A DNA stretch of 57,053 nucleotides from a virus (lineage: Duplodnaviria > Caudoviricetes), in IMG/VR virus record IMGVR_UViG_3300015206_000001, positions 1 through 57,053 of that record, one strand, 5' to 3'. Each line of letters starts with the position of its first letter. Within the stretch, counting starts at the first letter, position 1. Below are positions 1 to 57,053 of the stretch, piece by piece. Under the pieces are notes generated by a model. The model worked only from the letters and a program-made list of their open reading frames with translations. It did no database searches and was not told the origin of the DNA. Made by a program: the position numbers and the translations under genes.

Positions 1-142
1 TGATGGCGTGGCGCAAGCATCCGCCGCCGATCAGATAGGGTGTCGAATTCTGCAACAGCGTCGTCGGCACCAGGCCAGCGAACGGGTTCTGGCCAGATGT
101 GACTGGCTGGGATGACGCAGGCGTCAAACTATTGAAGAAGTT
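1..142 (+). repeat. Terminal direct repeat, left copy (circular overlap)
   Basis: Matches 56912-57053 except at positions 6 and 129. Confidence 0.95.
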
Positions 143-523
143 GTAGCCGAGGTGCGCCGTGACTTCGCCAGTTGCATGCGAGCCGGGAGACGCCACGCCT
201 TGACTGACGAACTCATAGCCCCACTGCGTCTGGATACCCGCGAGCAACTGGCCGGACCACACCTGATAACCGAGGCCGCCCTGCAGGCCGAGATCGTTGG
301 ACGCACTATTGCCAATGCCGGGTAAGGAAACGTTCTGGCTATAGTCGGTCAACGTGAACAGGCCGTAGAGGCCCGAGCAATTGCCCGCCGTACAATTCAG
401 AGGCGCGACAGCAGGCGCCTTCATCGCATAGGCGTTGGTCGGGCTGTTGATGTCCCCCGCAAAGGCGGACGCGAGCATTCCGATCGAGGCAGTCAAGGCA
501 AGCATCATCGTTCGCATTTTCAT
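1..523 (-). CDS. Outer-membrane beta-barrel-like protein, 5' part (continues at 56911-56757; 225 aa in total)
   Basis: Own translation, absent from the ORF track: AGGAGA RBS; MKMRTMMLALTASIGMLASAFAGD signal peptide; YAMKAP motif; amphipathic strands LQGGLGYQVW, WGYEF, HLGYNFF. Joined length is 678 nt. Confidence 0.7.
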   Translation of the reverse strand, partial: MKMRTMMLALTASIGMLASAFAGDINSPTNAYAMKAPAVAPLNCTAGNCSGLYGLFTLTDYSQNVSLPGIGNSASNDLGLQGGLGYQVWSGQLLAGIQTQWGYEFVSQGVASPGSHATGEVTAHLGYNFFNSLTPASSQPVTSGQNPFAGLVPTTLLQNSTPYLIGGGCLRHAI

Positions 524-662
524 ACGTCTTCTCCTGGTTGATATTTTAGGAAGGTGGTCCGAGACAATGACCGGCATCGCGCGCGGCGTTACCTGTCAGG
601 TCATCTTCCAGTTTTAGCGCGGCACTGGAAAAGCCGGGGTGACCGTTCCGGTGATTTAAAAT

Positions 663-890
663 TTACTTCGGCGGAGAAATCAGCGGGCCCGGCGAATTCG
701 ACGAAATCGCCGCCTGCCCGGTCATGATCGTGGTGCCGATAAAGGCGAGAAGATTGCACCAGCTCGTAACGTAGGGCGCCCAGTCGGCCGGGATAATCCC
801 CGTCAACGACACCGTGCCGTGGCCGATGGCCTGCTCGATCGTAACCAGCAAGCCGAGATACATGATGTACTTTGGATCGATGCCTTTCAT
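663..890 (-). CDS. Small membrane protein, holin candidate (75 aa)
   Basis: AAGGAAG RBS before MKGIDP; two hydrophobic segments; lies in the lysis region. Confidence 0.55.
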   Translation of the reverse strand: MKGIDPKYIMYLGLLVTIEQAIGHGTVSLTGIIPADWAPYVTSWCNLLAFIGTTIMTGQAAISSNSPGPLISPPK

Positions 891-906
891 AGTGATGCTT
901 CCTTTT

Positions 907-1383
907 CTAGTGGTCGATTTCAACGTGGGTTGAGAGAACGAGAAGAAGATCGCGCGGAGAGATCAGATGCGCCGGCACCGCCAGCGGCCACTGGAAGAAA
1001 CCACTTTTGCGAAGCGCCAGCGTCATCGCTGCAGAGCAGATCGAATGGCCGAAATCGTGGAAATCGACCGGCAGCACATAATCGAGGATTGACCGGATGT
1101 CATAAGGCTGACCGATCAGCGAACCGACGTAGGCATAGAAAATCGCGGCTTGCGTCTCGGTCGACTGCAGATCGATGAACAGCTCATGCGCAAGGTACGA
1201 TTTGTCGTAGCCGGGATCCCTGACTAGCATTCCACCCTCGGCGTGCTGGCCCGCGTACTTGCCCTCCGGCGTGACGCATTCGACGTGAGACGGCGTGAAC
1301 GGCATGCAAATCTGCGATCGCAGGATGATCGCGAGCGAAATGTCGTCCTTGCCGGCAACGAAGCGGAGACGGAGCACGCTCAC
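907..1383 (-). CDS. Permuted papain-like NlpC/P60 (YiiX/YaeF-type) amidase-like protein
   Basis: His before Cys: SHV...GQPYD...ICSA. GTG start overlaps the upstream stop (GTGA). Confidence 0.7.
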   Translation of the reverse strand: MSVLRLRFVAGKDDISLAIILRSQICMPFTPSHVECVTPEGKYAGQHAEGGMLVRDPGYDKSYLAHELFIDLQSTETQAAIFYAYVGSLIGQPYDIRSILDYVLPVDFHDFGHSICSAAMTLALRKSGFFQWPLAVPAHLISPRDLLLVLSTHVEIDH

Positions 1384-1544
1384 GACATCCGCCACGATAT
1401 GAGCTTGTAGACGTCCAGGATCATCACAATCCCAAAGAACTCGAGATAGAGAGCGAAGACGATCACGGGGATGAGAGGCAGAAGCGCGAGCAGCAGATAG
1501 CCGCCGCCGTGCGCATCGGCCAATTTTGTAAGCCTGTCGCTCAT
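1380..1544 (-). CDS. Small membrane protein (54 aa)
   Basis: Own translation MSDRLTKLADAHGGGYLLLALLPLIPVIVFALYLEFFGIVMILDVYKLISWRMS; fills the operon gap. Confidence 0.6.
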   Translation of the reverse strand: MSDRLTKLADAHGGGYLLLALLPLIPVIVFALYLEFFGIVMILDVYKLISWRMS

Positions 1545-1549
1545 GAACT

Positions 1550-1765
1550 TTATTCCCCTTCGAGATCGGGATTGTCGGCGATCGCCTTCATGGCCATGCC
1601 GTAAGCCTCGATATTGTTGGCCAACACCCTGCGAAACTTGGCGTCGGCGGCTGGACGATCAGGACGATCCAGCGCCAGGTTGAAGATCAGGACGTTGGTG
1701 TATTCCTGCGTCAGCGAGTTGGCGAAGGCGTCGTCGACCGCCTTCCGTGCATCGGCGCGTTTCAC
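1550..1765 (-). CDS. Hypothetical protein
   Basis: Operon-packed ORF. Confidence 0.65.
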   Translation of the reverse strand: MKRADARKAVDDAFANSLTQEYTNVLIFNLALDRPDRPAADAKFRRVLANNIEAYGMAMKAIADNPDLEGE

Positions 1766-1768
1766 GGC

Positions 1769-1999
1769 TCAACCGTTGACAATGAAGAACATCGCCGCCT
1801 CGAGCAGCGACGGCACAAGCAGGCAAATCCAGCCGAACAGCCAGCGGCCGCGGCGCTGCCACAACAGCGCCAGCATCACGCCGACGTAGATGTGCGCGGC
1901 TGCGATGAAGACCATCGGCCAGGAATGGCCGACCGTCGGCACGTAAAGCCGGACAACAGTGAACGCGGCCGCGATCAGCAGCAAAAGCAGATTTTGCAT
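1769..1999 (-). CDS. Three-TM membrane protein, holin candidate
   Basis: GAGGA RBS before MQNLLLLL; three hydrophobic helices; directly downstream of the endolysin. Confidence 0.6.
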   Translation of the reverse strand: MQNLLLLLIAAAFTVVRLYVPTVGHSWPMVFIAAAHIYVGVMLALLWQRRGRWLFGWICLLVPSLLEAAMFFIVNG

Positions 2000-2040
2000 G
2001 ACGTCCTCGTAGGGTTTAGGGAAATAGATTCGCGAGCCGG

Positions 2041-2718
2041 TTACGCAACACCGAGCATGTGTTTCCACATCTTGATCGAGGCCTCGCGCTGTGCGAGCCC
2101 GATCAGGCCGCCGTTGAGATGGCGCGTTTCGTTGACCTCATCGTCGCGCGCAGCCCAGGTCAGGCATTTGCAGATCGCGACGAAGTCGACGAGGCCGCAG
2201 GCGAGGAAATATCGGTTGTCGTTGATGAGCTCCGGATGGTTGAGCAGATCGAGCTTCATCGCTTCGCCGAGGATCCCGTAGGCATCCCGGCCTGTCGTCT
2301 GCGCCGGTCCCCTCCCCCGGTAGTTCCAGCCGTCATTGGTGCCGGGCCGGTTGCCCATCCGGCCGTTATAAGCTTGGTTCGCAATCATCACCGGCTGGTG
2401 CTGCATTTCCAGCGCCTGCTCAAGCGTGAAGTGCAGCGGCCACTGCGCGTGCAGCTGCGCCGCGCGGTAGTTCAGGTTCTCTTCGACCTCGAAACCGCCG
2501 CCGCATTCTTCGGTGAACTCGCCCATCATGTTGGCGATTTCCAACTCGGTGCCGACGCCGGACTTGGAGAACAGCGCCGGCGCCTGCTCGATCATGGCTT
2601 CCGCAAGACCCTTGATGTGCATGTCGGCATGCGGCCACAGCTTGCGCAGTGCCGGACCAAATTTCGGCAACGCGGTAGCGGCCGCGGAAGCGGCCGCGGA
2701 AGCGGTTGGGTCGGTCAT
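2041..2718 (-). CDS. Glycoside hydrolase family 19 endolysin
   Basis: EECGG..EENLNY, GRMGN, DGWNYRGRG..QTTGR, LLNHPEL and NGGLIGL motifs. Confidence 0.9.
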   Translation of the reverse strand: MTDPTASAAASAAATALPKFGPALRKLWPHADMHIKGLAEAMIEQAPALFSKSGVGTELEIANMMGEFTEECGGGFEVEENLNYRAAQLHAQWPLHFTLEQALEMQHQPVMIANQAYNGRMGNRPGTNDGWNYRGRGPAQTTGRDAYGILGEAMKLDLLNHPELINDNRYFLACGLVDFVAICKCLTWAARDDEVNETRHLNGGLIGLAQREASIKMWKHMLGVA

Positions 2719-2742
2719 GGGATGTCTCCGAACGATTATTTT

Positions 2743-3093
2743 TTAGGAGGCGAACAGGCTTCGCTGCACCTCGATGGTGCCGGTCCACATCGTGTCGACG
2801 TCGGATGATGACGTCGTGGCGCGCATCTGATCGTTATAGCGGCCAACCGGGAGAGCCCCGGATTGGGCCGAAGTCACCGCGATCAAACAGAGGCCGCCCG
2901 GCGCATCGATGATGCTGATGCCGTTTCCAATCGTCAGATCGAAAATCACATTGCCGGCGCAGTCAACCATCTTCCATTCCAGTGCCGCGGTGGTCAGGTC
3001 GAAGGCGCTGCCGTCGGCATTATAAAGCGTGCCCGCAATCTTCCAGGTGTCGCCACGATAAAAAGCAGCCGGCGGATGCAGCGAGGCCGTCAT
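2743..3093 (-). CDS. BppU N-terminal-like virion adaptor protein
   Basis: RGDTW...DGSAFDLT pattern; all-beta; next to fibre genes. Confidence 0.55.
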   Translation of the reverse strand: MTASLHPPAAFYRGDTWKIAGTLYNADGSAFDLTTAALEWKMVDCAGNVIFDLTIGNGISIIDAPGGLCLIAVTSAQSGALPVGRYNDQMRATTSSSDVDTMWTGTIEVQRSLFAS

Positions 3094-3114
3094 TCACATC
3101 TCCCCGAAATTCTT

Positions 3115-5196
3115 TCAGGCGCGACCCCTGAAAGAGGCCTCGCGCGCAGCACCCACAAAATTACCCTGCCGCACCACACCGGTAAAAAAGATCGCGTCGG
3201 TCAGATCCATACTGATCAACACCGTCAGGATACCAGCCGATATCTGCGCGGATGCTCCGGAAAGACCCACGTTGCCCGGCGTGACGGGCGAGATGAATCC
3301 AGCGAGCGCCGCAATCGATGCGCCCGACAGCGCGATTGTGACCCCTTCCCCGAATCCGCCGGCATTCACCTGGACGCCGATGCCGGGCAGAACGATCGAA
3401 CTTTGAAGCGCGAGGCCGCCGGCCGCGATCGTGGCGGGCGCGCCTGGCAGATGGACTGCCTCGGAGCGGGCAAAGTTGCCGGGGTTGGCATTGGCGGCCG
3501 CGCCCGCGAGAGCCAATGCCAGTCCGCTGAAAGCGGTAATGGAGCCGGCCGCAGCGCTTGCCGAGACACCTGTCAGCGCCGCGGTCGCAGCGTCCGCGAA
3601 CGATCCTACCCCACTCGATGCCGCGGCGCCCACAAGCGAAACATTGCCGCCGCTGCTGGTCGACGGCGAGAGCGTTCCGGCGGCGCTGGCGAGTGACGCG
3701 CCGCTCAGCGCCTTTGCGATCGCCTCAGCAAGTGTACCGGCAGCGCTCGATGCCGCAGCACCTGGCAGCGCAACGCTGTCGGTCTCGGAGAAGGAGCCGG
3801 CCGAGCCAGACACTCCGGCGCCGGAAAGTGCCTTGACGATGGCGTCGACGAAGATGCCGCTTGCCATATTCGCCCCTGCGCCCGGAAGCGCGAGGCCATC
3901 CGCCTCGGAGAAGACGCCCGCTGCGATGGACGCCGAGACTCCACTGAGACCTAGCACCAGGGCGTCGGCCAGCGTTCCAGCCGAAGCCGCCACGCCGGCG
4001 CCGGTTAGAACCGTTGCGATCGCATCCGCCAAGGTGCCGGCCGAAGCTGAAACTCCCGCGCCCGACAGATTGACGTTATCGTTGCTGCCCGTGGTAACCG
4101 TGAATGCGCCGGCGGCCGAAACGAGACCAGTGCCGCCACTCGCCAGGATGACGACGGTATCGTCTACCCCGGCAGCTGCTGCGGTCATGCCCGCGCCGAC
4201 CAGAGCGTCGCTGATCGCTTTCGCCAGAGATCCCGCCGAGATGGACGCGCCCGCGCCTGGTAGTGTCACGCTGGCATTGTTGCCGGCGCTTAGCGTTCCC
4301 GCCGCCGACGTCGCGCCGGCGCCAGGTAATACCTTGGCCTCGGCGATCGCGAGCGATCCCGCGGCGCTTGAAAGCCCAATTCCAAACAGAGCGACGGTTC
4401 CGGGCGTTCCCAGCGCCCCGGCCGACGATGATATGCCGGCGCCGGTCAGCGCCTTCGCAACCGTATCGCCGAATGAACCTGCCGCGCTGGTGACGCCAGC
4501 GCCGGTCAGGTTGACGTTGGTTCCACCGCTCGCCGCCTTAAGCGCTAAGACAAGAGCGTCAGCAACACCGGCGACACTCTGCGTCCAAGTTCCCGCGACT
4601 GAGCCTGCGGTGGATTGAATCTTGTATTGATGACCGAATGGAAACGTGCCGCTCGACGGATTGATGTCGAGCGCCGTAAATCCGGTGCCTTGCGTGAATG
4701 GCGCGCCGCTGACGTTCTCGTCGTAAAACGCCGAATATATCAGATCGCCGTTGGTAGTCGTCGTGATACTACCGGACGTGACCGCGTCCGTGCTTGTGCT
4801 GCCACCGGTAACCTGGCTGGTTGAGCCATCAATCGCTGACGTCGTCGCGACGCCGGAAAACTCGGCAATTGCGATAGCTCGAAATGCAATGCTGCCGCTC
4901 CCACTGAAGTTAGCGGTAACTGTCGTCGGCCCGTTAGTAATGTTTTCAAGATGAAACAACGCCACAAATTGTGTGGCACCAGAGTCAAACAGCTTGGCGA
5001 CGACGTTGTAAAGGTTTCCCTTGTTATCGGTTACATTGGTAAGATCATCGACACCGCCGCCGCCTTCAGCATACGTCAGCGTCCCGGCAACGGCACCGCC
5101 CGATGTGACGGCAGAGCCAAACGGGACTGCTACAGTACTTCCACCTACGTTTTCGCCGTCTGCGCTAATCGCATGTTGAACAAGTGCAATACTCAT
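3115..5196 (-). CDS. Ala/Gly-rich repeat fibre-like virion protein (693 aa)
   Basis: About 220-aa N-terminal beta domain, then about 20 repeats of ~20 aa (LxGAGxSxxAGxL). Confidence 0.7.
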   Translation of the reverse strand: MSIALVQHAISADGENVGGSTVAVPFGSAVTSGGAVAGTLTYAEGGGGVDDLTNVTDNKGNLYNVVAKLFDSGATQFVALFHLENITNGPTTVTANFSGSGSIAFRAIAIAEFSGVATTSAIDGSTSQVTGGSTSTDAVTSGSITTTTNGDLIYSAFYDENVSGAPFTQGTGFTALDINPSSGTFPFGHQYKIQSTAGSVAGTWTQSVAGVADALVLALKAASGGTNVNLTGAGVTSAAGSFGDTVAKALTGAGISSSAGALGTPGTVALFGIGLSSAAGSLAIAEAKVLPGAGATSAAGTLSAGNNASVTLPGAGASISAGSLAKAISDALVGAGMTAAAAGVDDTVVILASGGTGLVSAAGAFTVTTGSNDNVNLSGAGVSASAGTLADAIATVLTGAGVAASAGTLADALVLGLSGVSASIAAGVFSEADGLALPGAGANMASGIFVDAIVKALSGAGVSGSAGSFSETDSVALPGAAASSAAGTLAEAIAKALSGASLASAAGTLSPSTSSGGNVSLVGAAASSGVGSFADAATAALTGVSASAAAGSITAFSGLALALAGAAANANPGNFARSEAVHLPGAPATIAAGGLALQSSIVLPGIGVQVNAGGFGEGVTIALSGASIAALAGFISPVTPGNVGLSGASAQISAGILTVLISMDLTDAIFFTGVVRQGNFVGAAREASFRGRA

Positions 5197-6569
5197 GTGC
5201 CCGGCGTCCTAAACGCAGCCGCAGCGCTGTCAATCACCAAAACCCAATCGTTCGAATCCGGGGACGTGAAGTTATGCGTCCCTGTGTTGGCGATATTTCC
5301 GATCGCCGTTACCGCTCCCGTCATTGGATTGAACCAATTGCAATTCGCAAAGCCGCTGGCATCCGTGATCTTGGTCATATCGATAGTCACCGTCTGGTTA
5401 GACGGCAAATAGGCGATGATCGTCTGACCATCATTCGTGCGCGCGCATACCGAGCCGTTGGTCGATCCGGTCGTCATCACGGCATTCGAGATGTCGGGGA
5501 CGAGAAGATTATGCCGCCGAGAGCGAAACAGTTTCCCCATCCGTTGCAGATCGGTCGATCCTTGCGACGAGAGTTGTCCCTGCCATGGCGACAGGGTGGC
5601 CGTGGCCGTGTCCTGTGAATTAGCCGAACCAAAGGGCCAGATTGCGGCGTTGCCGAACATATAGCCAAGCGTGCAGCCGCCAAGGATCGAATTATAAGCC
5701 TCTCCCCTTAGCTGCGCAGCGGTGACAGAATCTCCCTCGTAATCTGTCTCCCCCATGAAGCACGGGAAACCTTCGGGGTAACAGCGCTGTGCACCTGCAA
5801 GCACGGCGGCCTGATGCTGATAAACCCAATTCACGCTTAGCCATGACGGCACAGAGCCCAAACCCGCCGTCAATCCCTCGGAGCTTGAATACCCTCCATT
5901 TGGCGCGGCGCCGATCACATCGCTGAACCTACACGCTTCCAGCATGAACAAATGATTGCCAGTGTCTGCGGATTTCAGCGCCGTCGCAAATATGTTGATT
6001 TGAGAATAGAGCCCCGAAATGTTCGGGTCGGCGTCACCGCCGATCAGCCAAATAAGATTTGGAAATCCGCCGTAACGAGCCCCAAGAAAATTTGCATAGC
6101 CCTGCAAGGTTGCCGTGCTAGCGGCTTGCACGGAAGTTAGATAACCGCTGGTCCCGTTGAGACCAACAAACATGGGATTGAACACAACGGTCATTCCCCA
6201 CGCAAGGCATCGCTGCATCACATGATCGACGTAATTCCAGTAGGCCGTCTGCGACGACATGCCGAGAAAGTCGCCGCCGCTGAAAGGCGCGTCGCCATTG
6301 GCGTTGTTCGGCGGACTGGAGGAATAGATGTTATCGACCGGATACCACCAGATGATGTTGATGCCTCGCGAAGCCCGGTCCGATAGGTACTGTTCGACCT
6401 GGGCGGCAACGAGCTGCACCACCATGCCTTGTGGCGCATCGCCTAACCCAAAACACGGATTGCCGTTCTGATCTTCGAAATATTTCTTCGTCGCGTCAAG
6501 CCCGACGGGAAAGAGGCGCGCCGTGGGATCGCGCGCTCCGCTCGACGCACTTTTAACTCCGAACGACAC
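5193..6569 (-). CDS. DUF4038 (GH140 apiosidase-like) glycoside hydrolase with putative collagen-binding C-terminal domain
   Basis: FEDQNGNP..LGD, YLSDRASRGIN, GARYGGFPNLIWLIGGD, GETDYEG; C-terminal WFNPMTG...DWVLVI. Confidence 0.75.
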   Translation of the reverse strand: MSFGVKSASSGARDPTARLFPVGLDATKKYFEDQNGNPCFGLGDAPQGMVVQLVAAQVEQYLSDRASRGINIIWWYPVDNIYSSSPPNNANGDAPFSGGDFLGMSSQTAYWNYVDHVMQRCLAWGMTVVFNPMFVGLNGTSGYLTSVQAASTATLQGYANFLGARYGGFPNLIWLIGGDADPNISGLYSQINIFATALKSADTGNHLFMLEACRFSDVIGAAPNGGYSSSEGLTAGLGSVPSWLSVNWVYQHQAAVLAGAQRCYPEGFPCFMGETDYEGDSVTAAQLRGEAYNSILGGCTLGYMFGNAAIWPFGSANSQDTATATLSPWQGQLSSQGSTDLQRMGKLFRSRRHNLLVPDISNAVMTTGSTNGSVCARTNDGQTIIAYLPSNQTVTIDMTKITDASGFANCNWFNPMTGAVTAIGNIANTGTHNFTSPDSNDWVLVIDSAAAAFRTPGT

Positions 6570-6591
6570 GAACTGTACCTCACCGATCCGA

Positions 6592-7437
6592 TCAGTTGAT
6601 GCGGATCAAGCCCGTGGTGCCATCCTGCGTCGGCGGGGTCAGCGTCAGCGTGCCGGCCGTGACCGACTGCGTACCGCCGAGGTCGTGCACTGAAACCACG
6701 CGGTTGATGGCGCTGCCGGAGGCATTCGGGGTGATGCCGTTGGCCGCTGCACCAAGACGCACGGTCTTGTTGTAGATGACGAAGTCGACAACGGAGATCG
6801 TGGCGCCGGTCCACTGGATGGTGTTGGTGAAGGATACCGCCGCCGACGTTGTCGGGTTGGTCGCAACCGGGCTCGCGTTCGTCAGCGCCAGGCCGCCGGA
6901 GGTGTAGCCGGTGCCGGTGACTTCGTCGGTGCCGACGTTGGTCGTGCTTGGCGTGCCGGTGCCAGGCGTGCCGACGTTTTTCAAGGTGGTGTCATAGGTT
7001 CCAGAAGGCGATGCCGACTTGATCAGCAGCCCCATGAACGAGTCGCCGGTAAACGTGACCGTGGTGTTGACGGTGCCGGTATGTGCTTTGGAAACCGTGA
7101 CCTGGGTTTGGGAATCGATCGAGGCAACGATCGCGCCCGCGGCGATGTTGGTGCCCGATACCGGCATGCCGAGGGCAATGCCAGCGACCGACGATACGGT
7201 CAGCGGGAACGCACCCGACGTGCCGGTCGTCGAAGCCAGCGCGAGAGTCACCAGGAAGTTGTGGCCGGATTCGAAAATTTCCGACTTGAATGTCGTCGCG
7301 ATAGCGGTCGTCCCCGCAATGCTGAACAGAACAATGTGCGACGAGTCCAAAACACTGACGTCGAAGCCCAGGACCGCGATCGCTGCGATCAAGGTCAGTA
7401 CCACCATGCACGCAGCAAGATTGCCATATTTCTTCAT
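6592..7437 (-). CDS. Conserved phage structural protein with hydrophobic N-terminal leader
   Basis: TTA..TTFK..HNF, EVTGTGYTSGG, IYNKT, VSVHDLGGTQSVTAGT motifs; AAGGA RBS. Confidence 0.65.
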   Translation of the reverse strand: MKKYGNLAACMVVLTLIAAIAVLGFDVSVLDSSHIVLFSIAGTTAIATTFKSEIFESGHNFLVTLALASTTGTSGAFPLTVSSVAGIALGMPVSGTNIAAGAIVASIDSQTQVTVSKAHTGTVNTTVTFTGDSFMGLLIKSASPSGTYDTTLKNVGTPGTGTPSTTNVGTDEVTGTGYTSGGLALTNASPVATNPTTSAAVSFTNTIQWTGATISVVDFVIYNKTVRLGAAANGITPNASGSAINRVVSVHDLGGTQSVTAGTLTLTPPTQDGTTGLIRIN

Positions 7438-7492
7438 GACTTTATTCCTTGAGAAAGATTGAAGGGGGAACTCTGACCGTGCGCTTCGGACA

Positions 7493-7993
7493 TCAGGAGG
7501 CGGCGATCCATGCCTTGACGTGCTCGCTGTCGGGATCGTGCTTGTCGGAGGGTTTCAGATCTGTGCCGTGGCCGATCTTGCCCCAGCGCGCGAACCAGTC
7601 GCGATGCATATGGTGGCCGATCTTCAGCCACTTTTCGACCGAGGCGTTGACGTAGCTCTCGATCTGAGCTGCCGTGAACCAGGAGGCAAAGGGCGAGGCT
7701 CCGATCGCGAGAATGATCTCGTGCTGCGCTTCGTTGAGGATCTCCGGATTGGCCACCTGCTCGGACGACAGGTGCGCGGTGCCATTGGCTTCGATCTCGC
7801 CATGCTCGAAGTCGGCGAGCTTGGCGAAGAACGCCTCCATGATCTCGGCGAGCTTGTTCTCGAGCTTGCGCCCGTCCATCGCCTGCTGGCTGGATGCATT
7901 GGCGCCGATATTGACGATGTCGGTCGCAACCGCGACCGCCAGCTTCTCGTTGGAATGCTTGCCGTGATTGGTGATCAAGACGCCGAGTTGCAT
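7493..7993 (-). CDS. Hypothetical protein
   Basis: AAGGAGA RBS; lies in the late operon. Confidence 0.75.
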   Translation of the reverse strand: MQLGVLITNHGKHSNEKLAVAVATDIVNIGANASSQQAMDGRKLENKLAEIMEAFFAKLADFEHGEIEANGTAHLSSEQVANPEILNEAQHEIILAIGASPFASWFTAAQIESYVNASVEKWLKIGHHMHRDWFARWGKIGHGTDLKPSDKHDPDSEHVKAWIAAS

Positions 7994-8051
7994 GACGAAA
8001 ATCTCCTTGGTTTGAGGATTTTTTAAAAAGGGGGAAAGGTTGCGCGCTGGA

Positions 8052-9596
8052 TCAGAACAGGCGGCGCCGCGGGTCGCGCCAGCCCAGCGTGGTCCAGTTG
8101 AAGGAACAACCGGTCTGCGGCGCGACCGTCACCGATCGCGCGGTGTTGACGCGAATACGCGAGACAGTGCCGCTCTGCATGTTTCCGCCGGCGCCTGAAA
8201 CGGTGAGAAAACCGAGGGTTTGTGTGGGACCTCCCCCCGTCGGCCCCGCAACAATCGAGCCGCCGCCGGACGGCACCAGGACCGACACTCCGAAGATGGC
8301 CTCCACGGCAATCCCGTTCGGCACCGAGAGGGTGACCGGTCCGGTCGCCGAGATCGTCCCAGTGCTAATCCCGGTGGCAAGCTCGAACTGGTCGCCGAAC
8401 TGCTTCATCGCGATGACGTTGGCGCTCGCATCCGTCAGGAATGAGCCAAGGCATTGCTTGGTGGTCCAGCCCGAAGGCATCGCAGGCGACGGATAACTCT
8501 GCGAGGCCAGGATGTCGAAGCCGTCGGCTGTCGCGGTGCAGCTGGTGGTACCGACATTGGCACCGCCATTGTTGTAACTGACGCTGGTGGACGTCACCGC
8601 CGTGATCACCGCGATGCCGTCAAAACCGCCGCCGACCCCGATCACGCGGACCGTGCCGCCGACACCGAGGTTGTGCCCGGTCGGCAGTGTCAGCGAAGCC
8701 ACATTGCTCGATCGCGAAAACGCGCTGACCGAAATCGCGAGCTTTCCGATCAGATAGGCGTGCCAGGTCTGCGAGTTGCCCTTGGTCCCTGTGTCGCAGG
8801 CGCCCTGGCTCGTCCCCCCTATTCCGCCGCCTGGCGCCCATGCGGTATCGAGCCGCTTGGCCATTGCGCCGGCCAGCTGCAGGTTCGTGACATCGCTGTC
8901 GTCGCGCACGCGGCCGATCGATATGTCGATATCGCGCGTGGCGTTGGTGGCATCGTTCGAAAGCTGCAGATTGTCGGCCGGCTGGGTCCCGACGGCACCC
9001 AGAGGCGCAGCGCCAGCGGCCAGCATCGGCGCCGTGATCGATCCGGCTCCCGGCTGAAGGCTGCGGCCGATCTGGAATTCCGTGCCATCGAAGCGAAGGT
9101 CGAGCATCTGGCCGACCACATAATCGTTCGGCACCAATATGGTCGCATCGTTGTGGGTGACGTTGAAGGTGCCGACGCCGCTGATGGCGATCGTGGTCGC
9201 ACCGCCCGGACAAGGCTGCGCGATCTTGACGTAGATATTATCGCCATCATTCAGGCTCGGAAACGCCGGTGACAACGCGACGATGATCTGGCCCGGCGTC
9301 GTCGATGAATCGACACCGAAGGGCGGGTTTTTGCCGGCCAGTTGAATCGCGTTCAAAAGCATATTCGGATTGGCGTTGCTGAGTGCCGTTCCGAGCAGGT
9401 TCATCCCGCGGATGGCATTGCGGACCTGCTGCAGCATCCGGTTGAACCACAGCGCCGACATGAACGTTCCGCCGGACGTGGTGCCGGGCGGACAGTCCTG
9501 GAACCAGGTGTCGGTCGCGCCAAACGACACGCTGTCGGTCGGCTCGACCGTGGTCGAATTCGGCGCGTTGCCGGGTCCTAGCAGGTCGATGGACAT
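8052..9596 (-). CDS. Tail fibre protein
   Basis: Follows the baseplate genes; N-terminal GTFMSALWFN...LLNAIQ attachment motif; Gly/Thr-rich. Confidence 0.8.
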   Translation of the reverse strand: MSIDLLGPGNAPNSTTVEPTDSVSFGATDTWFQDCPPGTTSGGTFMSALWFNRMLQQVRNAIRGMNLLGTALSNANPNMLLNAIQLAGKNPPFGVDSSTTPGQIIVALSPAFPSLNDGDNIYVKIAQPCPGGATTIAISGVGTFNVTHNDATILVPNDYVVGQMLDLRFDGTEFQIGRSLQPGAGSITAPMLAAGAAPLGAVGTQPADNLQLSNDATNATRDIDISIGRVRDDSDVTNLQLAGAMAKRLDTAWAPGGGIGGTSQGACDTGTKGNSQTWHAYLIGKLAISVSAFSRSSNVASLTLPTGHNLGVGGTVRVIGVGGGFDGIAVITAVTSTSVSYNNGGANVGTTSCTATADGFDILASQSYPSPAMPSGWTTKQCLGSFLTDASANVIAMKQFGDQFELATGISTGTISATGPVTLSVPNGIAVEAIFGVSVLVPSGGGSIVAGPTGGGPTQTLGFLTVSGAGGNMQSGTVSRIRVNTARSVTVAPQTGCSFNWTTLGWRDPRRRLF

Positions 9597-9608
9597 AAAT
9601 TAAATCCT

Positions 9609-10331
9609 TCAGATCGTGACGTAGGTCGCCGGCACATGTGCCGGCAGGATGCGTTCCAGAAGGCACTGCAGCGCGCCGATCGACGGCGGACAGTTCAGCG
9701 TCATGCCGGCGAGCAAGAGACCAGCAAGCGGCTGGATGGCCTCGGCGCCGCCCGCAAAGGCCGGGCTGTTTTCGAGCGAGACCGTGATCGTTAATCCGAG
9801 CGAGACCTCGCCGCCGCCGGCGGTAAACCCTCCGGCAAATACCGAGCCCGCCTGCGAGCCGCAAAAGCCGGCGTCGTTTGCGATCATCACCGACCAGCCG
9901 GCCTGCGCTGCGACCGATTCGAAATACGAAGGTTGCGAACCGCCGACTGCCGAGACCCTTGTGCAAAGGTCGGCGCCGGGATCACACGGATCCGGCAGCC
10001 CATATTCCTCGTTCCAGAGGTCGAGCGTCTTTGAGGCCGTGGCGCAAAAGAACTCTTCCTTCAACGCGCAAATATCGGCCTCGACCGCGTTCTTCACCGC
10101 GGCCAGTGCCACATAAAATCCGGCCTGGACGTAACCGGGCAGCCATTCCGAGATCGCCGGAACGCTGCCGTTGAGCGCCTGCAGCCATGCGAGAAACCGC
10201 GCGATCGTTCCGCCGCCGTCATTGACGGGCCACGCGGCGCCGCGTGGCAGATTGGCGCAAAGAGCAACAGCCGTTTGCTCCAGCGTCGGGCAGACGAACG
10301 GCGCCGAGACGGTTTGCGGACAGGATGTCAT
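9609..10331 (-). CDS. Baseplate wedge protein (Mu gp48/DUF2313-like)
   Basis: LPRGAAWP, LDLWNEEYGLPD, LERILPAH. Confidence 0.85.
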   Translation of the reverse strand: MTSCPQTVSAPFVCPTLEQTAVALCANLPRGAAWPVNDGGGTIARFLAWLQALNGSVPAISEWLPGYVQAGFYVALAAVKNAVEADICALKEEFFCATASKTLDLWNEEYGLPDPCDPGADLCTRVSAVGGSQPSYFESVAAQAGWSVMIANDAGFCGSQAGSVFAGGFTAGGGEVSLGLTITVSLENSPAFAGGAEAIQPLAGLLLAGMTLNCPPSIGALQCLLERILPAHVPATYVTI

Positions 10332-10338
10332 GACGCGG

Positions 10339-11478
10339 CTATTCGAACGTCAGCGTGCCGAGCACGGGGATCTGACCGACGGCCTGCGATACGTCAGCTG
10401 TCGGCGAGACCACCTTGCCGCGCGACACGCCGGTCGCGTCCGCCACCGCGCGCTCCAGCCATTCCAGGGCAAAGGTGCTTGGCGTCGCCAGGAACGGCAT
10501 TGCCGGATTGCCGGGATCGTTGCCGGCCACCACCGCCTGGCGCTCGAACGCCGACAGCAGCTCGGCCTGCACGGCGCTTTGCGTGGTGCTGTTGGAGGGC
10601 GACAATCCCTGCACCGTGACGTTCACGGCCAACGCCAGCGGCGCATAGACCGTGACCACGGCGCCCGCCGGCGCCACGGTCGCCAGATAGTTCGCGATGT
10701 TGGTGATGTCGCCGGCCTCGGGAATCCCGTTCGGCCGGGTGTTGTCCATCAGCGGAAAAATTCTGACGGTGCCGGGCCCGGCCCATTGCCGCTCGACGAA
10801 TACTCGCGTGACGCCGGGGATCTGCATCGCCCAGGTCACATAATCCGCTGGCGCGCCCGCTTGCGGCGGATTGCGCTTCTTGAACAGGATCCGGTAGCGA
10901 TAGGTCCCCGGCGGCGGGGTGAAATAGTCGCCGTCCTGTTCGACATCGGCACCGCCGCCGAGACCGCCGGTTCCGACAGCCGCCGTGGCATTGGCATCGC
11001 CGTGAACGTCGGTCACGCCGGAAATGATCTGCATCGTGGTGCCGGCAATGGTGTTCGATGCGCCTGCCGGAACGGATGCCTGTACCGGCACATTGAGCGT
11101 GCCGGCGATGTTCAGCGAGACCGCCTGGGTCGCGGTGAACTGCACGCCATCGCTGCGCTGGAACACGGCGCCGAACGCGACATTCACCGCGTCGGCGATT
11201 GTCAGCACGATCGACCCGTTCGACGGCGTCGCCGGATTGCGGCCGAGATTGATTTCGGCGCCATGGCGATCGAGGTTATCGCCGTCGGCCGTGATCGCGA
11301 ACTTCTGCCGCTGCGTATAATCCAGGAAGCCGTACAGCTCCTGCGACATCGCGCCGACGACCTTCGCGGTCGGATTTACGTTGTTCGGCCACAGCCACGC
11401 ATCGGTGCCGGGCAGATAGGTCCGGAATGCGGCGCGCGCCTTTTGCACGGACTGCAGGAATGTCGGGATCGGAAACAT
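10339..11478 (-). CDS. Baseplate J-like protein (Mu gp47-like)
   Basis: TADGDNLDRHG, GGGADVE, GAPADYVTWA..PGVTRV, GPGTV. Confidence 0.92.
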   Translation of the reverse strand: MFPIPTFLQSVQKARAAFRTYLPGTDAWLWPNNVNPTAKVVGAMSQELYGFLDYTQRQKFAITADGDNLDRHGAEINLGRNPATPSNGSIVLTIADAVNVAFGAVFQRSDGVQFTATQAVSLNIAGTLNVPVQASVPAGASNTIAGTTMQIISGVTDVHGDANATAAVGTGGLGGGADVEQDGDYFTPPPGTYRYRILFKKRNPPQAGAPADYVTWAMQIPGVTRVFVERQWAGPGTVRIFPLMDNTRPNGIPEAGDITNIANYLATVAPAGAVVTVYAPLALAVNVTVQGLSPSNSTTQSAVQAELLSAFERQAVVAGNDPGNPAMPFLATPSTFALEWLERAVADATGVSRGKVVSPTADVSQAVGQIPVLGTLTFE

Positions 11479-11481
11479 TCT

Positions 11482-12027
11482 TTAAGCCGAGGCCTGCAGT
11501 TGCGACCAGATGATATCGAAGGCGCGGTCATAGACCTTCGAGCCGTCGCGACCGAACATCTCGATCGCGAGCAGAAGCGTGTTGCGGTTGGCAATGGTTG
11601 CGACCGCGTTGATGGTGACGACCGCGCCTTGGGTTTGAAGCGGCGCGAGCGCCTGCAGCGCGAAGCTCTGCGCCCAGAACGCGGTCCGCGATGTCAGCGG
11701 CGCCCGCTTCAACACCCAGAGAAACGATCCGAGCACTGTCTCGCCGAGATCCGCGCGAACGTCGATGCCATCGCCCCACCAGCCGCGAAAATCGCCGTCA
11801 CTTACCAGATAGGCCAGCGGATGGTTCGACGGCAGCTGTGCGTCGGTGAACAGACACAGCACCACCCCCGTCTCGAGCGCGGCCTCGGCCTGCAGTCCGC
11901 CGGAGTTGAGCGGCGCGTTGCCTGCCAGGACAAAGTCGGCAATGCCGGCTTCCTGGTCGAAGATGGAATCCCACAATAGGAACGGATCGGGCTGACAGGC
12001 TTCGTCCGATCGAATGAGGATTTCCAT
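11482..12027 (-). CDS. Mu gp46-like baseplate protein
   Basis: LETGVVLCLFTDA, RGWWGD, GSFLWVLKR. Confidence 0.88.
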   Translation of the reverse strand: MEILIRSDEACQPDPFLLWDSIFDQEAGIADFVLAGNAPLNSGGLQAEAALETGVVLCLFTDAQLPSNHPLAYLVSDGDFRGWWGDGIDVRADLGETVLGSFLWVLKRAPLTSRTAFWAQSFALQALAPLQTQGAVVTINAVATIANRNTLLLAIEMFGRDGSKVYDRAFDIIWSQLQASA

Positions 12028-12039
12028 GGCCTGCCTGAT

Positions 12040-12507
12040 TTACTGTGCAAACAGCGTGGTCGAGGAAGCGCCGCCGGCGAGAGCGACCGGCGTGTTGGCT
12101 GAAGCCGACCCGACATGCATCGGCCCGACCACCACCACCTTGGTCGCCGTGATCGTCAGCGTGCCGCAGACCAGTTCGACATTCTGTTCGATGAATTTCA
12201 GCACCTGGCCGAAGGCGTCATAGAGCGCGACGCCGCCGATCGGCAGGTTCTTGACGCGTGACTTCTGATCCTCGCCGCCGACAAACACCGCGCGATCGGA
12301 ACGGCCGCCCAGGCAGGCGAGAAGCCCGTCGGCGCCGACCGGCATGTTCGATGTCAGACCGAACTGCTGGATACGCAGCACCTTCGAGAGCTGCTCGGAG
12401 GCCAAGCCCGTCAGGGTCAAGAGCTGTCTCGATCCGGTATCGTCGCTCGAGACCACCTGCGCCCGGCGCAGCATGGTCCGGACGGCATGGCGATCGTCGT
12501 GACTCAT
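12040..12507 (-). CDS. Baseplate spike (Mu gp45-like)
   Basis: QQFGLTSNMPVGA, GGRSD, GGVALYD. Confidence 0.88.
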   Translation of the reverse strand: MSHDDRHAVRTMLRRAQVVSSDDTGSRQLLTLTGLASEQLSKVLRIQQFGLTSNMPVGADGLLACLGGRSDRAVFVGGEDQKSRVKNLPIGGVALYDAFGQVLKFIEQNVELVCGTLTITATKVVVVGPMHVGSASANTPVALAGGASSTTLFAQ

Positions 12508-12513
12508 TGCGCG

Positions 12514-13566
12514 TTAGTCCTGATCGTCGATCGACCAATCGCTACCGGCCGATCCGCCCTTCCCGGCTTTGCCGCCGAAAGCCCGTGGATCCACCAGGGT
12601 CAAATCGGCAAACGAACCTTTGCGGTTTTGCCGCAGCTTGCGATGCTTGATCATCATCAGCTGCGCGATGTTCAAAAACGTGCTCTCGGTCCAGACCAGG
12701 TTTCCAGGCGTCCAGAGCGTGCCGGTGTCATCGCGAAAGCCCTGCACTGTAACCGAGGCTTTCAGACTTTCGCCGGCTTCGCGGTCGCGCCTGGTGTCGG
12801 CCCGTTCTTGGGCTTCATCCGCCGTCAGATCACCATCTTCGATCAGCACCAGCGGGCGATTGCGGTTGACCGCGGTGTCTTGCGACGTCGCCTCGATCTG
12901 CAGCGCGGTCGCGCCCGAATTGTCAGGCTGCTGCCCGCGCACGATGATCTTGGAATGCCGATGTGCCCAGTTGAAGTCGCCGTCGGCGTCAATAATATTG
13001 ACGCCTTCGAAAAGACCGCCGGAGTGGCGCGTGGTGCCCGCCTTCGTGATCTTGATCGTGCCGTCGGGCTGGCCCGCCAGCGTCAGACCTTGTTTGCGCG
13101 AAAGGCGTTCGATGGCGGCGAAGGCGGTTTCCCCCGGCGTGATCTGATACTCCGCGACCGCGCTTAGATCCTGATCGGTCGAAAACCCGCAGCTAAACTC
13201 GTCGAGCTGCTGCGCGATCTGCATCAGGTTCTGGTTTTCGAAACGGCCCGTCGAATGCATCGCGGCGCTGTCGACAAAATCCTGCGATTTGCCGCGGCCG
13301 GCGATACCGATGGTCGAAGGCGAGCGGCCTTTGATCGATGGCTGATAGCGATCGACAAATCCCGTGAAAGCCAGGTCATCGTTGCAAAAAATCGTCAGCG
13401 GCATCCCGGCAGAGAACGTGGCGGCTGTGGCCGCAGATCCGATGAACGCAGGCGTCACCATCGAGAACTTGTCGGTGCCATGGTCGAAGGCGCTCTCCAG
13501 TTCGATCGAAGTGAACCCAGTCCAGGAATTACCGCCGACCCGGACGGTGACAATCTCTTTTCCCAT
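12514..13566 (-). CDS. Baseplate hub (Mu gpP/gp44-like)
   Basis: TGFVD, GRGKSQDFVD, PGETAFAAIERL, GFRDDTGTLWTPG. Confidence 0.88.
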   Translation of the reverse strand: MGKEIVTVRVGGNSWTGFTSIELESAFDHGTDKFSMVTPAFIGSAATAATFSAGMPLTIFCNDDLAFTGFVDRYQPSIKGRSPSTIGIAGRGKSQDFVDSAAMHSTGRFENQNLMQIAQQLDEFSCGFSTDQDLSAVAEYQITPGETAFAAIERLSRKQGLTLAGQPDGTIKITKAGTTRHSGGLFEGVNIIDADGDFNWAHRHSKIIVRGQQPDNSGATALQIEATSQDTAVNRNRPLVLIEDGDLTADEAQERADTRRDREAGESLKASVTVQGFRDDTGTLWTPGNLVWTESTFLNIAQLMMIKHRKLRQNRKGSFADLTLVDPRAFGGKAGKGGSAGSDWSIDDQD

Positions 13567-14906
13567 CAGGGAGCGGGCCAGCTGGTTGGTAGCGAGCTGG
13601 GCGCCGGCGAGTTCGGCGCCAGCGCCATGAACTCGGTCGGCATGAACGACGGATGCACCACGTCATTGCGCAGCACCAGGTCGAACGCCCGCGTCGGGTC
13701 ACCATAGAGCCGCCAGGCCCACCAGAACGCCGGCATCGACTGCGGCGCGGACACGGTCACGACCGGCGCCAGATTGGCGATCAGCTGGGTCAGGAACTGC
13801 ACGGTCGACCCCTGCAGATCCTCGATCGCGGAAAACACTTCAGCCCCCGCAAGGCCGCTCCAGTTGTCGAGTTCAAACTCCAGCCGTTCGGCGACCGCTG
13901 CGCGCGCCGCGACGCCATCGGGGCGGCTGTTATAGGTTTTCCGCTGCAGCGCCTCGCACCAGGCCGTAAACGCCGCCAGCCGCGCCAGCGCGGCGATGGA
14001 AGCGGTATTCGCCGCCGCAGCCGTCGCATTGACCGACAGCGCCGTGGTGACGGTCACCGGCGCAAAATCCAGCGCGAGGCCGAGCATGGCGCCAGCGCCG
14101 GCATCCGCGTTGCCTTGCAGTCCCTCGGCCAGCAATCGGATGGTGGCGACGATGCTGGCGGCAAGAACCGACGACGGATCGGTCGGCACGTTGTCGATGT
14201 CCGGCACAGCGCTCAAGAGATTGGCGACGTCGATCGGGTCGGCCGGATCCTCGAAAGCCAGCAGCAAGGGTGCTGCTTGCGTAATCGCGGCATCGGCCGC
14301 GGCAACCTGCGCCGAAATGGTCGCATCGCAAGGATTCGATGTCCGCACCAGCTCGATCGAGGTCGCAATGCCCTGCACCGCATCGATCGCGGCCGCCAGC
14401 ACATAGTCGGCGACGTTGTTCAGCACCAGCGCGCCCGGAAACAGGTCGGCAATCGAGGACGCCATTTCATCAGCGGAATCGAACACGCCCTGGCCGAGCA
14501 TAGCTGTCGAGGTCAGAGCCTGTGGCGCGCCATCGATGACGAACTTCAGCGAAAAGGCGATGAAGCCGAACTTGTCCTTGTCGGCGGTGCGGCGGAAGGA
14601 CTCGCAGTGCACCTGCACCGGGCCCTGGATCGGCACCACCAGCGTGCCAGGTCCTTCGGTCTCGAAAATGGACTCGAGGTTCAGCGCCTGGGTGTCGGCG
14701 TCATCACCATGCACATAGCCGGTGCCTTCGTAGGTCCGCGTCTTGCGGCCCATGTCCTCGACAAAGGACTGTTCGGCATGCGGCGGTTCATGGATGCCGA
14801 GATCGCGGCCGCCGGAGGATTCGTCCCGATCGAAAAAGAACGGCACGCCCATATAGGACGCAGGCCACAGCGTCGTGGTCCAGTCGCGGCATTCGATAGT
14901 CGTCAT
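13566..14906 (-). CDS. DNA circularization protein (Mu gpN-like)
   Basis: ASYMGVPF, HEPPH, EDMGRK; C-terminal AWRLYGDPTRA..HPSFMP. Confidence 0.9.
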   Translation of the reverse strand: MTTIECRDWTTTLWPASYMGVPFFFDRDESSGGRDLGIHEPPHAEQSFVEDMGRKTRTYEGTGYVHGDDADTQALNLESIFETEGPGTLVVPIQGPVQVHCESFRRTADKDKFGFIAFSLKFVIDGAPQALTSTAMLGQGVFDSADEMASSIADLFPGALVLNNVADYVLAAAIDAVQGIATSIELVRTSNPCDATISAQVAAADAAITQAAPLLLAFEDPADPIDVANLLSAVPDIDNVPTDPSSVLAASIVATIRLLAEGLQGNADAGAGAMLGLALDFAPVTVTTALSVNATAAAANTASIAALARLAAFTAWCEALQRKTYNSRPDGVAARAAVAERLEFELDNWSGLAGAEVFSAIEDLQGSTVQFLTQLIANLAPVVTVSAPQSMPAFWWAWRLYGDPTRAFDLVLRNDVVHPSFMPTEFMALAPNSPAPSSLPTSWPAP

Positions 14907-16975
14907 GGTTGAGGCCCGTCAAACGACATCGCTTCCGGCATCGACTTTCCGACCGATCCGGTCGAGGTCACCGTGCGTTCTTCACCGTTCGGGTTGCGGA
15001 AGATCGACGTCACCCGCGCCCAGAAACCTTCGGAAGCACCCACTTCGACCTTGACCCTGACCTCCTGCGGCTCGGGATGCATGATCGCCTGCGCCAGCGC
15101 ATAGTCGCCACCCATCGCGCCCGACATCGGATTGTCGACCAGAGACTGAAACGCCTCCGGATTGTCGCGCACCGTGCTCGCTGCGACGTATGCCGCAGCA
15201 GCGCCGCCGGCGCCAACACCGGCGACAACGCCGAATGGCGAACCGATAATAGATCCCACGCCCCAGCGCGCCGCGGTTTCGGGCGAAATTATCTTAAAGA
15301 ATTTCATGGCCGACAGCGCGCTCTGATAAGAGACGGCACCGCCCGCTGCGAGCGTTCCCAGCAAACCTCCGGAGGCTGCGACCGGATGCTCGCGCGCAGC
15401 TTCCGTCAAGGCGTTCAAACCGCCGGCAATGTGGTTGAGCGCCGCTGCGGCCGGCTCTGCCAACGGCGAGCCCGCCGCCTGCAACAGATTTCCGAACTGC
15501 TCGGTGACGCTCTTGAACGCCACATACGGGTCGCGCTGCTGGAACAGCTCCGCTGCCTCCGAACCTTTCGCGCCTTTGATCAATGCGCGATCTTTTTCGA
15601 TCCGGGACTGCTGGGTCGCCAGCACGCTGACCATTTGCGCCGCGGTCGAGTCCTTGAACAGGGCGGCGATCTGATCCTGAATTTCCTTCGGGTCGGTGAT
15701 GCCATGGGCTGCCAGTGCCGGAAGCAGGACCTGGTTGACCCAGGCATAGGGATTTTCCGCTGCCAGGCGCCCGGTGGCGATGCCGTTCGGCATCAGACCT
15801 TTCACAGCGCCAGTCTTGGTGCGCAGTATTTTCGAGGGATCGGCCAGGCCAAGCTCGACGAATCTCTTCGCCGCAACATCCTTCATCTTGCCGCCGATCA
15901 GCGTGCCATAGAACGTCGACATCGCCTTGCCGGCGCTGGAGCCGCCCATTTCCTGCGCGAAGGTCGGCGCGACCTCGAGCATGAATTCATCGCTCAGTGC
16001 ATTGGTGGCGGCGCGGCCATACTTGAACGTCTCGTAATAATCCGTCGGCCGCAGCGTATCGCCGAACACGTTCAGCGCCTTCGACATGTTGTCGAGGTAA
16101 TGCTTGAACTTCGGCATGTCCTGGGTGACGCCCTTGATCTCCATGCCTTTCACGAGCTTGTCGAAGTCCGCTTCCAGTTCCTCGGAGCGCTCCGGATGGG
16201 CGCCCTGCGCCACCACATAGGTTTGCAACAGCGGCTCGATGATCTGGCTGGCTTCTTCGAAATTACCGACGATCGAGCGCGCGTTGCGCAACAGATGCAG
16301 GATCTTGGTCTGCCCGACGGATCGGTATTTGCCGCTCATTTCGGCGGATAGTTTTTCGGCTTCCGCGATTTCTGCCGGCGTCATGCCGGACGCTTCCATA
16401 CGCACCCGTTCGTGCTCGCCTTGCGCCGTCGCCTTGATGGTCTCGCGCGCGCCCTCACGTGCCGCGTGTCCGACGACCAGGGCGCCGCCGGCGGCCACAA
16501 CGCCCCCCGCCGCCGTCCGCAACCGCTGCGCCCGCTCTGCCTGGCGTCCTTGGCGCGCCAGCGCGTTCGTTGCGTGGTCGGACTCGGTCCTTAGGCGCGC
16601 CTGCTCGGCCGCGAGCCGCGACACCGAGATGCCGTAGCCTTCCAGCTCGTGCTTGGCGCCGATCGCCGCGGACTTTTGCGCCTCGAACGACCTGGAGGCC
16701 TGCTGAACGGCGCGCACCGCTGATCGGTAAGTCGCCTCCATCGCCTTGGTCTTTGGACCGATCGCCGACATCGCCTTGCCGGCGTCCTCGACGGCCTTTT
16801 GCGCCTGGTTGAATTTGCCGCGCGCGCCGGCAAATTTTTCCTGGGCTTTGCGGAAATTATCGACGCTCTTTGCCGCGCTCTCGACCCGCTTGGCGACATC
16901 CTCCAGCGCCTTGGTCGACGAGCCATCGGCGCGGCCGCGAATGACCAGCTCGGCATCGAGTACCCTGGTGGTCAT
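14903..16975 (-). CDS. Tail tape measure protein
   Basis: Ala-rich helical 690 aa directly after the tail chaperones. Confidence 0.85.
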   Translation of the reverse strand: MTTRVLDAELVIRGRADGSSTKALEDVAKRVESAAKSVDNFRKAQEKFAGARGKFNQAQKAVEDAGKAMSAIGPKTKAMEATYRSAVRAVQQASRSFEAQKSAAIGAKHELEGYGISVSRLAAEQARLRTESDHATNALARQGRQAERAQRLRTAAGGVVAAGGALVVGHAAREGARETIKATAQGEHERVRMEASGMTPAEIAEAEKLSAEMSGKYRSVGQTKILHLLRNARSIVGNFEEASQIIEPLLQTYVVAQGAHPERSEELEADFDKLVKGMEIKGVTQDMPKFKHYLDNMSKALNVFGDTLRPTDYYETFKYGRAATNALSDEFMLEVAPTFAQEMGGSSAGKAMSTFYGTLIGGKMKDVAAKRFVELGLADPSKILRTKTGAVKGLMPNGIATGRLAAENPYAWVNQVLLPALAAHGITDPKEIQDQIAALFKDSTAAQMVSVLATQQSRIEKDRALIKGAKGSEAAELFQQRDPYVAFKSVTEQFGNLLQAAGSPLAEPAAAALNHIAGGLNALTEAAREHPVAASGGLLGTLAAGGAVSYQSALSAMKFFKIISPETAARWGVGSIIGSPFGVVAGVGAGGAAAAYVAASTVRDNPEAFQSLVDNPMSGAMGGDYALAQAIMHPEPQEVRVKVEVGASEGFWARVTSIFRNPNGEERTVTSTGSVGKSMPEAMSFDGPQP

Positions 16976-16976
16976 G

Positions 16977-17159
16977 CTATCTGCGCCGCTTTTGCTTGTT
17001 CAACCAGGAGACCATTCGCCTGTGCCAATAGACCAGTTCGTGAAGACTCAAGCGGCCGATCGCATCGAGGCTGAAATTGCCGACGCCGCCGAAGGCCAGC
17101 TCGTCGGCTAGGTCTTCAAGCCCTCTTTGGGAGCCTCGGCGTCGGCCAGGAAAAAACCC
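16977..17159 (-). CDS. -1 frameshift extension of the tail assembly chaperone (P2 gpE'-like)
   Basis: Slippery GGGTTTTTTC at 17159-17150; the -1 frame encodes LADELAF..FSLDAIGRLSLHELVYW. Confidence 0.75.
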   Translation of the reverse strand, partial: GFFPGRRRGSQRGLEDLADELAFGGVGNFSLDAIGRLSLHELVYWHRRMVSWLNKQKRRR

Positions 17160-17434
17160 ATGATGGCGCCCTTGACCTTTTGCGCCAGCAGGAAGTCGTC
17201 TTTCGGCATCAAGAGCTCGGATGGCTCGACGATCAGCACCTTCGCGTAAGCGCGGATGACATCCATGTTCTCGGCGGCAAAGCACTGGTTGCCGACACCG
17301 GTCGGGACCCAGATGTAAGGATCGCCATAGGCCATATATTCATCGAAGGTCGGCGGACGCAGCACCACCTCGTTGATCGGTCCTTTATGGCCGATGACTG
17401 GCTTCGAAAGCGGAATTCGGACTTCATTCGCCAT
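17108..17434 (-). CDS. Tail assembly chaperone
   Basis: IPLSKPV..EVVLRPPT; lies between tube and tape measure. Confidence 0.8.
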   Translation of the reverse strand: MANEVRIPLSKPVIGHKGPINEVVLRPPTFDEYMAYGDPYIWVPTGVGNQCFAAENMDVIRAYAKVLIVEPSELLMPKDDFLLAQKVKGAIMGFFLADAEAPKEGLKT

Positions 17435-17437
17435 CGA

Positions 17438-17833
17438 TTACAGCCGCGTATAGGCGTTAGCACCGGCCTCAAGCGCCACGCCGCTGATCTCGCCGGTCGC
17501 CGTGTTGTAGACCGGGCTGCCGGTGAAGGTGGCGCCGGTCAACAGGTGCGTGCGGCCGTTGTCCTGCTCGGCTGCCGTGGCATCGATCGAGCAGGCGCTC
17601 ATATTGGTCTGCCAAACGATGCCACTTCGCTCGCGGAAAGTGATCTCCCACTTGAACGGCATCAGCTTGATCTTCCGGCATAACGTGCCGTCAGAATTCA
17701 GTTCGGACGAAACATCCAGGTTTGAGACCGTCATCTTGATATCGCCATCGGAGGCCGGAAACTGCTGACCGCCGATGGTGAGCTGGATGCGACCGCCGAA
17801 TTGGGTATCGCAGCCGGACGTCTGATTGGCCAT
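17438..17833 (-). CDS. Tail tube protein
   Basis: 131 aa directly after the sheath; Mu gpM-like size and position. Confidence 0.8.
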   Translation of the reverse strand: MANQTSGCDTQFGGRIQLTIGGQQFPASDGDIKMTVSNLDVSSELNSDGTLCRKIKLMPFKWEITFRERSGIVWQTNMSACSIDATAAEQDNGRTHLLTGATFTGSPVYNTATGEISGVALEAGANAYTRL

Positions 17834-17884
17834 TGAAGTGGTCTCCGAATGTCAGGTGTTAGCGGGTTGCTGCGCTTTCGCAAA

Positions 17885-19402
17885 TTACGCGGTCGCGAGC
17901 GGTGCGGAGGATCCGTTGGTGGTCGACTGCGACTGTAGGAACGCGGTGACGTTGGCCGCGAAGATGATGAGCTGATCGACCAGGAACAGCGGCAGATAGG
18001 TATCGCAGCGCTTGGGGTTGGTCGCATTGGCCTGCACCACCAGGTTGGCGGCGAACGCCGCAGCGTTCTGCGCCACACCAAAGTTCACCAGATCGTTATA
18101 GGCGTGGATCAACGTCGCCTGGATATCGGTCGGCGTCACGATGGTCGACACCGCACCGGGATTGTCGGCGGCAAAAGCCTTGCGGCCGTGCTGGGCCTGC
18201 ACCTGGGTACGAAGATAACGCAGCGCGAACATGCCCTGCGCCATCGCGTTGATTTCCATGAAGGTCTGATCGAGCGCGCCTTCGGGATCGGTCTTGTAGG
18301 TCGTGACCATGCGGTCGATCACTACGTTGCCGGAGGTATTGACCGTGAACGCGGCAATGCCGGCGGAATACAGCGCCTGGCGATCCGAGGTCTGCCACCA
18401 TTTGGTGCGATCGAACGGCGGCAGCACGTTCTGCAGCACGATCGTCTGCATCGGCAAAGATAGATTCGGCGTGGCCGACAGATTGGCGACTTCGGCGCCG
18501 CCGAGTGCGGCGGCCCATTCCCAGGGGGGCGTCCGGAAGAACTGCACGCCCATGATGGTTTCGTGCTGGTTGTTCCGCGTGGCGCCTAGCGTGGTCTGCG
18601 TCGACAGATTGCCGGCATTGACCGTGGTGTGATGGCCATAGATCTGTTCGGCCGACGACCAGCGGCCGTTCTGATCATTCAACAGCGTCTGGAACGCGCC
18701 CAGCGACGTCGCGTCGCCATAGGGCGAAGCGATCCAGTCGAACGCCACACTGCCGAGATTGGCCAGCGGCGTGGTCAGGGCCGGCACGCCGGTGCCGCCG
18801 GTCAAGGCAACGATGGTGGCGTTCGCTGCGGCCAGCGCGTTCGGCTGGTTGGTGACCAGTGATACCGCGATGTTGTTGCCGAGCGTGCCGAGATGCTTCG
18901 CCACAAGGTCCATCTTGGCAGCCGTGGTGCCGTCGACCGTTGCAACGATCGGCAGGTTGGCCGCATTCACGGCCGCAACCGCATTGGCGCAGATGGCAGT
19001 CGCCGCGTCGGACGCGTTGACCTGCCAGGTGATGAGGCGCCCCATCACCTCCAGCAGCGCGGTGCCTGTCACGCCAGGCGCTGTGAAAAGGACGCTGCCC
19101 GCCGCCGCCGCGCCGGACGGATCCGCAATCGGGAGCGCCCAGATCTCGTCGCCGACGCTCGCATTGGCCAGGGCGACGTCGTACATGCCGACCAGCATCG
19201 AATTGGCGCCGAACTGCTTGATCGCATCAGCTTCCGATTGAATCGGACCGTAAGGCACGCCGGCCGCGGCAACGCCCGACGACGTCATCTGGCCGACCAG
19301 CAGACACACGCTCGGTGAATTCGACGGCGTGCCGCCCGAGTTGAACTCGAACCAGGTAAAGGGAACGAGCGTGTTCGGCGGCACGTTGTTGAACTGGACC
19401 AT
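17885..19402 (-). CDS. Tail sheath protein (Mu gpL-like)
   Basis: VPFTWFEF, LLVGQM, FGANSML, IDRMVTTY. Confidence 0.92.
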   Translation of the reverse strand: MVQFNNVPPNTLVPFTWFEFNSGGTPSNSPSVCLLVGQMTSSGVAAAGVPYGPIQSEADAIKQFGANSMLVGMYDVALANASVGDEIWALPIADPSGAAAAGSVLFTAPGVTGTALLEVMGRLITWQVNASDAATAICANAVAAVNAANLPIVATVDGTTAAKMDLVAKHLGTLGNNIAVSLVTNQPNALAAANATIVALTGGTGVPALTTPLANLGSVAFDWIASPYGDATSLGAFQTLLNDQNGRWSSAEQIYGHHTTVNAGNLSTQTTLGATRNNQHETIMGVQFFRTPPWEWAAALGGAEVANLSATPNLSLPMQTIVLQNVLPPFDRTKWWQTSDRQALYSAGIAAFTVNTSGNVVIDRMVTTYKTDPEGALDQTFMEINAMAQGMFALRYLRTQVQAQHGRKAFAADNPGAVSTIVTPTDIQATLIHAYNDLVNFGVAQNAAAFAANLVVQANATNPKRCDTYLPLFLVDQLIIFAANVTAFLQSQSTTNGSSAPLATA

Positions 19403-19440
19403 GGGATCGATCTCCGGTCAGGAAATGGGTGAAAGCGATA

Positions 19441-19680
19441 TCAGGATTTGGAAGCGCGCGATCGCGGCGCGGGCGCCTCTTCCGCGATCGAGGCCTCGGC
19501 GATTTCTTTCCGCTCGACAGGTCCCGTCGCTTCGACCACGTCGCCGTCGCGAAGCCGGCGTACCCAATACATGGTCTCGGGTTTCCATTCGCCTTCCGCC
19601 TTCAACGACCTGTGCGTATCGGGATCCGGCACTACCAAGCCATCGGCTGCAGGCTTGACGAAGATATTCTTGACGATCAT
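19441..19680 (-). CDS. DUF2635 protein (Mu gp38-like)
   Basis: FVKPA..LVVPDP..L..EGEW..YWVRRLRDGDV. Confidence 0.85.
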   Translation of the reverse strand: MIVKNIFVKPAADGLVVPDPDTHRSLKAEGEWKPETMYWVRRLRDGDVVEATGPVERKEIAEASIAEEAPAPRSRASKS

Positions 19681-19684
19681 TCGA

Positions 19685-20479
19685 TCATTCCTGTTGCGGA
19701 TTCAGATTGTCGACTTCGGCCAGTAAATTCGGCGCCGAAGGCAGCGTGCCGTCGGGCGCCGCGGCGCTGACATTCAAGGTCACGGTTTCCAGCGGCGTGG
19801 CGATCGGGGCGCCGGGGAAGGAAGGCTCGGCAGCCAATCCCTTCAATACGCCGTACGCATAGCTGTCGGTTGGGAGCGCCTCGGCGAAGCCGCGCAACGG
19901 CTGCGGAAACAGATCAAAGCCGGTTGCTTGCGAGAAAGGTGCAAAATCATATTGGTCTTCATTGACCTCGACCTTCCAGGTCAGGGTGCGATTGGCGAGC
20001 CTGATGCCCTCTTCCGAGGTCCGATGCACCATCGAATGCGGCTCGTGAATCCGGCTCTTGGAGACATTGCGCCAGATCAGGCCGGTCGGTCCGTAGTTCA
20101 GCACGAAGCCGATCTGAGCGGCCATCAAGTCCAGCGAGGCTTCCAGCTCCGCGTCGGTCTGCGGCAGCATCACGTCGAAAACAGACGGGTCGGCCTCGCG
20201 CGCGATCTTCACGACGACCGACAGTTCGAAACACAGATCCACGGTCAGAAAATAAGGCGCCCCGCCGCGCTTCTGTCCGGCAATCGCGGAGTCGTTTTCG
20301 GTGTAGACCGCGATGATCGGCCGCGCTTCGTCCGCTCTGAAGTCATCGATCGGGTCGATGCGCGAATCCAGCACATGGGTACCGGCGATGGTCGGAAAGT
20401 TGTTCTTGATGCGCACTGCCGCGGTCGGTCGCAATGCCTCGATCGTGGCTAGACGCAGCGCCAGGCGCGCCAGCGACAT
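19685..20479 (-). CDS. Putative tail terminator/neck protein
   Basis: Position between head-tail joining gene and sheath; VLDSRIDP, PIIAVYTE. Confidence 0.6.
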   Translation of the reverse strand: MSLARLALRLATIEALRPTAAVRIKNNFPTIAGTHVLDSRIDPIDDFRADEARPIIAVYTENDSAIAGQKRGGAPYFLTVDLCFELSVVVKIAREADPSVFDVMLPQTDAELEASLDLMAAQIGFVLNYGPTGLIWRNVSKSRIHEPHSMVHRTSEEGIRLANRTLTWKVEVNEDQYDFAPFSQATGFDLFPQPLRGFAEALPTDSYAYGVLKGLAAEPSFPGAPIATPLETVTLNVSAAAPDGTLPSAPNLLAEVDNLNPQQE

Positions 20480-20895
20480 TAGAAACGGCCCTTGGAAAGA
20501 CGATTAAGGTCACAGCGGGTTCGAACGTTGATGCCGTCGGGCCGCACTTCGGCAATGGTCCAAAGCGTCCGGTCTCGCTGCCGTTCCACCCGATCGCCTT
20601 CGCGAATGGCATAAGGCATCTGGCAGTTCTCAACGTCGAACTGCGGCCGCGACGAAGCATGTCCAGGCGTCTCGGCCTTCACGCCCTGCTTGAGGGTCAC
20701 GCCGGAAAAGGCCCTGGCGTAGGGATCAAGAAACACCGCAAAGACCGTTGTCGGTGCACGCTCCGGATCGGGTACCTTCCGTGCGTTCGTATCATCCGAC
20801 GCCATCGGAATGTATTCCCAGCATTCCGCGAATACCTGGTCGATGCCTTGGGAGGCAACGGCAAACGATTCCTGGAAAAGGCTTTCACCGCTCAT
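20479..20895 (-). CDS. Head-tail joining protein (gpFII-like)
   Basis: ATGA-coupled start MSGESL; C-terminal IREGDRV..VRPDG. Confidence 0.65.
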   Translation of the reverse strand: MSGESLFQESFAVASQGIDQVFAECWEYIPMASDDTNARKVPDPERAPTTVFAVFLDPYARAFSGVTLKQGVKAETPGHASSRPQFDVENCQMPYAIREGDRVERQRDRTLWTIAEVRPDGINVRTRCDLNRLSKGRF

Positions 20896-21164
20896 GCGAT
20901 CGGTGGCCACGCCCACGCACTCGACGCGAATCCCGCCGGTGTTTTGGTGACGCCTTCCCGATAGACATTCCGCCGCGGCAACGGCATTCCCCCATCGGGA
21001 AACACGATCAGATTCACGACGTCGCGCGAAACCACCCCGGTGATGATCGCGGCGTGTTCGGACCGACCTTCCCACTGCTCGTCGGGATGGCTGGTGCGGT
21101 ACAGCACCGCGCGGCACAGCGACGGCCGCGGAAACGGCGACTTGTTCGGTTCAGGCTTGGACAT
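20892..21164 (-). CDS. Conserved small phage protein
   Basis: PSLCRAVLY..AAIIT..VNLIVF..WAWPP pattern. Confidence 0.7.
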   Translation of the reverse strand: MSKPEPNKSPFPRPSLCRAVLYRTSHPDEQWEGRSEHAAIITGVVSRDVVNLIVFPDGGMPLPRRNVYREGVTKTPAGFASSAWAWPPIA

Positions 21165-21231
21165 CTCAATTCCCAAAAATCACTCCATCCTCGCGCCAGC
21201 TCACCTGCGAGCGCTAGGAGGGAATTTAAGA

Positions 21232-22314
21232 TTAGTCCGCCGAGGTGCGCTTGCCGCTGAGCAGTGCGCCCGGCATCGTGCAGACGAACAGCGGATAGCT
21301 GAACATCTCAATGTCGGCCCACATGTCGCGCTTTTCGTCCATCACGATCCAGGAATATTCGTTGAGGCCCGGCGTATTGACGAACTCGAAGCGCGGCGCT
21401 GGCGCATAGGCTTCCTGGAAGATGCCGGCGTTGATCGGGAAGAACTTCGCGCGCGTGGTCGGCACGCCCACTGCTGGCGTTGGATTGGTTGTCGATCCGA
21501 CATTGGAGCCGACAGGCGGCGTCGGATCGGCGTCGTCGGTCGAACGATAATTGATCCAGTTGATGCCGCCGAAGTTGAACATGCCGAACGAATTGCCGGT
21601 GCGCAGCTCGGCTGCCGCGGTCCAGTTGAGGAAGGTCTGCCTGACTTCGATATGTGCGGTAAAAGCGTCGAAGAATTCGTCGCCGCAGAGCGCGCCGATC
21701 TGGATGTTGTTGCCGCCGACGCCGAGCAGCTTGCGTTTGATGTGACGCGCCGTCTGGTTGCACATCTGACGGATAATGCCAGAGGCCGGCGACGCGTTCT
21801 GGAGATCCCAATTCACTTCAGCGGCCTGCGGCTGGTTGAACTCGTTATTCCAGTTGTAGATGGTCGAGCCGTCGGCATCGAGCAGCGCACCCTGCAAGCA
21901 GGTCAGCCGCCAGTTTTCTTTGGTGAGCTCGAAGTCCTTCTTGATCAGGAACTGGCGGCGCGCCACTTCCGTCATCAGTTGCTTCATCTCGGTCTCAGAA
22001 CCGAAGGCGCGAATGCCCTGCAGTTCGTCCGCCATGATGCGCGAACTCTCGCCGAGCGCCTTTGCGATGAATGAACGAGCATCGCGGATTTCAGCGCCAC
22101 GCGGCTTTGGCGGCGCCGAGCGCGGCTGGGTCAGGATCAGCGCGGGCCCATTGGAACGTTCCTCGATCCATATCGCGGTGGTGCGGACCGGCCGCGGGAT
22201 AAAGAGGCCAGGAATCTGGCCAAGCAATTCCGGCGTATAGGCCATTTTGTCGACGGCGGCGGTAAGCGACACGGCTGCAAACGCATCCGCGCGGAAGGCG
22301 TCCATGGTGAGCAT
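21232..22314 (-). CDS. Major capsid protein (lambda gpE family)
   Basis: SLTAAV, ADELQGIRAFGSE, YAPA..FVNTPG, SYPLFVCT; AGGAG RBS. Confidence 0.92.
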   Translation of the reverse strand: MLTMDAFRADAFAAVSLTAAVDKMAYTPELLGQIPGLFIPRPVRTTAIWIEERSNGPALILTQPRSAPPKPRGAEIRDARSFIAKALGESSRIMADELQGIRAFGSETEMKQLMTEVARRQFLIKKDFELTKENWRLTCLQGALLDADGSTIYNWNNEFNQPQAAEVNWDLQNASPASGIIRQMCNQTARHIKRKLLGVGGNNIQIGALCGDEFFDAFTAHIEVRQTFLNWTAAAELRTGNSFGMFNFGGINWINYRSTDDADPTPPVGSNVGSTTNPTPAVGVPTTRAKFFPINAGIFQEAYAPAPRFEFVNTPGLNEYSWIVMDEKRDMWADIEMFSYPLFVCTMPGALLSGKRTSAD

Positions 22315-22394
22315 GGTGGTTCTCCTGGAAAGGCGGGGGTGATGTCCCCGCCTTCGCGGGGGCTGGTGGGTGAAAGCAGAACAGCGATGCGGAG

Positions 22395-22437
22395 AAAGAA
22401 AAGCAGCGCGCGATGAACTGAGACGCTCGCGCGCCGC
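22395..22437 (-). terminator. Intrinsic-terminator-like hairpin between decoration and capsid genes
   Basis: GCGGCGCGCGA...TCGCGCGCTGC followed by TTTTCTTT on the minus strand. Confidence 0.4.
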
Positions 22438-22458
22438 TTGACAGCGAGGAGGCTTTGC

Positions 22459-23397
22459 CTAGCGAACGACGATGCCGAGCGGAGGAGCCAGCAGCGCCGC
22501 GTTGATGGCCGCGATCTGCGCCGCGGTGGCGCCGGCCGGATAGATCAGATCAACGCCGCGGACCTCGGCCTCGCGAACGATCGCCGTTGCGGCAGAGGTC
22601 GCGCCCGACGTCACGGTGTTGACGTTGGACCAATTGATCGCCGCTGGATTCTGCGAACCGTCGGTCGCGGTGAAGGTGATGGTATCGCCGAGGACCACGC
22701 CACCAGCGGCCGCATTGGCAGACATGGTCACGGTGTTGTTGGCGGTATTGACCGACAACACGGTCGTGCCGGGCGGAATGACGCCCGACGTGGTTAGATC
22801 GGCGATTGCCATGCCGGCAATGATCGCAGGCACGCTAACGTTGCCGGGAGCGATTAGCGACGGAATGCCACCAGCGAACGTCAGTACAGCGCTGCTGGAA
22901 GCCGTCGCTGCGGTTGTAACGGCGGAAGAAACGCCGAGCGCCACGAACTGGCTGGCATCGGACGGATCGGTCTCGGAAACGAGGACGGTGAAGGCGTCGC
23001 CAGCGACGAAGGCCGTGCCACCCGCCGTGATTGTGAAGCCGATCTGGCCCGCGAAGGCCGCGGCGTTCTTGGCTTCGCCGATCATGTTGCCGGACGGGTC
23101 GAATACTTCCCATGCGCTGGCTGAGATCGCCTGCAGACGATAGCTGCCAGCCTGGACGCCGACGCCAACCGAGGGCGCCGACACGGTGCCGTTGCCGGTG
23201 TTGCCGGAAACCGCTGCGGCTGCGCCCGCAGCGAAACTACCGGACCCCGCCTTGGCCATGCCGAGGATCTGACCGGCGATCAAATTCTGGTTCGCCGCGA
23301 TCAGGATGCTTTGGCGCGAGTAGCGGCCAGGTGCTTCGGATACCATGAAACCGCCGGCGTGACGGTTTTCCGTGAGAACAATGCCAGTGGTCGTCAT
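22459..23397 (-). CDS. Head decoration protein (gpD-like) with inserted domains
   Basis: GGFMVSEA..YSR, LIAGQILG; C-terminal VREAEV..LGIVVR; GGAG RBS. Confidence 0.8.
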   Translation of the reverse strand: MTTTGIVLTENRHAGGFMVSEAPGRYSRQSILIAANQNLIAGQILGMAKAGSGSFAAGAAAAVSGNTGNGTVSAPSVGVGVQAGSYRLQAISASAWEVFDPSGNMIGEAKNAAAFAGQIGFTITAGGTAFVAGDAFTVLVSETDPSDASQFVALGVSSAVTTAATASSSAVLTFAGGIPSLIAPGNVSVPAIIAGMAIADLTTSGVIPPGTTVLSVNTANNTVTMSANAAAGGVVLGDTITFTATDGSQNPAAINWSNVNTVTSGATSAATAIVREAEVRGVDLIYPAGATAAQIAAINAALLAPPLGIVVR

Positions 23398-23455
23398 GTC
23401 AGGCTCCAATCATGGGCAAGGGGTTGAGAGTTTAGAAAATTGAAGAGATGAGGCT

Positions 23456-24022
23456 TCAGCGGCCCCGAGCGCGGGCTTGCTCGGCGTTGACCTTGCCAAC
23501 TACCTCGTCCCATTGCGCGGCAACGGAAGCTTCGGCGGAGCCGCCGGGAGGCGTCGTGGAATCGATATGGTCTGCATCGGCGGCGTCGGAGGCACGCTGC
23601 GCGAGCGTCGAGCGCACCTTCGCGATCGGTGTCTTTGACGCGATGAAGCCGGAGGCGAGCTGCGGCGCCTGCGCGATCTGGCAAAGCTGTGCGGTCTCGG
23701 TGGCGTCCTCGAGCGAATAGACTTTCGCCGGCGCCGGGTTGTGAGCGTGACGCGGCGGGGCGCCCGTTTCCGCAACATATTCTTCCTGGTCGGCGCCATC
23801 TTCGGCACGAGTCTGACCGCACAACTCGCACTTCTCGCCGGGCCCGGGCGCCGACATCGCATGCGGAACGGCCGCTGCGGCAGACTCGGCTGCGGACGCA
23901 GCTTCCGCCGCTGGCTTGGCCGGGGCAGCGTTCGCCGCCGGCGCAAGAGGATCTTTCGGCGCAGCGGCAGCTGCAGCCGGATGTGTGAGCGCGGTCGACG
24001 CTTGAAGTCGTTGGGTGTTCAT
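23456..24022 (-). CDS. Nested in-frame scaffold protein (Nu3-like)
   Basis: AAAGGGA-N6-ATG (MNTQRL) in frame at the end of the protease domain; Ala/Pro-rich. Confidence 0.55.
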   Translation of the reverse strand: MNTQRLQASTALTHPAAAAAAPKDPLAPAANAAPAKPAAEAASAAESAAAAVPHAMSAPGPGEKCELCGQTRAEDGADQEEYVAETGAPPRHAHNPAPAKVYSLEDATETAQLCQIAQAPQLASGFIASKTPIAKVRSTLAQRASDAADADHIDSTTPPGGSAEASVAAQWDEVVGKVNAEQARARGR

Positions 24023-24961
24023 GCTGTTTCCCTTTGCATTTGGGTTGGCAAAATCCGAAAGCGCCTTCAGCGCCTCGTCGAAGGTCATTACCTCGTCGGC
24101 GAGGCCTGCAGTAACGGCCACGTCGTCGGTGAACATCGCCGCTTCCGTTTCGAGCGCGGCTGCACTCGACATGCGGCCCTGACGGCCGACCAGTGAGGCA
24201 AAGGCGGCGCGGACGTAGTCGACGTCATGCTGCGCCGAGGCGCGCGCGGATTCGGACAACGGCGCATGGCCCCATCCGTCGATCTTGTGCGTGCCGGAAT
24301 AGACGGCGGAATATTTCAGGCCCTGCGATTTGTCCGCGGCCGATTGGTCGACGTGAACGATGACGCAGCCGATCGAGCCGACCTGCGCCAGGCGCGGCAG
24401 CACCAAACGCGATGCGCTTCCGGCGATGCCATAGGCGGCAGACGCGGCGCAGGAATTTGCAACCGACCAGATCGGCTTGATCTGCCGCGCGGCGATAATC
24501 GCATCGGAGATATCAAGCATGCCCGAGGCTTCGCCGCCCGGACTGTCGACGTCGAGCAGGATCGCCGAGACGCGGTAGTCCTCCATCGCTGCTGCGAGCG
24601 TTGCCTTGATGGCATCATATGTGGTCCAGCCGCACAATGCTGCCAGCCAATCGAATTTCTGGGTCAGCACGCCGGCGACGGGAATGATCGCAATACCGTC
24701 GGGCGTCAGCGCATATTGCACCAGGCCGTCGCGACTAGCGATCGTCACGGCATCGGCAAGCACCGCCAGGCGGTCACCGCGGAAGTCGCGCGACTTCTTA
24801 CCTTTGCCCTTGGCCTCGATCGGCTCGCCCGAAAGAATACGGCGTCCCGCCGGGCCCTCGACGATCGCCTGCAACGCGACAGGTTCGATCGCGTGCGGCC
24901 GACCGAACAACCGATCGGCGACATGAGGGAGCGATGCGGACATGAATGCTTTCGGTCTCAA
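23456..24961 (-). CDS. S49 prohead protease with C-terminal scaffold (lambda gpC-like)
   Basis: LLDVDSPGGE, ASAAYGIA, VGSIG. Confidence 0.92.
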   Translation of the reverse strand: MRPKAFMSASLPHVADRLFGRPHAIEPVALQAIVEGPAGRRILSGEPIEAKGKGKKSRDFRGDRLAVLADAVTIASRDGLVQYALTPDGIAIIPVAGVLTQKFDWLAALCGWTTYDAIKATLAAAMEDYRVSAILLDVDSPGGEASGMLDISDAIIAARQIKPIWSVANSCAASAAYGIAGSASRLVLPRLAQVGSIGCVIVHVDQSAADKSQGLKYSAVYSGTHKIDGWGHAPLSESARASAQHDVDYVRAAFASLVGRQGRMSSAAALETEAAMFTDDVAVTAGLADEVMTFDEALKALSDFANPNAKGNSMNTQRLQASTALTHPAAAAAAPKDPLAPAANAAPAKPAAEAASAAESAAAAVPHAMSAPGPGEKCELCGQTRAEDGADQEEYVAETGAPPRHAHNPAPAKVYSLEDATETAQLCQIAQAPQLASGFIASKTPIAKVRSTLAQRASDAADADHIDSTTPPGGSAEASVAAQWDEVVGKVNAEQARARGR

Positions 24962-26634
24962 ACCGGATTGACGTGAGGCGGTTGCGGCTTCGGTCCCTTT
25001 TCGGCCGGCGTCGCATCCGCGGTCGGAGTCGTTTCGTCCTGCGTCGGATCCGCAGCAATCTCTGCTTTGAGGCTGTCGGTACCGGCGAACACAAGCCCGA
25101 GCTTGTCGGCGCGATCCTTGTCTTCCTTGATGCGCCGATCGGTTTCAACGGGATCGCGGCCCATCTCCTCGATCACCATGCTGCGCGCCTTGAAGCCCGC
25201 GTTGACCGACAGGATCTCGGCCTGGATGTCCTTCAGCGGATCGACCCAATTCCACTTCGGCGGAATATGCTCGACGTTGTGCCAGGGCGCCGGATCATCG
25301 GCATAGCCCTCGAGGTCGAGCGCACCACCGATATGCGCCGCGGCGAGGAACCAGTAGACGACCGGGCGGCAGAACTGGAAGATCATGCAGCGATCCTGCA
25401 GCGTCTCAAACCTTCGACGCGCGTCGAGTTGCGCGGAGCGTTCGTTGGAATAGTTCGCCTTCTGCTTGTCGCCGGTGACGCCGGAATAAGGCAGACCTAG
25501 AGCAGCACAAATTCGCGTCAGCGTGCGATAGATGAAAGGCTCATAGGATGCACCGGAATCGGCGGGCGCCGCGACCTGAATTTCCTCGCCGGGCATCAAC
25601 ACCTGCGCCGAGCCAGGCTCCAGCTTCACATCGGCCGTTGCCGCGTCGCCACCTTCCGGACCGGATTCCTTCAGGCGCTGTTGTTCCTGGGCAAAGAACT
25701 CGCCATCGGGATCCGCGCGCTTGATGAACAGCGAGAACAGCGCCGCGGTTTTCTTGCGATCGAGCTCGGCGTCGTCATAGAGGTCGAGCATCCACAGCGG
25801 GATGATCGCCGGCGTCAATCGCGATAGCCCGCGGATCTGTCCGGCCTCCATCGGCGCGAAGACGTGAAGGATCTCGGAAGCTGGAATCCGGACGCGCTCG
25901 CCCCATTTCGGAATCACCGTCTGGTCGCCCGGATGGGCCTTCCAGAAGTGATAGGCGATGCGGCGGCCGCGCTTATCGAATTCGATGCCTTGGCGAATGA
26001 CATTGCCGTTCTCAAGCGGCATCGTCAGCCACACCGGCAGCATCTCCGACGGCAATAGCTGCAGCTGCAGCGGTACCGCGAGCGAATCGGTCAGACGGCG
26101 CGGCCTCCTGCGCACGAAAACTTCGCCGGCGACGAACAACTCGGCCGCGACGCGGCTCTGCATACCGTAGAAATCGCCCACTCCTTCCGAATCTGCCTCG
26201 GCGACGAAGCGATTCCAGAGATCCTGGACATCCTTCTTTTGCGCCGCCGCGTCTTCAAGGTTCTCGATCGGCGATTTCCAGTTCAGCAGGATCCCGGTGC
26301 CGACCAGGTTGGCCGTGAAGCACTCGACGGCTGAAGTGGCGTAGGCGTTATTACGCGCTAGAAACCTTGCCCGCGCGAGCGTCGTCAGACCCGACTGTGA
26401 GATCAGGCTGTTGATATGAACGCGCGTCGGCAGCCAGCCGCGCATCCGCCGGCCCATCCGGCCAGCCTCGAGCCCGACACCGTCCGCGACAGTACCTAAA
26501 CCGTCACCCATCATCGCGCGAAGGCCGGAGTATCCGGACGAGATCGCTCCGATAGCGGCGCGGCCGATGCGATCGGTCAGCGTCACGCGCGGCTTCAGAC
26601 CACGCCAGGACGCATCGAGGCCATCACGCATCAC
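24958..26634 (-). CDS. Portal protein (lambda family)
   Basis: RARFLARNN, QGIEFD, GQIRG, NYSNER, WVDPLKD. Confidence 0.95.
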   Translation of the reverse strand: MMRDGLDASWRGLKPRVTLTDRIGRAAIGAISSGYSGLRAMMGDGLGTVADGVGLEAGRMGRRMRGWLPTRVHINSLISQSGLTTLARARFLARNNAYATSAVECFTANLVGTGILLNWKSPIENLEDAAAQKKDVQDLWNRFVAEADSEGVGDFYGMQSRVAAELFVAGEVFVRRRPRRLTDSLAVPLQLQLLPSEMLPVWLTMPLENGNVIRQGIEFDKRGRRIAYHFWKAHPGDQTVIPKWGERVRIPASEILHVFAPMEAGQIRGLSRLTPAIIPLWMLDLYDDAELDRKKTAALFSLFIKRADPDGEFFAQEQQRLKESGPEGGDAATADVKLEPGSAQVLMPGEEIQVAAPADSGASYEPFIYRTLTRICAALGLPYSGVTGDKQKANYSNERSAQLDARRRFETLQDRCMIFQFCRPVVYWFLAAAHIGGALDLEGYADDPAPWHNVEHIPPKWNWVDPLKDIQAEILSVNAGFKARSMVIEEMGRDPVETDRRIKEDKDRADKLGLVFAGTDSLKAEIAADPTQDETTPTADATPAEKGPKPQPPHVNPV

Positions 26635-26849
26635 AGCCCCTTCTGGCTGGTGAAGCGATAGTTTCGCGTGATCTTTGTGCCCTGCAGGTCGGCGATGTCG
26701 GTATCGACGTCCTTGATCGCGGCCTGGATGTCGGCCACCGACCGGAAGGTCTGCTTGTAATCGCCGATGGCGACTTCGTGCGCGCCGGTGCCAAGCGCGC
26801 GCTTCAGCGCATCACGCCTAGCGTTCAGGATGGCCAAACTATCGGGCAT
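26631..26849 (-). CDS. Head completion protein (gpW-like)
   Basis: Small ORF between terminase and portal; LKRALGTG..TFRSVADI. Confidence 0.8.
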   Translation of the reverse strand: MPDSLAILNARRDALKRALGTGAHEVAIGDYKQTFRSVADIQAAIKDVDTDIADLQGTKITRNYRFTSQKGL

Positions 26850-26851
26850 AC

Positions 26852-28837
26852 TCAATCCATGTAATCGGAGCGCGAGACACGGCGGGCGTAACGTGATGAC
26901 GGCGCGTCCTTGGCGGGCGTGGTAGCCGGCGCTGACGGCGCTGGCGAAGCGGCAGCCGGCGCGGCTACCGGAAGGGCCGGCGCGCGCAACAGATCCTCAA
27001 GATCACCCTGCGGCGCCGATGCCTGGGTTTCCCGTTCCGCTTCCATGCGGTTCCAGATCGCGTCAGGAAGTCCGCGGACGCCCCATTTGATCGCGGCGGC
27101 TTCCGCCTGCAGATGGGTGTCCAGCGCTTCATTGGCCTGGGCGGGGTCCTTGGTCCAGCGATAGACCACGAAACCCTGGCGATTCTTTTCGGGCGTGCGG
27201 CGCTCGGCAGTGAACTGCCGGAAATATTCGTCATCGAGGCCGCGCGGGAAAGCGACATAGCCGCGGACAAGCGGATCCGGCTTCGCCACGTTGCGATAGA
27301 GCGCCATCTTCAGCACGGAGGTTCCGAAATTGAAGAAGCGGCTCGAATAACGCAGCAACTTTCCGGTGCGCTCGTTGCGTTCTTTCTTGACCTTGGCCAG
27401 CAGCGGCGCGGAGTCCTCGCCCCGGCCGCGGACCATGATCAGCTTCGACGCCGGATGTCGCTTGGCAAAGCTCCAGACTTCCTCTGTCCAGGCGTTGCCG
27501 TCGATCGCCGTCATCTCGATGCCGATGCGGTGACCGAAGGCATTCGGCCATGTCTGTTTCTGGAGCCCGTCGAGCCGATCCTGGCACACCGGCTCGGAGA
27601 TGTGCCCGGGAATGACACCGTAGTCGACAACGAATCGTCGGCGATCTCTTCCGAACGCCACCGCCTGCCATTCCACGCGGTCGATCTGACAGTCGATCCC
27701 GATGAAGATCACCAGCGCACCGGGTGGAAGTGTTCCCCGGGCATAATCGGATTGCGCGGCGCGATCGCGCAAACTCTCCCATGGCGGCGATTCACCCTGG
27801 GTACGATAGGCGCGACCGGCGGTGTCGTTCGAAAACGTCTGTTCGGAGGCGGCATCACCTCTAGCCTTCAGCCACTCGCGGGCGATCCGTTCGAAGCTCT
27901 GCAGGAACGAATAGGCCGACCAGATCCAGAAGGAGCGATGCTGCCGGCGCGCGTTCTCATTCGATGCTCGCCACTGCAACCGCGCCAGCATCTGCGGGCG
28001 GTGATGCTCCTCGATTTCGCATCCGCACGCGGTGCAGGTGAAGTGCGCGAGCTCCGGATGTTCCGGATCGAGCGCCGCCAGCATATTCTCCCATTCCAAC
28101 ACCTGGAATTCATCGCAGTGTGGACACGGAACGAACGGCTTTTCCTGCGAGCCGAGTTCATAGGCCCGCGTAATGCGGCAGCCAGGCATCACCAGCGGAG
28201 TGCCCAGCTTCAGGATCTTCGCGAACTCATGAGCGCGCGACCGGCTATCGGCTTGCGCTTCCGGATCACCCGCGGAATTCATCTCCCATTTCGAGAGATC
28301 ATCCTGCGCCTGGCGGCGCATCGACACCTGAGACAGCGATGACGGCGAGTTCGCTCCCGAAATCAGGATGCAGCCGAGGCCGTCCTTGTGCTCCTTCATC
28401 AGGATTGCGTCGGAGCCGTCGCGCGATTTCTGCGGAAAGATCCGCGCTAGCGCCGTGGTCCCTCGCAGCATCGGCGCCAGCTTCAGCTTCGACCAGCGCC
28501 GCGCGTTGTCCTCAGTTGGATGCGTATACAGAAAATCGCAAGGGTCCAGCGCCAGCGAACCGGCGGTGAAGACGTTGCCCACCACAGTCTTGCCGACCTG
28601 AGCAGAGCCGACCACCGTGACGATGCGGCAGGGATCGTCCGGACCGAGCGCTCGGAAGACTTCGTCGAAGTACGGAAACAGCTTCCGGTTATACGGACCG
28701 GGGAACGGCGATTCCCGATCGGTGAATACGATGTTGCTCTCGGCCCAGGCGATGAAATCAACCGGCGGCGGTGGATCGAGCGCAAGTGCCGCGGCTTCCA
28801 TCGCCAGGCGATCGGCGTTCGTGATCTGGATCGTCAT
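26852..28837 (-). CDS. Terminase large subunit (GpA family)
   Basis: SAQVGKT Walker A, DDLSKW, GTP, VPCPHC, GIDCQ, NEALD. Confidence 0.96.
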   Translation of the reverse strand: MTIQITNADRLAMEAAALALDPPPPVDFIAWAESNIVFTDRESPFPGPYNRKLFPYFDEVFRALGPDDPCRIVTVVGSAQVGKTVVGNVFTAGSLALDPCDFLYTHPTEDNARRWSKLKLAPMLRGTTALARIFPQKSRDGSDAILMKEHKDGLGCILISGANSPSSLSQVSMRRQAQDDLSKWEMNSAGDPEAQADSRSRAHEFAKILKLGTPLVMPGCRITRAYELGSQEKPFVPCPHCDEFQVLEWENMLAALDPEHPELAHFTCTACGCEIEEHHRPQMLARLQWRASNENARRQHRSFWIWSAYSFLQSFERIAREWLKARGDAASEQTFSNDTAGRAYRTQGESPPWESLRDRAAQSDYARGTLPPGALVIFIGIDCQIDRVEWQAVAFGRDRRRFVVDYGVIPGHISEPVCQDRLDGLQKQTWPNAFGHRIGIEMTAIDGNAWTEEVWSFAKRHPASKLIMVRGRGEDSAPLLAKVKKERNERTGKLLRYSSRFFNFGTSVLKMALYRNVAKPDPLVRGYVAFPRGLDDEYFRQFTAERRTPEKNRQGFVVYRWTKDPAQANEALDTHLQAEAAAIKWGVRGLPDAIWNRMEAERETQASAPQGDLEDLLRAPALPVAAPAAASPAPSAPATTPAKDAPSSRYARRVSRSDYMD

Positions 28838-29529
28838 TCGTCGCCGTCGGCTTCATCGTCAGCGGCCAGTTCCTGCTCGATCGTCGCCGGCATCTGTTCG
28901 GCGACACGGCGGACCGCCGCAGCGGCGTCTCCCCTCACCTTACGGAAGTCGTTTCGCAGCAGATGCAGCACGTCACGCTGCGGCACCTGGAAGCGCGCGG
29001 CGATCGACGCCGCGAAGCTCGACAGCGCGCCGTCGAAAATCGTGACCAGCTGGACCGCGATCTTGCCGAATTGAGCCTGCGAGGCTTCGGCGTTGACCAG
29101 AAGGCCCGCGCGGGTTGCCTCTTCCTCGGCGTTCTTACGGTTCTGTCGGCGGAGCTGCTCGAGCCGCTCGCGCTTGATCTTCTCTTCGATCGGATCGAGG
29201 CGGACAGCATCAGCTGCAGGTTCGGTCGGCGGCGCAAGCGGCGTTGAAACCGGTTGTGTAGCGGGCGCCGGCGCGAGAGCGTCCAGCCTGGTCATCAAGC
29301 CGTTGCCGGTGCGCTGGACGATGTCCAGTTTCCGGTTCAGCTGTGCGACCGCGATGCTCTCGCGGATCTGCGCGTTACGCCCCTCGCCGACAATCGCAGC
29401 GCCGGAGATTTTCTTTTCCGAAATCCACTGCGACACGCGACCAGGCGAGACGTTGCGGCGTTTAGCGAAGGTGCCCTTCGAAATCACATCAGGATCAGGC
29501 GACGCGGCCAATGCGGCTCCGGACTCCAT
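28834..29529 (-). CDS. Terminase small subunit (Nu1-like)
   Basis: N-terminal wHTH SKGTFAKRRNVSPGRVSQW, then coiled coil; coupled to the large subunit. Confidence 0.85.
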   Translation of the reverse strand: MESGAALAASPDPDVISKGTFAKRRNVSPGRVSQWISEKKISGAAIVGEGRNAQIRESIAVAQLNRKLDIVQRTGNGLMTRLDALAPAPATQPVSTPLAPPTEPAADAVRLDPIEEKIKRERLEQLRRQNRKNAEEEATRAGLLVNAEASQAQFGKIAVQLVTIFDGALSSFAASIAARFQVPQRDVLHLLRNDFRKVRGDAAAAVRRVAEQMPATIEQELAADDEADGDE

Positions 29530-29539
29530 CGGGTTTCTC

Positions 29540-29670
29540 GAATTTAGGCCGCTCTTTAGCTGTTTAGGCCCCCAAAACTGGTTGTTTAGGCTGCAAAATC
29601 GCGCTGTGTCTGCCGATAACTCGGGCTGCTGCGGAGTCGCAGGGGGTGGTGGCCGGGGGAGGACCCGCGG
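29540..29670 (-). other. Putative cos packaging site
   Basis: GGGTCCT (identical to lambda cosQ) at 29666-29660; TTTAG(G)C repeats at 29543, 29555, 29563 and 29585 upstream of terS. Confidence 0.65.
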
Positions 29671-29710
29671 CTATATTGCGTTGCGACAGGCGCAGGAGGG
29701 GCGGAGGGCC

Positions 29711-30256
29711 TCAGCCCCGGGGGGCATGCCCGGCCAGGAGCGCCGCGACCTCGTGTTCGACCCGCGCCGGCAGCTCGGTGGCAACGGTGGCGAGAAACAT
29801 CGCAGCCGTCTCGCCCTTGACCATCTCGGCAGGCAGCGCCGGTCCCCACATCTTGCGGATGGGATTGCGGCCCTTCCCCATCCGGATGAAGGCCTGACCA
29901 CCCAATGACGGCGCGATGAATGAATGAGGGAAGACGCGACGCTTGCCCCATACGTTGGCCGAGACGCCGCGGTTGGTCTGTCGCGCACTGAATTCCTTCA
30001 GCGGGATATATCCACCGCGCGCCGCGATACGAAAGCTGCCCTGGTCGTAGCTCGCGCGCTGCACAAGAAGTGCTTTCTTCGCCGTGCTGTATTTGACACT
30101 GGTTTGCTTGGCCAGCGACCGCGCAACCAGCGTGACCATCTTGTCGCCGGTGTGGTTCACCGCGCGGCGGATCGCATGCGGCATCTGATTGCCGAGCTGG
30201 CGCAAAACCTTTTCGACGCTGATCAGCGACGAAACGTCGGCCGAGATCTCAAACAT
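29711..30256 (-). CDS. Minor tail protein (gpZ-like)
   Basis: AIRRAVNHT, IPLKEF, GRNPIRKMWGPA; basic protein. Confidence 0.7.
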   Translation of the reverse strand: MFEISADVSSLISVEKVLRQLGNQMPHAIRRAVNHTGDKMVTLVARSLAKQTSVKYSTAKKALLVQRASYDQGSFRIAARGGYIPLKEFSARQTNRGVSANVWGKRRVFPHSFIAPSLGGQAFIRMGKGRNPIRKMWGPALPAEMVKGETAAMFLATVATELPARVEHEVAALLAGHAPRG

Positions 30257-30435
30257 CAGCGACGCGTCCGCAACTTCGTCAGCATTTCGCGGCGAGTTTG
30301 CGCGGAACGTGCATCTTGCGCAAAGCTTTGCGCCGATCGGGCCAGCTCGTTCATGGCCGAGCGAACCTGACCATTTCCGGCATTCACAACGGCGCGCCGC
30401 AGCGATTGCTTACGTTCATTGCAGCGGCAGCCCAT
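30256..30435 (-). CDS. Hypothetical protein (59 aa)
   Basis: GGAGAG RBS before MGCRCNERK. Confidence 0.55.
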   Translation of the reverse strand: MGCRCNERKQSLRRAVVNAGNGQVRSAMNELARSAQSFAQDARSAQTRREMLTKLRTRR

Positions 30436-30455
30436 GAAGCTCTCCAAAAGCGGCT

Positions 30456-30545
30456 GCGCCCGCCGCGGGGTTTCCGGGGCGGGCGCTGGACGTAGTTCCG
30501 ATGGTTGGCATCATGTCAATGAGTCGCCCCCAAAACGCAAGCCCC
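30456..30545 (-). promoter_or_regulatory. Putative late promoter followed by a GC-rich hairpin
   Basis: TTGACA at 30519-30514; stem 30456-30468/30474-30486. Confidence 0.45.
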
Positions 30546-31451
30546 CTACTTCGCGGTTTCCACGGCCGGCTCAATCCCACGTCGCGGGGGAGGGCCAGCT
30601 CGCGGGCGATCCGGCTTCAGAGGCAGCGTTCGCATCGGGCCGACATAGCCAAACTTGACTGGGATGATGCGCGAAATCCATTCGTCGCTGTCTATCCAAG
30701 GCGCGGATGCGGCCTTAGGCGGCAATGCTTCGAACTTTTCTAGCGCCAATTCTGCCGCCAGCTTTACGAGAGCCTGGTGCCAGGCGAAATAGTCGGCACG
30801 GACCATCAGGACGGAAAGCGGCGACGGCGACCAGGTCACCGGGCAATGCGATCCCAGCGAGTAAAGGTTTTTGCCGCGGCATTCACCCACGATTGCAGCG
30901 TGTTGCGGCTTGAACTGCGACGGGGTCATTTCAGGAAGGGGCACATCGTTCCAGTCGGGTCGCGTACCCTTGATCGCATGTGCCGTGACCAACACGCCGG
31001 TCTTGACGCTACCGACCATCAGCACATCGCGCGGACGGTCAACGAAGAGAGTGGCGCCCTTGTCGCCAAAGAACGCTTTCAGGGCTTTATTGCCGGCGTT
31101 GCCCCACCCCACTTCCGTCGTCCTACCCCCTCGCTTGTGCACCGGCACAACATCGTTGATCGAGATCAAACCTGTGAGATCGCCGGCTATCGCGTCGAAA
31201 TGCACTTTCCAGTCGATCACGGTCTCGCCGAGCGCTGAGACCGCGACTTCAATTCGCTCCGCGTCTTTGTCAGGCAAACCGAAATGCGAATAGCGTTGCG
31301 CGGCGCCATGCCCACTGTCGACGCCGCCATGGTTCGAATAGTCCTGAATTTTATCCCAGATGCCTTCCGCAGCGGAACACTGCCGCTTCGATAGTTCGTC
31401 GACGTATACCCATCGCAGCAGGAGCTCGATGTCCATCTTCACTTTTTCCAT
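30546..31451 (-). CDS. Hypothetical protein in the late-regulator position
   Basis: 301-aa ORF between the replication region and the late operon. Confidence 0.75.
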   Translation of the reverse strand: MEKVKMDIELLLRWVYVDELSKRQCSAAEGIWDKIQDYSNHGGVDSGHGAAQRYSHFGLPDKDAERIEVAVSALGETVIDWKVHFDAIAGDLTGLISINDVVPVHKRGGRTTEVGWGNAGNKALKAFFGDKGATLFVDRPRDVLMVGSVKTGVLVTAHAIKGTRPDWNDVPLPEMTPSQFKPQHAAIVGECRGKNLYSLGSHCPVTWSPSPLSVLMVRADYFAWHQALVKLAAELALEKFEALPPKAASAPWIDSDEWISRIIPVKFGYVGPMRTLPLKPDRPRAGPPPRRGIEPAVETAK

Positions 31452-31499
31452 TTTCGTGATGCTCCAACATTGCCGAATGCCCTCCGATTTGCTGGCCGT

Positions 31500-31915
31500 C
31501 AGAAACCCTTCCGATCTGGAAGGGTTTTTCGCTTGAGAAACTGTTCTGCCCAGGAACCGTTTTAATGAAACTCACATCGATAGAACTTTCTTTGCGAGGG
31601 TTTGCGAGGGTTAGAGAGAGTTTAAGAAAGCAAGTGCGAGGGTTTTTGTCTTTCTTCTTCAATTTGTTAGTAAGAAAACGCGAGGGTAGAGAGGGTTTTC
31701 CCATGTGATGCCTGAGTCAGTTTACTGATGCGCTTCGCTCTCTCCTCCGCCCTCCCCGTGCGGCCCCGCGCCCCTCCTCGCATGTGTATGCGCGCGCGAG
31801 ACCCTCGCAACCCTCGCACAAAACGCGGAAACGCTTGTGTTGTAGGCATATTTCGACGCGCGAGGGTTTTTAGCAAACCCTCGACGGACCCTCGCAATGA
31901 CGCCAACCCTCGGTG
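31500..31915. repeat. Iteron-like CGAGGGT repeats; putative replication origin
   Basis: 10 copies (5 per strand) in 31595-31912, an AT-rich tract, and an inverted repeat at 31503-31527; just downstream of the primase-helicase. Confidence 0.7.
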
Positions 31916-31934
31916 GCGTTTTCGCAACAGATGA

Positions 31935-34900
31935 TCAGAACGGCTCACGTTCCATCCCTTCGTTCGGCGGTTGTTCGTGCGGTGGTGGTTGGCCTCGGCC
32001 TTCGGTCTGAGGCAGATCGTGCAGCGCGACGTCGACATAGACGTGCACCCGCTTGGTGTCGTCGCGTGTCAGTTTCTTTTTCATGGTGAGGCCGAAACGG
32101 GTCTCGAACATCTTCGCCATGCCGTTGACCTCGCACCAGGCCTTGTAGGCCACGTACATCGCGCGACCGGTCACACCTGCTCCACCGACATCCGGACGCA
32201 CGTGCGCGGCTATAAACTGCCCGCAAGGGTCCATCTCAGCGAAGTGGTCGGCTGTCGTCTTCAAGACGTCGTCTGAGAGGATGAAGCCATTGTTGAGGAA
32301 ATCCAGTGCTCCTTCGATCAGCCAGTTGAGAATGCCCGATCCGCCCGCAACGATCTCGGTGACGACGTCCTCGAAGTCACGATGCTTTTCGGTTGGAAGC
32401 GTTACCGACCATTCGACGATCGCCAGGCGACGCTGCATGCCGCCGTCGGAACCATCGAACTTCGGTTCGCCGTTGCCGCTCATGTGAGGCTTGCCGGTCG
32501 GCTTGAATTCGAAATAACCTTTGTACATCGTGCGCACGGGCCAGCGTTCGCCGCCGGTCAGCTTCTTGATGGTTTCCATCTTCAGCGGCGCGTCTTTCGG
32601 CAATTCGGCGATGCGCATATAGCGCTTGGCATAGCAGCGCGCGATGTCAGGCGTTGGCGCGCTCGGATTGTTCTGCACCTGGCCGGAAACGGATTCCGCG
32701 GGTAACCCGACCGACAGCCCGTCGCCGAACACGCGGGCCAGCACCTCGAGGTAAACGCTCTTACCGTTGCCGCCGGTACCGGTGTGATACATCACCCGCT
32801 GCACCGGTTGCGATGTCAGGCTCATGCCTGAGAACTGCTGGATGGTGCGCCGCTTTTTCGGCTCCGGCTGAAACAGATCGAGGAACACGTTGAATTCGCG
32901 CGCGAACGCCTTTGGATCGTAGGCATAGGGAATGACGGCGGTCAGCATGTCGGCGCGAACGTGGCCGCGTTTTGCCACCAGCCGATATTGCACGCGGCCG
33001 TCGACGACGAGCGAACGCCTGCCATTTGGATCCGGATTGTCAGGATCATCGATCGGCACGAAGGTCAACGTGTGCGTCAACGTCGCGACCTTGAGCGGGT
33101 CGGCATTGAAGGCATCGGGATGCCGGCGCAGGTGCGGCGCGGCTTCTTTCAGCATGTTCGAAATCCGGCCGGCGTTCTTCGAACCGACACCCCATTTTCG
33201 ATGGTTGGTGCGGCGAGAGGATCTGGCCGAGCGAGCTTTCTTTGCGGTCTTGATCAATTCATTCAGCAGAGCGATCGCCGCGCGCGTTTCGGGCTTGTCG
33301 GAATCTGTGTCGATATCCTTCAGCTCTTTCGCGGCCGCCTCTCCCTCTCTGATCGCGCGTTCCTCGGACGGCGTGAATTCGATGAAATCGGCTTCCAGCT
33401 TGATGAGATCGCCGACGCGCTGCGCGACCAGGCGCGCGCCCGCTGTTCCTCCGGACAAGTCCCAGTGCGTTCCGGTCCAGGCAAGCATTTGGCCAGCTTC
33501 GACATCGTCTTCCTGCCGGACCAGAATATCGTTGCCGAAATAAGCCAGTAGACGCTTGCCGTTGTCGACGTCCGAGTGATCGAGGCTCGCGCAATACCGG
33601 AACGTCTCCTCGCTGATCGTTTCATCCGGCGGTTTGTCGTCGCCACCGTCATCGTTTGCGAGGGTTTGAGGGTCGTTTTTTTCCCCTACGGGGGAACGGG
33701 GGGGCGAAGCGGAAGACGAAAAAGAAGTGGAAGGCGAAGGCTCGGAAAAATCACCGTCTACTGCAGGGGAAGGATGTTCGGACGGCCGCTGGTCGCGGCC
33801 GACTTTCAGTGCGGTCGCTTCGCGACGCACATGATCGAGATCCGCGGGCAGCTTTTTGCCGAGCTTCACCGCGTCTGCGATCACCTTCTTGACCGCGCGG
33901 ACACCATCGTCGCGTATCAGGCCGCATCCAGCGGCCGCCTCCTCGAGCGCGGCCCGCGCGAAGCCCTCGTGCAGGGCGCTGGCGGCCGACAGTGATCCAA
34001 TGCGCTGGCTCGAGGCCTGCAGCATCAGCACGCGTGCTTCGCCCTCGGCCGACTTGACCCTTGCGATCGCGCCGTTGAGCTCGGCCAGGCCGAACTTGCG
34101 GATGGCTTCCGCGATCGCGGCGGGATCTATAGACTCGGCGGGCGCTTGCTCCTCGAAGATTGGTGCCGCGTCGACAATGCCGGCGATGCGCTCGAGGGCC
34201 GCTATAGTAGCGATCTCATCCCCGCGCGTCTCACGCAAGAGATCGTCGAAATCGGAGCCGGCCGGCGCCCATGCGATGCGCACGGTGCGCCCCGGCCTGG
34301 CGTAACGGGTCGCGGCGCGCTCCATCGCGAGTTTCGTGGAGAACGGATCCGATGTTGAATCGCCAAGCAGCACCAGATCTGACACGCTGTCGGGGATGTC
34401 GATCGCAGGCGTGGTCAGGTCGGGCGTGCCGCCCGGCACCTTGATAGGCTTACCGCTCTTCTCGCTCTTCAGCATCGGATGAGTCACCGTGCCGGAGGCC
34501 TTACCTGCCAGGTTACCGAGGTCGCATGCGGACCAGACTGCGCTCGTCGAGAGATCGCGTCCCGTCGACTCCAGCGCCATATAAACTGCGATCGTCTTTT
34601 CGATCGCCTCACCTATCACCAGGAACTTCGGCCGCGGCGGACCGCAAAGCGCGATGAAATTGCCCTGTTTTGACCCGCGCGACTTCTTGGCGTCGAGCAG
34701 TTCGCCCTCGTGCTCGAGCTGCAGCTTTCCTTTCGGCCGATCGAGATCGAGATAGGTGAAATGCAGCCCTTGGAATTCACGGCCGGCATTGATGATCGGC
34801 GCCACCATCGCGGGCCCGCGATGCACAATCGTGTCCTTGTCGACGTGGTAGGGCATCGCCTCGACGCACTTGATCGGCTCTGCGCGATAGGCGGCCGGCG

Positions 34901-35435
34901 GAGGAAATGTCAAACCACGGATGCCGGCATAGATCTCCGCCGAGGAGCCGGCGAACGAATGGGCATGCTGATAGATGTCGCGAACGGTCCGGATCTCGCG
35001 CTGCCGATAGATGTTGTCATCCTCAATCCGTCGGCGTTCGCGCTCGGCCGCCTCGGCCTGCAGTTCCTCGCTCTTTTTGCGCGTCTCCTCCGTGATGACA
35101 CTGCCGCGCGCCGGCGGCGGTTCTCCGGTGATCAGCTCGCACGCGGCCAGGAACGGTACGCCGCAGGTGTGCATCACCATGGCGATAACATCACCGCCAA
35201 CGCCTCCGCGGCGGCAATTGAAGACGCCTTTCGCGGGATTGACCGAAAAGCCGTCCGCCTGGCGCCTGGCGCCTTTCGCATCAGATCCACCGCCGCATAG
35301 CGGACACGGTCCGACGTACTCGCGCGACTTCTTTCGCAGCTTCGCGTTAACGATCCCGCTTTGGGCCACGTCGAGTATCTTGGAATCGAGTGCCCGACGA
35401 CGCCAGGCCTCGTATGCGTCGTCGAGTGAAGTCAC
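31935..35435 (-). CDS. Primase-helicase (Zn finger, TOPRIM, D5/P4-family SF3 helicase)
   Basis: GPCPLCGG..FNCR; GEAIE..LGD..DFDD; GTGGNGKS Walker A; IKKLTGGE. Confidence 0.9.
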   Translation of the reverse strand: MTSLDDAYEAWRRRALDSKILDVAQSGIVNAKLRKKSREYVGPCPLCGGGSDAKGARRQADGFSVNPAKGVFNCRRGGVGGDVIAMVMHTCGVPFLAACELITGEPPPARGSVITEETRKKSEELQAEAAERERRRIEDDNIYRQREIRTVRDIYQHAHSFAGSSAEIYAGIRGLTFPPPAAYRAEPIKCVEAMPYHVDKDTIVHRGPAMVAPIINAGREFQGLHFTYLDLDRPKGKLQLEHEGELLDAKKSRGSKQGNFIALCGPPRPKFLVIGEAIEKTIAVYMALESTGRDLSTSAVWSACDLGNLAGKASGTVTHPMLKSEKSGKPIKVPGGTPDLTTPAIDIPDSVSDLVLLGDSTSDPFSTKLAMERAATRYARPGRTVRIAWAPAGSDFDDLLRETRGDEIATIAALERIAGIVDAAPIFEEQAPAESIDPAAIAEAIRKFGLAELNGAIARVKSAEGEARVLMLQASSQRIGSLSAASALHEGFARAALEEAAAGCGLIRDDGVRAVKKVIADAVKLGKKLPADLDHVRREATALKVGRDQRPSEHPSPAVDGDFSEPSPSTSFSSSASPPRSPVGEKNDPQTLANDDGGDDKPPDETISEETFRYCASLDHSDVDNGKRLLAYFGNDILVRQEDDVEAGQMLAWTGTHWDLSGGTAGARLVAQRVGDLIKLEADFIEFTPSEERAIREGEAAAKELKDIDTDSDKPETRAAIALLNELIKTAKKARSARSSRRTNHRKWGVGSKNAGRISNMLKEAAPHLRRHPDAFNADPLKVATLTHTLTFVPIDDPDNPDPNGRRSLVVDGRVQYRLVAKRGHVRADMLTAVIPYAYDPKAFAREFNVFLDLFQPEPKKRRTIQQFSGMSLTSQPVQRVMYHTGTGGNGKSVYLEVLARVFGDGLSVGLPAESVSGQVQNNPSAPTPDIARCYAKRYMRIAELPKDAPLKMETIKKLTGGERWPVRTMYKGYFEFKPTGKPHMSGNGEPKFDGSDGGMQRRLAIVEWSVTLPTEKHRDFEDVVTEIVAGGSGILNWLIEGALDFLNNGFILSDDVLKTTADHFAEMDPCGQFIAAHVRPDVGGAGVTGRAMYVAYKAWCEVNGMAKMFETRFGLTMKKKLTRDDTKRVHVYVDVALHDLPQTEGRGQPPPHEQPPNEGMEREPF

Positions 35436-35785
35436 GCAGCGACCTCGATCTCTTCATCACCGGTAGCGACCGGCGCCGGCGCGGCTGCCTTCTGCGCCCG
35501 CCGACGTTCCTTGATCCGATCGAGCAGGACATGGTCGGAGAGAATGAGGTCGATCAGCTGCACCACGCCGAACAGGTCGTCACGCTTTTGGATCTGCGAC
35601 GGCATAGGCACGTCGATCAACCCTGCAGCAAGCAGCGTCAGCTGGCTGGATTCAACCCGCGAGGCCTCGGCGAATGCGGCATCCCGCATGCGGTCCAGCG
35701 TGGTCGACTTAGCCGGCGGTAGCTTGCGCATCGCCGCTTCGATCGAGATTTGGCAAGTTTGTTTTACGGCGAGGTTTTGTGTCAT
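35432..35785 (-). CDS. Hypothetical protein
   Basis: Coupled ORF in the early operon. Confidence 0.7.
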   Translation of the reverse strand: MTQNLAVKQTCQISIEAAMRKLPPAKSTTLDRMRDAAFAEASRVESSQLTLLAAGLIDVPMPSQIQKRDDLFGVVQLIDLILSDHVLLDRIKERRRAQKAAAPAPVATGDEEIEVAA

Positions 35786-35952
35786 CGGAAGAAGATCTCT
35801 ATTTTGCAGTTTGCGAAGTTTCGCGTGTCGACGTCGACGCTATCGATCCGCTGTGCGGTCTTTTCCTCGAGATCAACGAGAATTTTTTGAATCGCAGTTT
35901 CCGCTTTTTCGCGCTCCCGTTCGGTCATCGCCGTTGTTGGTCCGGTCGCCAT
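35782..35952 (-). CDS. Hypothetical protein
   Basis: Coupled ORF with GGAGG RBS. Confidence 0.65.
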   Translation of the reverse strand: MATGPTTAMTEREREKAETAIQKILVDLEEKTAQRIDSVDVDTRNFANCKIEIFFR

Positions 35953-36218
35953 TAGATTGCCTCCTTGCAGGCCTGACATGTGACCTTGTCGCTATAGGCA
36001 TCGAGCGTGCAGCAGATCTCAGCGCCATCTTCGCAAATAGCAATGCGCGTCGACATCTGATAGCTCGAAGCGATTATCCCGCAGCCGGTGCGAGCTCGCT
36101 TGGTGGTAACGACCAGCCAGTGCAGGGTCGACGGGGCAACGTCTCCTATGACGATCGGCACCGGCGAAGGCCCACCCGATGCGGCGAAGTCGAACAGGTC
36201 CAGCTCTCTTGGACTCAT
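35952..36218 (-). CDS. Hypothetical Cys-containing protein
   Basis: HWL..TGCG..VTCQAC, possible Zn binding. Confidence 0.6.
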   Translation of the reverse strand: MSPRELDLFDFAASGGPSPVPIVIGDVAPSTLHWLVVTTKRARTGCGIIASSYQMSTRIAICEDGAEICCTLDAYSDKVTCQACKEAI

Positions 36219-36478
36219 GAGAATCTTCCCCCGTTCGGCCGCAGATCTGCGGCATTCAGCCAGTCGTTGATTTTGATCAGCACCAGGCGCCGCGCCTCGG
36301 CCATGTCGTCTGCAGGGCGCCAGGCGGTCGCGCTGGCCTCAGGAAGCGTGAGCCGGAAGCAGGTGCGGTTACCGTGCGGCATGATCTCGCCGACTGTGAC
36401 GCGGCCAAGCATCACCGCCTCACGGCCGAGCGTGAGCGGTCGAAACGCCACCACGCCCTCATGCAATTCCCCGCCCAT
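36215..36478 (-). CDS. Hypothetical protein
   Basis: AAGGA RBS; coupled. Confidence 0.65.
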   Translation of the reverse strand: MGGELHEGVVAFRPLTLGREAVMLGRVTVGEIMPHGNRTCFRLTLPEASATAWRPADDMAEARRLVLIKINDWLNAADLRPNGGRFS

Positions 36479-36508
36479 TGTCCTTAGCCCCTGCCGGTGA
36501 TGCCGTGA

Positions 36509-38398
36509 TCAGGCCGCCTTGCGCTTTTTGGCAGGTGTCTTTTTGGCGGCCTTCTTCGGCGCGGTTTTCTTCGAAACTGGCTTCTTCTTGTGATCCGAGG
36601 GACCTAGCTTTGCTTTGCCTTTCGGAGGACCGTCATAACCCTTGGCGCGCAGCTGAAGCGGAAGCCAACCGGTCGGCGGGACGTTCTCCAAAGCGAATGC
36701 GACGATTTCCGGCTTGGTTTTCTTGGCCTGCTGTCGCGCCAGATCCGGTCCGAGTGATTCCTCGATCGCCTTGAGAGAGAGAAGCTTGCTCACGCCCGCG
36801 AAATAGTCCTTGGCGTCGAAGGCGCCACGTGCAGCAGCGTTGAATGCCTTAGCATCGATCGCATCGACGATCACCATTGCGCCCTCGTGAGGATCGTTGT
36901 GATCGTGAGATGAATGCTGGAAATCGAGCGCATTGGCTGCGAGCTGGGTTAGAAGCGTGATGCGCTCGGCCGGCTTGAGCCTTGTCGCGAGCGGCAATGC
37001 GCGTTTCATGTCTTCAGCGCCAAGCAGACCGCGCCGATCGCCGCGACCGCCGAGACCACTAACATGCACTTTCACCCCGCAATTGCTGTAGCAGCCTGCG
37101 CCGGCGAGCAGAACGGAAAGCGCTAGCTGCTCGTCCATAATCAGCGCGGTCGACGCGGCTTTGGTCAGCTGGATCGAAAGTCGATGCAACAAGGCCTGAG
37201 AGATATCCTCTTCGTCGGCCTCTGCCGGCGTCTCAGGCTTGGCTGGCTTGGCTTTCGACGACGTGGGCGAGGCGTTGGCTTCTGCCGGTCGCTTCACCCC
37301 ATAAAGAACGACCAGACGGCCGTCTTCGATATCGACGATGCAGCCGGTCTGCTTCTTTTTCTTAGTCTCGAAGCTGCGGGGCCGAACGGCGCTCTCGATG
37401 AGATCGAGATCCTTTTCCAGCTTTTCCTTTTTGTAATCCGCTTCAGCACTATAATCTTCACCGTCCTCGAGTTGCTCGATCTCGGCGCGGAGCTTCATGG
37501 CGCGCTCTTGCTCATCATCCTCGTACAAGAGCTCTTTGGGCTGCGATTGCGACCAGAAGCGCGCGCCATGTGGAAGGTCAGATTCGATCTCGGCCCAGCC
37601 CCAGCCGTCGGCTTTGAGTTCCTCGCACTTCACATCGAGCGCCCGACGCGCCATCTGCTTCAATAGCGTTTCATCGCTGATGATATGCGAGTTGCCGAAT
37701 AGATCTTCAGTGACGATCCCGCCGGCGGAACGGTAGGCCTCGGCACCGACATAGCCGAGCAGCTGTGCGACGTCGTCGTCTATGGCATCAGCGCCAAGCT
37801 CTCGCTTGACGTAGCTTTCAAAGATCGCTCCGCCCTTCGAGAGTTTGTCGTAGATCTTGTCCTGCGTTTTGTGGTCAAGACCAAGCGTGAACGCCTTAGC
37901 GACGTCAGCCTTGATCTCTCCGTTGCGCCACGCTGCGCGGATCTTCGGCGATAGCCGGCCGAGTGCGAGCGCTTGGCGCACTTCCTTTTCCGACATGCCG
38001 TATTGCAGCGCGATCTCTTCGGTCGTCTTGCCATGCGCCTCGAGTCGCGCGAAGGCCTCATACTGATCGACGGGATGCAGCTGCTGCGCTGTGATTGCGG
38101 TCGTCAGCGAAAACTCAAAAGCCTTGGTCTCGTCGACCTCATGTAGCGTACAGCCGATCGGTTGTGAGCTGTCCTCGCCGTAGATCATATGGAAGGCCGC
38201 CAGGCGACGGTTGCCGTTGGAGACGGAGAAAAAGAACTCATCGAACCGCTTGATGATCAGATCCTCGATCTGGCCATTGGCGTGCAGGTTCGCGGCAAGC
38301 GCCTCGATCCCGTCCAGCCGGCCGGCAACGCGGGCATTGATGCCGGCGCCGTCATCCTGGCCGAACTTCAGTCGATTCAGTGGAACATCGATATGCAT
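36509..38398 (-). CDS. ParB/RepB/Spo0J-family protein
   Basis: GIEALAANL, GNRRLAA, LHPVDQYEAF, HTH EEIALQYG; Lys-rich tail. Confidence 0.88.
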   Translation of the reverse strand: MHIDVPLNRLKFGQDDGAGINARVAGRLDGIEALAANLHANGQIEDLIIKRFDEFFFSVSNGNRRLAAFHMIYGEDSSQPIGCTLHEVDETKAFEFSLTTAITAQQLHPVDQYEAFARLEAHGKTTEEIALQYGMSEKEVRQALALGRLSPKIRAAWRNGEIKADVAKAFTLGLDHKTQDKIYDKLSKGGAIFESYVKRELGADAIDDDVAQLLGYVGAEAYRSAGGIVTEDLFGNSHIISDETLLKQMARRALDVKCEELKADGWGWAEIESDLPHGARFWSQSQPKELLYEDDEQERAMKLRAEIEQLEDGEDYSAEADYKKEKLEKDLDLIESAVRPRSFETKKKKQTGCIVDIEDGRLVVLYGVKRPAEANASPTSSKAKPAKPETPAEADEEDISQALLHRLSIQLTKAASTALIMDEQLALSVLLAGAGCYSNCGVKVHVSGLGGRGDRRGLLGAEDMKRALPLATRLKPAERITLLTQLAANALDFQHSSHDHNDPHEGAMVIVDAIDAKAFNAAARGAFDAKDYFAGVSKLLSLKAIEESLGPDLARQQAKKTKPEIVAFALENVPPTGWLPLQLRAKGYDGPPKGKAKLGPSDHKKKPVSKKTAPKKAAKKTPAKKRKAA

Positions 38399-38409
38399 GT
38401 TCAATCTCC

Positions 38410-38931
38410 TCAGTTCTTTTGTGGGGGAACCGGTGTGAACACCGGCTGGCCGTTGACGATTTCAAACAGGAAGGATTGCGGGTCGGACCAGTTGGCGAAC
38501 TGGAGCGTGACGCGCGTTTCTGTCTCATCCTCGGCAAAGATCATCTCGCGGACCGAGAATTCCGGATCCTCGGGCGACTTGATGTCCTTGATCAACGCGT
38601 CGAAACTCCCTTGGAGCGTGTCGATATCGCCGTCGACGATGACGACGTTGTGCGAGGGATCGATCTTGCCGTGCAGCTCGTAGCTGCCGTCATGTCGCAG
38701 CGTCGCTTCGACGTCAGGCAAGCGATCGCAGGACACGAACTGGACGACGTCGCCGGCCTTGAGCGGCTGGTTCCACAGCTCGACATCGTCCTGGCCGACG
38801 CCCTTGTCGCTCGGGCGATAGCCGAGCAGACATTCGTCACCATACTGAACGATGAATTCCTGCGGAGATGCCTTCGATGGGGGGCGGGATTCGTCAACCC
38901 AATCGGCCGGATACCATTCGAGCTCGGACAT
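38410..38931 (-). CDS. Hypothetical acidic protein
   Basis: GGAGG RBS; operon-packed. Confidence 0.7.
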   Translation of the reverse strand: MSELEWYPADWVDESRPPSKASPQEFIVQYGDECLLGYRPSDKGVGQDDVELWNQPLKAGDVVQFVSCDRLPDVEATLRHDGSYELHGKIDPSHNVVIVDGDIDTLQGSFDALIKDIKSPEDPEFSVREMIFAEDETETRVTLQFANWSDPQSFLFEIVNGQPVFTPVPPQKN

Positions 38932-38933
38932 CG

Positions 38934-39089
38934 TCAGCCTCCCTGTTTTTCGCGGATGAGTTTTGCGGTATCGTGGTAGCGCTGGCGCAAGAGCTCGCGC
39001 GCGCTACCCGCACCCGGCTTGGTGTACGGCACCAACGCCTCAAGAATTGCGATCTGGTTGAGAAGGATCTGGCGCTCGATGTCGGTCAT
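38934..39089 (-). CDS. Hypothetical protein
   Basis: ATGA-coupled start MTDIERQ. Confidence 0.6.
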   Translation of the reverse strand: MTDIERQILLNQIAILEALVPYTKPGAGSARELLRQRYHDTAKLIREKQGG

Positions 39090-39487
39090 ATTCGCCACCT
39101 GGCACAGATGTGACCTAACGCGAGGCAGGCGGTTAGCTCTATCCACGAGCCGCTCTGAATGAAATTCCATGCGGCGACGAAAGCGAACATCTCCAGGAAG
39201 ATGCGCAAGCTGCGCTTTCCGTCAGACACTGCCTTCAGATCGCGGTATCTTTTATCGATCACCTGCGACTGCACTGCGACTGAGATGATGTTCTCCGGTG
39301 AGCGGGAGCCAGTTTCAGCCTGCAACAGCGCCAGTTCTTCAGCCAGCCGAACCACCATGATCTGAAATTCTCGATCGTGAGACGTGCTAGGGCGACGGAC
39401 AATAGGGTCCTCGAGCAGCGTGACGACGCGGCCCATAAGAACTGCCAAGCTATGATCGAAGTTTTCATGCTTATCCGGTTTGGACAC
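39086..39487 (-). CDS. Hypothetical protein
   Basis: Fills the operon gap; hydrophobic C-terminus. Confidence 0.5.
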   Translation of the reverse strand: MSKPDKHENFDHSLAVLMGRVVTLLEDPIVRRPSTSHDREFQIMVVRLAEELALLQAETGSRSPENIISVAVQSQVIDKRYRDLKAVSDGKRSLRIFLEMFAFVAAWNFIQSGSWIELTACLALGHICARWRI

Positions 39488-39505
39488 ACGGCCCTAGATG
39501 TTGTG

Positions 39506-39961
39506 TCAGTGCCAGCCATGCTCGACCGCCCTCGCGTTGCCGAGCGATGCTTCGAAGGCGAATAGCCCTTTATCGAAGCCGTTAATCTGGCGGTCCATCT
39601 GCCTGACAGCCATCATCATCGCGTCGGCTTGATCCTGCGTGCGGAAGGCCAGCGCCCTGTTATGGTCGACGGTCCACTCGAAATTGTCGGACATTTGAAG
39701 CCGTTGCACAGCAAGATAGCGCGGGCCGGGCGCTTCGATCAGCCATCGGAAATCGTCGCTTCCCTCGACCATGTAGCGCACCATCGCGTCCGCCTGCGTG
39801 GCGTCAAAAAGGTTGGTGCCGGTCGGCTCGTGCCTCATCGGGTGAGCCGTGTGCTCATTGAAGGCCGCCTTGAAGCTGATCCCGGCGTCGGGACTGAAAT
39901 TTTCAGGCAGCTTCCAGCCAAGAAAACGGTTGACCATGTGTTTGATCGCGTCGTCAGTCAT
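39506..39961 (-). CDS. Hypothetical protein
   Basis: GAGGA RBS; RFLGWKLP..PTGTNL phage motif. Confidence 0.75.
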   Translation of the reverse strand: MTDDAIKHMVNRFLGWKLPENFSPDAGISFKAAFNEHTAHPMRHEPTGTNLFDATQADAMVRYMVEGSDDFRWLIEAPGPRYLAVQRLQMSDNFEWTVDHNRALAFRTQDQADAMMMAVRQMDRQINGFDKGLFAFEASLGNARAVEHGWH

Positions 39962-40030
39962 CGGTTAGTCCTCTCAACATCTAGTAGCTCCTAGCGTTTG
40001 TGTGCGTTAACCGGATAAGCATGGAAGTTT

Positions 40031-40354
40031 TTACCCGACATCGTTGCCCCTCTCGATCAGATATGCAGCCGCACGGCCAAGCGGAGACGCCGGCGAGCCG
40101 TCGGGATTGCGCTTCATGGCGTGAGCGATGACTTCAGGCGGACAGCCGTGCTGCAGCAACAGCGACATCAGGATGGCGCCGTCGCCGGCCAAGACATCGA
40201 TTTGCGAATTGACTTGCTGGGCGTTGAGGAAGACTTCGATCACGGGCCCGAATTGACCGTTCCGGAAATCGCGACCCAAGCCGATCTTGTAGCGCTGGCG
40301 ATCGTGCTCGATCGTCTCGTGAGAGCGGCGATTGGCTGGGCGTTGGCGGGTCAT
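40031..40354 (-). CDS. Stand-alone TSCPD-like (class II RNR C-terminal) domain protein
   Basis: RQRPANRR, EVFL, AILMSLLLQHG, ASPLG. Confidence 0.65.
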   Translation of the reverse strand: MTRQRPANRRSHETIEHDRQRYKIGLGRDFRNGQFGPVIEVFLNAQQVNSQIDVLAGDGAILMSLLLQHGCPPEVIAHAMKRNPDGSPASPLGRAAAYLIERGNDVG

Positions 40355-40620
40355 GCGGCCTCCCGATCGTTTCGGGCGCCCAAAATTGAACTGATTAGAC
40401 GCCAGCCACTTTCGCTGGGACGGAAGAACGGGCTTCTCGTCATGCCTTCGTCAGGAACGCAACGAAACCAGATTTCGACAAGGCCACGCCGCCATAAAGG
40501 CGCCATCGCTTCGCGCTGGTCGTGCGTCAGCGTGACCTGGCCGCCGTTCGAGCAGCAGACCGCGAGGTGCTTTAACGTCGCGATCTGCCGATTGCTGAGA
40601 CGCTGGTTGGTCACAGACAC
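40351..40620 (-). CDS. Hypothetical protein
   Basis: Coupled ORF; wHTH-like LWRRGLVE. Confidence 0.6.
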   Translation of the reverse strand: MSVTNQRLSNRQIATLKHLAVCCSNGGQVTLTHDQREAMAPLWRRGLVEIWFRCVPDEGMTRSPFFRPSESGWRLISSILGARNDREAA

Positions 40621-41090
40621 TCCCCGATGACTTCGCGCTGCAGTGCGCCGACCTTGTCCTCATCGGTTTGAACTTCGCCGATGAGAGCGACAATCCACCA
40701 GCGTTCGCCCTTCCACTTCGGCGGCACGAACGTCGCATGCAGGGCGTTCTTGCTGCAGATCTGAAGAGGACCTTTGATGGTCTCGACAGTGCCAGGCGCA
40801 ACGGGATCATTTTTCCCGCCGTTGCTTGCGCAACCGTTCTTGTCCGATCGCCAGAAGGCGATCGTAGCTCCAGCTTCCTGAAGCTCGCGCAAGCGAGCTT
40901 GAGAAGTGTCTGGCCACTTCCGGGCGAAGCACGGAATAGTGGCCAGCCAATATTCTTTGGAGCCATCGCCATAGCCAGAGCCATAGCTATAGCCAGAGCC
41001 ATAGCCAGCGCCATCGCCATAGCCATAGCCAGAGAGTAATGAGTGCGGGACTTCGCCCCGCACGAGTTTTGCTTCCGTGATCACTTCCAT
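40611..41090 (-). CDS. Gly-Tyr/Asp/Ser repeat protein
   Basis: GYGYGDGAGYGSGYSYGSGYGDG followed by a globular domain. Confidence 0.7.
   Translation of the reverse strand: MEVITEAKLVRGEVPHSLLSGYGYGDGAGYGSGYSYGSGYGDGSKEYWLATIPCFARKWPDTSQARLRELQEAGATIAFWRSDKNGCASNGGKNDPVAPGTVETIKGPLQICSKNALHATFVPPKWKGERWWIVALIGEVQTDEDKVGALQREVIGECL
40962..41032. repeat. Hexamer tandem repeat (GCCATA/GCCAGA/GCCATC)
   Basis: About 11-12 degenerate hexamers encoding Gly-X. Confidence 0.85.
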
Positions 41091-41386
41091 GGCGCCGATT
41101 CCCACGCCGACACAGCAGCCGTCGTGCACTCGGCAACCGAAGTGATGTCGCGCAATTCGATATCAGCAGCAGGGCCAACGCGAGCGCCCTTGACCGGACC
41201 CATATTGGCCAGGCCCATGAAGCCTTTGTTTTCGGTCGGCCAATAGATGCAATTGCGCGCTGCGCGAAGCTTGATGGTCGCGCCTTCGGTATCGAGCGCA
41301 TATCCGAAGAAAACGCCGCGATGCGTCGTGGTGACGAGCACAGCGCGCTCGACCTGTTGCTTGGATCGGTTCGGGTGGTTAGTCAT
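41081..41386 (-). CDS. DUF6948-like protein
   Basis: VLVTTTHRGVFFG, ARNCIYW, LANMGP. Confidence 0.7.
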   Translation of the reverse strand: MTNHPNRSKQQVERAVLVTTTHRGVFFGYALDTEGATIKLRAARNCIYWPTENKGFMGLANMGPVKGARVGPAADIELRDITSVAECTTAAVSAWESAPWK

Positions 41387-41431
41387 CTTCTCTTCTCCTG
41401 CCCCTAAAAATCGCCGAGGCGCACGATCACT

Positions 41432-41932
41432 TCAAAACTTTCCCGCCCGGCTAAAGAGATCAGCCGATGGTTGAGCCTGCACCGGTTGTTCGGCGTCGGA
41501 TTTCGGCAACATCCATTTCAGCGGCCGCTCGATCGCGCCGGATTCCTTCCATTCGAAATATCCGAGCGCGCCACTGCAGGGGATCGGTTCGCAGGACTGC
41601 GTATTCGCCAGCACCAGGCCGCGGGGTCCGAAGAACCACCGGCTCGAGCTCCTGGTGACGATGTCGACCACGTCGACGCTGCCGATGATGCCGCCACGGA
41701 TCAGCGCGCCAGGCGGAGGGCAGACCACGTCGATCGACCGCATGAAGTCATAGGCGCTGGCGTATTCCTCTTGCGTCATGCCTTTGGAGGCATGGATCGC
41801 GATGCGGCCGCGCTTCATGCCGCCTTTGGTGATCGCGACGTGGCCGCGATTTTCGATATTCTTGCCAGCGTGGATGATCGCCCAGGCCCAGGGTTGGCGA
41901 ACTGAGAGCGCTAGCGTCGGCAATGCCGTCAT
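41432..41932 (-). CDS. ASCH domain protein
   Basis: ALSVRQPWAWAI..GKNIENR..IAIHAS. Confidence 0.88.
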   Translation of the reverse strand: MTALPTLALSVRQPWAWAIIHAGKNIENRGHVAITKGGMKRGRIAIHASKGMTQEEYASAYDFMRSIDVVCPPPGALIRGGIIGSVDVVDIVTRSSSRWFFGPRGLVLANTQSCEPIPCSGALGYFEWKESGAIERPLKWMLPKSDAEQPVQAQPSADLFSRAGKF

Positions 41933-42174
41933 ATCATCCCCCGCAGATGCTCGACCGCTGCGGTGACGTCGGCGATCAGCCAATGGCGATAGCCCAGATG
42001 GTTGGTCGTCCCGAGCACTGCGGCGTCTTCCAGGAAGGCAATCAGCAGCGAGGCGCGGTCATAGGAGCACTCCAGCTTTCGCTGGAGTAAGCTGATGCAG
42101 CCGGTCAGGCGTTGCTGCTGGCGCAAAACCCCATGCGCGGCATAGATCTGATCTGAGAGTTTTGGTCCGCTCAT
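41929..42174 (-). CDS. Stand-alone FtsK gamma-like winged-helix protein
   Basis: ISLLQRKLECSYDRASLLIAFLE matches S.LQR.L.IGYNRA..L...LE. Confidence 0.7.
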   Translation of the reverse strand: MSGPKLSDQIYAAHGVLRQQQRLTGCISLLQRKLECSYDRASLLIAFLEDAAVLGTTNHLGYRHWLIADVTAAVEHLRGMI

Positions 42175-42473
42175 TTGCGATCCTTCTCAAGTTCCGCAAT
42201 CCCGAAATCCTTCTGGCGCTCATCGAGAATGGCGTCGCCGCGCGCGAAGGTCGCCTGCTCGAGGACCTTCATCACCGCGTCGTGGCTTTCGCCGCCAAAC
42301 AGCACCAGCTTGAGGTTGACGCCGAACTTGCTCATGTCGACGTGCGTGGTGTTGCCGTCGCGCATGTGTTCCCAGGCGCCTGCTGGAAGGCCAATGACGA
42401 CAAGCGGAACGCCATCGCCGGTACCGTTCGGCGAATAGGCAAAGACCAGCCGCTGCTCGATGTTGTCAGGCAT
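42171..42473 (-). CDS. Hypothetical protein
   Basis: Coupled ORF. Confidence 0.65.
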   Translation of the reverse strand: MPDNIEQRLVFAYSPNGTGDGVPLVVIGLPAGAWEHMRDGNTTHVDMSKFGVNLKLVLFGGESHDAVMKVLEQATFARGDAILDERQKDFGIAELEKDRK

Positions 42474-43485
42474 CCGCCATCTCCTCCGTCTCAGCTTCCA
42501 GTCCCCAGCGATCCCAGCCCGATCGCGCGCGCCTCGCGTTCAATTCGATCTTCGGCAGTGTCGGGAAATAGCGCTCAATGATCTCGTAGAAAGCATCTGG
42601 CTTTTGCGAGTGCGCTGCGACTGGTGCAGAGACGAGGCTTGGAAACTGGGTTCCCATCGCCGGCGCCGGGACGTCGCCCTTGGTGCCGACGAGCAGCAGT
42701 TCGTGCTGGTTGCGAAACCAGTAGCCGGTGCCGATCTTATCCTTGGCCCAGATGCAATGGGATTTGTAGGCAAAGCCCCACGCCGCCGTGACGCGCAGCG
42801 CATCGGGCAACATCGGAACAGTCGCCCACAGAAACAGTACGCAATCGGCGGCTGCGATATCCTGCACCGGCCTGGCGCAGATCGCGTCGGTGTCCGACGT
42901 CGGATAATGATTGTCCGCTGCGCGGTCCATGCCGGTTTCGCGGCTATAGACTTCGAAGCGCCACTCAGGGTCTGCGTAAATAACGCCGTAGCGTTTGTCC
43001 GGTAGCGCTTGCTGCTTGGAAGCCAGCTCGCGCTCCCGTGTCGCGCGATGTTCCTTCTTGTCGCCGTGCGCGGCCGCACTGATCGGGTCAACCAAGATGG
43101 CGCCGCCACTGCGGATTTTTTCTCGCGCGCCTTCTGCGAGGTGCTCAAAGGCGTCATCATCTAGTGCGGCAGCCTTCTGGGCTCTGGAAGACAGCTTTTT
43201 GTCGACGCCGATTTCCTTCAGCGTGACCCGCTCGGAATTCTCATCCTTTGGCTTGCGGCCTTCTGCTATCTGGCCGGTTTGCTTGGCGGCCGCTAGTAGA
43301 ATGCCCAACCGGCGCTCGGCGCGCATCTGGAAGATCGTGGCATCAGCGAGCAGCGCCTTGTCCTGGATCTGCCGGGCATAGAGCTTGACGTGCTCGAGCT
43401 CGTCGCGGATCGCCATCACCTGGTCGACGCGGATGGCGTCTGCCAATGCAGTGCGGGCGCGATCGTAGGCGGCGAGCATGGTCAC
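42466..43485 (-). CDS. MT-A70 family adenine methyltransferase with N-terminal helical domain
   Basis: YGVIYADPEW, NHYPT, LFLWAT, GTGYWFRNQHELLL, HSQKP, IELNAR. Confidence 0.9.
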   Translation of the reverse strand: MTMLAAYDRARTALADAIRVDQVMAIRDELEHVKLYARQIQDKALLADATIFQMRAERRLGILLAAAKQTGQIAEGRKPKDENSERVTLKEIGVDKKLSSRAQKAAALDDDAFEHLAEGAREKIRSGGAILVDPISAAAHGDKKEHRATRERELASKQQALPDKRYGVIYADPEWRFEVYSRETGMDRAADNHYPTSDTDAICARPVQDIAAADCVLFLWATVPMLPDALRVTAAWGFAYKSHCIWAKDKIGTGYWFRNQHELLLVGTKGDVPAPAMGTQFPSLVSAPVAAHSQKPDAFYEIIERYFPTLPKIELNARRARSGWDRWGLEAETEEMADA

Positions 43486-43778
43486 TTGGCTGTCTCCAAT
43501 TTGCGAGACAGCTTCTTGATCAGCTTTTGCTGCAGCACCTCGAGTCTGGAGGATCCCTTGATCCGCACAGCCTCGGCAGTGGATTCGCGCCACATGTCTT
43601 CAAGGGCAAAGTGATGGCGGATGTTTTTGCGGCCTAGGCTGGAGATCTCGCGCTGATATTCTGGATCGACGATGAGCGAGCCGATCGACAGCCATTCCAG
43701 TTTCGGAAGCTTGCCGAAGGTCGCCGGCACTGCGAGCTTGGCATAGCCCTTGGTTTCGATCGTGCGCGGTTGCGTCAT
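43482..43778 (-). pseudogene. Internally deleted ParB-like (DUF6551-like) gene
   Basis: LEWL..LIVDPEYQR N-terminus present, but the DGQHR core is missing; only 98 aa. Confidence 0.5.
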
Positions 43779-44797
43779 GACGCTAACCTCGGGGGAAAGC
43801 CATTATGCTCGACGCCATCGAGCTTTCTGCCGGCTGTCTTTTTGCCGACGTTCACCAGCGCGTAGTCTTCAATCTGATGGAAGCTGAAGCTGCGACCGTC
43901 GAAATAGAAGCGGTCGCGTTTGATCTGGTGGTTATCCTTCAAAGCGACCGGCTGGTGCTGGCCCCATTGCTTGAAGAAGAAGGCAACGCCGGCGGCCGCG
44001 CACTGATCGCGAAGGCCGCGCGCCCAGGCCGGATGCATCGGTCGTGCCGAGGGACCGGATTCGCCGCCGACGATCACCCAATGGATCTGACCGGAATACA
44101 GCGAACGCCGGGCATCGAGTGATCCAAGCAGCGGTTCACACGACAGAAACCGAACTGAAGCGGGCGTGTAGCGCAGATCTTCTTCGCGCTCGTTCAGCTC
44201 CGCCTGGCGCTCAGCCGAGACACCGAGCCAGACATTCGGAAGGGGAAGCATTGGCGTGCAACCGCCAGTAGGAACTTTGCGGACCTGATGTTCGTAGGCA
44301 ATGTGCTGATCGTAGTTCTCGTCATGCGCCGGATAGTGGCTATTCAAGAGCGAAAGCGCCTGACGGTGAACGCGATCCTCTAGCGCCCATCTGTCCTGGC
44401 TGCAGTAATCCCGCATCCGATTCGCGCGCTTCGTCAGCACCTGGAACGTATGCTGCGGGCAAAGTGCCATTGCGGCGAAGATCTGATCGAGCATTTCGTC
44501 GGTAACAAAATCGGCGAACAGATCGGTCATCGAGCAGACGAAAATCATCCGAGACTTTTTCCAGCGCAGCGGCTGGGTCAGCATCTCCTGGTCGACAAAG
44601 ATCTCAATGTCGTCGCGATGGCCGGGCTTGAACGGTAGGCCGGTGCCGAGCCGCTTATTGAAGCCTTCCGCGTAACAATGCTCGCAGCCGGTGGTGGCGT
44701 GCTCGCAATGCCAGCCGACCTTGCCGGTCTTCTTGTTGCGCGCGCGGATCGGATTCCAGGTCGCGTCGGTCCATTCGATGAGGGATTTATCGGCCAT
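43775..44797 (-). CDS. DUF5131 (Gp37/Gp68) radical-SAM-like protein
   Basis: IEWTDATWNP, CEHATTGCEHCYAE (CX6CX2C), SMTDLF, SCEPLLG, GGESG, FFFKQWG. Confidence 0.93.
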   Translation of the reverse strand: MADKSLIEWTDATWNPIRARNKKTGKVGWHCEHATTGCEHCYAEGFNKRLGTGLPFKPGHRDDIEIFVDQEMLTQPLRWKKSRMIFVCSMTDLFADFVTDEMLDQIFAAMALCPQHTFQVLTKRANRMRDYCSQDRWALEDRVHRQALSLLNSHYPAHDENYDQHIAYEHQVRKVPTGGCTPMLPLPNVWLGVSAERQAELNEREEDLRYTPASVRFLSCEPLLGSLDARRSLYSGQIHWVIVGGESGPSARPMHPAWARGLRDQCAAAGVAFFFKQWGQHQPVALKDNHQIKRDRFYFDGRSFSFHQIEDYALVNVGKKTAGRKLDGVEHNGFPPRLAS

Positions 44798-44994
44798 CAG
44801 CGCACCGGTCGCTTGATCTGCGGACGCTCGCCAAACCAGCGGCATTCCATGCAGACCGGGAATTCGAAGCCGTCGTCGACGGCGCAAAACACGTTCATGC
44901 CACAACAGGTGCATACGAACTCGATGCTCCCGTCGGCATTCTTCTGGCGAACCTGAGGCGCTGGAAGGTTGGCGCTGAAAGGGAGCACGCTCAC
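44797..44994 (-). CDS. Small Zn-ribbon-like protein
   Basis: CTCC...CMEC; GTGA-coupled start. Confidence 0.55.
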   Translation of the reverse strand: MSVLPFSANLPAPQVRQKNADGSIEFVCTCCGMNVFCAVDDGFEFPVCMECRWFGERPQIKRPVR

Positions 44995-45320
44995 CGGCTG
45001 GCCTCCGATTTCAAGCTCTCGCGCTCGTGCTGGAACTGCTGATAGGCATCGGTGCGCAGCAAAGGGAGGATGGTGCCGATCACCATCTGCCAGTGATGGT
45101 CGCCTTTCGGATCGGCGTAGAAATTCTCGATCGCCGGACACATCACCATGGCGGAGCGCGTGGTGCGAAAATTCTCGGCCGGACGCTGATCGGCCAGATC
45201 AATCTCGCCGACCAGGTCGAAGAACGATGCCGGTGGATAGGCCGCCAGCAGCACCGGTCGATGCACGATGTCTTCGGCGCACTTGATCAGGTCGTTCAGT
45301 GCCTGGGAAAGCGGCCTCAT
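44991..45320 (-). CDS. Hypothetical protein
   Basis: Coupled ORF. Confidence 0.7.
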   Translation of the reverse strand: MRPLSQALNDLIKCAEDIVHRPVLLAAYPPASFFDLVGEIDLADQRPAENFRTTRSAMVMCPAIENFYADPKGDHHWQMVIGTILPLLRTDAYQQFQHERESLKSEASR

Positions 45321-45670
45321 GCGAAATGGCCCTCTTCGGTCAGCGCTATAGATTCCTTGCGCACGTGGTCGGCAAGCGAGGCCACGGCATCGCGCCAGCG
45401 ATCGCCACGCGCATCTGCAGACCCATCGCCAGGTGCCGCAGTTGCCGCTTTGGCCGCGTTGCGCACCGCCATCGTCAGCATGAAGGCAGCGTCGAGGATC
45501 GAGCTCGTCGGCAGATCGGTCTGCATGCCGCGCAGCCGTCGGAGATCTTCATAGAGCAAGCCGACCCGATCGGAGATCAGCGCCACCTCAGTGCGGCCAT
45601 CGAGCAGCGCTTCGGCATGCGCGACCGCTTGTCCAGCGAGCAGATTGGCGGTGCCGACGAAGGGTTTCAT
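45317..45670 (-). CDS. Hypothetical protein
   Basis: Coupled ORF. Confidence 0.7.
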   Translation of the reverse strand: MKPFVGTANLLAGQAVAHAEALLDGRTEVALISDRVGLLYEDLRRLRGMQTDLPTSSILDAAFMLTMAVRNAAKAATAAPGDGSADARGDRWRDAVASLADHVRKESIALTEEGHFA

Positions 45671-46092
45671 CGCGCGCCACCATTCACGATTTGGCGCGCA
45701 CGGTGCGCCGAAATATCGCCATTAATTATTGCGTCACGTAGGTCCGAATATTCTTGCATTCGCGACGTCGAAGAGTTGCGGGCAGCAGACACTCCCGAGG
45801 GGCCATCGGAATGCCTGCCGCCCGCGATCCGCCGGAGGGCGGTGGCGGAAGGTGAAATGTCGAGAGAGCGATTCAGGACGTCGCGTTTGGCCCGTTCACG
45901 AGACGAAGCCTCGAACCGATCGAGCTGCGCCCGGGAAAATCCCGGTACGTCGCCGAAGGCGTGATCGAAGGGATCGAACTGCGGGTGTCGCGTCCGCAGT
46001 CCGATCCCAGGCGCGCGGCGAACCGCGTGCCAAACCGCGCACGCCATACAAAGCGCGATGACCACGAGAGCAATCTGGATAAGGACGATCAT
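45667..46092 (-). CDS. Hypothetical protein with N-terminal TM segment
   Basis: ATGA-coupled start MIVLIQIALVV. Confidence 0.55.
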   Translation of the reverse strand: MIVLIQIALVVIALCMACAVWHAVRRAPGIGLRTRHPQFDPFDHAFGDVPGFSRAQLDRFEASSRERAKRDVLNRSLDISPSATALRRIAGGRHSDGPSGVSAARNSSTSRMQEYSDLRDAIINGDISAHRARQIVNGGAR

Positions 46093-46253
46093 CGCTGCGC
46101 CACCGTGGCACAACGCGAGAACAGGGCGCCGGCATTGGCCGCGCGGCACCATTTCGGCGCGCGCGCATCGTCGATCGGCGCGCCAAGGCCAAGAATGAAG
46201 AGGCCTGTGACGAAGCCCGCGATGAGCATAATTCCGCTGGTTCTTTCGGACAT
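46089..46253 (-). CDS. Small membrane protein (54 aa)
   Basis: Own translation MSERTSGIMLIAGFVTGLFILGLG...; GGAG RBS. Confidence 0.55.
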   Translation of the reverse strand: MSERTSGIMLIAGFVTGLFILGLGAPIDDARAPKWCRAANAGALFSRCATVAQR

Positions 46254-46346
46254 AGGTTCTCGCTCCGCGAAGATGCAAATCTCGCGCGATTGGTTTCGGG
46301 GTGATGTCAGGGTTACGCTGTGATGCTACTGGAACTGGGTCGAAGG

Positions 46347-46472
46347 TTAGCTGGCGCTTTCAGCCAGCCCGGCCTCCGGAATTGTGTTGTCGACGGCACG
46401 CGGGCGCCACCAAGGCAGCCACGCAATGTTAAGGGCGATCCACGAGAGCAAGATGATGCCGGCAATGGTCAT
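46347..46472 (-). CDS. Small membrane protein (41 aa)
   Basis: GAGG RBS; MTIAGIILLSWIALNIAWLPWW. Confidence 0.5.
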   Translation of the reverse strand: MTIAGIILLSWIALNIAWLPWWRPRAVDNTIPEAGLAESAS

Positions 46473-46642
46473 GGCAGCCTCACATGAGGCCAGGTGCGAA
46501 CCACCGCGGCGCCGACGATCAGCCAGAACACCCCGAAAGCGACGATCCCGGCCGGAAGCAGCAACGCCGGCGCATAGAACTGGTTGCGGCGGTCGATGAT
46601 CGCCTGGCGCTTTTCGGTGAAGTTGATGATCTGGGCGGTCAT
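46469..46642 (-). CDS. Small membrane protein (57 aa)
   Basis: Own translation MTAQIINFTEKRQ...LLLPAGIVAFGVFWLIVGAAVV; ATGA overlaps at both ends. Confidence 0.6.
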   Translation of the reverse strand: MTAQIINFTEKRQAIIDRRNQFYAPALLLPAGIVAFGVFWLIVGAAVVRTWPHVRLP

Positions 46643-47025
46643 GCACGGCTCCGAAAAGCTTGCGGTCCTTCAAGACCTCGTCTTTGATCGAGGAACTTCT
46701 TGAAGGAGGAACGAAGATGGTCATCGACGGACGAAGCGTCGGCGAACGGATGGCGATCAACCTGATGGGCGACGTCTTCAGCGCGCTGGCTGTCGATTTC
46801 GCTACCGTCGATCGCGAGGCCGCCTTGAAGGCGCTCGGTCGGATTGAGCTGTCGATCGCGGATGTTTTGACGGATTTCCGCCAGAAGACGTCCGAGGGGA
46901 TCGGAGAGTACGACGCCGCATTCGACGCCATGCTCGAGACGATAAGCGCGCTCGTTGAGAATGCTCGCGACGCGGTGCAGTCGCGCGGCAAGCCATCGAA
47001 ATAAACGAGCTAAGCGCAGCTTCAT
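46639..47025 (-). CDS. Hypothetical ORF antisense to 46717-47004
   Basis: GGAGG RBS; stop coupled (ATGA) to the next operon gene. Confidence 0.45.
   Translation of the reverse strand: MKLRLARLFRWLAARLHRVASILNERAYRLEHGVECGVVLSDPLGRLLAEIRQNIRDRQLNPTERLQGGLAIDGSEIDSQRAEDVAHQVDRHPFADASSVDDHLRSSFKKFLDQRRGLEGPQAFRSRA
46717..47004 (+). CDS. Hypothetical helical protein, counter-oriented (moron-like)
   Basis: AAGGAGG RBS; natural-looking amphipathic helices. Confidence 0.7.
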   Translation: MVIDGRSVGERMAINLMGDVFSALAVDFATVDREAALKALGRIELSIADVLTDFRQKTSEGIGEYDAAFDAMLETISALVENARDAVQSRGKPSK

Positions 47026-47045
47026 GCCGCCCTCCGCAAATTGAA

Positions 47046-47452
47046 TCGGGCGACGGCGGGGCATATAGCGCGATCACGCGCCCTTCCCGATCGAGCTGGC
47101 GTCGCTATGCGACCGAAGCCCGATGTATGTGACCCGGGCTGTTGGATGCCAAGGCCGCCGCCCGAACTAAATTCGGACGGCGGCAAAGCCAACGTCACCG
47201 AGGGCTCACTCTCTCCCGAGGGTAGAGAGCTGTATGCTCCGCCATCCGAAACTGAATTGAATTGGCTGACGACCACCGCGACCGGACGATCAGAGAAATT
47301 CGGGGCAGTGGTCGTATCCGCCGCCATTGCTGGCGCCAGCGCGGATTTGAAACTGGCGAGGCGCGCACTGAGTGCCGCGAGGGATTGGTCATCAGCACCG
47401 AAGTGCCTACGGCCTTTCCGGAGGGAGCCTTGCGAGCTGTACCTCGCGCCTC
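47046..47452 (-). ncRNA. Putative tandem structured RNA array
   Basis: Several long closing stems with G-U pairs valid only on the minus strand; internal hairpins including cUUCGg. Confidence 0.55.
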
Positions 47453-47463
47453 TGGGGTATTCG

Positions 47464-47724
47464 TTATGCTCGCTTGCGCGGACGTATCTCTTGCACGATG
47501 ACCATGACGGCATCGACGGAAGGCTCGCGCTTGCCGGAGAGCCAGAATTTTGCGGCCCGTTCGCTGACGTTGGCGCGATAAGCAAGCTCGGCTGCTGTCT
47601 TGCGAGGCCAGAGAGCGCGCGCCGCGATCGCAAAGCCATTCCGAAATTTTGGTGAACAGTTGGGAACATGTGTTCCCCGTTCGGAACTGGACGGAAGCGC
47701 CGTCCTCCCGCTTGATTCGCCCAT
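47464..47724 (-). CDS. HTH protein in the CII position
   Basis: KTAAELAYRANVSERAAKFWLSGKREP; downstream of cro. Confidence 0.7.
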   Translation of the reverse strand: MGESSGRTALPSSSERGTHVPNCSPKFRNGFAIAARALWPRKTAAELAYRANVSERAAKFWLSGKREPSVDAVMVIVQEIRPRKRA

Positions 47725-47965
47725 GAACACAACCCCCACAACGCAACACAACTCCGTGACGATCTCGATTGAGCTGAAATCCAAAATGCAGAACGCCGCG
47801 ATTTTCCTGCAAAATCGCAATGCAGCATCACTCGGCGTGCAAAGTTACTGGGTAACTGATTTAAATTGTAAGGGAACCGTTGTGATGTCATCATCTTACC
47901 CCACCAGCGCCACAAAACAGCTTGGGGTAGAAGACCATGGGGACGATTGTTCGCCTGCCGCAGCG

Positions 47966-48178
47966 TCATGCGCGCGCCTCGACTTTAAAGCCAAAAACAG
48001 AAGGCTCGGCCTGCTCGCCGATGGCGGCGAGAGCATCGCGAAAGAGCACGAACTTGCCGGCCGATATTTTCCCGCGGCTTTTCCAATTACTGACCGCCGG
48101 CAGCGAGACGCCGGCTAGGGCGGCCGCCGCCGACGGCCCACCAACGGCATCAATGACCGAATCAACTGTTCTAAGCAT
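47966..48178 (-). CDS. cro: Cro-like HTH repressor
   Basis: VIDAVGGPSAAAALAGVSLPAVSNWKSRGKI; divergent from cI. Confidence 0.85.
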   Translation of the reverse strand: MLRTVDSVIDAVGGPSAAAALAGVSLPAVSNWKSRGKISAGKFVLFRDALAAIGEQAEPSVFGFKVEARA

Positions 48179-48184
48179 GACTCC

Positions 48185-48213
48185 AGATAGTTCACAGAAC
48201 GTGAATGTGTCAA
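48185..48213 (-). promoter_or_regulatory. cro promoter with embedded operator
   Basis: TTGACA (48213-48208); palindrome TTCAC-N5-GTGAA (48191-48205) in the spacer. Confidence 0.7.
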
Positions 48214-48266
48214 GCGGTCACATAACGGCAATAGAATTTCGCCACCCCGTGAGGTTCAATCGGGGC

Positions 48267-48539
48267 ATGGCGGAAACCAACAAGTCATTGGCAGATAGGG
48301 TAAAATTGACGCGGGAGGCGCTGGAAATATCGGCGGCAGACCTGTGCAAAAGGCTAGATATCGACGCCAACCGCTGGTCTCAATACGAGAGCGGCAAGAG
48401 GCGAATCACCATGCCGGTTGCCAACAAGCTATGTGATGAATTTGACCTTTCACTGGACTGGATTTACCGCGCCAATCCTGCCCAGCTGCCGCACGCGCTC
48501 AGGCTGAAGATGCGTCAGGCTACGCCGAAAAAGGCTTAA
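48267..48539 (+). CDS. CI-like XRE HTH repressor (no peptidase domain)
   Basis: RVKLTRE..SAADLCKRL..WSQYESGKR..SLDWIY. Confidence 0.85.
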   Translation: MAETNKSLADRVKLTREALEISAADLCKRLDIDANRWSQYESGKRRITMPVANKLCDEFDLSLDWIYRANPAQLPHALRLKMRQATPKKA

Positions 48540-48547
48540 AATAAGCC

Positions 48548-49006
48548 GTGATCAAGAAGGTCATTCGTTCAATTTTTTTTATCGCCTGCGGGCTGATGAT
48601 TGTTGCTTATCTGCAGCACCCGACGAACCCGTCTTCCGTTGCAAACTCAGGTCCAGAAGCGCCCGGTAAGCCGTCAGCACCCCAGGTCGCTGCGGCACCA
48701 GAGAAAGTCTCGGAAACCCCGCTGCTCGGTAACGTTGTATTGAGCAAGATCAGCCTCCAGAAGCAGGACGTAACGTTCAGCGCGTCCTTCACCATTGAAA
48801 ACAAGAATCCCTTCGCAATCAAAGACGTTCAGGTTACGTGTCATCATTTCGCGAATAGCGGTACAGAGATCGACCAGAATACCAGGACGGTATTCGAGAT
48901 CGTACCAGCCAATGGCTCGAAACGTATTGCCAGCTTTAGCATGGGATTCATCCATAGCCAGGCAACGAAATCGGCCTGCGCGGCGGTCGCCGCCAAACCA
49001 GCCTAA
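48548..49006 (+). CDS. Membrane-anchored periplasmic protein (immunity-region moron)
   Basis: N-terminal TM, Pro-rich linker, Ig-like beta domain with two Cys. Confidence 0.75.
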   Translation: MIKKVIRSIFFIACGLMIVAYLQHPTNPSSVANSGPEAPGKPSAPQVAAAPEKVSETPLLGNVVLSKISLQKQDVTFSASFTIENKNPFAIKDVQVTCHHFANSGTEIDQNTRTVFEIVPANGSKRIASFSMGFIHSQATKSACAAVAAKPA

Positions 49007-49009
49007 AAA

Positions 49010-49083
49010 ATCACGCCGCGTGATCTTGATGTTCACACAATGTGATTTTTGCGCTTGACGACTTCACAGAACGTGAATAGTTT
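49010..49083 (+). promoter_or_regulatory. Early promoter with three operators
   Basis: WTCAC-N5-GTGAW at 49010, 49032 and 49063; TTGACG-N17-TAGTTT at 49055-49083. Confidence 0.75.
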
Positions 49084-49112
49084 GGCCCCCACAAATCTGG
49101 GGAGCCATCGCC

Positions 49113-49538
49113 ATGTATCTCGTTCGACCCTCCAATCCCGACTGGCAATCGCCAGGCCGGCCTTCGACCTTCTATCGGCGCCGGCCGGTCACGCCCACGT
49201 TCGAGGGGCTGACGGCCCTCGCGCTGGTCGTGCACCACCAGACCGCCAAGGCGCTTCTGGTTTCCGACAGCGGCGATCGCGCCAAGGCCGTGTGGCTGCC
49301 GAAATCCATGGTCTCGATCGAGCAGCCGTGGAGCCTTTGCTTCGTGGTCGCGACCATGACGGCCGGATTTGCCCGGCAAAAGCGGCTGATCCCGCGCTGG
49401 ATCGATCCCGAGATATTCAATGAGGGCGAGCGCGAGCTGCTGCGTGACGCCCAGGCGCGCGCCGCGACCAAGCGCAACATCTATCGCGGACATCACGTTC
49501 CGAACGCCCGCCACATCACCCAGCGCGATTTTTGCTGA
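49113..49538 (+). CDS. Hypothetical protein
   Basis: GGGAG RBS; TAKALLVSD..VWLPKS phage motif. Confidence 0.75.
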   Translation: MYLVRPSNPDWQSPGRPSTFYRRRPVTPTFEGLTALALVVHHQTAKALLVSDSGDRAKAVWLPKSMVSIEQPWSLCFVVATMTAGFARQKRLIPRWIDPEIFNEGERELLRDAQARAATKRNIYRGHHVPNARHITQRDFC

Positions 49539-49550
49539 ACCGGAGGTACC

Positions 49551-50036
49551 GTGGCCAAACCGAAGATCGAGAACATCTACGTTCATACAGGCGGCCTGGG
49601 TGGCCAAGCCAGCGTTCATTGGACGATCGGAGATCGTAAGTTTCACGTCTGGATGCGCGGCAAAGACGATCAGCCTGAGGACACAGTCCATTCCAATCCG
49701 GTAACGCGAAAAGAAAATTCGCGGCGCGACGAGCATCGCGGCCTCGATCGCACATGTAAGACGCAGTCTGACATCTGGACGGAGGTCTGGCAGTTCGTCC
49801 AGGCAAATCAGCTTATCGCAAAGTGTCGCGACGCCGATCGCGCCAAACGCGCATTCGAGACGCGCGAACGAGAGATAAAGCTGGCGATCGGTGCTCTCGA
49901 CCAGGAAGCGCTCGAAGAATGGCGCGCGGGGAAATTCAACTCGTCCCTGCCGGCCTGCGCAAAGCTCAACAAGCGCCGTTACCTCGAGCTGCAGCTTCGC
50001 CAGCTCGCTAAAGCAGCCGAGCCGGAGGCTGCATGA
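49551..50036 (+). CDS. Hypothetical protein
   Basis: GGAGG RBS. Confidence 0.75.
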   Translation: MAKPKIENIYVHTGGLGGQASVHWTIGDRKFHVWMRGKDDQPEDTVHSNPVTRKENSRRDEHRGLDRTCKTQSDIWTEVWQFVQANQLIAKCRDADRAKRAFETREREIKLAIGALDQEALEEWRAGKFNSSLPACAKLNKRRYLELQLRQLAKAAEPEAA

Positions 50037-50296
50037 ACCTCAAGAACCAGCCTCCCGTCTTTGTGCCGGCAGAAGTCGAGGCCGAGCTCGAGAAGCTCTC
50101 CAAGGCCGCGCTAATGGACCTGGTGTGGGATTACGCCGTCCAGATGACGAATGATTTAGCACCGGCGCACCTCGCGACACATGGCGCGAGCGCGACAGGT
50201 GCTGCAGTGGACGCCGCTCTCAACGAATTCCGCGAACGCCGCGAAGTAATCCTCCGCCATCGGCAGCTGGCCAAAGAACAATCGGAGGCCGCATGA
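50033..50296 (+). CDS. Hypothetical protein
   Basis: ATGA-coupled. Confidence 0.7.
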   Translation: MNLKNQPPVFVPAEVEAELEKLSKAALMDLVWDYAVQMTNDLAPAHLATHGASATGAAVDAALNEFRERREVILRHRQLAKEQSEAA

Positions 50297-50499
50297 CCGT
50301 CATCCCCTTCCCTGTACCGACGAGCTGCTCCGGCCGCACCATGCCCGGCCTGACCACACCGGAGCTCCGCCAGCGTGCCAGGGATAATTTCTATTCGCTG
50401 CAACGGAGCATCGGCGTCGATGCCGCCACGGCCTACGGCCTGGCCGAGGCGTTTGAAGCGGATCTGGAGCGGATCGCCAACATCATGAGGATCGGATGA
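50293..50499 (+). CDS. Hypothetical protein
   Basis: ATGA-coupled. Confidence 0.65.
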   Translation: MTVIPFPVPTSCSGRTMPGLTTPELRQRARDNFYSLQRSIGVDAATAYGLAEAFEADLERIANIMRIG

Positions 50500-50753
50500 A
50501 CGATACCCGATCATCGTCGCCGCTGCGCCATCTTGATCTTTCCGACGATGTAGCGGCCGCCGATATGGCGGCGGAGAAGGCGCGAGCGCTTTCCGCTGCT
50601 TACGAGCGCATCGAGGACCTGCAGAGCGCCATCAGGGAATTGCTCGGACTGCTTCGTGCGGTTGCCGGCAACAAGACTGGCGTTTCGGAAATGGTCCGCG
50701 ACGCCATTGAGGCCGATACACGGGTAGTCGACGCGCAGGAGCTGCTGCGATGA
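50496..50753 (+). CDS. Hypothetical protein
   Basis: ATGA-coupled. Confidence 0.65.
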   Translation: MNDTRSSSPLRHLDLSDDVAAADMAAEKARALSAAYERIEDLQSAIRELLGLLRAVAGNKTGVSEMVRDAIEADTRVVDAQELLR

Positions 50754-50887
50754 GGCTCGCATTCGTCTTCGCCGGCGCGATCATCCTGGTGGGGATGCTG
50801 TTTGACACCTTGAAGCCGCGGTGCCAGCCGGCGTCGCACCACGGCACGGCGGTCGCCTTCGGTTTACGGCTCGGGAGCTGCCCATGA
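50750..50887 (+). CDS. Small membrane protein (45 aa)
   Basis: Own translation MRLAFVFAGAIILVGMLFD...; ATGA overlaps at both ends. Confidence 0.55.
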   Translation: MRLAFVFAGAIILVGMLFDTLKPRCQPASHHGTAVAFGLRLGSCP

Positions 50888-51078
50888 GCGGCTGCAATTC
50901 GAATCCCGCCTATCTGCTGCGGCTGCTCGAGCTCAGCCCCTTCGAGCGGCGGCCGGCCGGCGGCTGGCGATTTGGCACCAGGAACGTTCGTGAGCGCGTT
51001 GTACTGGGCCTGGTCGCCAGCGGCCGCGCCAGGATCGAGGGCGATCGGGTTTTTCTCAGCATTCCGGAGGCGACATGA
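50884..51078 (+). CDS. Hypothetical protein
   Basis: ATGA-coupled start MSGCNS. Confidence 0.6.
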   Translation: MSGCNSNPAYLLRLLELSPFERRPAGGWRFGTRNVRERVVLGLVASGRARIEGDRVFLSIPEAT

Positions 51079-52001
51079 CCGACGACACACCTCGTCTTGC
51101 CCAAGGACAAAGCCTCGTCGTTGAGCGTGTCGTGTTCCGCGATTTCCCCGGCCCACATGCCGATATTCCGAGCGCCTTTGCAATCACCGCAGATGGCAAG
51201 GAATGGAGACTATCCGAGGACGAGATTAAGAATGCTATAAATATGCAGCCAATAGCCGCCCTAGCGCCCGGCAATGGCGCGGTGGAGGCGGATGCACTGG
51301 AACGCGCGGAAAAGGCCGAAACATACCTTTCGGAGGCAATGGACCTTCTTAGAGGGCATCTTGGCGATAACCTAATTTCGAAAATAGAGCGTGTCATCGA
51401 TCTCGCCGATTTGTGGCGAAAGCGCGCTGAAGAACTGCTGGCTGCACAAACTGCCCCTTCCCCCGCCGCGCTGGACCCGGTGACGGTGGAGGCGGAAAAG
51501 ACCTACGACGAAGGCATTACCTTCGCCATAGAACAGCTTGCCCTGATACTTGGCGTCGAAGATCGCTGGTCAATTCAAGATGGTAGTGACGACCACGATC
51601 AGGATGTGCGCGATACAATACGCCACGTTCTTGATCAAAGCCACTACGCGCCGCCAAGCATCGATGAAACGCCCAATGATCTGTTGTCGCGAGCACGCCA
51701 GTTCGTGGCCGATTCCGGATGTGACGAAGACGATCACGAGGTTAATATAGCACGGAACGAATTACTATCCGAGATCGACCGCGCCCTGATCGGCCAGCCC
51801 GCCAGCAATGGGGAGCCTGTGGAGGCGCTGAAGCATGCTCTTGCACGATTTGAATGTCTTGCCGAGCAGTTTGAAGAAACTGGCGATACGGCCTCGTGGG
51901 CAATGTGCAGCGTCGATGCTGACCGAATGCGCCGCGCCCTGATCGGCCAGCCCTCCTGTGCGTCAAAGCCGGACTCATCGACTGACAGGGAACAGTCGTG
52001 A
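51075..52001 (+). CDS. Modular hypothetical protein with repeated linkers
   Basis: VEA three times and RALIGQP twice as linkers. Confidence 0.75.
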   Translation: MTDDTPRLAQGQSLVVERVVFRDFPGPHADIPSAFAITADGKEWRLSEDEIKNAINMQPIAALAPGNGAVEADALERAEKAETYLSEAMDLLRGHLGDNLISKIERVIDLADLWRKRAEELLAAQTAPSPAALDPVTVEAEKTYDEGITFAIEQLALILGVEDRWSIQDGSDDHDQDVRDTIRHVLDQSHYAPPSIDETPNDLLSRARQFVADSGCDEDDHEVNIARNELLSEIDRALIGQPASNGEPVEALKHALARFECLAEQFEETGDTASWAMCSVDADRMRRALIGQPSCASKPDSSTDREQS

Positions 52002-52237
52002 ACATCGCGCGCACCAAGAGCGAAGCCCAGCTCCGCGCTGCGATCGCGTCAGCGGAGGCCTCAGCCCTGCAGGAGCTTCAATGGGGTCAGCTTTGCAAAG
52101 ATCCAAAGAACATCGAGTGGCGCCGAAAGACCGCTGAGATCTACCGAGAGGTCGCCGCCGATTATCGCTATGCCCTGGCCGAGCATCTTTTTCTCGACAG
52201 CCTGATCTACCATCCGATGCCGGAGAGGATACAATGA
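51998..52237 (+). CDS. Hypothetical protein
   Basis: GTGA-coupled. Confidence 0.65.
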   Translation: MNIARTKSEAQLRAAIASAEASALQELQWGQLCKDPKNIEWRRKTAEIYREVAADYRYALAEHLFLDSLIYHPMPERIQ

Positions 52238-52407
52238 GCGCGATCATCTTGATGGCCGAAAATCTCCGCGAGGAGCTTAAAGCCCGCGGCATCGAGATCG
52301 ACAGCCTCGCTTGCATCCACGTCGTGCGCAGCATGATCGACCACGCATCGGCGCTGGCTGACAGGACGGCCGAGCGGCAGCAGGCAGAGGTCCAGACGTC
52401 ACCATGA
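52234..52407 (+). CDS. Hypothetical protein (57 aa)
   Basis: Own translation MSAIILMAENLREELKARG...; ATGA overlaps at both ends. Confidence 0.6.
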   Translation: MSAIILMAENLREELKARGIEIDSLACIHVVRSMIDHASALADRTAERQQAEVQTSP

Positions 52408-52772
52408 GCCAACCGCTCACCCTCGCTGAGGCTGCCGGCCGCTTGCACAAAAGCAAGCGCTGGCTGCAGGACTGGCTGGCTCAAAATCCCGTGGACCAGG
52501 ACGGAAGGCCCTTCTGGTGCCAGCTTGGCCGGTCTAGGCTTTTCCGGGAGTGCGACATCGACCGGATCCTGGCAGCGAGTAACACGCCATGCCCCTCAAA
52601 CTCTTCCCGCCCCGTCCCGGTAAAACGCCGAACTGGACGATCCGCGGCAACTACATGCGGATCGCCGTTGACCGATCTTCGGGAACTGCTAAACGATCCG
52701 CAGCTCACCTTGAGCTCAAGCGCATCGAAAGAGCCATCGAACTTGGTGAGTTTCCGCCAAAGCCGCAGGTAA
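52404..52772 (+). CDS. xis: Excisionase-like HTH protein
   Basis: LTLAEAAGRLHKSKRWL..GRSRLF..DIDRI directly upstream of the integrase. Confidence 0.7.
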   Translation: MSQPLTLAEAAGRLHKSKRWLQDWLAQNPVDQDGRPFWCQLGRSRLFRECDIDRILAASNTPCPSNSSRPVPVKRRTGRSAATTCGSPLTDLRELLNDPQLTLSSSASKEPSNLVSFRQSRR

Positions 52773-53680
52773 AGGAAACCGAGGCCACCTTCGCTTCCGC
52801 AACCGTCACCTATTTGAGAACCGGCGGATCGCGCCGCGGCATCAAGAAGCTCGTCCGGCATTTCGGCGAGATGCCGCTCGACGATATCGACCAGGCCGCG
52901 ATCGACAGAGCCGCGATCGCGCTTTACCCCGACGTCACGGCCGCGACCCGCAACAGCTACGTCTATACGCCGGTCTCGGCCGTGCTGCATCGCGCCGGCA
53001 TCAACATCACGGTCAAGCGACCCAAGGGCCACAAGGGCAACGCGCGCACGCTCTTCCTTTTGCCGCCGGATGCGTTTGCCATCATCCGCGCGGCGGACGC
53101 GATCGACGCCGAGATGGGGCGGCTGTTGCGATTCCTGCTCTATACCGGTTGCCGGATCGGCGAGGCACTGGCGCTGAAATGGGAACGGGTCAGCCTGACC
53201 GAGCGGCTCGCCTATATCGAAACCTCGAAGAACGGCGACCCGCGAACCGTCAAGCTACGCGAGGAAATATGCGCACTGCTGGAGCCGCACCAGAAGCCCG
53301 CTGGGAAGGTGTTTCGCTTTCACCAGGGCGGACACCGGAATTTCCTGTTCCTCAACGCCAAGGTCACGGCATGCGGTCTGGCGCCCATTCCAAGGCCGAA
53401 GCGCAAAGAGAAGATGGTGATCCCGCCGTATCGCTACGGCTGGGTGACGTTCCACACCTTCTGCCACACATGGGCGACGTGGATGCGGCGCTACGGCGGC
53501 GCCGATACGCTTGGCCTGGTCGCAACCGGCCGCTGGCGCGACGAGCGCTCGGCGCGGCGCTATACCCACACGGCCGCATCGTCCGAATGGGACCGCACGG
53601 ATCTGCTGCCGTCGATGGGAGAGCGTGGGAGCAACGTGGGAGAGACGGCCGAAACGCCGAAAACGAAGGTAAATCAATAG
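52589..53680 (+). CDS. int: Tyrosine integrase
   Basis: YTGCRIGE, TSKNG, FHTFCHTWATW, GRW, RRY. Confidence 0.92.
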   Translation: MPLKLFPPRPGKTPNWTIRGNYMRIAVDRSSGTAKRSAAHLELKRIERAIELGEFPPKPQVKETEATFASATVTYLRTGGSRRGIKKLVRHFGEMPLDDIDQAAIDRAAIALYPDVTAATRNSYVYTPVSAVLHRAGINITVKRPKGHKGNARTLFLLPPDAFAIIRAADAIDAEMGRLLRFLLYTGCRIGEALALKWERVSLTERLAYIETSKNGDPRTVKLREEICALLEPHQKPAGKVFRFHQGGHRNFLFLNAKVTACGLAPIPRPKRKEKMVIPPYRYGWVTFHTFCHTWATWMRRYGGADTLGLVATGRWRDERSARRYTHTAASSEWDRTDLLPSMGERGSNVGETAETPKTKVNQ

Positions 53681-53835
53681 TGGGGTACAACTCCCCCAAG
53701 GGCTGGCCGCACCTTTTTGGGCCCGTAAATACGCTGATTTTATTGGCCTTTTTACGCAACGATGCCGCAATCGCGCAGAACGATGCATGAATCACACGGG
53801 GGCGTGCGTGGAATAGCCGTGGACTGGCGGGGAAT
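53620..53835. other. Candidate attP region
   Basis: Paired CGTGG(G)A repeats (53624, 53635; 53808, 53818) and AATCAR IHF-like sites flanking 53681-53725. Confidence 0.45.
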
Positions 53836-53871
53836 TTGTTCACGGCGCGTTCCAGTGTATGACACCGGGCC

Positions 53872-54179
53872 ATGCCGGACCTCTACCTTCGCAAAGTCGA
53901 CCACCACCAGGCGCGCGACAATTACCGCGTGATCCTGAAGCTCGACGGGGCCGAATTCGAGATCGGCTCGATCGGCCTGATGACCTTCACCAGTTCGGAC
54001 ACGGCCTGGACATGGGGCATCGATACCGTGCTGCCGTGCGCGACAATGAATCCGAAGGGCGCGGGACCGATCGGCGCGACTGCATGGCCAGGTTCCGATC
54101 TGCTTGGGAACTGCACTGCAAAGAGCCGGGCTGGCTGGATGAGTTTCTGGCAATGAAACGCCGGGCCCGGCGCGCATGA
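53872..54179 (+). pseudogene. Frameshifted hypothetical gene
   Basis: Coding sense switches frame at about 54037 (CCG-TG-CGC-GAC); the second frame ends ATGA-coupled to the next gene. Confidence 0.55.
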
Positions 54180-54457
54180 CCTGGTCGCTCGAATTCGAAG
54201 ATGAGATCAAAACGCCGGATGGAAAGACGCTTACGTCACTACGTGACGCAGCAACCTATATCGCCGCATTGCCATCAAAAACCGCCAAGCAGGACCATTG
54301 GCAGCTCGCGATCGAGACGCTGATCATGGCAGCCGAGAAACGCGGTCCCATCCTGCATGCCCAGATCGCGATGAACCGGGCGCTGAACCACGGCCGCCCG
54401 GCGCCGGAAAAGCCGCCGAGACGCAAGGCGGCCAAGAAATATCGCGTGATCCGATAA
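54176..54457 (+). CDS. Hypothetical protein
   Basis: PDGKTLTSLRDAATYI..WQLAIETL. Confidence 0.75.
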   Translation: MTWSLEFEDEIKTPDGKTLTSLRDAATYIAALPSKTAKQDHWQLAIETLIMAAEKRGPILHAQIAMNRALNHGRPAPEKPPRRKAAKKYRVIR

Positions 54458-54461
54458 GACA

Positions 54462-54499
54462 CAAAAAAAGCCCGGGACCTTTCGGCCACCGGGTTTTTA
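54462..54499. terminator. Bidirectional intrinsic terminator
   Basis: AAAAAAAGCCCGG...CCGGGTTTTT between convergent genes. Confidence 0.75.
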
Positions 54500-54570
54500 G
54501 TTTGGGGGACTCTACCAAACTCAACGCAACCTAACGAACTATGGCCGCCGGGGCGCCGGGAAAACCTGCC

Positions 54571-55548
54571 CTATTGGAACGTATCCCTGATCATCTCGCC
54601 CAGGCCGACCTTGTCGAAGCCGGCCGAGCAACGCCCTAGCCATTTCCCAGTCAATCCGCGAAGCGTTTTGCTTCGTCGCTCGCCGGTCACTGGATCAATG
54701 GCGGTCGAGATGAAGTCGACGATCGAGCCCTGCGAGGCCTGTATCGCCTCGCTGGCCGTAGTTTCCAGATGGGGGATTTCGATGGTGATGTTCTGCAGCG
54801 CGCGCAGCGTCGCCGCATATTTGGAGCTATGGTCCCATTCGAAGAACTTGGTTTCGTTGATGTAGTTCTTGACGATGAAATGGCTGACCGATGCTCCGAG
54901 CAGGTTTGTAGCGTCGGCAATCTCGTCCAGCGAAGACAGCGACGGCCCCAGGACATGCAATAGCGCAAGCCGCAGCCGGCCGGCCCGGACATCCTCCAGC
55001 AGCATGGCATCGTCGCAAGCCCGAAGGGTCATGCCGAGCACGCCGGCCGGCAGATCCACGATCGTGACGCCGGCCAGGTTGTCGAACAGCTTCATCTGAT
55101 CGGCAATGTCGGTGACGTTGAGCACCTCGGCCTCGGGATGAAACCGCGCCAAGTCGCCGCGCGGATATTGCCCGTCGACCAGGCGCGCCTTCGGAAAATC
55201 CCGCAGCTCCGGCGATTCCAAGTAGCCCTTGATCGCGCGGCATATTGTGGTCTTGCCGACACCGCCCTTCTCGGCGCCGACGACGATAACGAGTGGCGTA
55301 GTCATGGAAGAGTCCTTTTGCGGTGGTTTTGAAAATCGTTGGATCTGTCTTTCGAAGGCGCCAAGCTCGAGCGTCCTCATGACCGGCTCAGGCGCCGTAA
55401 CGTCCCCGTCGCGCAACCGCCGGATCCAATAGTTGGCAAGCGGCTTCCACTCGCCCTCTTCGCGAAGAGGCCGAAGCGACACGGGGTCCGGCACGAGCAA
55501 AGGTTTGAGGTCAGCGCCGACGGCCGGCTTGAGAAAGATGGTCTGCAT
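54571..55548 (-). CDS. DUF2635 domain fused in frame to a ParA/MinD-like P-loop ATPase (internal start at 55305)
   Basis: N-terminal LVPDP..EGEWKP..YWIRRLRDGDV; deviant Walker A KGGVGKTT; IVDLPAG; AAGGA RBS before MTTPLVIVV. Confidence 0.75.
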   Translation of the reverse strand: MQTIFLKPAVGADLKPLLVPDPVSLRPLREEGEWKPLANYWIRRLRDGDVTAPEPVMRTLELGAFERQIQRFSKPPQKDSSMTTPLVIVVGAEKGGVGKTTICRAIKGYLESPELRDFPKARLVDGQYPRGDLARFHPEAEVLNVTDIADQMKLFDNLAGVTIVDLPAGVLGMTLRACDDAMLLEDVRAGRLRLALLHVLGPSLSSLDEIADATNLLGASVSHFIVKNYINETKFFEWDHSSKYAATLRALQNITIEIPHLETTASEAIQASQGSIVDFISTAIDPVTGERRSKTLRGLTGKWLGRCSAGFDKVGLGEMIRDTFQ

Positions 55549-55629
55549 GATGCTCAGACGAGCCTGCGGGCTTACAGTCGAGCGTCGGTGGCCGCCGGCA
55601 ACCGGGAGGAAGCCGGCGGGTTTCGAACG

Positions 55630-55875
55630 TCAGCTCGTTGGCGCTGGCGAGATATCGAGGAAGTAGAAGCCGCCGAGTTCAAACGCCGCGATCGCATCAG
55701 GGTTAGTAATGCCGAGTGTCAACTCGCCTTGCGGCGTTGCTTGCGACCACGACTTGTTCTCGCCGTTCTCGCCCGTCCATACCGGCATGAATTTTACTTC
55801 GCAGAAGACGTGCCCCGGCGAAGTGTGGACGTGGTGAATGTCCTTACATTGGAACTTGCAACGGACCTTTGACAT
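55630..55875 (-). CDS. Conserved small phage protein
   Basis: AAGGAGA RBS; VRCKF..ENKSWSQATPQG..ITNP..FYFLD. Confidence 0.75.
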   Translation of the reverse strand: MSKVRCKFQCKDIHHVHTSPGHVFCEVKFMPVWTGENGENKSWSQATPQGELTLGITNPDAIAAFELGGFYFLDISPAPTS

Positions 55876-55916
55876 GGTCTTCTCCTTGATTTGCCGGAAA
55901 CCGCCGGCGCGGATTT

Positions 55917-56396
55917 CTAAACGCCTCCTGGCGCCACGTAGCAATAAACGTAATCGCCGCGGCTCAAGAAGATGATGCCGTGACCTGTCGGATTGGACTG
56001 GTCGTATTTCAGCTTGTGGTTCGGTACGACGATCTTGGTGCCGATCGGAACATGCTTGCGGCGCAACGGTTCGTCCGGTCGCGGATCCGTGATGATCGCG
56101 ACATACTTGTCGCCGTCGACCTCGAAAGAGTCGGCCCAATAGGCGTCGGCCTCGCCGCAACACGACACGGCCGGATTGTCCGGCTGCATCAGGGCCTGGT
56201 ACCAGGCGCGCACGTCCTGGTCGGTCGCTTCCCATTGGCCGTAATCGCGGGCGCGCGCGGCATGAACACAAAGCGCAAGGATCACAACAGCGGCAAAGAA
56301 GATCAGTGCACGCTGCCAGTATCGCGCGGTAAGTTGAGATGCCAAAACGATCATGATGATTGCCACCAGAACAGCGAAAGCGATCGCGTTCTTCAT
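55917..56396 (-). CDS. Membrane-anchored or secreted Cys-containing protein
   Basis: Two N-terminal hydrophobic segments; SCCGEAD and VYCY motifs. Confidence 0.75.
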   Translation of the reverse strand: MKNAIAFAVLVAIIMIVLASQLTARYWQRALIFFAAVVILALCVHAARARDYGQWEATDQDVRAWYQALMQPDNPAVSCCGEADAYWADSFEVDGDKYVAIITDPRPDEPLRRKHVPIGTKIVVPNHKLKYDQSNPTGHGIIFLSRGDYVYCYVAPGGV

Positions 56397-56698
56397 TGGC
56401 CGAGCTTGGCTTTGATGCCGAGCCAGATCAGCCCGCAGACGCCCGTCACCAGGACCATCACCATCGCCTTCCAACCGGCGCTCTCGACCTGCTCGCTAGC
56501 CTTGCGCCAGCGTCGCAAATGCTGAAAGTCAGCGCGGAGCTCGACGCGATCCTCATCCTCGATGCCGAAAGATGTCAGGATGGTCGATATCGTTCGTAGA
56601 ACGACTTCGTCTGCTTCATTGTTGTGAAGCCGCTTCTGCTCGGCGAGGACTTCCACGACCACGCTTTTCGCCAGGTCCTTGACTTCATCTTCGCGCAT
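56393..56698 (-). CDS. Membrane protein with C-terminal TM helix
   Basis: RADFQHLRRWR..MVMVLVTGVCGLIWLG. Confidence 0.75.
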   Translation of the reverse strand: MREDEVKDLAKSVVVEVLAEQKRLHNNEADEVVLRTISTILTSFGIEDEDRVELRADFQHLRRWRKASEQVESAGWKAMVMVLVTGVCGLIWLGIKAKLGQ

Positions 56699-56756
56699 TC
56701 CAGCCCCGCCAAAAGGAGAGCGGCCCGCCGACTATCGACGGGCCGTCGAATAGCGA

Positions 56757-57053
56757 TCAGAGCGATCCGAGAGTGAAGTGCTTCTTGACCGAGAGCGAGA
56801 ACACGCTGACATCAGGCTGGCCGCGCTGTGTCGGAGCATTCTTATATTCGAACGCCGCCGACCAGCTGGATGCGATCGCGGTCTCGATGCCGATACCCGC
56901 GCACGCTTCCATGATGCCGTGGCGCAAGCATCCGCCGCCGATCAGATAGGGTGTCGAATTCTGCAACAGCGTCGTCGGCACCAGGCCAGCGAACGGGTTC
57001 TGGCCAGATGTGACTGGCTGGGATGACGCAGGCGTCAAAGTATTGAAGAAGTT
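56757..57053 (-). CDS. Outer-membrane beta-barrel-like protein, 3' part (continuation of 523-1)
   Basis: PYLIGG, GIGIETAI..WSAAFEY, FSLSVKKHF strands. Confidence 0.7.
   Translation of the reverse strand, partial: NFFNTLTPASSQPVTSGQNPFAGLVPTTLLQNSTPYLIGGGCLRHGIMEACAGIGIETAIASSWSAAFEYKNAPTQRGQPDVSVFSLSVKKHFTLGSL
56912..57053 (+). repeat. Terminal direct repeat, right copy
   Basis: 140/142 identical to 1-142. Confidence 0.95.

What the first reader, a model, noticed from the sequence alone, without database searches (positions are those of the whole stretch)
47046..47452. Tandem array of multi-branched structured RNAs with a built-in alternative pairing
Seen (minus strand, between the cII-like gene and the early operon): unit A is closed by 47445-47452/47358-47365 and contains GCAC-UUCG-GUGC. 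Unit D is closed by a 12-bp stem 47239-47250/47172-47183. Unit E is closed by an 11-bp stem 47155-47165/47046-47056 plus GGCAU/AUGCC and holds three hairpins (47117-47140, 47101-47113, 47068-47081), cloverleaf-like. Units are separated by short AAUU-rich linkers. The D and E stems each need a G-U pair valid only on this strand. D and E both start UUCGGRYGGCGG, so the 3' arm of D can instead pair with the 5' arm of E, a mutually exclusive switch just upstream of an RBS. They are not canonical tRNAs. Inference: processed small RNAs (C4/CI-type immunity RNAs, tRNA-like decoys against host defence) or a put-like antitermination element. This is the best candidate here for an undescribed system.
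Basis: partly seen in the sequence, partly recalled or inferred. Interest (0 to 1): 0.72.

Follow-up and report, generated by a model that had tools for sequence, protein, structure and literature searches.

The report
Phage array of structured RNA cassettes
A soil phage carries, just after its early regulator genes, a row of five folded RNA modules that relatives shuffle together with real tRNA genes, and the whole row sits inside a reading frame that is kept free of stop codons.

Summary
The region folds better than shuffles, more so on the minus strand (z -4.0 against -2.3).

Unit E (47046-47166, minus) belongs to a conserved ~125-nt RNA family. In 24 sequences 99.4% of pair cells are paired, 10 pairs show compensatory changes, and 0 of 500 shuffles reach this. 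RNAalifold finds the same fold independently. Rfam 15 has no match.

Units A, B/C and D are separate modules, each found in other phages in other combinations. In 9 of 25 related loci the same arrays hold a canonical tRNA gene on the same strand.

The D/E alternative pairing is competitive only in this window, not in the 3 relatives with D next to E.

One frame stays stop-free across the whole array in 26 of 26 loci. It runs from an ATGA overlap with the cro-like gene to a stop overlapping the next start codon. It shows no codon periodicity.

Best reading: a co-transcribed cassette array of processed structured RNAs inside a translated bridging frame.

The parts
47966..48178 (-). Cro/YdaS-like HTH gene (70 aa). 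Its TGA stop overlaps the ATG of the bridging frame (ATGA at 47969-47966).
   Evidence: ORF list. Pfam YdaS_toxin 3.1e-6 and P22_Cro 8.5e-4, both below the curated cut-off. PHROG DNA-binding and repressor families.
47022..47969 (-). Stop-free 'bridging' frame of 315 codons. It starts at an ATG preceded by GAGG and ends at a TGA overlapping the next ATG. It runs through the small HTH gene (in another frame) and through units A-E.
   Evidence: GC at codon positions 0.57/0.61/0.59. No Pfam or PHROG family. 37 database 'hypothetical proteins' of 173-511 aa match its last 91 residues.
47464..47700 (-). Small HTH ('cII-like') gene; start uncertain. It is read one base ahead of the bridging frame.
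   Evidence: ORF 47464..47820. GC pattern about 0.68/0.45/0.70 in its frame. HTH_3 at 0.022 (weak), phrog_23106 at 9.8e-5. Similar proteins stand upstream of the arrays in L017, L025 and L041.
47357..47462 (-). Unit A, a multi-branched RNA module (closing stem 47445-47452 with 47358-47365).
   Evidence: 93% identical module in L015/L026. Also in L055 and L056. RNAalifold on 4 sequences: 32 pairs, 4 with compensatory changes.
47316..47346 (-). Unit B: stem AUCCGC/GCGGAU enclosing the hairpin CGCCA-GCAA-UGGCG.
   Evidence: In L034 the hairpin reads UGCCA-GAAA-UGGCA, so the pair is kept through changes on both sides and the GNRA loop is kept. Only 2 sequences.
47269..47315 (-). Unit C: an 11-bp stem (47305-47315 with 47269-47279) and a 25-nt loop, followed by CAGCCAAUUC.
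   Evidence: Inverted repeat I7. Present in the MFE fold. 87% identical B+C module in L009/L034.
47172..47250 (-). Unit D, a three-way-junction RNA: P1 of 12 bp, a CUCUCU/AGAGAG hairpin, and a GAGCC/GGCUU hairpin with loop YUCGGUGACGYU.
   Evidence: 81-87% identical module in L040, L032 and L038. 98.3% of cells paired, 3 pairs with compensatory changes in 4 sequences. 4 further members without E have different, still complementary P1 arms.
47046..47166 (-). Unit E, the conserved ~125-nt RNA. P1 47155-47166 with 47046-47057. P2 47146-47150 with 47060-47064. P2b 47135-47138 with 47086-47089. P3 47117-47124 with 47090-47097, tipped by hairpin 47101-47113. P4 47077-47082 with 47067-47072.
   Evidence: The covariance model scores 138.7 bits on the minus strand and 15.7 on the plus strand, and finds one copy in the window.
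47022..47036 (-). Junction: SD GGAGG (47035-47031), AUG (47025-47023), and the UGA of the bridging frame (47024-47022).
   Evidence: The same (G)GAGGGCGGC-AUGA junction follows E, or in other phages A or D, in front of unrelated genes.
46642..47025 (-). 128-codon minus-strand ORF bounded by ATGA overlaps at both ends. It is probably the antisense shadow of the plus-strand gene, but it may be ribosome-traversed.
   Evidence: Against L004: 13 synonymous and 34 non-synonymous codon changes.
46717..47004 (+). 95-aa plus-strand ORF with a GGAGG RBS, convergent on the array. More likely the real gene here.
   Evidence: 4 relatives, all 95 aa, 66-72% identical. Against L004: 20 synonymous and 27 non-synonymous; differences by codon position 19/11/26.

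Best explanation
The region is a mosaic array of independent structured-RNA cassettes, with at least four families (A, B/C, D, E). It lies in the early rightward operon of a Bradyrhizobium-type temperate phage. It is the non-tRNA counterpart of a phage tRNA cluster. The units are made as part of the cro-side early transcript (inferred) and are probably released as stable RNAs of about 80-125 nt by host tRNA-processing nucleases cutting in the short CCA/AAUUC-type linkers (inferred). Relatives carry real tRNA-Met or tRNA-Asn genes in the same arrays with the same linkers (shown). The whole array is embedded in one frame that selection keeps free of stop codons (shown). That frame starts at an SD and AUG overlapping the stop of the cro-like gene, and ends in a stop overlapping the start of the next gene. 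Ribosomes therefore most likely read straight through the cassettes. This would keep translation coupled, and the transcript covered, up to the next gene (inferred). The peptide itself would be irrelevant. The D/E alternative hairpin is a local by-product of similar P1 helices, not a conserved switch.
For: E is a conserved RNA. 24 sequences, 33 pairs, 99.4% of 792 cells paired. 10 pairs have changes on both sides. 0 of 500 shuffles reach any of the five measures, and slid controls drop to 34-42% paired. RNAalifold independently gives the same fold.

Strand. 85 of the 792 cells are G-U, my tally of the pair types. Pair 77-103 is G-U in 24 of 24 sequences and pair 115-130 in 23 of 24. The model scores 138.7 bits on the minus strand against 15.7 on the plus strand.

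Modularity. Only about 47021-47173 is shared with 5 of 6 first loci. A, B/C and D each recur separately, and the upstream arrays are mosaics of 80-110-nt blocks. D and A have their own covariation.

tRNA association. 9 of 25 related loci have one canonical tRNA in the array on E's strand: 8 Met-CAT and 1 Asn. Rfam gives 9 tRNA hits of 57-66 bits in the 20 loci searched. In L020 the tRNA's CCA is one base from E's first base, and in L025 a tRNA follows E directly.

No own signals. 0 sigma-70-like promoters were found in 46400-48600, and the 2 terminator-like sites lie outside the array.

Bridging frame. The frame reading GGC-AUC-CAx in E is open for 114-628 codons in 26 of 26 loci. Its stop overlaps an ATG or GTG (ATGA, GTGA, TGATG or TAATG) in 23 of 26. 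Over 20 such ORFs (7,670 codons) the other five frames hold 202, 223, 238, 186 and 160 stops. The spacing from the P1 end to the start codon is 17, 20, 23, 26 or 32 nt in 20 of 21 proximal loci. The frame passes through the tRNA genes. It replicates in 5 of 6 loci found through D or A without E. 37 called 'hypothetical proteins' match it, and 29 of them carry the E-peptide. A conserved GAGG, 7 nt, then AUGA sits at its start.
Against: There is no RNA evidence of any kind. Transcription, processing and stability of the units are all inferred. The consensus promoter scan covers only sigma-70-type sites. Translation through tRNA genes and through very stable helices is unusual, and I know no precedent. 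The bridging frame fully overlaps a real-looking HTH gene in another frame, which is odd for a translated ORF. E has long invariant junction stretches, which would also fit a ligand- or protein-binding cis element. E is usually the last unit before the SD, which a pure 'independent cassette' model does not require. Many sequences are related by descent and share modules, so the counts of loci are not independent events.
Confidence: 0.5

Rival explanations
1. E is a cis-acting translational switch, like a riboswitch or a protein-binding leader. When P1/P2 form, the SD-AUG just downstream is free. When they do not, E's C-rich 3' strand pairs with the G-rich SD region, which resembles E's 5' arm.
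For: Fixed short spacing to a conserved (G)GAGGGCGGC-AUG in 21 loci in front of unrelated genes. Invariant junction nucleotides with covarying stems and a dispensable P3. Mean unpaired probability of the SD/start region in 22 loci is 0.51 with whole E, 0.34 with only E's 3' half, and 0.56 for the tail alone. The alternative hairpin is in the MFE fold of L013, L024, L035 and L038.
Against: The same SD-AUGA junction directly follows unit A in L055 and unit D in L049, with no E. In L025 a tRNA lies between E and the next gene, and in L021, L028, L031 and L033 other structures do. The accessibility effect is modest and absent in several loci. Any C-rich strand tends to pair with an SD.
Confidence: 0.17
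2. The units, or E alone, act on RNA polymerase as processive antitermination RNAs, as put or EAR do, so that early transcription reaches the delayed-early genes.
For: Position downstream of the cro-like gene in the early operon. A complex conserved fold acting in cis is conceivable. No N-like gene was recognised next to it.
Against: The window holds one copy of E and nothing similar on the leftward side. The consensus scan predicts no terminator in or after the array within 46400-48600. Units are interchangeable and mixed with tRNA genes, which an RNAP-modifying element would not need. No sequence or structure likeness to put could be tested, because no model is held.
Confidence: 0.1
3. The 315-codon frame encodes a real, perhaps disordered and arginine-rich, protein, and the RNA structures are secondary features of its mRNA.
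For: A long open frame conserved in 26 of 26 loci, with an SD and AUG and ATGA couplings at both ends. Gene callers report it as a protein 37 times.
Against: GC is flat across codon positions, 0.57/0.61/0.59. Variation in E is spread 162/150/148 over codon positions 1/2/3. Compensatory base changes cause radical residue changes. For example, read by eye from the translations, GGGCGG to GGACGA turns GG into DD in L015. The frame runs through canonical tRNA genes. No Pfam or PHROG family matches. All 37 database clusters are singletons.
Confidence: 0.08
4. The conserved stems and linkers act at the DNA level, as recombination boundary sequences, single-strand initiation sites or protein-binding inverted repeats.
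For: Modules are exchanged at conserved linkers, and P1 ends are semi-conserved (UUCG...CGAA in D and E).
Against: Invariant G-U pairs and G-C to G-U changes are tolerated on one strand only. Covariation reaches internal helices P3 and P4, far from module ends. Real tRNA genes are members of the arrays.
Confidence: 0.05

Closest known systems
Phage T4 tRNA cluster with its two stable RNAs of unknown function (species 1 and 2, rnaC/rnaD). Recalled from knowledge, not checked in a call.
   Same: Non-tRNA structured RNAs of about 100-140 nt encoded in line with tRNA genes, without their own promoter or terminator, thought to be cut out by the tRNA-processing machinery.
   Different: Here the window has five non-tRNA units and no tRNA. 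The units form several families shuffled as cassettes among temperate phages. The array sits in the immunity-proximal early operon, inside a stop-free frame.
GOLLD and ROOL large RNAs, often next to tRNA genes in prophages (association recalled; both recalled to be Rfam families).
   Same: Phage-borne structured RNAs of unknown function associated with tRNA genes.
   Different: Far larger, at 500-800 nt. No Rfam family matched the window or 20 related loci, apart from tRNA.
HK022 put RNAs and lambda nut sites (recalled).
   Same: Structured RNA just downstream of early promoters and cro in a temperate phage, acting on the same transcript.
   Different: put is two stem-loops present once on each arm (recalled). 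Here there is one copy of E, and the units are interchangeable and mixed with tRNA genes.
RNase III processing hairpins between T7 early genes, and the lambda N leader (recalled).
   Same: Irregular long helices with internal loops between early genes, directly upstream of an SD. E's P1, internal loop and P2 make a helix of about 17 bp in that position.
   Different: E has a conserved three-way junction, and D a different one. Cleavage is untested.
Rickettsia palindromic elements inserted in frame in ORFs (recalled).
   Same: Structured, mobile nucleotide modules that sit inside open reading frames without breaking them.
   Different: Those interrupt real proteins. Here the frame has no protein-like signal and consists almost entirely of RNA modules and tRNA genes.
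C4/CI-type immunity RNAs and isrK
   Same: Small phage RNAs near the immunity region.
   Different: No match at E<=10 to any of 4227 Rfam families.

Membership tests
Rfam families C4, isrK, tRNA and all others of release 15 | A covariance-model match at the gathering score, or at least at E<=10 | tested here: not met
   0 matches at gathering in the whole window. 0 at E<=10 in 46600-47900. ARAGORN finds 0 tRNA or tmRNA in the window. In 20 related loci only tRNA passes.
Unit E RNA family (defined here, model R1) | P1-P2-three-way-junction fold with the invariant junction sequences, and a high model score | tested here: met
   138.7 bits, E 1.5e-34, full length 1-131, minus strand. The window was part of the seed alignment, so the match is partly by construction. 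Independent members L045 and L046 score 126.9 and 96.7 bits.
Phage tRNA-cluster stable RNAs (T4 species 1/2 type) | Co-linear with tRNA genes on the same strand | tested here: met
   9 of 25 related loci have a tRNA in the array on E's strand. Not met in the window itself, which has no tRNA.
Phage tRNA-cluster stable RNAs (T4 species 1/2 type) | No own promoter or terminator | tested here: inconclusive
   0 sigma-70-like promoters and no terminator-like site inside 47005-47463. The scan is a simple consensus search.
Phage tRNA-cluster stable RNAs (T4 species 1/2 type) | Released as discrete stable RNAs by RNase P, RNase E and the like | not testable with these tools
   No RNA run was listed.
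put-type processive antitermination RNA | A copy downstream of each early promoter (putL and putR) | tested here: not met
   Only one hit above noise in the 57-kb window; the next best scores 16.8 bits.
put-type processive antitermination RNA | Makes RNA polymerase read through downstream terminators | not testable with these tools
   Needs reporter or in vitro transcription assays.
Riboswitch-like translational switch | The aptamer is obligatorily joined to an expression platform that masks the SD | tested here: inconclusive
   SD accessibility is 0.51 with whole E against 0.34 with the 3' half. But the same SD-AUGA junction follows A or D without E, and a tRNA separates E from the gene in L025.
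Protein-coding gene | Long open frame with a start signal | tested here: met
   315 codons, GAGG then 7 nt then AUG. Open in 26 of 26 loci.
Protein-coding gene | Codon-position bias and more change at third positions | tested here: not met
   GC1/2/3 is 0.57/0.61/0.59 in the window, and similarly flat in the 20 long ORFs. Non-consensus letters in E are 162/150/148 at positions 1/2/3.
Protein-coding gene | Match to a protein family | tested here: not met
   No Pfam or PHROG family. The 37 relatives are unnamed or 'hypothetical', carry no Pfam domain, and are all singleton clusters.

The most novel reading that the evidence does not exclude
These phages run a 'translated RNA-cassette operon'. 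A frame is kept open by selection through tRNA genes and structured RNAs alike. Ribosomes handed over from the cro-like gene by an ATGA overlap travel across the whole array and hand over again to the next gene. Ribosome transit would then compete with folding and nuclease processing of the cassettes. It would act as a gate between 'mRNA for delayed-early genes' and 'source of small RNAs', or as a shield against Rho-dependent termination in place of an N- or put-type antiterminator.
Probability: 0.3. Interest if true: 0.85.

Novelty: new variant of a known kind. Interest (0 to 1): 0.68.

Why it matters
It adds at least one well-supported new structured RNA family (E), and probably three more (A, B/C, D), to the short list of phage non-coding RNAs. 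All sit at the heart of the lysis-lysogeny control region. They behave as exchangeable cassettes alongside tRNA genes. This offers a route to the long-open question of what the non-tRNA stable RNAs in phage tRNA clusters do. The stop-free frame through RNA genes is an arrangement I could not find described (searches; listings only). If ribosomes really traverse it, it would be a new way of keeping a long non-coding stretch inside a bacterial operon expressed. There is also a practical point: gene callers annotate these arrays as 'hypothetical proteins', which hides the RNAs.

Tried and rejected
- blastn of 46600-47900 against 50,697 phage records found no match.
- Protein-guided locus searches with the 95-aa plus-strand ORF gave 1 viral locus, 2 metagenome loci (one the same phage, one cut before the array), and none in genome contigs.
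- The exact 22-mer from E's 3' arm gave 0 hits in genome contigs.
- An exploratory pattern gave 0 hits in the window.
- Of the 12 genome hits of the junction pattern, 3 (L014, L016, L019) are chance matches in unrelated sequence. L023 is cut by a contig end. All four were left out of the alignment.
- Three viral loci duplicate genome or viral loci (L026=L015, L037=L027, L042=L021) and were dropped.
- Pseudoknot idea (GGUCA with the P4 loop): rejected. The loops UGAA, UCAA and UCAG in L013, L022 and L035 are not complementary.
- D as a distant paralogue of E: rejected. The E model has no minus-strand match over unit D (47172-47250) among its 77 matches at E<=10.
- A second, put-like copy of E: none found.
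- RNA runs: none was listed.
- Earlier findings of this scan: nothing shown.
- Papers: three searches. I saw only the listings and abstract starts, none bears on this element, and no paper was read.
- Relatives of a virus record cannot be drawn, so spread was sampled through the genome behind L015: 4 of 151 genomes of that family.

Full report
**Setting.** The window is a complete 57,053-bp virus record with 61% G+C. Most genes run on the minus strand. Around the finding lie three regulator genes. A CI-like HTH gene sits on the plus strand (47937-48539). A Cro/YdaS-like HTH gene sits on the minus strand (47966-48178). A second small HTH gene sits on the minus strand (47464 to about 47700). The finding occupies the 440 nt that follow this second gene on the minus strand. 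G+C by codon position is flat there. No tRNA or tmRNA is called in the window. No Rfam 15 family matches, either at gathering score in the whole window or at E<=10 in 46600-47900.

**The observation.** The 461-nt stretch folds at -213.7 kcal/mol on the minus strand, against -187.4 +/- 6.5 for dinucleotide shuffles (z -4.0, 0 of 100 as good). On the plus strand z is -2.3. The D 3' arm / E 5' arm hairpin is real and appears in the MFE fold.

**Unit E is a conserved RNA.**
- A relative found through the neighbouring plus-strand ORF (L004) is alignable only up to 47171, the 5' edge of E.
- An exact 23-mer from E found 6 viral contigs. In 5 of them only about 47021-47173 is shared with the window.
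- A 19-base junction pattern found 12 genome loci and 18 viral loci. I dropped 3 chance hits, 1 truncated copy and 3 duplicates. That left 23 sequences plus the window, which I aligned.
- My hand-drawn structure and the independent RNAalifold consensus coincide. The fold has P1 (12 bp), an internal loop, P2 (5 bp), then a three-way junction. One arm is P2b (4 bp) carrying the variable hairpin P3. The other arm is P4 (6 bp, tetraloop).
- Of 792 pair cells, 99.4% are standard pairs. Ten pairs show changes on both sides. None of 500 column shuffles reaches any of the five measures. Sliding the 3' partners by 1-3 columns drops pairing to 34-42%.
- Eighty-five cells are G-U (my tally of the pair types). 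Pair 77-103 is G-U in 24 of 24 sequences and pair 115-130 in 23 of 24. The RNA is therefore read from the window's minus strand.
- A covariance model scores 138.7 bits on the minus strand and 15.7 on the plus strand, and finds no second copy in the window.
- Two further members came from a scan of 151 genomes of the family of the genome behind L015. Four of the 151 have a match, one per genome.
- One of these, L046, lacks P3 altogether, so P3 is dispensable.

**The other units are separate modules.**
- Unit A recurs at 93% identity in L015, B+C at 87% in L034, and D at 81-87% in L040, L032 and L038, each in a different neighbourhood.
- An all-against-all comparison of the 520 nt upstream of E in 26 loci shows a mosaic of 80-110-nt blocks.
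- Unit D: 98.3% of cells paired, and 3 pairs with compensatory changes in 4 sequences. Four further members found by a D-specific pattern have quite different but complementary P1 arms.
- Unit A: 32 predicted pairs, 4 of them compensatory, in 4 sequences.
- Unit B keeps its GNRA-capped hairpin through a double change in L034. This rests on only two sequences.

**tRNA genes are members of the same arrays.** ARAGORN finds one canonical tRNA on E's strand in 9 of 25 related loci, 8 Met-CAT and 1 Asn-GTT. Rfam confirms 9 tRNAs (57-66 bits) in the 20 loci it was given, and nothing else above noise. In L020 the tRNA ends one base before E. In L021 and L031 it lies directly upstream. In L032 and L040 it precedes D. 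In L025 a tRNA-Asn follows E. Units and tRNAs are joined by the same short linkers (..CCA-AAUUC-AG..). The consensus scans find no promoter-like site in 46400-48600 and no terminator-like site inside the array. This is why I read the array as the non-tRNA counterpart of a phage tRNA cluster, transcribed with the early operon and cut up by the host's tRNA-processing enzymes. Transcription and processing are both inferred, and no RNA run was available.

**The alternative pairing.** In the window the D3':E5' conformer (-117.1 kcal/mol) beats the two native folds (-112.7). A third conformer, with D's 3' arm on the SD region, is the MFE (-118.4). In L040, L032 and L038, which also have D next to E, the native folds win by 5.4, 3.4 and 10.2 kcal/mol. 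Most E copies follow unrelated units. The competing pairing follows from the likeness of the two P1 helices. It is not a conserved feature.

**The junction with the next gene.** An SD and start codon follow E at 17-32 nt in 21 loci, in front of unrelated genes. The SD region resembles E's 5' arm and can pair with E's 3' arm. Predicted accessibility of the SD/start falls from 0.51 with whole E to 0.34 with the 3' half only (22 loci). This keeps a translational-switch reading alive. However, the same (G)GAGGGCGGC-AUGA junction follows unit A in L055 and unit D in L049, with no E. In five loci a tRNA or another structure separates E from the gene.

**An unexpected stop-free frame.**
- The spacing from P1 to the start codon is 17, 20, 23, 26 or 32 nt in 20 of 21 proximal loci. 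The exception, L041, has a one-base insertion in P1.
- The length differences of E between loci are mostly multiples of three: +3 in the window, -3 in L027, -30 in L046, +27 in L028. L033 (-4) and L041 (+1) are the exceptions.
- The frame that reads GGC-AUC-CAx in E is open for 114-628 codons in 26 of 26 loci. Its stop overlaps an ATG or GTG (ATGA, GTGA, TGATG or TAATG) in 23 of 26.
- In the 20 long cases (7,670 codons) the other five frames carry 160-238 stops, about 2.6% per codon. At that rate a 320-codon frame stays open by chance about twice in 10,000 (my arithmetic).
- In the window this frame is the 315-codon ORF 47969-47022. Its ATG overlaps the stop of the cro-like gene and is preceded by GAGG and 7 nt. 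That arrangement is conserved in many loci.
- The frame passes through the small HTH gene in another frame, through units A-E and, in relatives, through the tRNA genes.
- Each module has stops in its two other frames, so the modules must be assembled in phase.
- The pattern replicates in 5 of 6 loci found through D or A without E.
- It also replicates in 37 database 'hypothetical proteins' of 173-511 aa. Of these, 29 contain the E-peptide, most often 43 residues from the C-terminus.
- Yet the frame has no coding signature. G+C is flat over codon positions. Variation in E is even over positions 1/2/3, at 162/150/148. Compensatory base changes cause radical residue changes. There is no family match.
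- I conclude that the openness of the frame, not its product, is under selection. The simplest cause is that ribosomes traverse the array. The purpose is inferred: coupling of translation from cro to the next gene, and protection from Rho or from nucleases.

**Downstream of E in the window.** The minus-strand ORF 47025-46642 is bounded by ATGA overlaps at both ends. The convergent plus-strand ORF 46717-47004 looks more like the real gene. It has a GGAGG RBS, four relatives that are all 95 aa, and 20 synonymous to 27 non-synonymous changes against 13 to 34 for the minus ORF. The minus ORF may be another ribosome-traversed stretch.

**Comparison and novelty.** The closest known arrangement is the T4 tRNA cluster with its two stable RNAs of unknown function (recalled). 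GOLLD and ROOL near phage tRNAs (recalled) are far larger. No Rfam family other than tRNA matched here. put, nut, C4 and isrK are not supported. I found nothing on this element in three literature searches, where I saw listings only, or in earlier notes of this scan. E is a new RNA family with strong comparative support. A, B/C and D are probable new families on thinner data. The cassette behaviour and the stop-free frame are new variants of the 'phage tRNA cluster' theme. All functional statements remain inference until RNA ends and ribosome occupancy are measured.

Noticed in passing
window 47900-47985 (minus); same block in L013, L015, L024, L032, L034, L038: A conserved block of about 60 nt spans the end of the cro-like gene and the start of the bridging frame: GAGG-CCCGCGC-AUGA-CGC..CGGCAAGCGAACCACUGU.CCCAU. 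It is joined to different upstream sequences. It could be only the SD and start of the bridging frame, or a nut-, put- or operator-like site in the classical position after cro.
   Followed up: partly
window 47662-47677: Inverted repeat GGGAACA-CA-TGTTCCC (7+2+7) in the AT-richer stretch upstream of the small HTH gene. This is a candidate operator or protein-binding site.
   Followed up: no
window 46642-47025 (minus) and 46717-47004 (plus): Two overlapping antisense ORFs, both conserved in L004. The plus-strand 95-aa ORF has the better coding signal. The minus-strand ORF is bounded by ATGA overlaps at both ends, like the bridging frame.
   Followed up: partly
L033 (E at 1417-1543, minus); downstream ORF L033:461-1372: In this phage E precedes a 304-aa protein with a weak match to the 'Mtd second domain' (5.1e-5, just under the cut-off). 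Read by eye and not searched, a helical Avd-like ORF follows. This hints at a diversity-generating retroelement cassette right after the array.
   Followed up: no
L036 (three copies), L039, L046, upstream of E: A recurring short motif GUGACAGC.GGAGAGAC.GCAACCAAUUC forms a small hairpin with a GAGAGA loop, followed by ..ACCA and the linker. It may be another cassette type or a protein-binding hairpin.
   Followed up: no
L018 (Candidatus Cybelea MAG) and L023 (Acidobacteriota MAG): Full or truncated E copies lie in MAGs assigned far from Bradyrhizobium. This could reflect binning error or a wider host range of these phages.
   Followed up: no
L022, L027, L032, L034, L036, L031 (upstream of arrays); L021 (downstream): A small conserved protein of about 85-90 aa (M..LG...KD.ITGF.G..TG...Y..GC) often flanks the arrays. 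It has no family assignment in the one copy searched, L021.
   Followed up: no
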